Position numbers and translations under genes: made by a program. A stretch of 32,000 nt of DNA, taken from assembly GCF_043950625.1 (NCBI RefSeq), contig NZ_CP171007.1; one strand, given 5' to 3'. This document shows, piece after piece, positions 1 to 32,000 of the stretch (positions are counted from its first letter, which is position 1; each line of letters starts with the position of its first letter). The notes under the pieces were generated by a model. The model had not been told where the DNA came from and ran no database searches. It worked only from the letters and a program-made list of their open reading frames with translations. This stretch comes from Alkanindiges sp. WGS2144. GTDB taxonomy: Bacteria > Pseudomonadota > Gammaproteobacteria > Pseudomonadales > Moraxellaceae.

Positions 1-747
1 ATCATTGCATACCGATTGATGGCAATGCAGGCTAAACGTAGGGCTACCCGAACCATTAAAACACAGTTGCCCATCATTAAACCATGCAAAATGCTGCTGG
101 ATATAGTCAATAAACTGTTGATAACTGGCCTGTGATTGCTGATAGCTTTTTTCCAAAGACTGCAAGATCGCAGGAATTTTACTCACGTGGGCATCGTAGC
201 CCATCAGGCCAGAAAACTTTAAACATTGCGGATGCTGGCTAATTAGTTGTAATAAGGGCTGTAGCTTTTCAGGTTGTTGCAGGCCACCCCGATGCAAGCC
301 AATATCAATTTCAATATTAATCTGCAATCGGATCTGCTGCTGCATGGCCAGCTGTAAGTATTGCTGCAAGCGCTCCAGACTATCAACCAGCCACTGTATT
401 GGAGTATTTTTATGTTGCGGATATTGCTGATAAAAATGCCGTACCGCGGCAATGGGCATAGGTTTGCCCAGTAATATATCAGCCTGTGGAAATTGCTGTA
501 AAACCAGCGGCAAATGCGGTGCGTGAAACACCATAAAACGCTGGCAGTTCAGCTTGGCTGCAATATAGTTAATGAGCGGCATACTCTCTAAAGACTTGAC
601 CACCAGACGCGGTTTTAAATGACCAAGCTGCTGCTGAGCATAGGCAATATTGGTATCCAGACTGGCCTGATCCACAACTAAAGCAGGAATGCCTTGCCCT
701 TGATTTTTAAGCACTTCATTGAGCTGCTGGTAAAAGCTTGCTTGCAT
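1..747 (-). CDS. Fold-type III PLP enzyme (alanine-racemase N-terminal domain / DSD1-like, i.e. D-threonine aldolase or D-serine dehydratase-like). Only the first 249 codons are present; the gene runs off the window edge.
   Basis: Absent from the ORF track because it has no in-window stop. My hand translation of the minus strand from the ATG at 747-745 gives MQASFYQQLNEVLKNQGQGIPALVVDQASLDTNIAYAQQQLGHLKPRLVVKSLESMPLINYIAAKLNCQRFMVFHAP...GLMGYDAHVSKIP... and stays open to base 1. 'RLVVKSLES' resembles the PLP-lysine segment and 'GLMGYDAH' the G-x-Y-x-H segment of this fold. It lies 38 bp downstream of the previous gene on the same strand. Confidence 0.55.
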   Translation of the reverse strand, partial: MQASFYQQLNEVLKNQGQGIPALVVDQASLDTNIAYAQQQLGHLKPRLVVKSLESMPLINYIAAKLNCQRFMVFHAPHLPLVLQQFPQADILLGKPMPIAAVRHFYQQYPQHKNTPIQWLVDSLERLQQYLQLAMQQQIRLQINIEIDIGLHRGGLQQPEKLQPLLQLISQHPQCLKFSGLMGYDAHVSKIPAILQSLEKSYQQSQASYQQFIDYIQQHFAWFNDGQLCFNGSGSPTFSLHCHQSVCND

Positions 748-785
748 CTTGCTTTTCCCTTTAAGGTTACTGATCTAAAAGGTTA

Positions 786-2105
786 TCAGTCTAGAAACAA
801 CTGCTGTAAATGCTGGTTTAGCCATTTTTGCTGTGGGTCGAGCTGCTCACGCAATTGCATAAAGTCATTCCAGCGCGGATAAAGTGCACGCAACTGCGGG
901 GCGCTCATGTTGTGCATTTTACCCCAGTGCGGACGTCCCTGATATTTTTGAAAAACTGGTTCAACCAGCTTAAAAATTTGCTGGCAGTCCTGCTTATGGT
1001 ACTGGTGAATGGAAATAGACGCGCTGTCCCGCTGATAAAACGGACTCAGCCAGATATCATCCGCCTTCACATAGCGATACTCCAGCGGAAAAAACATGGG
1101 GGCTTTATGCTTGCGTAGCGTGTGTACCACTTCATTTAAGCACTCCAGACCCTGCTCTGCCGGAATCTGGTATTCCATTTCATTAAAACGGGTGTTGCGC
1201 GGCGTGGGGAAAATATTGCTTGACCAGTCGATACAAGTGGTTGGCTTTACAAATACACCGAGTAATTTTTGCAAATATGGATTGACTGCCGGAAGCGCAC
1301 GCACAAGCTCTGAGCATAAGGTTAATAGCGTGTCTTCGGATGGCCAGGGCGCTTTGCGTGGACTAACCAGGTCAGTACACAGGTCTAGCGTTTTCACCAT
1401 GGACTGCTCACCATGCACAAACACAAAACTTTCAATATGCCGGTGCTGGCTTTTCCAGTCCTGCATATTGGCCAGAATTTCATCTAGCGGCTTTAAATAT
1501 ACTTCTTCTTTGAGCTGATAACGCGGCATGTTTTGCATGGTGATTTTGGTCAAAACCCCGAAACTGCCCAGTGCAACCCGCCCAGCCGTAAAAATCTCGA
1601 TATTGTGCTTCCGGTCACACCATAAAATATCACCATTAGCGGTGACTAGCTCAAAGCCTTCTACCAAGCTAGACAAGCACGGCAACTGATAGCCGGTGCC
1701 ATGTGTCCCGGTAGATACAGCACCGGCCAGACTTTGCTGGTCAATATCACCCTGATTCATTAAAGCTTGATTAATAGGATTTAAAAACTGGCCTAAGTCT
1801 TTTAGGCGTGTACCAGCATACAAGGTGCTTTGGCATAATTCGTCGTCATGATTCACCAGACCAGTCAGGTTATCCAGTGAAATAAGGGTATCGTCTGTAC
1901 ACACCAGTGGGCTAAACGAATGCCCTGCACCTACCACCCGGCACTTTTGGCGCTGCTGTACTGTATGCGCCAGTTCCTCTACCGATGCTGGCTGTATAAA
2001 TTGCGCCGGATTTGACTGCTGCAAACCTGACCAGTTCTGCCAGCTGGCTGACTGGATGTTAATACCACTCCCGGCAGTGGTGCTTATGCTATTCATATTT
2101 ATCAT
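786..2105 (-). CDS. FAD-dependent oxidase, D-arabinono-1,4-lactone oxidase / L-gulonolactone oxidase (ALO) family
   Basis: 439-aa ORF. N-terminal PCMH-type FAD-binding block 'CRVVGAGHSFSPLVCTDD'. C-terminal 'QGRPHWGKMH' is typical of the ALO domain. It starts 27 bp after the upstream gene's stop on the same strand. Confidence 0.8.
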   Translation of the reverse strand: MINMNSISTTAGSGINIQSASWQNWSGLQQSNPAQFIQPASVEELAHTVQQRQKCRVVGAGHSFSPLVCTDDTLISLDNLTGLVNHDDELCQSTLYAGTRLKDLGQFLNPINQALMNQGDIDQQSLAGAVSTGTHGTGYQLPCLSSLVEGFELVTANGDILWCDRKHNIEIFTAGRVALGSFGVLTKITMQNMPRYQLKEEVYLKPLDEILANMQDWKSQHRHIESFVFVHGEQSMVKTLDLCTDLVSPRKAPWPSEDTLLTLCSELVRALPAVNPYLQKLLGVFVKPTTCIDWSSNIFPTPRNTRFNEMEYQIPAEQGLECLNEVVHTLRKHKAPMFFPLEYRYVKADDIWLSPFYQRDSASISIHQYHKQDCQQIFKLVEPVFQKYQGRPHWGKMHNMSAPQLRALYPRWNDFMQLREQLDPQQKWLNQHLQQLFLD

Positions 2106-2132
2106 CCCTGATCTATTGTTTTGCTTGAATGT

Positions 2133-3926
2133 TTAGGACACCGCTGTTTTTAAGTTTCCGGTGTTGGTTCTTAGCGCCAGCTCATGTTTAGGCACAATGG
2201 GCGGCTGAGTGTGCTGGTCATGTTCCCGCTGCTGTTCTGGTTTGACAAATTCTTTAGCAAGCTGCTCAAAACAGGTCTGAAAGGCAGCCAGTGTCCATTG
2301 CCCAAACAGGGTATGTCCACCTTCGTAAGCCTGCTCCTGATATTCCTCATAGGTAGTAATATAGCCCATATAGTCATTGCAGTATGAGCACAGTAATACT
2401 TGCTCTATGCCTTGCGCCTGTAAAACAGGCCTGACAGTATCCACCAAGCGCTTGCCCGCTGTGGTAGTAATTTCACCGGGACAAGCCAGCAAGGCAATTT
2501 GCCCAATACGAATCATTTGCAGTGGCAGTACACTGGGAACCAGAGGGCTTTCATTAATTGCACCGGCTGCTACTTGCCGGTTCATTTCAGCAATCAAAGG
2601 ATCAATTATTCCAGGGGGTGAGCCCAGCGCCCGACCTAAAATACGTTTTTTGCCTGCCTCAAGCACAATTGCCTTTGGCCCTTGTGAGGCATAAAGCTGC
2701 TGATAATATGCTGCTTCATTATGCTTGCGCATGAGTGGACTTAAGCGTAATTTTCTAACTGCATGCGCACTTAGCTGCATGGCCTTGGTAATAGGCGCTG
2801 CTGTTCCTGGACCGTCAATGGGCGTCCCGGCAAAAAATGCTGCTCCATGGCACGGATCACTGGTAAAAGCCTGCTGGTTGCCTCCGGTGAATTCCGACTT
2901 CACATGGATATGACTAAAATCGCGATAACCCAAAATACTGTCTGTTACGCCCTCTACATTAAGAATAGGCTGGCTGAGGGCATTAAGCGCCAGATCACTT
3001 TGATAGCTACCATTTCGTTGCGCATATGCATAAACCTGGGGGCCGTTTAATTTTTTACGGCGAGCTGTGGCAGTTTTGCCTTGATAATGCGGTGATACAT
3101 CACCCGCTGAACCCTGAGCAAAAATAGCTATTGGTTGCTCTATACCCTGTTTTACAAGCCAGTTCTCGGTTTGCTCTGCTGCATAACCTTTGTTATCACC
3201 ACTATGCTTATGCAATGTACTGCCTACACAAGTGGCATGCACGCCAAATAAGGATAGCAGTGCGCTTAATTTGCCATCACGGTAAAAACCCAGCAGATTC
3301 ATATGACGATCCAGCGCCAGATGAGTTTCGTCAATACTACGCGGGCTTACGTCAGGGTTACGATTATAGGCAGCCAGTGAGCGATTCCATGCTACCGGAA
3401 TATCTGCTTTAAATTGCTCACTACCAAACTGAATAGTAGTTGGTTGCCTGCTGTGCCAGGCCTGCATAACCGCCTCTACAATGGCTTGCACCACTGCATT
3501 TAAATGTTCAGGCACAAAGCCTGGGGTTGGCATGTTGTATAATGCCTCATAAGCGCAGCCACCAGGTGCAGAATGTGTATGGGTAGCAGTGAGCATAAAA
3601 GCGCTATCATCAAAATCTGTGGCTAGCTTTTGACTTAACAGCTTACTGGCTTCACTACGCATGGCATGGGTAATGCAACCCATATCCAAACAGCAGATTA
3701 TCACCGGAGCTTGTTGTTCATTCTGGATACAAATAGCTCGTGCAAACAAGCTACTTTGCTCACCTTTTGCCCGGTGCTGCCATTGTCCATAACCAAACAT
3801 GGCATAGCCTCGGGCCTGAATATTGATACGCTGTTTTCCCCAACCGACGTTGTACATTATTTGCCCATTAATTATTTTTAACCAATCATTTATAGGTAAA
3901 ATCCGGGGCTTAGGCAAGTCTTTCAT
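2133..3926 (-). CDS. Neutral/alkaline (non-lysosomal) ceramidase-family amidohydrolase, apparently cytoplasmic (no signal peptide)
   Basis: 597-aa ORF. N-terminal block 'VGWGKQRINIQARGYAMFGYGQWQHRAKG..SLFARAI' and 'TATHTHSAPGG' match the conserved N-terminal and His-rich metal motifs of neutral ceramidases as I remember them. The first 25 residues are hydrophilic and not signal-like. Confidence 0.7.
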   Translation of the reverse strand: MKDLPKPRILPINDWLKIINGQIMYNVGWGKQRINIQARGYAMFGYGQWQHRAKGEQSSLFARAICIQNEQQAPVIICCLDMGCITHAMRSEASKLLSQKLATDFDDSAFMLTATHTHSAPGGCAYEALYNMPTPGFVPEHLNAVVQAIVEAVMQAWHSRQPTTIQFGSEQFKADIPVAWNRSLAAYNRNPDVSPRSIDETHLALDRHMNLLGFYRDGKLSALLSLFGVHATCVGSTLHKHSGDNKGYAAEQTENWLVKQGIEQPIAIFAQGSAGDVSPHYQGKTATARRKKLNGPQVYAYAQRNGSYQSDLALNALSQPILNVEGVTDSILGYRDFSHIHVKSEFTGGNQQAFTSDPCHGAAFFAGTPIDGPGTAAPITKAMQLSAHAVRKLRLSPLMRKHNEAAYYQQLYASQGPKAIVLEAGKKRILGRALGSPPGIIDPLIAEMNRQVAAGAINESPLVPSVLPLQMIRIGQIALLACPGEITTTAGKRLVDTVRPVLQAQGIEQVLLCSYCNDYMGYITTYEEYQEQAYEGGHTLFGQWTLAAFQTCFEQLAKEFVKPEQQREHDQHTQPPIVPKHELALRTNTGNLKTAVS

Positions 3927-3962
3927 CTGTTTTATAATTTTTTGTTTCGAGTGGATCAGCTG

Positions 3963-4550
3963 TTAGTGCTGGATAAACTGGTCAATACCGGTCATTAGCA
4001 TTTGCACGGCCAGAGTAATCAGCAACATACCCATTAAGCGCTCCATTGCAATGAGTATACGCTCACTCAGAAAACGCTTCAGCTTGATGGCAAAAAATAA
4101 GATCAGGCTTGAAGCCAGCCAGGCCAGAAATACCGCTGTCAGCCACTTGGGCCAATGTGCCGGGTTTTGCGTCATCATGAGCATGACGGTAGCAATACTG
4201 GATGGCCCTACTACATAAGGTACCGCTAGTGGCACAATAAATGGTTCCCCTTCAATGCGTTCTTGCAAGGGTTTTTCAGCCGATGGAAATACCATGCGAA
4301 TGGCAATTAAAAATAAAATCACGCCACCTGAAATAGTTAAAGCTGGGCCGGTAATATGAAACCAGCTTAATAAATACTGGCCTGTAAACAGAAAAATAAT
4401 CAACAACAGCAGCGCAATGAGTAACTCACGAATAATGACAATATTCTGGCGCTCAGAAGACACATTTTTGAGAGCAGATAAAAACATGGGCACATTACCC
4501 AGCGGGTCCATGACTAAAAACAGCAAAACAGCCGCAGAAATAATGGTCAT
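3963..4550 (-). CDS. MarC-family (UPF0056/YhgN-like) integral membrane protein
   Basis: 195-aa polytopic ORF starting 'MTIISAAVLLFLVMDPLGNVPMFLSAL', the characteristic MarC-family N-terminus. It ends 36 bp upstream of the ceramidase-like gene on the same strand. Confidence 0.85.
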   Translation of the reverse strand: MTIISAAVLLFLVMDPLGNVPMFLSALKNVSSERQNIVIIRELLIALLLLIIFLFTGQYLLSWFHITGPALTISGGVILFLIAIRMVFPSAEKPLQERIEGEPFIVPLAVPYVVGPSSIATVMLMMTQNPAHWPKWLTAVFLAWLASSLILFFAIKLKRFLSERILIAMERLMGMLLITLAVQMLMTGIDQFIQH

Positions 4551-4690
4551 TAGCGTTCATCAATCCTTATCTGGTTAACAGGCTTAAGGATTTTGAGCTT
4601 AGAGCAGCCCGACTTGGTGTACCAGCATTGCTGTGTATAAGAGCTGCAATTTTTTAGCACAGGCTTATGGTCACTTCAGTTTATCTTGCG

Positions 4691-5011
4691 CTAAGGCTGC
4701 CATTGGTATTGTTTTAAATCAATCCGGTCGTTAATAAACGCTACGCCTTCATTTTCCAGTTTCTGGCGTTGCAGGTCTTCGGCATAAATATCCAACTTGT
4801 GCAGGCTCAGGCGGCCTTGCGCATTAATGATCCGGTGCCAGGGCAATTCAGTATCGGGTGCCAGCAAGCGGTTAAGCGCATAACCCACTAGCCGGGCATG
4901 CCGCGGAAAGCCAGCCAGCGCGGCGATTTGCCCATAAGTGGCTACCTTGCCATAAGGCACCAGAGCAACCACCTGATAAATGTCCTGATAAATGGATGCA
5001 GAAGTGGGCAT
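4691..5011 (-). CDS. atl: Alkyltransferase-like protein (ATL; MGMT DNA-binding domain lacking the acceptor cysteine)
   Basis: 106-aa ORF with 'VPYGKVATYGQIA...RLVGYAL' and 'PWHRIINAQG'. This is the PCHR active-site motif with Cys replaced by Trp, as in E. coli YbaZ/Atl. Confidence 0.8.
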   Translation of the reverse strand: MPTSASIYQDIYQVVALVPYGKVATYGQIAALAGFPRHARLVGYALNRLLAPDTELPWHRIINAQGRLSLHKLDIYAEDLQRQKLENEGVAFINDRIDLKQYQWQP

Positions 5012-5031
5012 AAGATTTTATACAGTCCCGT

Positions 5032-5340
5032 TTAATAAGGTGCATCAATGGCAATTAAAGCAGCCATGACTTCTTTATTACTGGCATATTTTTTACGAAA
5101 ATTTTGTTCATCCCGCTCGATGGTGTGGCAACGTAGCTTGGCCATTTCGCGATTTAATTCATGATCGCGTTTTGAACCATCGCCATTCAACTCTCCGGCA
5201 AAATGCCAACACATTTCATAACGCTGCAAAAACACCTGAGCGTCCTTAGGCAATGCATTCTTTTGAGGCTGAGTCGTAGGGCTTGCCAACGCTAGCGTTG
5301 ATATACTGCTTAAGGCAAGCACAAGTAAAAATTTATTCAT
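5032..5340 (-). CDS. Small secreted/periplasmic hypothetical protein
   Basis: 102-aa ORF with a typical Sec signal peptide (MNKFLLVLALSSISTLALA/SP) and two Cys. I recognise no family. Confidence 0.55.
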   Translation of the reverse strand: MNKFLLVLALSSISTLALASPTTQPQKNALPKDAQVFLQRYEMCWHFAGELNGDGSKRDHELNREMAKLRCHTIERDEQNFRKKYASNKEVMAALIAIDAPY

Positions 5341-5370
5341 CCGTCTTTATCATCAGCTCTTTTAAATTCA

Positions 5371-5411
5371 AAAGTAGTAAAACCAGCGCACCCATTTGGC
5401 ATGGCTGGTTT
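5371..5411 (-). terminator. Candidate rho-independent terminator after prpF
   Basis: On the minus strand, AAACCAGC...GCTGGTTT forms an 8-bp outer stem with inner CCAT/ATGG pairing, followed by TTTTACTACTTTT. It sits 14 bp after the prpF stop. Confidence 0.5.
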
Positions 5412-5424
5412 GTTTATGCAGTGA

Positions 5425-6606
5425 TTAAAACGTATCAGCAGGTACCTGTACCCACCCTTCCATAATAATCCGTGCGCTACGGCTCATGATGGCCTTGGTG
5501 ACCGTCCACTCGCCGTTCACCTGTTTGGCCTCTGCGCCTACTCTGAGCGTACCAGACGGATGACCAAAACGCACTGCTTGCCGCTCTCCCCCACCAGCTG
5601 CTAAATTCACCAGCGTGCCCGGAATGGCTGCGGCGGTGCCAATTGCCACCGCGGCGGTACCCATCATGGCATGGTGTAGCTTACCCATAGATAGCGCACG
5701 TACCAGCAGATCAACATCCGCCGCTTTAATCTGTTTGCCACTGGCCGCCACATAATCCTGCGCCTTGGCCACAAAGGCAATTTTTGGTGTGTGCTGGCGA
5801 GTAGCTGCCTCAGCAGGGTCTTTGATCAACCCCATACGCAAGGCACCAGCCACCCGGATGGCCTCAAACTTTGCCAACGCTTCCGGGCTACTATTAATGG
5901 CTTCACGCAGCTCGGTGCCGGTATAGCCAATATCCTCTGCATTGACAAATACGGTAGGAATACCCGCGGTAATCATGGTGGCCTTTAGCGTACCAACGCC
6001 CGGAACCTCCAGCTCATCGACCAGATTGCCCGTAGGAAACATGGAACCTTCGCCATCATCGGAAGGATCCATGAATTCCAGTACAATTTCTGCTGCTGGA
6101 AAGGTGACGCCATCCAGTTCAAAGTCACCGGTTTCCTGTACCTGTCCATTGCTAATGGGTACATGGGCAATGATGGTTTTGCCGATGTTGGCCTGCCAGA
6201 TGCGTACTATACACATGCCATTTTCAGGAATACGGCCAGGGTCAACCAATCCGGCATGAATGGCAAACGCCCCGGCTCCGGTGGACAGGTTACCGCAGTT
6301 GCCACTCCAGTCCACAAAAGCCTTGTCAATGGATACCTGACCATACAGATAATCGACATCGTGATCCGGCTGTGTGCTTTTGGATAAAATCACGCATTTA
6401 CTGGTACTGGAAGTCGCACCGCCCATGCCATCAATATGCGCACTATAAGGATCAGGGCTGCCAATCACCCGCATAAACAATTTGTCTCGCGCTGCGCCGG
6501 GCACTTGGGCAGCTTCTGGCAGATCAGTTAAGCGAAAAAAGACACCCTTGCTGGTGCCACCACGCATGTAGGTGGCTGGAATTTTAATTTGTGGCGCATG
6601 AGTCAT
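5425..6606 (-). CDS. prpF: 2-methylaconitate cis-trans isomerase PrpF
   Basis: The ORF-track protein contains 'MTHAPQIKIPATYMRGGTSKGVFF', the canonical PrpF N-terminus. I start it at the internal ATG (6606), giving 394 aa. The 25 upstream codons of the track ORF are probably not translated. Confidence 0.85.
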   Translation of the reverse strand: MTHAPQIKIPATYMRGGTSKGVFFRLTDLPEAAQVPGAARDKLFMRVIGSPDPYSAHIDGMGGATSSTSKCVILSKSTQPDHDVDYLYGQVSIDKAFVDWSGNCGNLSTGAGAFAIHAGLVDPGRIPENGMCIVRIWQANIGKTIIAHVPISNGQVQETGDFELDGVTFPAAEIVLEFMDPSDDGEGSMFPTGNLVDELEVPGVGTLKATMITAGIPTVFVNAEDIGYTGTELREAINSSPEALAKFEAIRVAGALRMGLIKDPAEAATRQHTPKIAFVAKAQDYVAASGKQIKAADVDLLVRALSMGKLHHAMMGTAAVAIGTAAAIPGTLVNLAAGGGERQAVRFGHPSGTLRVGAEAKQVNGEWTVTKAIMSRSARIIMEGWVQVPADTF

Positions 6607-6777
6607 TACAGATTCCAGTTGGTTAACCAAATTTGGCTTTATTATAAAGTTGAATGCTTCAATCGGCAGTAGCAATTGCAATCATAATGTTGTTGATCCA
6701 GCATCTGTTTTAATGACAAAACCATCAGCTTCTGGCTATTTCACCTTCGTAATCAGCATCGCTATTTGCAGATCAGG

Positions 6778-7632
6778 TCATGGTTCAGGCCTAACTTGCA
6801 GGCTCTCCCAGGTTTGGATCATTTGCTTTTTGGGTACGCCCCAGCGATAGCCGCCTACTGCACCACTTTGCCGAATCACCCGATGACAGGGAATAATAAA
6901 CGCCACTGGATTGGCACCAATGGCATTGGCAACAGCACGTGACGCACTAGGAGAGCCTAGTGACGAGGCAATGTCTGAATAACTGACCAATGCTCCCACA
7001 GGAATGTTGAGCAGGGTACGCCATACCGCCACCTGAAAATTGGTACCTGATACATGTAACGACAATGGCTTGGGCTGGCTGATCGCCTGCCGCATAGTTC
7101 TTTGCATATCAAACATGCTATGGACAATACCGTGGGTGGCGGCATCGTCACGTTGTAAAGTACTAAGTGGCCAGCTCCTCTGCAAATCAGCCAGTTCATG
7201 CTCCAGTGAGCTAAAATCAATAAAGCTGGCACGACAAATTCCGCGTCGGGTAAGCGCCATAAATATCGGGCCAAATGGCGTTGCATGTACACCATAAGTA
7301 ATCTGTACATCCTTGCCCTTTTGCTTGTGCTCACCCGGTGTTACCGCTTCTAGTTGTACAAAATGATCATGCAGCCGTGAACTGCCACTTAAGCCAGTTT
7401 CATATGAAACATCCAGCAGTGACCGTGACTGCGCCAGTAACTGCTTGCTATGTTCCAGTGTAAGTACCTGCAAAAACCGCTTGGGTGTAATCCCTGCCCA
7501 TTGGCAAAACATGCGCTGAAAATGAAAGGGGCTTAAATGCACCTGCGCTGCAATATCATCCAGGCTGGGCTGTTCACCCACATGATTCACCAGATAGCTA
7601 ATTGCCTTTTCGATGCGTTCATAATCGGACAT
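6778..7632 (-). CDS. AraC-type HTH domain fused to methylated-DNA--protein-cysteine S-methyltransferase (Ada-like, without the N-terminal Zn/Cys4 Ada domain)
   Basis: N-terminal half has an AraC HTH ('LDDIAAQVHLSPFHFQRMFCQWAGITPKRFLQ'). C-terminal half has the OGT signature 'IPCHRVIRQSGAVGGYRWG'. I chose the ATG at 7632 because a GAGG lies 9 nt upstream of it. Confidence 0.85.
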   Translation of the reverse strand: MSDYERIEKAISYLVNHVGEQPSLDDIAAQVHLSPFHFQRMFCQWAGITPKRFLQVLTLEHSKQLLAQSRSLLDVSYETGLSGSSRLHDHFVQLEAVTPGEHKQKGKDVQITYGVHATPFGPIFMALTRRGICRASFIDFSSLEHELADLQRSWPLSTLQRDDAATHGIVHSMFDMQRTMRQAISQPKPLSLHVSGTNFQVAVWRTLLNIPVGALVSYSDIASSLGSPSASRAVANAIGANPVAFIIPCHRVIRQSGAVGGYRWGVPKKQMIQTWESLQVRPEP

Positions 7633-7909
7633 CACATGTGGCCTCAATACAATATACAGATAGGATAACCATAATAATGACCTCTACCGACCTGAATCTT
7701 GCGGATATATTCGATTTATCTGATATTCAGCAAACCGCGTGCCTTGTTGTAGCCACGTGTTTATCTTTTCCCTCATACATTTGGCCTATCAACCCCTGAT
7801 GTTACCGCAGATTGTACTTTATGAAGTGAATTGCAGTCATGGTGCCTTTATCCGCATTTCATGATTACACTGGACTTTCCGACTAGCTCAACGCCAAAGG
7901 AGCCCAATA

Positions 7910-8234
7910 ATGTCTGATAAACGTCTCTCTGACGCCATGGAAAAAGCCTTAAGTGACCAAATGATGAATGAAGCCGAACAGGCACAAGCCTATCTGGCTT
8001 TAGGTTCATGGGCAGAAGTCAATAATTTTGATGGTCTGGCCGACCTTTAATTTCATGCAATGGTTTGTCAAAGAACAAATTGAAGAAGAAAGCCTGATTG
8101 ATGACCTACGCGACAAATACGCGCTGGCCTCCAAGGAAAAACATGGCAACACCAATCTGTACTCCTTTGACCGTGATTTGCAAAATGCGTCACAAGAAGG
8201 TGACATGGCACGTGACGCCGATCTGGAAGAATAA
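7910..8234 (+). pseudogene. Non-haem ferritin (FtnA-like) remnant with an internal deletion and frame change
   Basis: Frame 1 from the ATG at 7910 (AAAGGAG upstream) gives MSDKRLSDAMEKALSDQMMNEAEQAQAYLALGSWAEVNNFDGLADL*, matching the FtnA N-terminus through 'FEGAAAF'. A different frame from ~8037 gives WPTFNFMQWFVKEQIEEESLIDDLRDKYALA..., matching FtnA '[20 protein letters not shown]' and the C-terminus. The central ~80-85 residues are missing. Confidence 0.6.
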
Positions 8235-8250
8235 GTTTCTACTTCTTAGC

Positions 8251-8283
8251 AAAGCCAGTTTAGGGAGCGCCTTATACTGGCTT
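8251..8283. terminator. Candidate bidirectional hairpin between convergent genes
   Basis: AAAGCCAGT (8251-8259) pairs with ACTGGCTTT (8275-8283). The stem is 9 bp, the loop is long (15 nt), and there are T-rich flanks. Confidence 0.4.
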
Positions 8284-8309
8284 TGTTTATAAAATAACAA
8301 TGAAGCAAT

Positions 8310-9125
8310 TTAAAATTTCTCATACGGCAGCAAATAGCGCCATTCACCTATCGCGAGTTTTGCCATGGCCAAACGTCCAATCCGAATACGCTTCATGGCC
8401 AGTACCCTTAAACCTACTCCCTGGCACATGGTTTCAATTTGATTAAGTTGCACGTTTTTTAGGGCAATGCGCAAGTGCTGTTCGCTTTGCCAGCTGACTT
8501 TGGCAGGCGGTAATAACTTGCCCTGAACATAAAAACCCTGATTTAAACGCTGTAAATCTTCTGCCGACAAACTGCCTTTTACCTGAACAATAAATTCCTG
8601 CTCGACCCGGCTGGCATCATCAATGAGTTTACGGGCAATCCGGCGATCCTGCGTATACACCACCAAGCCACTGGCCGCACTTTCCAGCGCTGCGGTGGCG
8701 ATTAATTTTTGAAAATGCGAGCGTAACGGACGAATCGTGGCACGGTCATCCTTGGCACGGGTCTCGACCGTTAATAATTGCAAGGCGTCATGTTTGAATA
8801 AATCTTCCTGCTCCGGCGTGAGTGGCCGTGCATTTTTATTGCGCGCCGATAAACCCTGTGCCAGCAACTCCTGCGTTAAGCCAAAATCATAACCGGCAGG
8901 TTTATTGAGCAAAATAGTCACTGGAAGAATGGGTTTTAAATTGGCAGTTGAAGCAATCACTACCTGCTGATTTTCGATCATATAATTGGACTGCTCAACC
9001 ACCACGCCATCCACACTGACCCAGCCACCAGCAATATAATGCTCGGCATCACGGCGTGAGCAAGCGCGTAACTGGCTAACCACTTTGGCTAGGCGTTGTG
9101 GGTTGGTAACGGTGGTCATGGGCAA
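8310..9125 (-). CDS. S4-domain RsuA/RluF-family pseudouridine-synthase-like protein with a non-canonical catalytic motif
   Basis: 271-aa ORF. S4 block 'RLAKVVSQLRACSRRDAEHYIAGGWVSVDGV', 'ILLNKPAGY', and C-terminal 'GEWRYL' align by eye with E. coli RluF. The position of GRLDxDSxGL reads 'TAALESAASGL'. Confidence 0.7.
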   Translation of the reverse strand: MPMTTVTNPQRLAKVVSQLRACSRRDAEHYIAGGWVSVDGVVVEQSNYMIENQQVVIASTANLKPILPVTILLNKPAGYDFGLTQELLAQGLSARNKNARPLTPEQEDLFKHDALQLLTVETRAKDDRATIRPLRSHFQKLIATAALESAASGLVVYTQDRRIARKLIDDASRVEQEFIVQVKGSLSAEDLQRLNQGFYVQGKLLPPAKVSWQSEQHLRIALKNVQLNQIETMCQGVGLRVLAMKRIRIGRLAMAKLAIGEWRYLLPYEKF

Positions 9126-9183
9126 AACTTCATTACATCAAATCCTGCATTATACGCGCAAAACCGGCTATCTATTGATAAAG

Positions 9184-9849
9184 CTAAAATGGCACGGTGG
9201 ATTGAAGGCTTAAACTCTTGTCCTGCAATGGATGCTCAAAGGCTAAATAGCTGGCATGCAGCGCCAAACGGTTTAACGGGCTGCTTAAAGGCTGTGGATG
9301 ATACAGTTTATCGCCCGTAATAGGGTGCCCAATATGTGCCAGATGCACGCGTAACTGGTGCGAGCGTCCGGTGATGGGTTCTAACAAAATCCGGCTAATA
9401 TCCTGCCCTGCATCATATTTAACGTGCTGGTATAAGGTTTGCGCAGGCTTACCGATTTCAAAATCTACTTTTTGTTTGGGGCGGTTTGGCCAGTCGGCAA
9501 TTAAAGGCACATCAATACGTCCTTCGCCCATTAATTGCCCCTGCACCAGCGCAATATACTGTTTTTTTACCACTCTGGCCTGAAACATTTTACTCACCGC
9601 GACTTCGGCTTCCCGATGCTTGGCAAACAATAAAATGCCAGAGGTTGCCATATCCAGCCGATGGGTAACTTTGGCCTGCGGGAATTGTTGCAACACACGC
9701 GCATAGGCACTGTCCTGATGTTCCGGCAAGCGACCGGGTACTGACAATAAGCCTGCGGGTTTATCAATAATGATCAGGTCATCATCCTCATAAAGGATGA
9801 CTAAAGGCTGTAGAGGTGGCGCGTAGATGAAATGGTCGTTTAGGGGCAC
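9184..9849 (-). CDS. rluA: RluA-family 23S rRNA/tRNA pseudouridine synthase
   Basis: 221-aa ORF, close to the size of E. coli RluA. It has 'IIIDKPAGLLSVPG' and the catalytic 'HRLDMATSGILLFAK'. Confidence 0.85.
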   Translation of the reverse strand: MPLNDHFIYAPPLQPLVILYEDDDLIIIDKPAGLLSVPGRLPEHQDSAYARVLQQFPQAKVTHRLDMATSGILLFAKHREAEVAVSKMFQARVVKKQYIALVQGQLMGEGRIDVPLIADWPNRPKQKVDFEIGKPAQTLYQHVKYDAGQDISRILLEPITGRSHQLRVHLAHIGHPITGDKLYHPQPLSSPLNRLALHASYLAFEHPLQDKSLSLQSTVPF

Positions 9850-9891
9850 GGTTTAATTATTCCTGATTGTTTTCACAAGTAGTTTGTAATA

Positions 9892-10122
9892 TCAAGGTAG
9901 CGAACCAATTTTGCTCACCCATGCTGGCCGGGCACGATACGCTGACCAGACCGCGTCTCCGCCCAGCAGCATTAACAGCAAGCCCAGCGGGATACGAACC
10001 ATGGCAGGCGTTTGGACAAACCACACCGCAAAAATGCCAGCCCCTAATAAAATCAGGCCGATAACCGCCGTCAATAAGCGAAAAACAGCTTGCTCATGAA
10101 GCGCTGGTTTTTGCCTGGTCAT
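9892..10122 (-). CDS. Small two-helix membrane protein, unknown function
   Basis: 76-aa ORF with two hydrophobic stretches (LLTAVIGLILLGAGIFAVWFV and IPLGLLLMLLGG). It is tightly spaced (42 bp) upstream of rluA on the same strand. Confidence 0.45.
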   Translation of the reverse strand: MTRQKPALHEQAVFRLLTAVIGLILLGAGIFAVWFVQTPAMVRIPLGLLLMLLGGDAVWSAYRARPAWVSKIGSLP

Positions 10123-10378
10123 TTCTTTCCCTAATATTTCAATTGGACTAGGACATCTTGCCCATCACTCGGTTTCATAAGAAGTTAACAGGCGAGATAA
10201 ACCGCGTCTATTATGATACAGGCTTTGCGTAAAAGAATAAGCTACTGATGTTATGCTTATCGACCATGGCACCGCTGGAAGGCAGGTTCAGGCTACTGGA
10301 TATTTTTATGCTGAAGGATCTAAAAATTCAGCTCATCAAAATCTTTAATATCTGACAAATAAATAGGTGCCTGATTGA

Positions 10379-10385
10379 TCTTAAT
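10379..10385. repeat. Left copy of the 7-bp target-site duplication (TCTTAAT) of the IS481-family element
   Basis: TCTTAAT immediately precedes the left terminal TGTA and is repeated at 11582-11588, immediately after the right terminal TACA. Confidence 0.75.
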
Positions 10386-11581
10386 TGTATTAGTTCCGAT
10401 CTGATCGGACAAAGATCTTGAAAAAGAGAAAGTTACCCGTTTAGATAAAGGTGTCGAATCTTAATCAAACAAAGGTAACTTTCTCATGTTGCATACTACC
10501 AATCAAATCATCAAACACAAAGTAGGACTTCTGAACTTGGCAGAAGAACTACAGAATGTTTCTAAAGCCTGTAAAGTGATGGGCGTCTCTCGTGATACCT
10601 TCTACCGCTATCAGGAATCAGTTAAATCAGGCGATGTAGATGCCCTGATCAATAAGTCCCGTCGTGTACCTAACTTAAAAAACCGTGTGGATGAAGCCAC
10701 TGAACAAGCAGTGATTGACTATGCGATTCAATTTCCCGCATATGGACAGCATCGCACCAGCAATGAATTACGTAAGAGAGGTATCTTCGTATCAGGCAGC
10801 GGTGTTCGTTCCATCTGGTTGCGACACAACCTTGAGAACTTTAAAAAGCGACTTAAGGCGTTAGAGGCTAAAGTTACTCGAGACGGTATTGAACTCAATG
10901 ACCATCAGATTGCAGCACTAGAGCGTAAGCATGCAGATGATGTGGCATGCGGTGAGATTGAAACCCATCACCCAGGCTATCTGGGTGCGCAGGACACCTT
11001 TTATGTGGGCAATTTAAAGGGTGTGGGACGCATTTATCAGCAGACCTTTATCGATACTTATAGCAAGGTCGTGCATTGCAAGCTGTATACCACTAAGACA
11101 CCGATCACTGCCGCTGATTTGCTAAATGATCGGGTATTGCCGTTTTACGAATCTCATGATTTGCCAATGCTCAGAATCCTAACTGACCGCGGAACTGAAT
11201 ATTGCGGTAAGGTTGAGCAGCATGATTATGAGTTGTACCTGGCACTTAATGACATTGATCACACCAAAACCAAGGCAGCCTCACCACAGACTAATGGCAT
11301 CTGCGAACGCTTCCATAAAACCATTTTGCAAGAGTTCTACCAGATCACGTTCCGTAAAAAGCTCTACAGTACGCTTGAAACACTACAAAATGATCTGGAC
11401 GAATGGCTCAGGTTTTATAATACTGAGCGAACCCATCAGGGCAAAATGTGCTGTGGGCGTACGCCTATGGAAACATTGCTTGATGGAAAACAGATTTGGG
11501 CTCAAAAAAATCTAGCTCAAATTTAACCTGACACTCATCATCAAAAACGGGTAACTGTTAGATCAGGTTTGAGCTAGTACA
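10386..11581 (+). mobile_element. IS481-family insertion sequence (~1.2 kb), apparently intact
   Basis: Imperfect terminal inverted repeats: TGTATTAGTTCCGATCTGATCGGACA on the left versus the reverse complement of the right end, TGTACTAGCTCAAACCTGATCTAACA (19 of 26 identical by my count). There is a single 346-aa DDE transposase ORF and a flanking 7-bp direct repeat. Confidence 0.85.
10486..11526 (+). CDS. IS481-family DDE transposase
   Basis: 346-aa ORF. N-terminal HTH ('ACKVMGVSRDTFYRYQE') and an rve-type integrase core ('DTFYVG..','LTDRGTEYCG','TNGICERFHKT','YNTERTHQG'). Confidence 0.9.
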   Translation: MLHTTNQIIKHKVGLLNLAEELQNVSKACKVMGVSRDTFYRYQESVKSGDVDALINKSRRVPNLKNRVDEATEQAVIDYAIQFPAYGQHRTSNELRKRGIFVSGSGVRSIWLRHNLENFKKRLKALEAKVTRDGIELNDHQIAALERKHADDVACGEIETHHPGYLGAQDTFYVGNLKGVGRIYQQTFIDTYSKVVHCKLYTTKTPITAADLLNDRVLPFYESHDLPMLRILTDRGTEYCGKVEQHDYELYLALNDIDHTKTKAASPQTNGICERFHKTILQEFYQITFRKKLYSTLETLQNDLDEWLRFYNTERTHQGKMCCGRTPMETLLDGKQIWAQKNLAQI

Positions 11582-11588
11582 TCTTAAT
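11582..11588. repeat. Right copy of the 7-bp target-site duplication (TCTTAAT)
   Basis: See the left copy at 10379-10385. Confidence 0.75.
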
Positions 11589-12650
11589 CCATGTTCCTTT
11601 AAATATTGGATTACATCTTCCTCCTGATTCATGTTTAGATTAAATTTAATCAGCTACGAAAAATAATCTCTTTAATCATCAGCTACGCTAGCTGAAGCTT
11701 TTGGTATTGCATTTACTACTATAACCTCGATATTTTTTAATTGAGTATTTTTTACTAGCCCATTGAAACTCTTCCAACGTTTATCAGTTATTCCTTCATT
11801 GTATAAAACTAGGTATATTCCTTTTTGAGTTTTCTCAGCTTTTTGATAAATAGGAAGTTGTTTTTCATAACCATGTGCTAGCTGATTATTAGAAGTTAAT
11901 TTTATTTCAACAATTACTTTGGCCGATGCTCCTAAGCTAATTTTAAAATCTACAGGCCCTCTACCTGCATCTGCTTCGGGCGACAAGTCCAAGTTATTTG
12001 CATGGCAGTAAGCACAAGCTATACCAAAAAATAATAACTGGGCTGCGGACTCATGTTTTCTTTTATTTTTATCATCATAGAGTAATTTACTTAATCCATT
12101 GTTTTCAATTAAACCTTTAAAATGCATGCAAATTTGTTTTACCACATTATATACATCATCCAATGTAGGATTTTTATTCAGCTTTAATTCTAAAGGTGAT
12201 TCAGCTAGTACATTTTGTGCTGTTCTATACCAAATCACCTCACCAGTTTTATCTTCCTCAAAATTATAAAATTTAGGTTTAGATTTGGAATAAGCCGCCA
12301 AGAGCTCTTGTAGAAAATCAGGAAATTGAGTAAAAATATTTCTGATATGTGTTTTCTTTTCTTGGGTTGTAATTGATCTGAATGCGCCTCCTAATAATTC
12401 ATTAAAAAAATCTCTTAACTCTTTATTATGGCTAGTTATCCAATGTAAATCTGCAAATTCATTTGCTACAGGCAAATCTCTTAAAAACTCTTTAGGTACT
12501 AAAATAACAGGTTCTTCAGTATAAGGGTTTTCAGGTAAATGAACAGGTTTGTAATGTTTAGAGAACCTTAGCTCCTTTAAATCTACCCCCATTTCTTTAG
12601 ATACACGTTGGGTATAACTAATCAATTCATTAGACCTCTTGCGAAAGTCG

Positions 12651-13031
12651 TTATTGCAAGTTCATCCGGTTTACCAGTGCAGCGATTAAGTTAATGCGTA
12701 AACCGAATCTTTTCCGTCGATTTCGATAGCGTTCACTTAGTATTCTAAATCTTTTCAATTGACTGTTAATATGTTCGATTACAACTCGTATTTTTCCAAT
12801 CATTTTATTGTACTTTTTCTCAACATCAAATAAGGGTAAATTCTTCTTTTTCTTTATTGGCATCAATAATTTAAAGCCATCTTGCTCTAACCCATAGTAC
12901 CCTAAATCGGTCATAACATATTCAAAATGTTTGAATTTTTTTACTGTTTTTCTTGCCAATTTAATATCATGCTGACTGCCAGAAGATATATCTACTCCTA
13001 TGATTTGTTTACTCTTCGGATGATAGATCAC
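12651..13031 (-). CDS. IS5-family transposase OrfB (DDE C-terminal part). The frame is open from the A9 tract at 13084-13092.
   Basis: 126-aa track ORF. The same frame read upstream gives NARKKNQSKFYSGKKKKHTLKAQVIYHPK..., the typical 'YSGKKKxHTLK' continuation of IS5-family transposases. It lies in the +1 frame relative to OrfA. Confidence 0.75.
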   Translation of the reverse strand: MIYHPKSKQIIGVDISSGSQHDIKLARKTVKKFKHFEYVMTDLGYYGLEQDGFKLLMPIKKKKNLPLFDVEKKYNKMIGKIRVVIEHINSQLKRFRILSERYRNRRKRFGLRINLIAALVNRMNLQ

Positions 13032-13074
13032 TTGGGCTTTTAGCGTATGTTTCTTCTTTTTACCACTGTAGAAC

Positions 13075-13473
13075 TTACTCTGATTTTTTTTTCGGGCGTT
13101 CTATTGAACATTCTGTAGCATCAATAATGACCCAGTTAAATTGTTCGTTTGCTGTGGTAATGCTTCGTTTTGGCAAGGTAAAACGTCTTGATTTCATTAA
13201 TGCATCTTCAACCTTTTTAATAGTTCGATTCACATTACTTTCAGCGATATGGTAATTTGCAGCCAATTCCAATTGAGTGCTGTAATTCCGTAAGTAATTG
13301 AGTGTTAATAATAATTGATCCTCTATAACTAAAGTATGAGGACGCCCAGATTTCTTTTTAAGTGATTCTGCTTCTTTTAAAACTTCGACCATTTCACTAA
13401 AAACTGGTCGAGGTACACCAACCAAGCGCTTGAATTCAGAATCTGAAAAACGGTTTAATTTCTGATATTTCAT
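13075..13473 (-). CDS. IS5-family transposase OrfA (HTH part)
   Basis: 132-aa ORF ending '...IIDATECSIERPKKKSE*'. The DDE 'D' region ('DATE') sits immediately before an A9 tract. Confidence 0.8.
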   Translation of the reverse strand: MKYQKLNRFSDSEFKRLVGVPRPVFSEMVEVLKEAESLKKKSGRPHTLVIEDQLLLTLNYLRNYSTQLELAANYHIAESNVNRTIKKVEDALMKSRRFTLPKRSITTANEQFNWVIIDATECSIERPKKKSE

Positions 13474-13999
13474 GAAATCTATATTGAGGCAGTTTTTACT
13501 TTCGCAAGAGGTCTATTAATTAAGATATTAGATGTCATATCGCTTATTAAATCAGGACCGACACCCTCCTCAAAAGCCCCAACTAATTCAAATATTGTAG
13601 GATCTTCATTACCAGCTTCTATGATTGCTTTGATATTGGTTAAAATTTGCTGTTTCTTTTTCTCACCAATACCACTTCCTTTAGTACTGTTTGAGGAATA
13701 TCCTATACTAAATCCTTTGATTTCATTTGTTTTAAATTTTTCAACTGCACTTTTCCAAAAGATATCCTTCTTTGATGTTCCTTTAGCTTGCTTTAACAAC
13801 CTAATTATTCCCTCAAAAAAAACTTGGATTTTAGAATAAGAGTTTTTAAATTCTGGAATTTCAGTATTTCTAATTAAACTAGGATCAATAAACAATCTTG
13901 TATCAACACCTAAAATTGGGTCAAATGCTTGTGTAGCTTCGAATTTTACCTTATCAATCTTATATTCATCTGTGAAACTTATAATCATTTCTTGCCCCA

Positions 14000-14031
14000 A
14001 AATAAAAACCCCATCTCACGATAGGGTTTTT
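14000..14031 (-). terminator. Rho-independent terminator of acnD
   Basis: Minus strand AAAAACCCTATC-GTGA-GATGGGGTTTTTATTTT: a GC-containing stem, GTGA tetraloop and U-tract, 21 bp after the acnD stop. Confidence 0.8.
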
Positions 14032-14051
14032 CTCAAGTAAAATCAATAACC

Positions 14052-16679
14052 TTAAGCCGTAGCTTCCACCTCAACATTGCCTTCCAAAAAATCCTTGGCA
14101 AAGCGCTGCAATACGCCACCGGCCTCATAAATCAAGACTTCTTCGCCGGTATCCAGACGTGATGTTACTGGCACCTCAACACTCTCACCATCTTTGCGGT
14201 GAATCACCAGCGTTAAATCAGCACGCGGGGTATGACGGTCGCCTTTGACATCAAAGGTTTCAGTGCCATCAATGTTTAAGGTATTGCGGTCAGTGCCTGC
14301 CTTAAACTCTAGCGGCAATACACCCATACCTACCAGATTGGTGCGGTGAATCCGCTCAAAGCCTTCTGCCACCACCACTTCAACCCCAGCCAGACGCACG
14401 CCTTTGGCTGCCCAGTCACGGCTAGAGCCTTGCCCATAATCCGCACCAGCAATAATAATCAGCGGTTGCTTGCGGTTCATGTAGGTTTCAATGGCCTCCC
14501 ACATGCGGGTTACCTGCCCTTCTGGTTCAATGCGTGCCAGCGAGCCCTGAATCACCTTGCCGCTCTCATCGCGTACCATTTCATTGAGTAGTTTCGGGTT
14601 GGCAAAGGTTGCCCGCTGCGCGGTTAAATGGTCACCACGGTGGGTGGCATAAGAGTTAAAGTCTTCTTCCGGCAAGCCCATTTTGTGCAGGTACTCACCT
14701 GCCGCACTATTGAGCAAAATAGCGTTAGATGGGGACAAGTGGTCAGTGGTAATGTTATCGCCAAACACACCCAGCGGACGCATACCAGTTAAGGTACGCG
14801 GGCTAGCCAGTGCGCCCTCCCAATACGGCGGACGGCGAATATAAGTGGACATTGGCCGCCAGTCGTACAGTGGACTCTCAGCTTCTTCAATCTGGCCTAG
14901 GTCAAACATGGGGATATACACCTGACGGAACTGCTCAGGCTTAACGCTTTTGGCGACCAGTGCATCAATTTCGCTATCCGATGGCCAGATATCTTTCAGG
15001 TAAACCGGATTGCCGTTTTGGTCGTGACCCAGCACATCGCGCTCAATATCAAAGCGAATCGTACCAGCAATCGCATACGCCACCACCAGCGGCGGAGACG
15101 CTAAAAACGCTTGCTTGGCATAGGGATGAATCCGCCCATCAAAGTTACGATTACCGGATAGCACCGCTGTGGCGTACAGGTCGCGGTCAATAATTTCCTG
15201 TTGAATTTGTGGGTCTAATGCACCGGACATACCGTTACAGGTGGTGCAGGCAAACGCCACAATGCCAAAGCCCAGATTTTCCAGCTCACTTAACACACCG
15301 GCTTCTTTTAAGTACAGCTCAGCGGCTTTGGAGCCGGGTGCAAAGGAGCTTTTGACCCATGGTTTACGGGTTAAGCCCAGCGCGTTGGCTTTTTTGGCCA
15401 GTAAGCCTGCTGCCACGGTATTACGCGGGTTAGAGGTATTGGTACAGGAGGTAATCGCAGCAATAATCACTGCACCATCTGGCATGAGCCCTTCAGCTTC
15501 CTGCGCACGGGCAGCTTCCAGATTACCGGCAATGCCTTTGGCAGCTAAATCGCTAGTAGACACCCGCGCATGCGGATTGGATGGCCCGGCAATGTTACGG
15601 GTCACGCTAGATAAATCAAAACGCAGCACACGCGGATACACCGCCGTTTTTAAATCATCTGCCCACAGGCCGGTGGTTTTGGCATAGTTTTCAACCAGTG
15701 CCACTTGTTCATCATCACGACCGGTCAGCTTTAAATAATCTAGTGTTTGCTGGTCAATATAGAACATGGCAGCGGTGGCACCATATTCAGGCGTCATGTT
15801 GGATAGCGTGGCGCGGTCGCCCACGGTCATACTGTCGGCGCCTTCACCAAAGAATTCAATGTAGGCACCCACCACGCGCTCTTTACGCAAAAACTCGGTT
15901 AGAGCCAGCACAATATCCGTGGCAGTAATGCCGGGCTGACGTTGCCCGACCAGCTCCACGCCCACAATATCCGGCAGGCGCATCATGGAGGCACGCCCCA
16001 GCATCACGGTTTCGGCTTCCAGGCCGCCCACGCCCACGGAAATTACGCCCAAAGCATCCACATGCGGGGTATGCGAGTCAGTGCCCACACAGGTATCGGG
16101 AAAGGCAATTCCGTCACGGTTTTGAATCACTGGCGACATTTTTTCCAGATTAATCTGGTGCATGATGCCATTACCAGCAGGAATCACATCCACATTTTTA
16201 AACGCAGTTTTTGTCCATTCAATAAAATGAAAACGGTCTTCGTTACGGCGGTCTTCAATGGCACGGTTTTTGGCAAAGGCATCCGGGTCAAAACCACCGC
16301 ACTCGACGGCTAAGGAATGGTCAACAATCAGCTGGGTAGGTACTACCGGATTGACTTTGGATGGGTCACCGCCCTGCTCGGCAATGGCATCACGCAGGCC
16401 AGCCAAGTCAACCAGTGCGGTCTGGCCTAAAATGTCATGGCACACCACCCGCGCCGGATACCACGGAAAATCCAGATCCTGGCGGCGTTCAATCAGCTGG
16501 GTTAAATAATCGGTTAAATGCTCAGGCTCAGCACGGCGTACCAGTTGCTCGGCCAGCACACGCGAGGTATATGGCAGGGTGTCATAGCTACCGGGCTGGA
16601 TGGCTTCAACTGCTGCACGGGTGTCAAAATAATCAAGGTTGGTGCCGGCTAGGGGTTTACGGTATTGGGTATTCATCAT
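14052..16679 (-). CDS. acnD: Fe/S-dependent 2-methylisocitrate (2-methylcitrate) dehydratase AcnD, aconitase family
   Basis: 875-aa ORF. The N-terminus 'NTQYRKPLAGTNLDYFDTRAAVEAIQPGSYDTLPYTSRVLAEQLVRR' is the form I associate with AcnD rather than AcnA. It has aconitase Cys ligand regions ('ITSCTNTSNP','CTTCNGMSG'). prpF is in the same window. Confidence 0.85.
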   Translation of the reverse strand: MMNTQYRKPLAGTNLDYFDTRAAVEAIQPGSYDTLPYTSRVLAEQLVRRAEPEHLTDYLTQLIERRQDLDFPWYPARVVCHDILGQTALVDLAGLRDAIAEQGGDPSKVNPVVPTQLIVDHSLAVECGGFDPDAFAKNRAIEDRRNEDRFHFIEWTKTAFKNVDVIPAGNGIMHQINLEKMSPVIQNRDGIAFPDTCVGTDSHTPHVDALGVISVGVGGLEAETVMLGRASMMRLPDIVGVELVGQRQPGITATDIVLALTEFLRKERVVGAYIEFFGEGADSMTVGDRATLSNMTPEYGATAAMFYIDQQTLDYLKLTGRDDEQVALVENYAKTTGLWADDLKTAVYPRVLRFDLSSVTRNIAGPSNPHARVSTSDLAAKGIAGNLEAARAQEAEGLMPDGAVIIAAITSCTNTSNPRNTVAAGLLAKKANALGLTRKPWVKSSFAPGSKAAELYLKEAGVLSELENLGFGIVAFACTTCNGMSGALDPQIQQEIIDRDLYATAVLSGNRNFDGRIHPYAKQAFLASPPLVVAYAIAGTIRFDIERDVLGHDQNGNPVYLKDIWPSDSEIDALVAKSVKPEQFRQVYIPMFDLGQIEEAESPLYDWRPMSTYIRRPPYWEGALASPRTLTGMRPLGVFGDNITTDHLSPSNAILLNSAAGEYLHKMGLPEEDFNSYATHRGDHLTAQRATFANPKLLNEMVRDESGKVIQGSLARIEPEGQVTRMWEAIETYMNRKQPLIIIAGADYGQGSSRDWAAKGVRLAGVEVVVAEGFERIHRTNLVGMGVLPLEFKAGTDRNTLNIDGTETFDVKGDRHTPRADLTLVIHRKDGESVEVPVTSRLDTGEEVLIYEAGGVLQRFAKDFLEGNVEVEATA

Positions 16680-16962
16680 TTGGCGTTTTAACAGTTAAAT
16701 TGGCTTGGAAGACTTAAGTCCGCCTTGCTGGTGTGTGTATTGGGATGAAGAACCATGGTGCATCCTTCTCCACTTGTCCTTGTTTATTGTACGCCCTCCA
16801 GATAGCGTTTCCCAAATCCTTTATTTTTCAAACAATTAACTATAAAAATAACTACTTTTGAAATATTTAGTTACGTTTGTTTGGGCTTTTTGCACTAAAG
16901 CTGATTTTTTTGCAAAATTAAGCCATGATAGGACTCACTAATGCGTTATTTTGCAGAGAAAT

Positions 16963-17703
16963 ATGATGGCTGATTTGTCTTTTATGCGGTTTGAATTAAA
17001 CGGTAAGGATGCCGAGACATTTTTACAGGGACAAGTGACGGTAGAGGTCAGCAAGCTGGACGATAGTAGCTATCAGGCTACAGCGATTAGTGACTTAAAA
17101 GGCCGGATACAGTTTGGGCTATGGCTAAATCGTCATAGTGCGGAACATATTGAGGTGATTATCAGCAGTGACCAAAGTGAGGCACTACAGGCGCACATTA
17201 AAAAATACGGCGCGTTTTCCAAGTTTCAGCTCTCCCCTGCCGAGCCCGTTTATCCAGCTATTGTGAATGGCAAAGCCAGTTTTAACCATACAGATGACAG
17301 CACCAGTGTTGAGGCATGGCAGCAAACCGCGATTAGCCAGGGGCAAGCCTGGATAACGGCAGCAACCGCTGGTTTATTTCAGCCACAGGAGTTGCGCTTG
17401 CATCAGCGTGGTGGCGTGGATTATGACAAGGGCTGTTATCTGGGGCAGGAAATTATTGCACGGTTATGGTTTAGAGCCAAACCCAAGCACTGGCTGCACT
17501 TAATTCAGGCAAGTATGGGTGACGTGCCAGCGGCTGGTCAGCAACTGGACAATGATATTCAGGTGGTCAATGCCATTGCTGATAATAATGCTCAAGGTTG
17601 GCAGGCCTTGGTAGTGGCAAAGCCTGCGGCATTGGCAGCGTCGATTTATCAGGTGCTGGATTTGCCAGAAGGCTTAAATGGTGATGTTGCCAGACCAAAA
17701 TAA
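16963..17703 (+). CDS. ygfZ: YgfZ/GcvT-like folate-binding protein
   Basis: 'GKDAETFLQGQVT' near the N-terminus and the signature 'YDKGCYLGQEIIARL'. I start it at the ATG at 16963 rather than the track's TTG at 16951. Confidence 0.7.
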   Translation: MMADLSFMRFELNGKDAETFLQGQVTVEVSKLDDSSYQATAISDLKGRIQFGLWLNRHSAEHIEVIISSDQSEALQAHIKKYGAFSKFQLSPAEPVYPAIVNGKASFNHTDDSTSVEAWQQTAISQGQAWITAATAGLFQPQELRLHQRGGVDYDKGCYLGQEIIARLWFRAKPKHWLHLIQASMGDVPAAGQQLDNDIQVVNAIADNNAQGWQALVVAKPAALAASIYQVLDLPEGLNGDVARPK

Positions 17704-17756
17704 TCACTAGTGCTTGAATTTATCAGGCCTGTTTTAAGGCACTGTAGTATGAGAGC

Positions 17757-18881
17757 CTAATCCCTCTCATACGCCTCAAACAGCTCTTTTAGGCCATGCG
17801 GCTGGCTGCGTAAATACTGCGGTGCAATCTGTATTATTTCATCCAGTCCAGCCGCTGCATGCCACGGCCAGCGTGGGTCATACAGCATAGCCCGTGCCAA
17901 GCCAATCACATCAGCTTGCTGCTTTTGCAAAATTTCTTCTGCCTGCTGAGCCTCAGTAATTAAACCCACAGCAATCACTGGAATATCGATAGCTTGCTTA
18001 ATGGCAGCCGCAAAGGGCACCTGATAGTTAGGTCTAATATCAATTTTTTGCTGAACATCCAAACCACCGCTAGACACATGAATATATACCGCGCCCAGTT
18101 GTTCTAATTGTCTGGATAATTCAATACTGGATTCTACATCCCAGCCTTTGCGCTGCGGTTCATCTACCCAGTCACTGGCAGAAATGCGCACACCAACCGG
18201 AAAGCCTTCTGGTACGGCCTCTTTAATGGCAACAAAGGTTTCCAACGTCATACGCAAACGGTTTTGCAAACTGCCGCCGTAGTCATCTTCACGCTGGTTG
18301 GATAATGGCGATAAAAACTCATGCAGCAAGTAGCCATGCGCCGCGTGTAGCTCAATTAAGTCAAAACCGGCAGCCACTGCCCGCTTGGCAGTACTGGCAA
18401 AATCCTGCTGAATTTGTTTAATCTCATGTAATTCTAAAGACCGGGGTGCCGTATCTTGCAAATTAAACGGCAGCGGACTTGGTGCAACCGTTTGCCAGCC
18501 ATGCGGATGATCTGCCGCAATTTGCTGACCGCCATGCCAGGGTTTATCAGTCGAAGCCTTGCGCCCGGCATGTGCCAATTGAATAGCAATCGGCACAGGC
18601 GTGTATTGTCTAATCTCCTTTAGCGCGTTCTGCATGTGTGCTTGCTGGCTTTCATTCCATAAACCCAGATCACCATAACTAATGCGGCCATTGGGCTGTA
18701 CCGCAGTGGCTTCCACAATAAAAAGCCCTGCACCAGACAGTGCCAGATTCATCCAGTGTGCGCGGTGCCAAGCCGTTATTTCACCATCATTATTGGAGGA
18801 ATATTGGCACATGGGCGCCACAATGATGCGGTTTTTCAGGGTTAAACTGCCAAGATTAATTGGACTAAATAACATGCTCAT
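17757..18881 (-). CDS. NADH:flavin oxidoreductase, Old Yellow Enzyme family (YqjM/NamA-like)
   Basis: 374-aa ORF. 'LFSPINLGSLTLKNRIIVAPMCQYSS', 'HAAHGYLLHEFLSPLSNQREDDYGGS'. Confidence 0.85.
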   Translation of the reverse strand: MSMLFSPINLGSLTLKNRIIVAPMCQYSSNNDGEITAWHRAHWMNLALSGAGLFIVEATAVQPNGRISYGDLGLWNESQQAHMQNALKEIRQYTPVPIAIQLAHAGRKASTDKPWHGGQQIAADHPHGWQTVAPSPLPFNLQDTAPRSLELHEIKQIQQDFASTAKRAVAAGFDLIELHAAHGYLLHEFLSPLSNQREDDYGGSLQNRLRMTLETFVAIKEAVPEGFPVGVRISASDWVDEPQRKGWDVESSIELSRQLEQLGAVYIHVSSGGLDVQQKIDIRPNYQVPFAAAIKQAIDIPVIAVGLITEAQQAEEILQKQQADVIGLARAMLYDPRWPWHAAAGLDEIIQIAPQYLRSQPHGLKELFEAYERD

Positions 18882-18915
18882 TCATTACCTCATCACCAAT
18901 AAAACTTTTGAAAAT

Positions 18916-19518
18916 TTACTTCGACACCGACGTATGCCCCGTCCGGCTAAAGCGCATTAACCAGTGCGCTGCTTCCCCGGCGTAGTCCACGCCAATACGT
19001 TTGGATACGCTTACTGGTACATCTGACCTGGTTTTATCTTCTACCCATAGGCCTAAATCTTTACTTAACAAATGACTATTTAGCCGCTTATCAATCTGCA
19101 AGAACTTGGTCAACTTGGCCGGGCCTGCACCTGCGCGTATGTCCTCGCCTTCTATATATACTGCACGGATGAGTACCGCTTCCGGCTGGCCAATTTCAGT
19201 GGTGACGATATTAAGCAAATAATGCAGCCCATAAATCAGGTACACATAAATCGTGCCAGCTTCCTTATACATCACGCTGGTACGCGGTGTGTGACGGCCA
19301 CCAAAAGCATGACAGGCGGCATCCTGTATGCCCAAATAGGCTTCGGTTTCAGTAATCACCGCTTTAATTACCCGGCCATCTTCCATCCGACGGCACAGGT
19401 AACAGCCAATCAGGTCCGCCGCCACTACAGCAGTAGGTCGCCTAAACCACTCATGTGGCAGAATACCAGAGGTGTTTGGATTAGTCGGTTGCGTAGAAGA
19501 TTTAGCTGAACTGGGCAC
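18916..19518 (-). CDS. mpg: DNA-3-methyladenine glycosylase, Mpg/AAG family
   Basis: 200-aa ORF with a GTG start. 'VAADLIGCYL', 'ITETEAYLGIQDAACHAFGGRHTPRTSVMY...GTIYVYLIYGLHYLLNIV'. Confidence 0.8.
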   Translation of the reverse strand: MPSSAKSSTQPTNPNTSGILPHEWFRRPTAVVAADLIGCYLCRRMEDGRVIKAVITETEAYLGIQDAACHAFGGRHTPRTSVMYKEAGTIYVYLIYGLHYLLNIVTTEIGQPEAVLIRAVYIEGEDIRAGAGPAKLTKFLQIDKRLNSHLLSKDLGLWVEDKTRSDVPVSVSKRIGVDYAGEAAHWLMRFSRTGHTSVSK

Positions 19519-19645
19519 GGCGGGTTGTCATTCCTGATACTTGTTTTTCTTACTTTAAGACCAATATTGCTTGGGTAATAAGCCAATTAAGTCCCTTATT
19601 TGTAAGTCTGTTTTAACGCCCTTCCAGAATGTGCTGAGTTTGCCC

Positions 19646-20467
19646 ATGCCCGAATTACCCGAAGTTGAAACCACCAAAACCAGCCTTGAGCCACTGCTTG
19701 GTCAAAGCATAACCCACATACAGGTGCGTCAACCTAGCCTGCGCTGGCCAGTGCCGGATGACTTGAGCAAACTGTGCGGACAAAAACTGCTTAAGCTAGA
19801 GCGCCGCGCCAAGTATATTCTAGCGCATTTTGAACGCGATGCCTTGTTGCTGCATTTGGGCATGTCGGGTAGTTTTAGTATCTGCGCCCCTGCTCAGGAC
19901 TTGCGTAAACATGATCACGTGGTTTTACAGTTTATGGACGATAGCGGGCATCTTACTGAACTACGCTACCATGACCCACGCCGTTTTGGCTGTATGTTAT
20001 GGCTGGAAAATGGCACGCACACGCTACTCAGTAAGCTTGGGCCAGAACCTTTAGATAACGCATTTAATGCCGAGTATCTGGCAAGCAAATTAAAAGGTAA
20101 AAACACGGCCATTAAGGTAGCAATCATGGACAATACGGTGGTGGTGGGCGTAGGGAATATTTACGCCACTGAAAGCCTGTTTAATACCGGCATTCACCCA
20201 GCGCGATCTGCGTGTTCATTAAGCATGGATGAAATCAATACACTGGTGCCTGAAATCAAGCGCATTTTAAAACAGGCCATTGATTTAGGCGGTTCTACCT
20301 TGCGCGACTATACCAATGCCATGGGCGAAAACGGCTATTTTCAGCAAACTCTGCTGGCTTATGGCCGGGCTGGTGAAATGTGCGTCAATTGTGAGACCAC
20401 CTTAGAAACCCTGAAACTCGGCCAGCGTGCCAGTGTGTTTTGTCCCCAATGCCAACCTTTGAAATAG
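19646..20467 (+). CDS. mutM: Formamidopyrimidine-DNA glycosylase
   Basis: The canonical 'MPELPEVETTK' begins at the ATG at 19646, so the track ORF's 25-codon extension is unlikely. C-terminal zinc finger 'CVNCETTLETLKLGQRASVFCPQCQ'. Confidence 0.9.
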   Translation: MPELPEVETTKTSLEPLLGQSITHIQVRQPSLRWPVPDDLSKLCGQKLLKLERRAKYILAHFERDALLLHLGMSGSFSICAPAQDLRKHDHVVLQFMDDSGHLTELRYHDPRRFGCMLWLENGTHTLLSKLGPEPLDNAFNAEYLASKLKGKNTAIKVAIMDNTVVVGVGNIYATESLFNTGIHPARSACSLSMDEINTLVPEIKRILKQAIDLGGSTLRDYTNAMGENGYFQQTLLAYGRAGEMCVNCETTLETLKLGQRASVFCPQCQPLK

Positions 20468-20542
20468 TATCAACCTTTGAAACAGTGCCAGCTCTAGAAT
20501 CAGTCTTTGTTTAAGGAAATTTTTAGGGCTAGCGCACTGGGT

Positions 20543-21436
20543 TTAAGCGAGCCTTGCATAATATAAAACTACAATGGCTACGATGGACGAAGCAACAAAC
20601 ACCCAACCGGATTTTTTCAGTTTTTCCTTAAAAATAACCAGCCCAGCTATCACGCCCAATAACACTACCAGAATATTCATGCTGGCAAATACAATGGCCG
20701 GATTACTGGCCAGTTGCTGATGCGCCTTGATATAAAACCAGATATTGCAAAAATTAAGTACCCCCAGGCTTAAGCCCAGCCCTATATGCTTAAGCCAAAA
20801 CAGCTGCTTAAATGTTCCCTGCACAGCTTGCCATACCACCAGCCCTGTTAAGGCAATACTAAAACTGGCAAACAGCGCGGTACTGGTAGAATAGCCCAGC
20901 GTAGAAATATATTTAAGCAACACATCTACCGCGGCATAACCTACCCACACCAGCAATAATATGCCGCTATGCCGGGCAAACTGTGCGGTATTTTTTGTTT
21001 TACCGGCCGTGCTAAATATCAGCCCGAGTACTGCGACCAGACCCAGACCTATACCCACTATTTTTAACCGGGTAAAACTTTCATGGAATAGCCAATACGC
21101 TGCCAGTAAGGACAGTAATAACGACATGCGCTGGGCAACTTCGGTTTTAATCAGCCCTGCCCGCTGCAAGGATTTTGATAAAGCCAGAAAAATGCCCGGC
21201 AACAATACACCCAGTGCCACTAAAGCCAGCCATGAGGTTTGCCGATGCGCCAGCAGGTTGGTAAAGTCCGGCTTGAGCAAAAAGCCAGTGAGCAACACGG
21301 CTGCCACATAATTCCAGCTAATGAGTGCCATGGCCGAGGCACCGCGGCGTACCGACCACTTTAATAATAGCGATACCAGTACACTGCACAAGGCAGCCAG
21401 TAGCAATTGTGGCATAGCAAACAACTCAACAGGCAA
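20543..21436 (-). CDS. EamA/DMT-superfamily transporter
   Basis: 297-aa ORF, about ten hydrophobic helices in two halves. The start is uncertain (M1 or M8). Confidence 0.65.
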   Translation of the reverse strand: MPVELFAMPQLLLAALCSVLVSLLLKWSVRRGASAMALISWNYVAAVLLTGFLLKPDFTNLLAHRQTSWLALVALGVLLPGIFLALSKSLQRAGLIKTEVAQRMSLLLSLLAAYWLFHESFTRLKIVGIGLGLVAVLGLIFSTAGKTKNTAQFARHSGILLLVWVGYAAVDVLLKYISTLGYSTSTALFASFSIALTGLVVWQAVQGTFKQLFWLKHIGLGLSLGVLNFCNIWFYIKAHQQLASNPAIVFASMNILVVLLGVIAGLVIFKEKLKKSGWVFVASSIVAIVVLYYARLA

Positions 21437-21437
21437 A

Positions 21438-21467
21438 TAATAAAAAACGACCCTGTTGGATCGTTTT
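21438..21467 (-). terminator. Rho-independent terminator of ffh
   Basis: Minus strand AAACGATCC-AACA-GGGTCGTTT (one U.G pair) followed by TTTTTTATTATT. Confidence 0.7.
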
Positions 21468-21481
21468 ATGAAATTAACAAA

Positions 21482-22936
21482 TTAGCGGTTTTTCTTACCA
21501 AAACCCGGCGGTAATGGCATATTACCCGGCATTCTACCCTGGCTCTCCTCTGCACCACCAAATAATGGCCCCAGACCGCCACCACCACCTTGCATTTCCT
21601 TCATGCCGCGCATCATCTTGGCAATGCCGCCAGGACTAGAAAACTTGCGCATCATTTTGGCCATCTGGTTGTGCTGCTTAAGCAAGCGATTAATATCCTG
21701 AATTTCCATGCCACAACCCGCCGCAATTCGGCGCTTACGGCTGGGATTAATAATATCCGGATTACGACGCTCTTTAATGGTCATGGACCGGATAATTGCT
21801 TCCATTTTGCTCACTTCTTTTTCCGGTTTGGCCTGCTCTAATGCCTGCTGAATGCCACTACCGCTCATACCGGGCAACTTGTCCAAAAAGCCTGCCATGC
21901 CGCCCATGTTTTTCATTTGTTCAAACTGAATCAGCATGTCTTCCAAATTAAAGCGGCCGCCTTTTTGTAGTTTTTGCGCCATCTTTTCCGCTTTTTCGCG
22001 GTCAATCTTGCGCTCAACTTCTTCCACCAGCGATAGCACATCGCCCATGCCCAAAATACGCTGGGCAATCCGCTCCGGGTGAAACGGCTCCAGGGCATCC
22101 AGTTTTTCGCCCATCCCCAAAAACTTGATGGGCTTGCCGGTAATGGCACGTACCGATAACGCAGCACCACCACGCGCATCACCATCAGTCTTGGTCAGGA
22201 TCACACCGGTTAGCGGCAAGGCATCATTAAAGGCCTTGGCGGTATTGGCGGCGTCCTGTCCGGTCATGGCATCCACCACAAACAGGGTTTCAGTTGGGTT
22301 AATAGCTGCCGTTAATGCCTTGATTTCATCCATCATGGATTCATCAATATGCAAACGACCTGCGGTATCCACAATCAGCACATCGGCAAACTTGATTTTG
22401 GCCTGCTCAATGGCGCGCGTTGCAATATCAATCGGATTTTCGTCACTTGATGACGGAATAAAATCCACACCCACATCATTGGATACGCTACGCAGCTGTT
22501 CAATGGCCGCCGGACGGTACACGTCAGCCGACACCGTCACTACTTTTTTCTTTTGCCGTTCTTTTAAAAACCGCGCCAGTTTACCCGCAGTGGTGGTTTT
22601 ACCCGCACCTTGCAATCCCGCCAGCAAGATCACCACTGGTGGCTTGGCAGTTAAATTCAGGCTCTGGTTGGCCTCACCCATCATTTCAGTGAGCTGGTCA
22701 TAGACAATTTTAACAAAGGCCTGACCCGGGGAGAGTTGCTTTAAAACTTCCTGTCCTAACGCTTCGGTTTTGACTTTTTCAATAAACTCACGGGTTACTG
22801 GCAAGGCCACATCAGCCTCAAGCAGCGCCATGCGTACTTCCCGCAAGGTATCCTTGATATTATCTTCATTTAATTGCCCGGTGCCGGTAATATTACGCAG
22901 GCTCTGGGTCAAACGATCGGTTAAAGTATCAAACAT
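21482..22936 (-). CDS. ffh: Signal recognition particle protein Ffh
   Basis: 484-aa ORF. 'MFDTLTDRLTQSLRNITG', GTPase 'LAGLQGAGKTTT', 'DTAGRL', 'TKTDGDARGG', and a Met-rich M domain. Confidence 0.95.
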   Translation of the reverse strand: MFDTLTDRLTQSLRNITGTGQLNEDNIKDTLREVRMALLEADVALPVTREFIEKVKTEALGQEVLKQLSPGQAFVKIVYDQLTEMMGEANQSLNLTAKPPVVILLAGLQGAGKTTTAGKLARFLKERQKKKVVTVSADVYRPAAIEQLRSVSNDVGVDFIPSSSDENPIDIATRAIEQAKIKFADVLIVDTAGRLHIDESMMDEIKALTAAINPTETLFVVDAMTGQDAANTAKAFNDALPLTGVILTKTDGDARGGAALSVRAITGKPIKFLGMGEKLDALEPFHPERIAQRILGMGDVLSLVEEVERKIDREKAEKMAQKLQKGGRFNLEDMLIQFEQMKNMGGMAGFLDKLPGMSGSGIQQALEQAKPEKEVSKMEAIIRSMTIKERRNPDIINPSRKRRIAAGCGMEIQDINRLLKQHNQMAKMMRKFSSPGGIAKMMRGMKEMQGGGGGLGPLFGGAEESQGRMPGNMPLPPGFGKKNR

Positions 22937-23089
22937 TGCGAATTCCGCTGGTAACTTTGCAAAAAATATTGCCTAGGATAGAAAATTAACGCCCCAGATG
23001 CTATAGGATATTGCATACTTCGGGTGATTTAATATGATTGCAGTTTTAAACAATGATAATGCAAATCCTAAAAATCAGGTGCGAATGGC

Positions 23090-23905
23090 ATGACTAGCCT
23101 GCCTGTTATGTTAGCACTGCTTGGCGCTGTTGCGTATGCCAGTACCTTTTGGTATCTGCTGATGCACTTAATGCAAAAGACGCCGCCGGGTAAAATGCTG
23201 ACCATGGTGCTACTATGCCTTGGTCTGTTTTTACATGGTCTGGTCTTATTTCCTGACCTGATTACGCCTGCGGGCATTAATTACAATATTTTTAATCTAT
23301 TCTCCCTTACCTGCTGGCTAATGCTGGCCTTTAGCCTGCTGTTTAGCAGTTACCGGCCTATTCTTGGATTGAATTTGCTAGCCACGCCTGTTGCCTGCAT
23401 CGGCCTGCTCATGAGTGTCATCTGGAAAGCGCCGCTGGTAGTGCTTAATCAGGGCGGTATTGGGCTGGATGTGCATATTTTCTTGTCGCTGAGTGCCTAT
23501 TGTATTCTGTTTATGGCCAGTATTCAGGCAGTTTTGCTGTGGGTACAAAACCGCGAGCTGAAGCAAAAAAGTAACAAGCGTATCTGGGTGGCCCTGTTGC
23601 CCCCACTGCAAACCATGGAAAAACTGCTGTTTGATATGATCCTGCTGGGTTTTGTAATACTCACAGCCGCCCTGGCCTTTGGCTTTTTTACCGTGGACAG
23701 CTTTTTAGCACAGCATCTGGCACACAAGACCGTATTTAGTATTTTATCCTGGCTGGTATTTGGCGTATTGCTGATTGGTCACTGGAGACTAGGCTGGCGC
23801 GGTCAGCGTGCAGTAAGCTTTACCTTATGGGGATTTGGCCTTTTGCTAACAGGTTTTATCGGCAGCAAACTGGTACTGGAACTGATTTTAAAAATTCCGG
23901 CTTAG
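23090..23905 (+). CDS. ypjD: YpjD-like inner-membrane protein (CcsA/cytochrome c assembly family)
   Basis: 271-aa polytopic ORF divergent from ffh, the same arrangement as E. coli ypjD-ffh. Confidence 0.7.
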   Translation: MTSLPVMLALLGAVAYASTFWYLLMHLMQKTPPGKMLTMVLLCLGLFLHGLVLFPDLITPAGINYNIFNLFSLTCWLMLAFSLLFSSYRPILGLNLLATPVACIGLLMSVIWKAPLVVLNQGGIGLDVHIFLSLSAYCILFMASIQAVLLWVQNRELKQKSNKRIWVALLPPLQTMEKLLFDMILLGFVILTAALAFGFFTVDSFLAQHLAHKTVFSILSWLVFGVLLIGHWRLGWRGQRAVSFTLWGFGLLLTGFIGSKLVLELILKIPA

Positions 23906-23942
23906 TTTTTTAATCCACTGACCTGATAAGTTTTTCCACTAT

Positions 23943-25337
23943 CTAATGCGATGGTGCATACCATTTATAATAACTGGCATAACAACTGGCAATAAACAGC
24001 AGGCAGCCCACTAATCCACCCAGCAGGCTTGGGTCAAAGGCCATGCCCAAGCAAGTAATAAAGCACAGCACAAAGGCGGCAATAGGCACAAAGGGAAATA
24101 ACGGTGCCCGATAGGTTAGCTCACCCAGTTGCCCGCCTTGTGCCAAAAACTGCCTGCGAAACCGGTAATGACTGACCGCCACACTCATCCACACAATCAC
24201 CATGGTAAATGCCGCAATAGAAAGCAAATGTGTGTAAATGGTTTCTGCTGCAAACACACTGGTCAGTAATGATGCCAGCCCGCCAATCATGCTAAACATC
24301 AGGGCATTCAGTGGAATACCGCGCCGGGTGAGCTTAGCAAAGGTTTTGGGCAGCATGTTCTGCTGAGACAATGACCACATCATGCGCGAGGCCGCATATA
24401 GGCCGGAATTTGCAGTAGACAGCAGCGCAGTAATAATCACAAAGTTCATGATGTCCGCTGCATAGGGAATACCCATGCGTTCAAACACCAGCACAAATGG
24501 ACTGGTTGTCAAACCCAACTGCTCAAACGGAATCAGCGTGGCAATAATAAAAATGGTGCCGACAAAAAAGATGAGCAAACGCAGTAGTGCCGCGTTAATG
24601 GCTTTAGGAATAGTCTTGCCTGGATTATCCGTTTCTCCGGCAGCCACACCAATCAGCTCCATGCCGGAAAAAGCAAAGTTAACCGCCAGCATGGTGACTA
24701 AAATGGGCATCAGACCATTGGGAAACCAGCCTTGTGCGGTCAGGTTATGCAGCAATGGCGTGGGCTGAAAGCCGGGCATGACACCAAAAATGGCACAGCC
24801 GCCCAGAATAATAAAAATTAAAACCGTCGCAACCTTAATAAAAGCCAGGAAAAACTCGGTCTCGGCAAATACCCGGGTGGAAAACACGTTGGACAAAAAA
24901 ATAATCGCGGCAAATAGCGCACACCAGATCCATACTGATACCTGCGGAAACCAGTGCTGCATCAAAATTCCGGCCGCAGTAAATTCGGTACCAAGTGTTG
25001 CCGTCCATGTCAGCCAGTATAACCAGGCAATCATATAACCGGTGGCTGGATTAATAAAACGCGTGGCATAAGTACTAAATGCCCCGCTATCCGGCACATG
25101 TACCGCCAACTCACCAAGGCACAGCATCACCAGATAGGCAATGATTCCACCTATAAAATAAGCCAGCATGGCACCGACCGGGCCTGTCTGGGTAATCACA
25201 CCACCCGAATTTAAAAATAAACCGGTACCAATGGCACCGCCCAGCGATAGCATGACCAGATGGCGGGTATGCATACTACGCTTGAGCTGTTTAGGCGCTG
25301 GACTTTGCTGGAGACTTGCAGGCGTGGACGAGTTCAT
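23943..25337 (-). CDS. APC-family amino-acid permease (LysP/AroP-like)
   Basis: 464-aa ORF. '[28 protein letters not shown]', '[17 protein letters not shown]'. I cannot assign a substrate. Confidence 0.8.
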
Positions 25338-25525
25338 GGATAAGTTTTACGACAAGCAGCCGGACACTATGCCAGTATCAGGCAGGAATAATAAAGATGC
25401 TGGGTGTTGAATAAATCATAAACAACAATAGGCGGTTATTCTAGGCGCTTACCTTTATGAAATAAATGTTTTTATACAGCCAAGTCATCCTGAATTGTAG
25501 TAATAGCCAGATACTTCTGTGGCAT

Positions 25526-26869
25526 CTAGCATTTGTCAAAGGCTTTAACTTCTTCTCTTGGCAGCAAACGGCGCCAGTAGAAAACCGGCAGCAAACATAC
25601 CAGCGCCAGCCCAGTACTAATAGCAAACAGGCCAACATAACCTGCTGCCTCCGCCAGTAATCCACTGATTATATGCAGGCCGCCCAATACCATCGCCATG
25701 ATCGATACCTGAAAGGTAAAATCACTACCCGCCTGTTTTTTACGGGAATAATCCATCACCACAGTTAACACAGCAACCAGCGCCATGGCAGAAACCGCAT
25801 GTTCAAAGGCATTTACTGCATATACCTGCCAGGGCACCACGCTATGCCAATGCTGATATTGCCAGGCCAGCACACCATATAAGGCAATTCCGACAGCCTG
25901 TAACAGGTTAAACCCCCACAATGCCGTGCTACGGCTCATTATTTTCATTAATAATGCTGCCAGCAAAGCACCCAATAAAGACGCCAAAGCGCCCAGCATG
26001 CTCACCATCAAGCCAATATCGCTGAGGCGAAAACCCATATCGACCATCATAGGCTTAACCATGGCACTGCTTAAACCATCTGCTGCTTTAAAGGTGAGTA
26101 ATACCAGCAGCCAGCCGCGCATGAGCCGGTTCTGCCAGAAGTAGGCAAATTCTGATTTAAAAAAGCCTAGCCAATTTTTGGTCATTGGTTGCAGCGCATC
26201 AACTTGCTGCTGATGCTGCCAGCGCGGTTCTTTAAACAAAAAAACCGGCAAGCCATTTAAAAATACCAGTACAGTGAGCAAACCAAACACCATTTGCCAC
26301 GACCAGATATCCAGTAACAGCAGCACAGCACCACCGCCAAAAATAAATCCTAACCGTGAACCCAGTACCTGGACAGCATTACCCCAGTGCTGCTGGTTTT
26401 TTTGCAATAAGCGTACGGCCAGACCATCAGTAGCAATATCCTGGGTAGCGCCCATCACATTGATTAAAAACAATACGATAAAAAAGCCAAGCAGAATAAA
26501 AGGACTGGCGAGCTGATTTGGTTCTAATAAACTAATTATCGCCAGAAAAACAACTGTTAAGATTTGCGTGGGAATGATCCAGCTACGACTCTGGCCAAAT
26601 GAAGCGAAAAAATAACGATCAACCAGCGGCGCCCACAAAAACTTGAGTGCCCACGGCGCCATGAGCAAACCAAAACCGCCAATCGCCGCCAGTGACACAT
26701 GATTTTGCCGCAAAATAGCAGGCAGCGCCTGTGTTAAAAACCCAACCGGTAAACCCTGCGCCAGATATAAACTTAATAGCAAACCAATCGAATACAATGG
26801 CACTGACTCAGCCGAAGATTGATGCTGCTTGGTGCGCTGCTGTTTGATACGCTGGCAATCGAATAACAA
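25526..26869 (-). CDS. MFS transporter, AmpG/PAT family
   Basis: 447-aa ORF with a TTG start. 'LKFLWAPLVDRY' and 'ATQDIATDGLA' parallel the E. coli AmpG blocks 'FKFLWSPLMDRY' and 'ASQDIVFDAW'. Confidence 0.7.
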   Translation of the reverse strand: MLFDCQRIKQQRTKQHQSSAESVPLYSIGLLLSLYLAQGLPVGFLTQALPAILRQNHVSLAAIGGFGLLMAPWALKFLWAPLVDRYFFASFGQSRSWIIPTQILTVVFLAIISLLEPNQLASPFILLGFFIVLFLINVMGATQDIATDGLAVRLLQKNQQHWGNAVQVLGSRLGFIFGGGAVLLLLDIWSWQMVFGLLTVLVFLNGLPVFLFKEPRWQHQQQVDALQPMTKNWLGFFKSEFAYFWQNRLMRGWLLVLLTFKAADGLSSAMVKPMMVDMGFRLSDIGLMVSMLGALASLLGALLAALLMKIMSRSTALWGFNLLQAVGIALYGVLAWQYQHWHSVVPWQVYAVNAFEHAVSAMALVAVLTVVMDYSRKKQAGSDFTFQVSIMAMVLGGLHIISGLLAEAAGYVGLFAISTGLALVCLLPVFYWRRLLPREEVKAFDKC

Positions 26870-26975
26870 GATGGCATTAATCCAAACAATAAAGGCTCTA
26901 ATTATGCCGTCTGCTTCTTAAAATAACGATGTTACGCAAACACACATGACCAGATTTATGCAGTATTTTGCGGCT

Positions 26976-27314
26976 TCAATGCTCAACCAGAGCCATTTGC
27001 ATGCGTAGCTGCTTCACCTCATCCAGCAAATCCAGCATTAAGGCCACGGCTGTCAGGCTGGCATCAAAATCGCGCTGCAAACGCCATGCTCGCCGCGCCC
27101 GCGCCAATTCCTCACCCACAAACTGCCAGCTTTCTGGCCGACTGTTATGTTTTTCCAGAATGCTATGCTCGACCAAGGCGACCACCCACTCGTGAGGTTG
27201 ACCACAGGCATGGGCAAAATCACCCAGGCTCAAACAGGTATTAGCATCCACCACAGTACAGTCCAGCAACTCATCATCTACTACAAGGTCGCGTATAATT
27301 AATTGTCGCATCAT
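26976..27314 (-). CDS. cbpM: Chaperone modulatory protein CbpM
   Basis: 112-aa ORF, 21 bp downstream of cbpA. The C-terminal 'RLQRDFDASLTAVALMLDLLDEVKQLR' resembles E. coli CbpM. Confidence 0.8.
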   Translation of the reverse strand: MMRQLIIRDLVVDDELLDCTVVDANTCLSLGDFAHACGQPHEWVVALVEHSILEKHNSRPESWQFVGEELARARRAWRLQRDFDASLTAVALMLDLLDEVKQLRMQMALVEH

Positions 27315-27335
27315 TTTATCCTCCAGAATCAGGCA

Positions 27336-28337
27336 TCAAGATGAACGTGGATTAAATGCCATGGTGTCAGCCATTTGACGATACAGGGCTTTTTCTGTCT
27401 CGCTGTTTGCCGGCGGCAGGATTACCTGCAAGTTTAAAAACAGATTTCCCGGCTCTTTGGCCGGTATACCTTTGCCTTTTAAGCGCAACTGGCGGCCAGC
27501 CTGTGAGCCTTCAGGAATTTTGACATCCACTGCGCCTGCAGGTGTAGTGACATGGATTTTTTCACCCAGCACTGCTTCCCACGGCGTTACAGGCACTGTT
27601 AAATACACATCTGCGCCCTCCACCCGTAGCCTGTCAGTATTTCTGTACTGAATTTCAATATACAAATTACCGTTTGCACCACCATTCACACCGGCTTGCC
27701 CCTGTCCTGTCAGCCGGATTTGCTGGCCGGGCTTCATGCCTTTGGGAATTTTGACCTGTAGCGTTTTACGCTGGATTTCCTGCTGCCCCTGTGCATTGAT
27801 CACCGGCATTTGCAGGGTGAGTTGCTGGGTGGCACCTTCATAAGCCACCTGAATGTCCACTTCAATGCTGGCATGCTGATCCTCCCCACGATAGCTATTT
27901 TGCCGACGGCTTCCCGACTGCTGATAATGACCCCCGCCAAAGCCTGCACCAAACTGACCAAATAAATCTTCAAAGCTACCAGAAAAACCACCTGCGCCAC
28001 CACCGCCAAACGAGCCTCCAAAAGCACGACGTAAATCTTCTTCACTAAATTGCTGGCCTGCGCCATCCTGCCCGCGATAATACTGGTATTGATTGCCTGC
28101 ACTGCCCTGTCCGGCAAAGCCATAGGGATTATCTAGCATCTGGTCATATTCAGCACGTTTGGCCTCATCGGTTAAGGTTTCATAAGCCAGGTTAATTTCC
28201 TGCATTTTTTCTGCGGCATTGCTTTCCTTGCTCACATCAGGATGGTACTTACGCACCAGCTTGCGGTAACTTTTTTTGATGTCGTCCGTACTTGCTCCTC
28301 GGGTGAGTCCAAGTATTTCATAATAGTTTTTATCCAT
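27336..28337 (-). CDS. cbpA: Curved-DNA-binding DnaJ homologue CbpA
   Basis: J domain 'DYYEILGLTRGASTDDIKKSYRKLVRKYHPD', a G/F-rich linker, no zinc-finger region, and a DnaJ C-terminal domain. Confidence 0.85.
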   Translation of the reverse strand: MDKNYYEILGLTRGASTDDIKKSYRKLVRKYHPDVSKESNAAEKMQEINLAYETLTDEAKRAEYDQMLDNPYGFAGQGSAGNQYQYYRGQDGAGQQFSEEDLRRAFGGSFGGGGAGGFSGSFEDLFGQFGAGFGGGHYQQSGSRRQNSYRGEDQHASIEVDIQVAYEGATQQLTLQMPVINAQGQQEIQRKTLQVKIPKGMKPGQQIRLTGQGQAGVNGGANGNLYIEIQYRNTDRLRVEGADVYLTVPVTPWEAVLGEKIHVTTPAGAVDVKIPEGSQAGRQLRLKGKGIPAKEPGNLFLNLQVILPPANSETEKALYRQMADTMAFNPRSS

Positions 28338-28549
28338 TGATCACCTCTTAAATAGATCACCACTGAAGCAATAAACCAATATCATTTTTACATGACAAAA
28401 ATTGCACTTGTACCTGACTATACGGCAGACGGTCGCTGCTTTACTGTATAAAAAGCTTAGCCTTTTTAATTTTTTTCTTGTTTGAACCTGGGCTTAGGCG
28501 TATAAAAATAATGCCCCTACTAATGCACCACCCGCTCATGAGGTTTGCC

Positions 28550-29608
28550 ATGCTACAGCCCGCAGAAAATTTTCTAAAAAAAATTGGTGTCACCCAGCCT
28601 ATTTTTCTGGCGCCCATGGCAGGAACCAGCACCCCTGAGCTGGCCGCTGCTGTGAGTAATGCGGGTGGGCTCGGCTCCTTGGGACTGGCTACCTCAAGCG
28701 TAGAGCAGGCACGTCAGGCGATTCAACACACTCGCCAACTGACCGACAAGCCTTTTAACTGCAACTTTTTTTGCCATCAGCCACCGATACGTGACCCAGA
28801 AACCGAACGCGCATGGATTGATTATATTGCGCCGTTTTTTCAGCAATTTGGCGCAACGCCGCCGCAGGAATTAAAATCGGTCAACTCCACCTTTATTGAT
28901 GATCAGGCCATGCTGGACATGCTATTAGCAGAAAAACCAGCTGTGGTCAGCTTTCATTTTGGCGTGCCTAAAGCAAGTGTTATTGAGCAATTAAAGCAGG
29001 CTGGTATCGTGTTAATGGCCAGCGCAACCAGTTTGCCCGAAGCACAAATCATTGCTGAGGCCGGACTGGATGCCATCATCGCCCAGGGAGTAGAAGCTGG
29101 CGGTCACCGGGGTATTTTTAACCGTGCTTATGACCCGGCCATTAGCACACATGATCTGGTTTGCCTGTTTAAGGCACATGTTGATTTGCCTATTATTGCC
29201 GCTGGCGGTTTGATGAACGGACAGGATATTAAAAACGTTTTGCAGCTTGGCGCCTGTGCCGGGCAACTGGGCACCGCCTTTGTGATTTGTCCGGAATCAG
29301 CAGCCAGCTCAACTTATCGTGAACGCTTGCTCAACCCGGATTATCAAATCACCCAGATTACCGACAGTATTTCCGGGCGTCCAGCGCGTGGTCTAATCAA
29401 TGCCTGGCATCAATACATTGACCGGCCTGAACGGCCTGTACTCACCAGTTATTCTTATACCTATGATCTGGCCAAACAGCTAAGCAAACTGGCCATACAG
29501 CACGGTAATTATGATTTTGCAGCTTTTTGGGCGGGGAGTAATGTAAGCCGCATTCGCAATATAGATGCATCCCATTTAATGCAGACCTTAATTGCAGAAT
29601 TGGCTTAA
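28550..29608 (+). CDS. Nitronate monooxygenase (2-nitropropane dioxygenase family)
   Basis: 'IGVTQPIFLAPMAGTSTPELAAAVSNAGGLGSLG' and 'IAQGVEAGGHRG'. I start it at the ATG at 28550, which has a GAGG 8 nt upstream. Confidence 0.85.
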   Translation: MLQPAENFLKKIGVTQPIFLAPMAGTSTPELAAAVSNAGGLGSLGLATSSVEQARQAIQHTRQLTDKPFNCNFFCHQPPIRDPETERAWIDYIAPFFQQFGATPPQELKSVNSTFIDDQAMLDMLLAEKPAVVSFHFGVPKASVIEQLKQAGIVLMASATSLPEAQIIAEAGLDAIIAQGVEAGGHRGIFNRAYDPAISTHDLVCLFKAHVDLPIIAAGGLMNGQDIKNVLQLGACAGQLGTAFVICPESAASSTYRERLLNPDYQITQITDSISGRPARGLINAWHQYIDRPERPVLTSYSYTYDLAKQLSKLAIQHGNYDFAAFWAGSNVSRIRNIDASHLMQTLIAELA

Positions 29609-29610
29609 AG

Positions 29611-29976
29611 TTAGTACGCCGCTGCTGTTATCACCATTTCCAGCTTCCATGCTGGATTAGCAAGCCTGGCCTGTACCGTGACACGCGGCGGTGAGTTTTG
29701 CAGGGATACCCATTCGCGCCAGGCCTGATTAAAACCTTCATAATCCGCCATGTCAGCCAGAAAAATCTGACTGGATAGAATCCGGTGCTTATCTGAACCA
29801 GCTTCTGCCAGCAGGCTATCAATCTGGGCAAATACCTCCTGTGCCTGAGTAATGATATCGCCCTGCTGCTCACCAGAAGTCTGACGTGGCACCTGTCCTG
29901 CCAGAAACACAACGCCTTTATAGATCGTGGCTTCGCTATAGCAGTTATTCATATGTAAGCGCTTAATGTCCGACAT
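29611..29976 (-). CDS. RidA/YjgF-family protein
   Basis: 121-aa ORF. 'VVFLAGQVP', 'ILSSQIFLADMADYEGFNQAW', 'PPRVTVQA'. Confidence 0.75.
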   Translation of the reverse strand: MSDIKRLHMNNCYSEATIYKGVVFLAGQVPRQTSGEQQGDIITQAQEVFAQIDSLLAEAGSDKHRILSSQIFLADMADYEGFNQAWREWVSLQNSPPRVTVQARLANPAWKLEMVITAAAY

Positions 29977-30108
29977 TTCACCTTCCTCAGCAATTTAATC
30001 CTTTGTTTATAAAAGACACGGTGCTGCTGATATTGCAAGGTCTGATTAAAAAAACCCTACAGCACACTTACAACTTCTCTATCCTGTTGCCCTGTTTTAC
30101 CTCTACCC

Positions 30109-30141
30109 AAAAATAAAAAAGCCAGCTTTTAAATAGCTGGC
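30109..30141 (-). terminator. Rho-independent terminator of purU
   Basis: Minus strand GCCAGC-TATTTAAAA-GCTGGC followed by TTTTTTATTTTT. Confidence 0.75.
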
Positions 30142-30163
30142 TCTCGTTTTAGACGAGAATTGA

Positions 30164-31024
30164 TCAATCAAATACAATGGTTTTATTGCCATGCACAATC
30201 ACACGGTCTTCCAGATGCCAACGCACCGCACGCGCCAGTACGTTACGCTCTACGTCCTCACCCAGCTCACGTAAGTCCGCCACACTGTAGCGATGGCTTA
30301 CCCGTTCTACATCCTGCTCAATGATTGGCCCCTGATCCAGCTCGGCAGTAACATAGTGTGCGGTCGCTCCAATTAGCTTGACACCCTTATCATAGGCTTG
30401 TCGGTATGGATCAGCGCCCACAAATGCTGGCAGGAAAGAATGGTGGATATTAATGACCTTCATGGGCCATTTATCAACGAACTCGCAGCTTAAAATCTGC
30501 ATATAGCGTGCCAGTACCAAAAGGTCATTACCGGCCATGATTTCATGAATCTGGCTTTCTGCTTCAGCCTTGTTGTCCTTGGTGACTTTAATCACAGTAT
30601 ATGGAATGCCAAAACCTTCTACCGCTTCACGCAGATCCTCATGATTGCTCACCACATGGGTAATTTCACAAGGCAGCAAGCCACGGGCATGGCGCCATAG
30701 CAATTCCAGCAGGGCATGGTCATATTTGGATACCAGAATACCCACTTTTTTAATATCACTGACCACGGTCAGCCGCCACTGCATGTCATAGCGGTTAGCC
30801 ACTGTATCTGCAAAAGACTGGCTCAGGCTTTCACGACGGCTATCTAGCTGGTTTACTTCAAACTCAACCCGCATAAAATAGGTGCCGCCTTGTGCTTCGG
30901 TTGCATACTGATCCAGCGCCGTGATATTAGCGCCCTGATGATACAAAAACCCCGAAACCGCTTGCACGATGCCAGAGCGATCAGCGCAGGTAATAGTTAA
31001 GCGTGCAGTATTCGCGGTGCTCAT
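30164..31024 (-). CDS. purU: Formyltetrahydrofolate deformylase
   Basis: 286-aa ORF with an N-terminal ACT domain ('LTITCADRSGIVQAVSGFL') and a formyltransferase core ('INIHHSFLPAFVGADPY'). Confidence 0.9.
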   Translation of the reverse strand: MSTANTARLTITCADRSGIVQAVSGFLYHQGANITALDQYATEAQGGTYFMRVEFEVNQLDSRRESLSQSFADTVANRYDMQWRLTVVSDIKKVGILVSKYDHALLELLWRHARGLLPCEITHVVSNHEDLREAVEGFGIPYTVIKVTKDNKAEAESQIHEIMAGNDLLVLARYMQILSCEFVDKWPMKVINIHHSFLPAFVGADPYRQAYDKGVKLIGATAHYVTAELDQGPIIEQDVERVSHRYSVADLRELGEDVERNVLARAVRWHLEDRVIVHGNKTIVFD

Positions 31025-31111
31025 AGCAACCTTCCACCTATTTGTAAAATAATTAATACGAACAAAAAATTGTAGGCATTCTAGCTGCTTTTAATCGCCA
31101 CTTAAATGCTT

Positions 31112-31810
31112 TTATGCTGGTGGCTTATCAAGCGTTGCCTGAATAGACAGACTTTCAAACAATTCCGAACGGCCAATGTTGCTCAGCAGGGTATCGTAGG
31201 CTTGTCGGCTATCCCCTATCAGGTATGGCCCCTCCAAAAAGACCATCTGGCGCAAGCCCTGCCAGATCCAGCGCTCATCCATGATGCCTGCCTGGGAAAT
31301 ATGCCCGGACATATACAAAAAGTTAGTCCAGTTGGTCAGTACAATCCAGATATTAATAATTAAGGCCTCAATTTCAGAAGGCTCAATTTTCATTAGCCCA
31401 GCAGCCACAAACCCCTGATAAATTTGCTTACCCTTTTGCATCACCTGTCCGGCAAATCTGGGGTACATTTGCTTAAAATCATCATTGGTGTCCATAAAAT
31501 GATGAATATCACGGTGCAAAAAGCGGTATTTCCATAACTGCTGGCTTAAGGACTGAAAATACTGAATCTTGTCAGCTACGGTGAGTGGGCGGTCATCAGG
31601 CAGGCTTAGCAGCTCCAGCGTTTCGGCCTGATAGGTATCCATGAGTTCCCGGATAATTTCTGTTTTATTTCTAAAATGATAGTACAGATTACCCGGGCTA
31701 ATTCCCATTTCCGCTGCAATATGATTGGTGGTGACCACGCGCTCACCACGCTCATTAAATAGCGCCAGGCTAACCTGTAATATACGATCTCTTGTTTTTA
31801 ATGGCTTCAA
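31112..31810 (-). CDS. TetR/AcrR-family transcriptional regulator
   Basis: 232-aa ORF with a TTG start. 'RDRILQVSLALFNERGERVVTTNHIAAEMGISPGNLYYHFRNK'. Confidence 0.85.
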   Translation of the reverse strand: MKPLKTRDRILQVSLALFNERGERVVTTNHIAAEMGISPGNLYYHFRNKTEIIRELMDTYQAETLELLSLPDDRPLTVADKIQYFQSLSQQLWKYRFLHRDIHHFMDTNDDFKQMYPRFAGQVMQKGKQIYQGFVAAGLMKIEPSEIEALIINIWIVLTNWTNFLYMSGHISQAGIMDERWIWQGLRQMVFLEGPYLIGDSRQAYDTLLSNIGRSELFESLSIQATLDKPPA

Positions 31811-31881
31811 AATATCTCATCCTACTGCATTGAATAACCGGTGGAACAAACACTGGAACCCTGCGGTTCATCAAATAGCTA

Positions 31882-31910
31882 TTGACACTTTAGAGTAATT
31901 ACTCTAAAAA
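31882..31910 (+). promoter_or_regulatory. Sigma70-like promoter (TTGACA-17 nt-TAAAAA) overlapped by a perfect 20-bp palindrome, a likely TetR operator
   Basis: TTGACA at 31882-31887. TTTAGAGTAATTACTCTAAA at 31889-31908 is its own reverse complement. It lies in the divergent region next to the TetR gene. Confidence 0.55.
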
Positions 31911-31947
31911 TCAACTTATCTCTTTAAAGTTTGGCTCATGTCTTATT

Positions 31948-32000
31948 ATGAACAGCTTGTCCTCTCCTGTCAGTGCACAAAATACTCTGCCACCTGAAGT
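31948..32000 (+). CDS. Possible 5' end of a gene divergent from the TetR regulator (MNSLSSPVSAQNTLPPE...)
   Basis: ATG at 31948, open to the window end. Only 17 codons and no clear SD. Confidence 0.25.
   Translation, partial: MNSLSSPVSAQNTLPPE

Follow-up and report, generated by a model that had tools for sequence, protein, structure and literature searches.

A three-gene cluster in Alkanindiges sp. WGS2144 encoding relatives of SphC and SphD and a truncated ceramidase homologue: a candidate cytoplasmic variant of the sphCD system

Sphingosine is a host antimicrobial lipid. In Pseudomonas aeruginosa, expression of the sphBCD genes (PA5328-PA5326) rises in response to sphingosine or sphingomyelin (PMC3900636, PMC5150637), and genetics implicates SphB and SphC in sphingosine metabolism: sphBC are needed for it in Pseudomonas, and sphD is dispensable for growth of P. 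aeruginosa with sphingosine (PMC11893366). SphB, whose gene lies upstream of sphC, is a c-type cytochrome of the periplasm, SphC carries an experimentally validated Tat signal, MPSHLSRRQLLQRAGALGAFAAMVGNPALA (PMC6085387), and SphD seems to bear an unannotated one. The gene of the secreted neutral ceramidase, cerN, is unlinked to sphBCD and belongs, alongside these genes, to the SphR regulon (PMC3900636). In 2014, LaBauve & Wargo hypothesized that SphC and SphD act by oxidation of C1 followed by a retro-aldol step to glycine and a fatty aldehyde (PMC3900636). No biochemical demonstration of this chemistry was found in the literature that we searched, Pseudomonas included.

Here we describe a related gene cluster at one end of a 32,000-nucleotide stretch of the Alkanindiges sp. 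WGS2144 genome (contig NZ_CP171007.1), referred to below as the window. A sequence-only reading of this DNA had described four minus-strand genes as a candidate module for the catabolism of sphingoid bases or amino-diols, and both ORF calls and Pfam families confirm that the four genes exist as described. The features of the region are as follows.

3963-4550, minus strand: MarC/YhgN-family membrane protein, 195 aa (PF01914, E 2e-48)
3873-3895, minus strand: promoter-like block CTATAAA...TAAAAATAA, kept in the window, L002 and L004
2133-3857, minus strand: truncated, signal-less neutral-ceramidase homologue (PF04734), 574 aa from a probable start at the conserved M24; the maximal ORF extends to 3926 (597 aa)
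786-2105, minus strand: FAD oxidase of 439 aa, SphC-like and of the ALO/GULO/alditol-oxidase type (PF01565 and PF04030, TIGR01679)
1-747, minus strand: the opening 249 codons of the gene for an SphD-like PLP enzyme of fold type III (PF01168), which continues past the window edge

Sequence identity shows that the oxidase is a relative of SphC and the PLP enzyme one of SphD, with the genes in the same order. The oxidase is 41% identical to SphC (PA5327) over 424 aa, at full length (E 1e-118), and when the 8,249 family hits of the window oxidase are ranked, the cluster standing for SphC at 50% identity (P0129, 61% identical to SphC itself) comes ninth. The part of the PLP gene lying beyond the window edge was recovered through the complete protein of the organism (P0318, 388 aa, 100% identical over the 249 codons of the window), which is 41% identical to SphD (PA5326) over 385 aa (E 9e-103). 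A 49-aa query from the Tat region of SphC returned two short fragments, one of which led to a P. aeruginosa locus (L086) where an ALO-type FAD oxidoreductase gene is directly followed by that of a PLP enzyme of the Ala_racemase_N fold; the order is identical in the window, where the two genes are spaced by 38 bp. Among 80 loci anchored on RNase PH, P. aeruginosa not being one of them, neither sphC nor sphD occurs within 10 kb of the anchor. The link to cerN and sphBCD made in the sequence-only reading proved correct, and the chemistry proposed there is not new, being the hypothesis already published for SphC and SphD.

The oxidase has the composition claimed for it earlier, that of a 439-aa FAD enzyme with an ALO 'HWGK' domain: it contains FAD_binding_4 (PF01565) and ALO (PF04030, E 2.4e-58) domains, with 'RPHWGK' near the C-terminus. 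These domains, 'HWGK' and the 'GxGHSF' motif, which presumably holds the covalent-FAD histidine in the VAO oxidase family, are shared with alditol oxidase (2VFR) and with GULO, ALO and GALDH. Alditol oxidase and the aldonolactone oxidoreductases are known to oxidise alcohol carbons. The protein scores 449 bits against TIGR01679 (cut-off 292), a model that SphC also passes, and its closest solved structures are 8OT8 and 2VFR. Unlike alditol oxidase and the aldonolactone oxidoreductases, the subfamily of the window oxidase has a PLP enzyme as its partner, and its predicted substrate is not a sugar but an amino-diol lipid.

The PLP enzyme matches PF01168 (Ala_racemase_N, E 2.7e-17). Its AF2 model (pLDDT 88.8) has the D-threonine aldolase 4V15 as its top Foldseek match (TM 0.70-0.73), and TM values are 0.67-0.71 for the aldolase/dehydratase group versus 0.60-0.69 for alanine racemases. 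The modelled fold, a fold-type III barrel with a C-terminal beta domain, is that of the D-threonine aldolase/DSD1/BhcC group, and the PLP lysine appears to be kept, as K51 does not vary across the family alignment and aligns with the lysine of the 'HLK' motif of 3LLX; an 'EIDxGxxRxG' motif is conserved as well. Among the profile matches, 3GWQ, 6QKB, 3LLX and 4V15 rank highest, and the fit is better to D-serine deaminase, BhcC and D-threonine aldolase than to alanine racemases. All solved members of the group are only 12-17% identical to the PLP enzyme. PF14031, which the D-threonine aldolase/DSD1 group carries, gave no match at E <= 0.1, and Pfam sees the N-terminal domain only. The earlier assignment to a DSD1/alanine-racemase fold stands as regards fold type III, whereas 'DSD1-type' holds only as a remote relationship. 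SphD-like proteins form a separate subfamily, without a curated model, apart from the D-threonine aldolase/DSD1 group.

Homologues of the two proteins carry the names 'alanine racemase' and 'D-arabinono-1,4-lactone oxidase', which would favour a chance neighbourhood of an ordinary alanine racemase gene and a sugar-lactone oxidase gene. The evidence disfavours this explanation, and we consider it highly improbable. Against the alr equivalog TIGR00492, the PLP protein scores only about 26 bits where the cut-off is 168, which, together with a profile nearer to the clade of D-hydroxy-amino-acid aldolases and dehydratases than to the racemases, led us to reject alanine racemase as its identity. The oxidase reaches 217 bits against the sugar-lactone oxidase model, below its cut-off of 397, yet lies above that of TIGR01679. 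Moreover, the adjacency of the genes is conserved across lineages in which the proteins are only 41-70% identical and the flanks are unrelated. Many database entries for these genes, under either of the two names, are probably misnamed.

The ceramidase-like protein belongs to the neutral-ceramidase family (PF04734, Ceramidase_alk, E 1.6e-90), and Pfam detects no other domain in it. It aligns to the P. aeruginosa enzyme CerN (PaCD, 2ZWS) with an E of 3e-63, and its catalytic domain keeps the residues aligned to H97, H99, R160, H204, E411, Y448 and Y460, which we take to be the zinc ligands and catalytic residues of PaCD. The alignment stops at about residue 490 of the 646 in the 2ZWS chain and is followed by a conserved tail of about 40 aa; the C-terminal domain of about 150 residues found in CerN is absent. 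The protein scores 238 bits against the neutral-ceramidase model NF041649, for which the cut-off is 1200. Thus, although the catalytic domain is homologous, the window protein differs from the secreted CerN in being shorter and in having no signal peptide, and its gene lies inside the same operon as the oxidase and PLP genes.

The probable start of the ceramidase-like gene is M24, giving 574 aa (2133-3857), because its homologues begin at the matching residue, with the motif 'MY.xGWxKQ', and because a conserved block falls within what had been taken for an N-terminal extension. In the 2ZWS chain, the residue aligned with M24 is number 3. The block, CTATAAA...TAAAAATAA, is situated 16-41 nt upstream of the M24 codon and is common to the window, L002 and L004 despite a different upstream gene in each, and may act as a promoter. 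Scans of positions 1-5500 of the window for consensus promoters and terminators yielded numbers that did not clearly exceed those expected from shuffling. The earlier description of a signal-less, 597-aa member of the neutral-ceramidase family hence needs correction in its length, probably 574 aa, and not in the family or the missing signal peptide. The spacers given with it, of 36 (MarC/ceramidase-like), 27 (ceramidase-like/oxidase) and 38 bp (oxidase/PLP), are right for the maximal ORFs, but with the M24 start the MarC gap is probably 105 bp.

The three enzyme genes are co-conserved. They are kept together in Acinetobacter (L001), L002 and L004, with different flanks in each, and in 25 Acinetobacter-like metagenome loci. 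MarC, which had been placed in the module, is a mere neighbour: it does not adjoin the trio in L001 or L002, is split from it by a 106-aa DNA_binding_1 gene in L004, and in none of the 79 metagenome loci has a homologue closer than 6 kb. This lack of co-conservation rules it out as a module member. The co-occurrence of the three genes, which the sequence-only reading had proposed to check, holds in part. Forty-nine of the 79 metagenome loci had enough downstream sequence to judge the presence of the oxidase-PLP pair, and in 23 of these the ceramidase-like gene, in a more divergent form, stands without it. Conversely, the pair lacks the ceramidase-like gene in two Moraxellaceae loci, Aquirhabdus and L088. 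Solitary ceramidase-like genes have no consistent partner, an acyl-CoA dehydrogenase gene being found in five loci and an AraC regulator gene in three. The ceramidase-like family is common among environmental, high-GC organisms and reaches across bacteria with 41-72% GC.

Regulators of the SphR type accompany the cluster in some relatives. In 16 of the 25 Acinetobacter-like loci, a divergent AraC regulator gene of SphR architecture (Arabinose_bd and HTH_18; 26% identical to SphR, E 3e-41) lies within the sequenced flank. In the high-GC locus L119, the same genes occur in a different order, namely SphR (52% identical to that of P. aeruginosa), oxidase, PLP enzyme and ceramidase-like protein. 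There, Tat signals are present on the oxidase and the PLP enzyme and absent from the ceramidase-like protein, and therefore the three enzymes of L119 need not share a compartment. The 32-kb window contains no homologue of SphR, SphA or SphB, and the motif conserved in the Acinetobacter araC-cer intergenic region is absent upstream of the window genes.

Compared with the sphCD systems studied so far, the window cluster is new in three respects: it has no export signals, it has no cytochrome partner, and a shortened ceramidase-like gene lies directly upstream. None of the ceramidase-like protein, the oxidase and the PLP enzyme has an export signal at its N-terminus. In the oxidase, only 21 residues precede the WxNWSG motif, with neither an RR motif nor a hydrophobic stretch, and hence there is no Tat signal, in contrast to SphC; the PLP enzyme likewise seems to differ from SphD. 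No cytochrome c gene is found nearby: a tblastn search of the window for SphB gave nothing significant (best E 0.23), and no ORF with a CxxCH motif is present in positions 1-6000 of the window, in L002 or in L004.

A further difference from SphC concerns the oxygen gatekeeper position, which we located by comparing 8QNC with 8QNR and tabulated across the oxidase family. The window oxidase has glycine (Gly119) where SphC has alanine, and 120 of 123 signal-less family members carry glycine as well. The position can also be aligned in alditol oxidase and the aldonolactone oxidoreductases. Since alditol oxidase has alanine there and yet uses O2, the gatekeeper rule for O2 reactivity is a soft one.

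Taken together, these observations lead us to lean towards reading the genes at 1-3857 (minus strand) as a three-gene operon that handles ceramide and sphingoid bases in the cytoplasm, as a variant of the sphCD system. According to this model, the truncated ceramidase homologue would act inside the cell, where it would strip ceramide or a related N-acyl sphingoid base of its N-acyl chain, and the FAD oxidase would then oxidise the C1 primary alcohol of the sphingoid base. Because the oxidase carries the glycine gatekeeper, O2 and not a cytochrome would probably be its electron acceptor. The PLP enzyme would cleave the resulting D-configured 2-amino-3-hydroxy acid, with glycine and an aldehyde of long chain length as the products. 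The likely purpose would be the removal of toxic sphingoid bases, with recovery of some carbon and nitrogen. A stronger version of the model, which we put forward only tentatively as a possibility, is a self-contained, cytochrome-independent and O2-dependent cytoplasmic pathway leading from ceramide through the sphingoid base and the D-2-amino-3-hydroxy acid to glycine and fatty aldehyde, whose first enzyme would represent a clade of bacterial ceramidases, intracellular and with a single domain, that had so far gone unrecognised.

The same architecture could also serve another substrate than host-type ceramide and sphingosine, such as N-acyl-serinol, a bacterial aminolipid, a short-chain amino-diol, or another N-acyl amino alcohol or amino-polyol. 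The predicted cytoplasmic location of all three enzymes, where CerN is secreted and SphC exported, would fit such a role, as would the low model score of the ceramidase homologue and its missing C-terminal domain, the environmental breadth of its family, and the fact that polyols are substrates of the closest solved oxidases (alditol oxidase, 2VFR). However, the oxidase-PLP pair is nearest to the sphingosine-responsive SphC/SphD subfamily, SphR-type regulators adjoin the cluster in Acinetobacter and L119, and an SphA-type porin gene lies near the pair in Aquirhabdus. We regard a different substrate as rather unlikely.

Alternatively, the ceramidase-like protein may not catalyse the first catabolic step, and may instead N-acylate cytoplasmic sphingoid bases as a means of detoxification, or be a lipid amidase with a function of its own whose linkage to sphCD arose in certain lineages only. 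A condensing direction is favoured by the neutral ceramidase of P. aeruginosa, which can also run in reverse and form ceramide. The occurrence of the ceramidase-like gene and the pair apart from each other in many genomes, the export of the pair but not of the ceramidase-like protein in L119, and the acyl-CoA dehydrogenase genes beside some solitary copies point the same way. Yet linkage of the ceramidase-like gene with the pair arose in two different gene orders (ceramidase-oxidase-PLP and SphR-oxidase-PLP-ceramidase), which argues for a shared function, and the 27- and 38-bp spacers of the window operon are tight. In P. aeruginosa, moreover, cerN and sphBCD share the SphR regulon (PMC3900636), so that a ceramidase is part of one functional set with them. 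On balance, this alternative appears quite unlikely to us.

Genes of the sph type are common in Acinetobacter and related Moraxellaceae. The window variant does away with Tat export and with the cytochrome partner, both of them obstacles to experiments, and with the ceramidase homologue in the same operon it offers a compact three-enzyme set for reconstitution in vitro. The glycine and alanine gatekeepers of the window oxidase and SphC give a testable prediction of oxidase versus dehydrogenase behaviour. If the stronger version of the model is true, its three soluble enzymes, which need neither Tat nor a cytochrome, could settle the question of SphC/SphD chemistry that was posed in 2014.

Four co-directional ORFs lie on the minus strand in positions 1-4550 of the window, with spacers of 36, 27 and 38 bp between the maximal ORFs. 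The arrangement is as the sequence-only reading had described it, and Pfam and NCBIfam confirmed the families:

3963-4550, minus strand: MarC-family protein, 195 aa (PF01914)
2133-3926, minus strand: ceramidase-family maximal ORF of 597 aa (PF04734, covering just the N-terminal catalytic domain)
786-2105, minus strand: FAD oxidase, 439 aa, carrying 'RPHWGK' close to its C-terminus (PF01565 and PF04030; TIGR01679)
1-747, minus strand: PLP enzyme, 249 initial codons, the gene being cut by the window edge (PF01168)

The oxidase scores 449 bits against the NCBIfam model TIGR01679 ('bact_FAD_ox', cut-off 292), and the organism's complete PLP protein is P0318 (388 aa). The ceramidase-family ORF does reach the 597 aa originally ascribed to it, but its homologues start at a residue matching M24 ('MY.xGWxKQ'), and the supposed 23-residue extension contains a block, CTATAAA...TAAAAATAA, that is conserved in the window and two relatives with differing upstream genes. 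Together these point to a probable start at M24, and hence to a gene of 574 aa (2133-3857), probably served by a promoter of its own located 105 bp downstream from the stop codon of MarC.

MarC itself, which had been proposed as a member of the module, has to be removed from it. It is absent beside the remaining trio of genes in Acinetobacter CP102099 (L001) and in one metagenome relative (L002), is separated from the trio by another gene in a second such relative (L004), and has no homologue within 6 kb in any of 79 metagenome loci (79/79). A local rearrangement is seen just upstream of the trio, with the MarC and small ATL-like genes swapped: the order is ATL-like, MarC, ceramidase-like in the window (3963-5011) and MarC, ATL-like, ceramidase-like in L004:8972-9905. 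The ATL-like gene encodes a 106-aa DNA_binding_1 protein (4691-5011, minus strand) in which 'PWHR' replaces the 'PCHR' of methyltransferases, making it look like an alkyltransferase-like (ATL) protein and not an active O6-methylguanine methyltransferase. An AraC-HTH and methyltransferase fusion nearby (6778-7647, minus strand) has an intact 'PCHR', and further repair genes encode an alkylpurine glycosylase (18916-19518) and Fpg (19571-20467). The remaining window is ordinary chromosome, with acnD, prpF, DNA-repair genes, ffh, transporters and IS elements. At 10486-14000, where GC falls as low as 0.32, lie an rve-type integrase ORF, a pair of ORFs that match no family, and a DDE transposase split into ORFs 12651-13031 and 13075-13473; the insertion sequences of this low-GC stretch sit between pseudouridine synthase genes and acnD. 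By protein similarity, the organism sits close to Acinetobacter, Aquirhabdus and Paraperlucidibaca, within or beside Moraxellaceae.

The oxidase is 41% identical to P. aeruginosa SphC (424 aa aligned, E 1e-118), and P0318 is 41% identical to SphD (385 aa aligned, E 9e-103). When 50%-identity cluster representatives were searched exhaustively, SphC's cluster ranked ninth among 8,249 family matches to the window oxidase; its representative, P0129, is 61% identical to SphC. As judged from these sequences, the oxidase-PLP pair is closely related to SphC-SphD at subfamily level and has the same gene order. The link to sphBCD and cerN that had been suggested is correct; sphA, sphBCD and cerN make up the sphingosine-responsive SphR regulon (LaBauve & Wargo 2014, PMC3900636), and SphR and part of its regulon are said to have orthologues in Acinetobacter haemolyticus (PMC3900636). 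At the P. aeruginosa locus (L086, GCA_037997005.1), the gene run is sphB (cytochrome c), sphC (FAD_binding_4 and ALO), sphD (Ala_racemase_N), sphA (Phenol_MetA_deg porin), sphR (Arabinose_bd and HTH_18) and argB. A frameshift there (L086:10001-11394), reflecting a pseudogene or a sequencing error, leaves sphC in two pieces, one of 37 aa with the Tat signal and one of 436 aa. The position of this sph locus, between pyrE and argB, is not common to the Pseudomonadaceae relatives compared: no sphC or sphD homologue occurs within 10 kb of rph in 80 of 80 rph loci (L006-L085), and Pseudomonas sp. NY15181 (L006), whose Rph is 97% identical to that of P. aeruginosa, apparently has pyrE, argB and algC without sph genes, going by ORF lengths alone.

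Homologues of the PLP enzyme are usually named 'alanine racemase' in databases, which would accord with a chance neighbourhood that includes a true alanine racemase. The PLP proteins score ~26 bits against the alr model (cut-off 168). In profile comparison, the family gives ~1e-6 with D-serine deaminase 3GWQ and with D-3-hydroxyaspartate aldolase 6QKB, 2e-5 with D-threonine aldolase 4V15, and ~2e-3 with alanine racemases. An AlphaFold model (pLDDT 88.8) has 4V15 as its best structural match, with TM values of 0.67-0.71 to the aldolase/dehydratase group and 0.60-0.69 to racemases. K51 and an EIDxGxxRxG motif are invariant in the family, and the PF14031 domain signature was not detected in the protein. 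Profile and model thus favour, without proving, an aldolase-like enzyme, and we hold the chance association with a racemase to be very improbable.

The ceramidase-like protein matches P. aeruginosa neutral ceramidase 2ZWS (E 3e-63) and keeps all residues aligned to H97, H99, R160, H204, E411, Y448 and Y460, which we take to be the Zn ligands and catalytic residues of PaCD. Unlike 2ZWS, it lacks the ~150-residue C-terminal domain and, as had been noted before, any signal peptide at the N-terminus; it reaches 238 bits against the NCBIfam neutral-ceramidase equivalog (cut-off 1200). These features make it a likely active amidase within a distinct clade of intracellular enzymes with a single domain. 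Such divergence would suit some other N-acyl amino-alcohol as the substrate, a reading that we consider unlikely; ceramide is the substrate that we prefer.

The window operon differs from sphBCD in including a ceramidase homologue and in having no cytochrome c gene, whereas sphBCD has the cytochrome c SphB. No significant SphB match occurs in the 32-kb window (best E 0.23), nor any CxxCH ORF in positions 1-6000. SphC is Tat-exported, being a validated Tat substrate (PMC6085387), whereas the window oxidase has no Tat signal. Similarly, the window PLP enzyme begins directly at the conserved core, whereas P. aeruginosa SphD has an upstream GTG and then 'NRRKFMFAGLGAGALLAGTAAW' (L086:11408-11476), in frame with the called Met at 11477. 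Both 'NRRKFMFAGLGAGALLAGTAAW' and the N-terminus of the PLP homologue in a high-GC metagenome locus (L119), 'MRRRSLLLGGLGTGVLAAAGALAL', look like Tat signals. P. aeruginosa SphD may be Tat-exported, then, with its start called too far downstream in L086, and if so the whole SphBCD pathway would be periplasmic. Comparison of 8QNC, the A113G variant of L-galactonolactone dehydrogenase, with the non-variant enzyme 8QNR located the gatekeeper position for O2 reactivity, which is Gly119 in the window oxidase and Ala in SphC. Among 150 family members, it is Gly in 120 of the 123 signal-less proteins; Tat-type members have Pro (16), Gly (8), Ala (2) or Ser (1), the two with Ala being SphC and its Spongiibacter representative. 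This pattern fits an O2-using cytoplasmic oxidase as opposed to a cytochrome-linked periplasmic dehydrogenase. The rule is soft: in alditol oxidase, which still uses O2, the aligned residue is Ala as well.

The expectation that the three families occur together was borne out in part. The trio is kept in L001, preceded by a divergent regulator of SphR architecture (26% identity to SphR, E 3e-41), and in L002 and L004, which have unrelated flanks and share 67-69% identity with the window in the ceramidase-like protein. A metagenome scan by ceramidase-like alignment, with neighbours scored by tblastn, gave the 79 loci; 25 of these, Acinetobacter-like and of 38-43% GC, have the trio, with a divergent AraC gene visible in the sequenced flank of 16. 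The ceramidase-like gene stands alone, among varying neighbours, in 23 loci of 41-72% GC with at least 1.4 kb downstream, and Aquirhabdus parva (L087) and one other locus have the oxidase-PLP pair without it. In L119 (68% GC) the order is SphR (with 52% identity to the P. aeruginosa protein), Tat-type oxidase, Tat-type PLP enzyme and a signal-less ceramidase-like gene. The pair is therefore the core, and the ceramidase-like gene an accessory linked in at least two different arrangements. Its solitary occurrences would suit a ceramidase-like protein that functions independently of the pair, or one that runs in reverse, yet the genes are linked in two different orders, and we regard this alternative as improbable, marginally more so than a different substrate. 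In A. parva (CP031222) a TetR regulator, an MFS transporter and an SphA-type (Phenol_MetA_deg) porin come after the pair (L087:6639-12442), the porin 2.3 kb downstream. The neighbourhood is lipid-themed, with an Mla lipid-transport operon on the upstream side and a gene for phospholipase A1 on the downstream side. In the Acinetobacter-like loci L001 and L094-L165, a segment of the araC-ceramidase intergenic region, ~45-125 nt upstream from where the ceramidase-like gene starts, is strongly conserved ('GTCCGTTTTGCCCCCC ... TTTAACCCTGTTGGGTATCGCATAATTTTGATTAACTTTCAAC') and probably holds divergent promoters and the regulator's operator; neither the window nor L002 or L004 has the motif. In two Acinetobacter-like loci (L097:2416-2730 and L168:956-1270), the best tblastn oxidase match between the ceramidase-like and PLP genes spans only ~105 aa, pointing to possible deletion or disruption of the oxidase gene.

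We consider it somewhat more probable than otherwise that the trio is a cytoplasmic operon for the disposal of ceramide and sphingoid bases. According to this reading, the ceramidase-like protein would deacylate ceramide, the oxidase would oxidise C1 in an O2-linked reaction, and the PLP enzyme would cleave the product by a retro-aldol step to glycine and a fatty aldehyde. Homology, gene order, co-conservation and the absence of signals and of a cytochrome are shown here, whereas every chemical step is inferred. The idea that C1 oxidation gives a D-configured beta-hydroxy amino acid, fit for a fold-type III aldolase, holds as chemistry, by reasoning. The earlier hypothesis largely repeats a published proposal of C1 oxidation by SphC followed by SphD cleavage that yields glycine along with a long-chain aldehyde (PMC3900636). 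Growth with sphingoid bases and sphingosine depletion require sphB and sphC (DiGianivittorio et al. 2025, PMC11893366), and under the same conditions sphD is dispensable (PMC11893366). In the literature searched, neither later enzymology nor any work on the Acinetobacter cluster came to light. The new features are the cytoplasmic, cytochrome-free topology with its Gly gatekeeper, the truncated ceramidase clade within the operon and the breadth of that clade. The main value of the locus is as a simpler system in which to settle SphC/SphD chemistry.

Follow-up and report, generated by a model that had tools for sequence, protein, structure and literature searches.

An ISAba27-like element splits a DUF8370/DUF8371 gene in Alkanindiges that probably encoded a stand-alone defence or restriction-like nuclease

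The window analysed in this work is a 32,000-nt stretch of DNA from Alkanindiges sp. WGS2144 (NZ_CP171007.1, assembly GCF_043950625.1). Two open reading frames on the minus strand, 13479..14000 (-) and 11672..12625 (-), bracket an insertion sequence (IS), and the latter is known to NCBI as a 317-aa hypothetical protein of this strain (P0014, 100% identity). When 12631..13513 is excised in silico, what is left is an uninterrupted ORF of 477 codons that starts with the ATG at 13988, ends with the stop codon at 11672..11674 and reads ...AAT ATC TTA ATT AAT AAT GAA TTG ATT... across the junction. The start agrees with those of the homologues, which begin MIISF. The 5' part of the disrupted gene, 13514..13988 (-), holds codons 1-158 and the opening base of codon 159 and encodes most of the N-terminal domain, DUF8370. 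The 3' part, 11672..12630 (-), continues from the remainder of codon 159 to the stop codon and encodes the end of DUF8370, a helical middle region and the predicted nuclease module, DUF8371. At the junction (ILINNELI) the restored protein is longer by one Asn than the aligned homologues (54/54). The gene has a GC content of 31% against 46% for the window. An initial annotation of this DNA had described an AT-rich gene that is split by an IS and whose halves rejoin in frame, and on each of these points it was right. We consider it almost certain that the locus is an IS-disrupted DUF8370/DUF8371 gene. The Alkanindiges copy is a recently inactivated pseudogene; the strain could make no more than two fragments of the protein, an N-terminal one of 169 aa and a C-terminal one of 317 aa.

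The IS within the gene is an ISAba27-like element of 881 bp, 12633..13513 (-), of the IS5 family (IS427-group type). Its transposase is encoded in two frames, 13075..13473 and 12651..13031, that are joined at a run of nine A residues and carry HTH_Tnp_4 and DDE_Tnp_1 domains. The window contains exactly two copies of the perfect 16-bp terminal inverted repeat, GACCTCTTGCGAAAGT, one at 12633..12648 (+) and the other at 13498..13513 (-); none appeared in 100 shuffles. The TA target-site duplication lies at 12631..12632 and 13514..13515. The element has the DDE transposase, the terminal inverted repeats and the short target duplication of the IS5 family, and the coordinates and repeat count bear out the earlier description of an 881-bp IS with perfect 16-bp repeats and TA on each side. 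IS5-family elements on 56 Acinetobacter plasmids match it over its full length at 95-99% identity, and the copies on A. baumannii plasmids, at 95% identity, are annotated as ISAba27 family. The nearest copy is on the A. lwoffii plasmid pALWED3.6 and differs by 9 substitutions. The Alkanindiges element resembles the plasmid elements over all 881 bp and in its inverted repeats, TA duplication and two-frame transposase, but it is chromosomal. A duplication of TAAT, with one extra A given to the IS, would restore both the frame and the usual length of the family. We reject it as the main reading and prefer the plain TA duplication because five further copies of the IS are each 881 bp with TA/TA on their flanks. 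In all six copies these flanks lie inside an ATAA/TTAT target.

A second IS, 10431..11556 (+), lies 115 bp downstream of the disrupted gene's stop codon. It is of the IS481-family type, with perfect 12-bp terminal repeats and a transposase at 10486..11526 that has HTH_29 and rve domains. Scanning the window for Rfam families and for tRNAs gave no matches. Immediately upstream of the disrupted gene is aconitase, 14052..16679 (-), so the gene's neighbours are aconitase and the IS481-family transposase, and there is no methyltransferase beside it, as had been claimed. Aconitase serves as a syntenic anchor, since each of the disrupted gene's six Acinetobacter orthologues is found directly downstream of it. 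At this shared site the Acinetobacter proteins are 48-81% identical to that of the window, and the adjacent aconitases are 82-85% identical. Three of the six orthologues are disrupted, and the alleles at the site are intact, frameshifted, IS3-disrupted and IS5-disrupted. The initial annotation suggested that the IS inactivated a costly gene. This is speculation, to which the three disrupted orthologues lend some weight; a neutral insertion is also available as an explanation, given the twofold density of the ATAA/TTAT target motif in the disrupted gene. The aconitase site offers a natural set of alleles in which the cost and turnover of such genes can be studied.

The restored protein is not the orphan it was first taken for. 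It has at least 987 close homologues and belongs to a family that Pfam has catalogued as DUF8370 (PF28123, N-terminal) plus DUF8371 (PF28130, C-terminal), with 3,342 clusters at 50% identity. The assignment is made through the domain annotation of the homologues rather than a direct HMM run: both domains are found in 119/119 full-length or nearly full-length matches (46-82% identity, about 100% coverage). A Pfam scan of the restored protein itself, using a model set without PF28123 and PF28130, returned nothing at E <= 10. The full-length homologues, among them the 475-aa hypothetical proteins of A. pittii and A. ursingii, share this domain order and the length of the protein at 46-82% identity, and the Alkanindiges copy differs from them in being split by the IS and in its extra junction Asn. 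Among the clusters listed, almost all are 460-490 aa long. The family is thinly scattered over more than 10 phyla, including Proteobacteria, Firmicutes, Cyanobacteria, CPR bacteria and an archaeon, and it is sparse, with 146 loci in 185,579 species genomes. Members are carried on 21 plasmids. The family was not found in 50,697 phage records, which is neutral as to a role in defence. Literature searches on DUF8370/DUF8371, PDC-M36 and EruA found no paper. The family is already catalogued but uncharacterised, and the Alkanindiges copy is one pseudogene of it.

The earlier picture of a stand-alone gene of foreign-like composition holds across the family. No neighbour gene is conserved in 80 species-level loci, and the gene is poorer in GC than its flanks in 76 of these, with a mean deficit of 8.5 points. 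Up to 19/80 loci have an integrase or resolvase within 10 kb; a resolvase is present in 11 loci, an integrase in 8, ResIII in 6, a type I S subunit in 4 and DUF1156 in 4. Genes directly beside that of the family include SduA, PtuA, type I and type II restriction-modification genes, bSEFIR and mads, and a true SduA gene is the neighbour in two loci. Single loci adjoin SMODS, HEPN_AbiU2, a Gabija-like pair of UvrD and AAA_21, an SLFN helicase and VapBC. Many other neighbours are housekeeping genes, and in some loci the family gene sits as a one-gene insertion between them. The genes are often in integrase or resolvase islands or in defence-rich regions, but PADLOC matches occur both adjacent to the gene and 6.5-10 kb away, and by raw per-family counts the adjacent signal is not clearly stronger.

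The C-terminal module carries the motifs listed in the initial annotation. All four are present in the restored protein in the order claimed, KHESAAQLLFF, GRGPVDFKI, VIVEIKLT and QLPIY, corresponding to E, D, ExK and QxxxY. The predicted PD-(D/E)xK core spans aa 346-465, encoded at 11711..12070 (-). Its proposed catalytic codons, all on the minus strand, are E352 (12050..12052), D386 (11948..11950), E400 (11906..11908), K402 (11900..11902), Q416 (11858..11860) and Y420 (11846..11848). Among 137 divergent representatives, 29-46% identical to the query, E352, K402 and Y420 are each conserved in 137/137 and D386, E400 and Q416 each in 136/137. AlphaFold predicts the whole restored protein with a pLDDT of 84.4 and a pTM of 0.83, and the C-domain alone with 90.8 and 0.88. 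The predicted C-domain topology is alpha-beta-beta-beta-alpha-beta (helix 352-369; strands 374-379, 382-389 and 397-403; helix 409-423; strand 428-435) and the motif residues fall in the canonical elements of the model: helix 1 bears the E, strand 2 the D, strand 3 the ExK and helix 2 the QxxxY.

The initial annotation called this a RecB/Cas4/AddB-type nuclease and proposed profile and structure searches. The near-invariant motif set and the canonical predicted core support the call, but HMM membership and the four cysteines do not: the PF12705, Cas4 and PF14082 (DUF4263) profiles gave no match at E <= 10, and of the cysteines only C367 reaches 95% conservation in the 137 representatives, C326 being invariant only among closer homologues. 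The structure check is likewise divided. AlphaFold gives a confident PD-(D/E)xK topology, but Foldseek searches of the whole model against PDB and BFVD, and of the C-domain against PDB, found nothing at E <= 0.001. The best E-values were 0.06-0.1, with TM-scores of at most 0.35, and the search with the C-domain alone did no better. The weak top matches include several restriction-endonuclease-like folds (DdmD, Nt.BspD6I, PspGI, Mus81/ERCC4, EndoMS, PaqCI, Can2/Cdn1 and CdiA-CT); others are Rossmann-like or GTPase-like proteins. Sequence searches of PDB, with the single sequence and with a profile, gave no match for the restored protein. In NCBIfam only the C-terminus of EruA, a NACHT antiphage protein, was matched, and weakly so (E = 6.6e-4, far below the model cut-off). 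Our call of a nuclease rests on the motifs and the topology because the fold searches gave no significant nuclease match. We believe the module is very likely a nuclease, with putative Mg2+-dependent activity on DNA.

The N-terminal module, DUF8370, is mostly helical and has no recognisable structural relative in PDB or BFVD. A glycine-rich loop and several acidic residues in it are invariant. PADLOC's PDC-M36A profile matches aa 5-215 of the restored protein (E = 7.6e-16), an alignment that spans only positions 8-217 of the 457 in the profile. The domain had been read as an unknown sensor or regulator, and the match of the N-terminal half to a PADLOC defence candidate fits a defensive version of that reading. 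Proteins with DUF8370 alone, found in Acinetobacter and Bacillus, match the same stretch of the profile. One such gene, in Bacillus, adjoins TIR and SIR2 genes, and others, in Acinetobacter, form a cassette with HTH and Peptidase_M78 regulators beside a type III restriction-modification system. There is also a DUF8371-only subfamily in the Bacillales, so DUF8370 and DUF8371 are separable domains. We suggest that DUF8370 is a putative sensing or regulatory part that governs the nuclease. Effector swapping was sought among the top 150 representatives, and the long variants are not alternative effectors: one (P0122) is a frameshift chimera and another (P0220) is a divergent, catalytically degenerate form that has lost D and E.

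These observations can be joined into one scenario. An ISAba27-like element inserted recently at a TA within codon 159 of a gene for a two-module protein of 476/477 aa. In the intact protein the C-terminal PD-(D/E)xK module, with its RecB-like motifs, would act as a Mg2+-dependent DNA nuclease under the control of DUF8370, which would sense or regulate. The family moves horizontally as a single gene, and the protein would act alone against phage or foreign DNA, built on the same logic as Shedu or type IV restriction enzymes. We think that the family probably consists of stand-alone nucleases that serve in phage defence or are restriction-like. The defence function, taken by itself, we regard as an even call, and for the complete statement, an IS-split DUF8370/DUF8371 gene for a nuclease of stand-alone defence, the balance tips slightly in favour. 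More tentatively, DUF8370 may be a new sensor or regulatory fold that gates a RecB-like nuclease, the family may be a new and phylogenetically very broad single-gene anti-phage system distinct from Shedu, and DUF8370 may be portable to other systems, appearing alone with CapH/CapP-like regulators in Acinetobacter and beside TIR/SIR2 genes in Bacillus.

Other explanations have to be weighed against this one. One is that the C-terminal module is not an active nuclease and that its motif pattern only resembles the catalytic one, on an alpha/beta domain whose role is to bind a ligand or another protein. The lack of a significant nuclease match by fold or profile, and the Rossmann-like or GTPase-like character of some weak matches, would agree with this. 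However, PD-(D/E)xK domains are known to evade automated detection. Each of the six motif residues is retained in no fewer than 136/137 sequences, at exactly the canonical secondary-structure positions, and the loss of D and E in P0220 is the pattern expected of catalytic rather than structural residues. We find an inactive look-alike improbable. If the module does cut DNA, it might still serve the cell in repair or recombination as an accessory nuclease with a housekeeping-type role. RecB-like motifs are typical of repair nucleases, and some loci are flanked by housekeeping genes only. Against it stand the extremely sparse and patchy distribution, the atypically low GC, the repeated decay in Acinetobacter and the lack of a conserved operon partner, and we consider this role highly improbable.

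There are two further readings. The protein could be a modification-dependent (type IV) restriction endonuclease, in which DUF8370 would read modified or glucosylated DNA and the PD-(D/E)xK module would cut nearby, with no need of a methyltransferase. The gene stands alone, neither a methyltransferase nor any other partner being conserved beside it; this, the motif set and the restriction-modification genes that often adjoin family genes are all consistent with such an enzyme. It is nonetheless unlikely: Pfam, PADLOC, NCBIfam and PDB show no likeness to any known type IV enzyme or reader of modified bases, and DUF8370 is also found without any nuclease, as would suit a sensing or regulatory role of wider scope. 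Alternatively, the gene could be cargo of mobile islands with a selfish function, as a homing-like or addiction nuclease or a factor of island maintenance or exclusion, that targets the Moraxellaceae site or is retained there. The nearby recombinases, the one-gene insertions between housekeeping genes, the plasmid copies and the constant site downstream of aconitase, where the protein is less alike than its neighbour, all speak for it. But most loci have no recombinase, the family is absent from the phages searched, no repeats or att-like boundaries were identified, and the 475-aa length is conserved across phyla, unlike typical homing endonucleases. We think a selfish function quite unlikely and continue to favour a stand-alone defence nuclease.

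For the Alkanindiges genome alone the importance of this locus is modest, since it is a pseudogene of a catalogued family. Should the family indeed prove to be a defence nuclease, a widespread system of one gene would be gained, with thousands of clusters in more than 10 phyla, CPR bacteria and an archaeon among them, and a sensor domain without a known structural relative that recurs in other candidate systems. It would then be a clean target for studying how cells recognise infection.

It remains to place the family among known systems. It shares with RecB, Cas4 and AddB (PF12705, PF01930) the E...D...ExK...QxxxY order and the predicted core, but PF12705 (PDDEXK_1) and PF01930 (Cas_Cas4) do not match at E <= 10, DUF8371 lacks the four-cysteine Fe-S cluster signature of Cas4 and AddB, and no helicase or CRISPR context was seen around the genes. 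The unpublished PADLOC candidate PDC-M36 is related through the N-terminal 215 aa, which match PDC-M36A. The pairings in PMC11811056 suggest that PDC-M names stand for candidates of more than one gene; the DUF8370/DUF8371 family has no conserved partner in the 80 loci, and the composition of PDC-M36 is unpublished. Like type IV restriction enzymes, the putative nuclease has no cognate methyltransferase. Shedu (SduA, DUF4263/PF14082) differs in that its Pfam and PADLOC HMMs do not match at E <= 10 and its N-domain is unrelated. In its design, however, it is the same: a single protein of about 400-480 aa, encoded by a lone gene in variable loci, whose N-terminal region varies and whose C-terminal part is a PD-(D/E)xK nuclease, the latter predicted in the DUF8370/DUF8371 family.

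The locus is a real member of a large uncharacterised family, disrupted by an insertion sequence (IS). Two minus-strand ORFs within 11672..14000, at 13479..14000 and 11672..12625, flank an element of 881 bp (12633..13513). It is bounded by a perfect 16-bp inverted repeat, GACCTCTTGCGAAAGT, found nowhere else in the window and not expected there by chance. Excising 12631..13513 restores a continuous ORF of 477 codons from the ATG at 13988, a start that agrees with the MIISF beginning of the homologues. The junction is exactly the one predicted in the initial annotation, whose account of a split gene rejoining in frame holds for the ORFs, the element, its repeats and the restored length. The gene is 31% GC versus 46% for the window. 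The IS transposase, with HTH_Tnp_4 and DDE_Tnp_1 segments, is split between two frames that join at an A9 run. Along its whole length the element shares 95-99% identity with IS5-family elements from 56 Acinetobacter plasmids, where the A. baumannii copies are annotated as ISAba27 family.

At the junction (12625-12635 / 13510-13520) the restored protein reads ILINNELI, one Asn more than all 54 aligned homologues (ILI-xELI). A TAAT duplication, with one extra A given to the IS, would keep the frame, remove the extra codon and give the usual family length. We disfavour this reading because the five plasmid copies inspected, each 881 bp with TA on either side within an ATAA/TTAT target, support a plain TA duplication.

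The insertion is recent, since the window's copy keeps every invariant residue of the family and the IS differs from a plasmid copy by only 9 substitutions. It could reflect selection against a costly gene. Beside this stands a neutral explanation, that the gene is simply rich in targets: ATAA/TTAT sites occur at 24.4 per kb in the gene versus 11.5 per kb in the rest of the window, twice the density. In the window and in 6/6 Acinetobacter loci the gene is found immediately downstream of aconitase; across the six, identity to the window is 82-85% for aconitase and 48 to 81% for the DUF8370/DUF8371 protein. Three of the six copies are disrupted. Two (L027 and L065) are frameshifted, and the third, on the chromosome of the completely sequenced A. 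thermotolerans ANC 7454 (L093, 8665-11255), has an independent IS3-family insertion, whose inverted repeats are perfect over 26 bp (8883-8908 and 10000-10025), as well as a frameshift and a stop. Elsewhere the gene is intact in 72 of 80 loci; of the eight others, two are only truncated at contig ends.

The flanks of the gene deserve a short description. Only 63 bp (13989-14051) separate the aconitase stop from the ATG, and this spacer holds a hairpin and then a T-run (AAAAACCCTATCGTGAGATGGGGTTTTTATTTT), which ends about 15 nt short of the ATG; the region upstream of the gene showed no good promoter-like site. A second element, of IS481-family type with 12-bp perfect terminal repeats, lies 115 bp downstream of the gene at 10431-11556 and encodes a 346-aa transposase (10486..11526; HTH_29 and rve). 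Its position is occupied in Acinetobacter loci by VapBC and DUF4126 genes. The 3' ORF (11672-12625) has a TTG start just inside the gene beside the IS end and encodes 317 aa, 100% identical to an Alkanindiges sp. WGS2144 protein that NCBI annotates as an ordinary hypothetical protein, not a pseudogene. If expressed from the IS, it would supply the putative nuclease module without the N-terminal domain.

The initial annotation called the protein an orphan, and this is not the case. A word-indexed search returned at least 987 homologues. Among the matches listed, identity is 46-82%, almost every protein is full length (about 470-490 aa), and the Pfam labels are PF28123 (DUF8370) and PF28130 (DUF8371). 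When 1.84 billion cluster representatives were searched exhaustively with a profile, 3,342 clusters reached E <= 0.001, 902 of them E <= 1e-30. With one genome scanned per species, 185,579 species yielded 146 loci, distributed over Beta-, Gamma- and Epsilonproteobacteria and Firmicutes, and also in Cyanobacteria, Chloroflexi, Bacteroidota, Planctomycetes, Acidobacteria, CPR bacteria and one archaeal MAG. This sparse but very wide spread indicates horizontal transfer. The family is carried by 21 plasmids and had no match in 50,697 phage records. All source names are 'hypothetical protein', and our literature search found no paper mentioning DUF8370, DUF8371 or PDC-M36. Its only catalogue entries so far are the two Pfam DUFs and an unpublished PADLOC candidate that matches it in part.

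The C-terminal module (DUF8371) carries the motif set first noted from sequence. In 137 representatives just 29-46% identical to the query, E352, K402 and Y420 are kept in 137/137 and D386, E400 and Q416 in 136/137. AlphaFold models of the whole protein (pLDDT 84.4, pTM 0.83) and of the C-domain alone (pLDDT 90.8, pTM 0.88) put E352 at a helix start, D386 on strand 2, E400-x-K402 on strand 3 and QxxxY in the next helix. As modelled, this is a canonical PD-(D/E)xK core with a RecB-like fourth motif. Profile searches did not support membership in Shedu/DUF4263, PDDEXK_1 or Cas4: a Pfam scan gave nothing at E <= 10, PDDEXK_1, Cas4 and SduA_C included, and the PADLOC Shedu models were silent. PDB sequence and profile searches found nothing, and the best Foldseek match, isolated domain included, reached only E = 0.06 and TM 0.35. 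The weak Foldseek matches include nucleases of the same fold (DdmD, Nt.BspD6I, PspGI, Mus81, EndoMS, PaqCI, Can2/Cdn1, CdiA-CT), and in NCBIfam the C-terminus of EruA, a NACHT antiphage protein, matched weakly (E = 6.6e-4). C367 is the only cysteine kept in at least 95% of the 137 representatives, which excludes a Cas4/AddB-type Fe-S cluster. On motifs and topology, with no significant match, we consider the module very probably a nuclease. The disordered tail (aa 469-477; window 11675-11700) has a conserved ...SAS(K/V)AD, with A472 and S473 kept in at least 95% of the same representatives.

The N-terminal module is predicted to be mostly helical, with an invariant glycine-rich loop (G104, G106, G108) and several invariant acidic residues; it has no structural relatives in PDB or BFVD. 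Residues 5-215 match PADLOC PDC-M36A (E = 7.6e-16), covering just the first half of the profile. Acinetobacter and Bacillus have DUF8370-only proteins of about 300-315 aa. In A. baumannii and relatives (loci L100-L102, 4660-7175; L097, 2662-5181) a conserved cassette surrounds such a protein of ~301 aa, made up of a divergently transcribed pair, HTH_3 repressor plus Peptidase_M78 (ImmA/IrrE, CapH/CapP-like), and an ORF of 82 aa. The cassette of one strain (L100) adjoins a type III restriction-modification system. This cassette may be the real PDC-M36-type system. On a B. cereus plasmid (L098, 1217-4867) a 314-aa DUF8370-only gene lies ~1 kb from a SIR2-family gene and a TIR-domain gene that are next to each other; a short ORF intervenes, and a recombinase gene stands on the opposite side. 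In Bacillales, a subfamily with lengths of about 370-392 aa (locus L099, 3341-4519; proteins P0310-P0320) joins DUF8371 to a different, unannotated N-terminal region, so the two Pfam domains are independent modules.

We called and clustered ORFs around 80 species-level loci and found no conserved neighbour. Within 10 kb the commonest are resolvase (11 loci), integrase (8) and ResIII helicase (6), then type I S subunit and DUF1156 (4 each); the synteny genes specific to Acinetobacter turn up repeatedly as well. Directly beside the gene lie, among others, SduA, PtuA, restriction-modification genes of type I and type II, bSEFIR and mads genes, and many housekeeping genes. Defence matches are present in control genes 6.5-10 kb away too. 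Individual loci hold SMODS and DUF6036 (Cupriavidus); resolvase, HEPN_AbiU2 and a primase-bearing (PriCT_2/Toprim, AlpA) mobile-island-like region (Burkholderia); integrase, AbiU2 and resolvase (Ralstonia); VapBC (Acinetobacter); and, in two further Pfam-labelled loci, integrase, resolvase and a Gabija-like UvrD/AAA_21 pair, or an SLFN-type helicase, MazG and PIN. The gene's GC is below that of its flanks in 76/80 loci, by a mean of 8.5 points.

A stand-alone, horizontally mobile nuclease is the best-supported mechanism, where we infer activity from the motifs and defence from the context. Foreign DNA would be the target of its RecB-like PD-(D/E)xK module, with the DUF8370 module controlling it. 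By the membership searches the family belongs to neither Cas4 nor PDDEXK_1. It also falls outside Shedu, yet it is proposed to work as Shedu does, and its mode of action would likewise resemble that of a type IV restriction enzyme.
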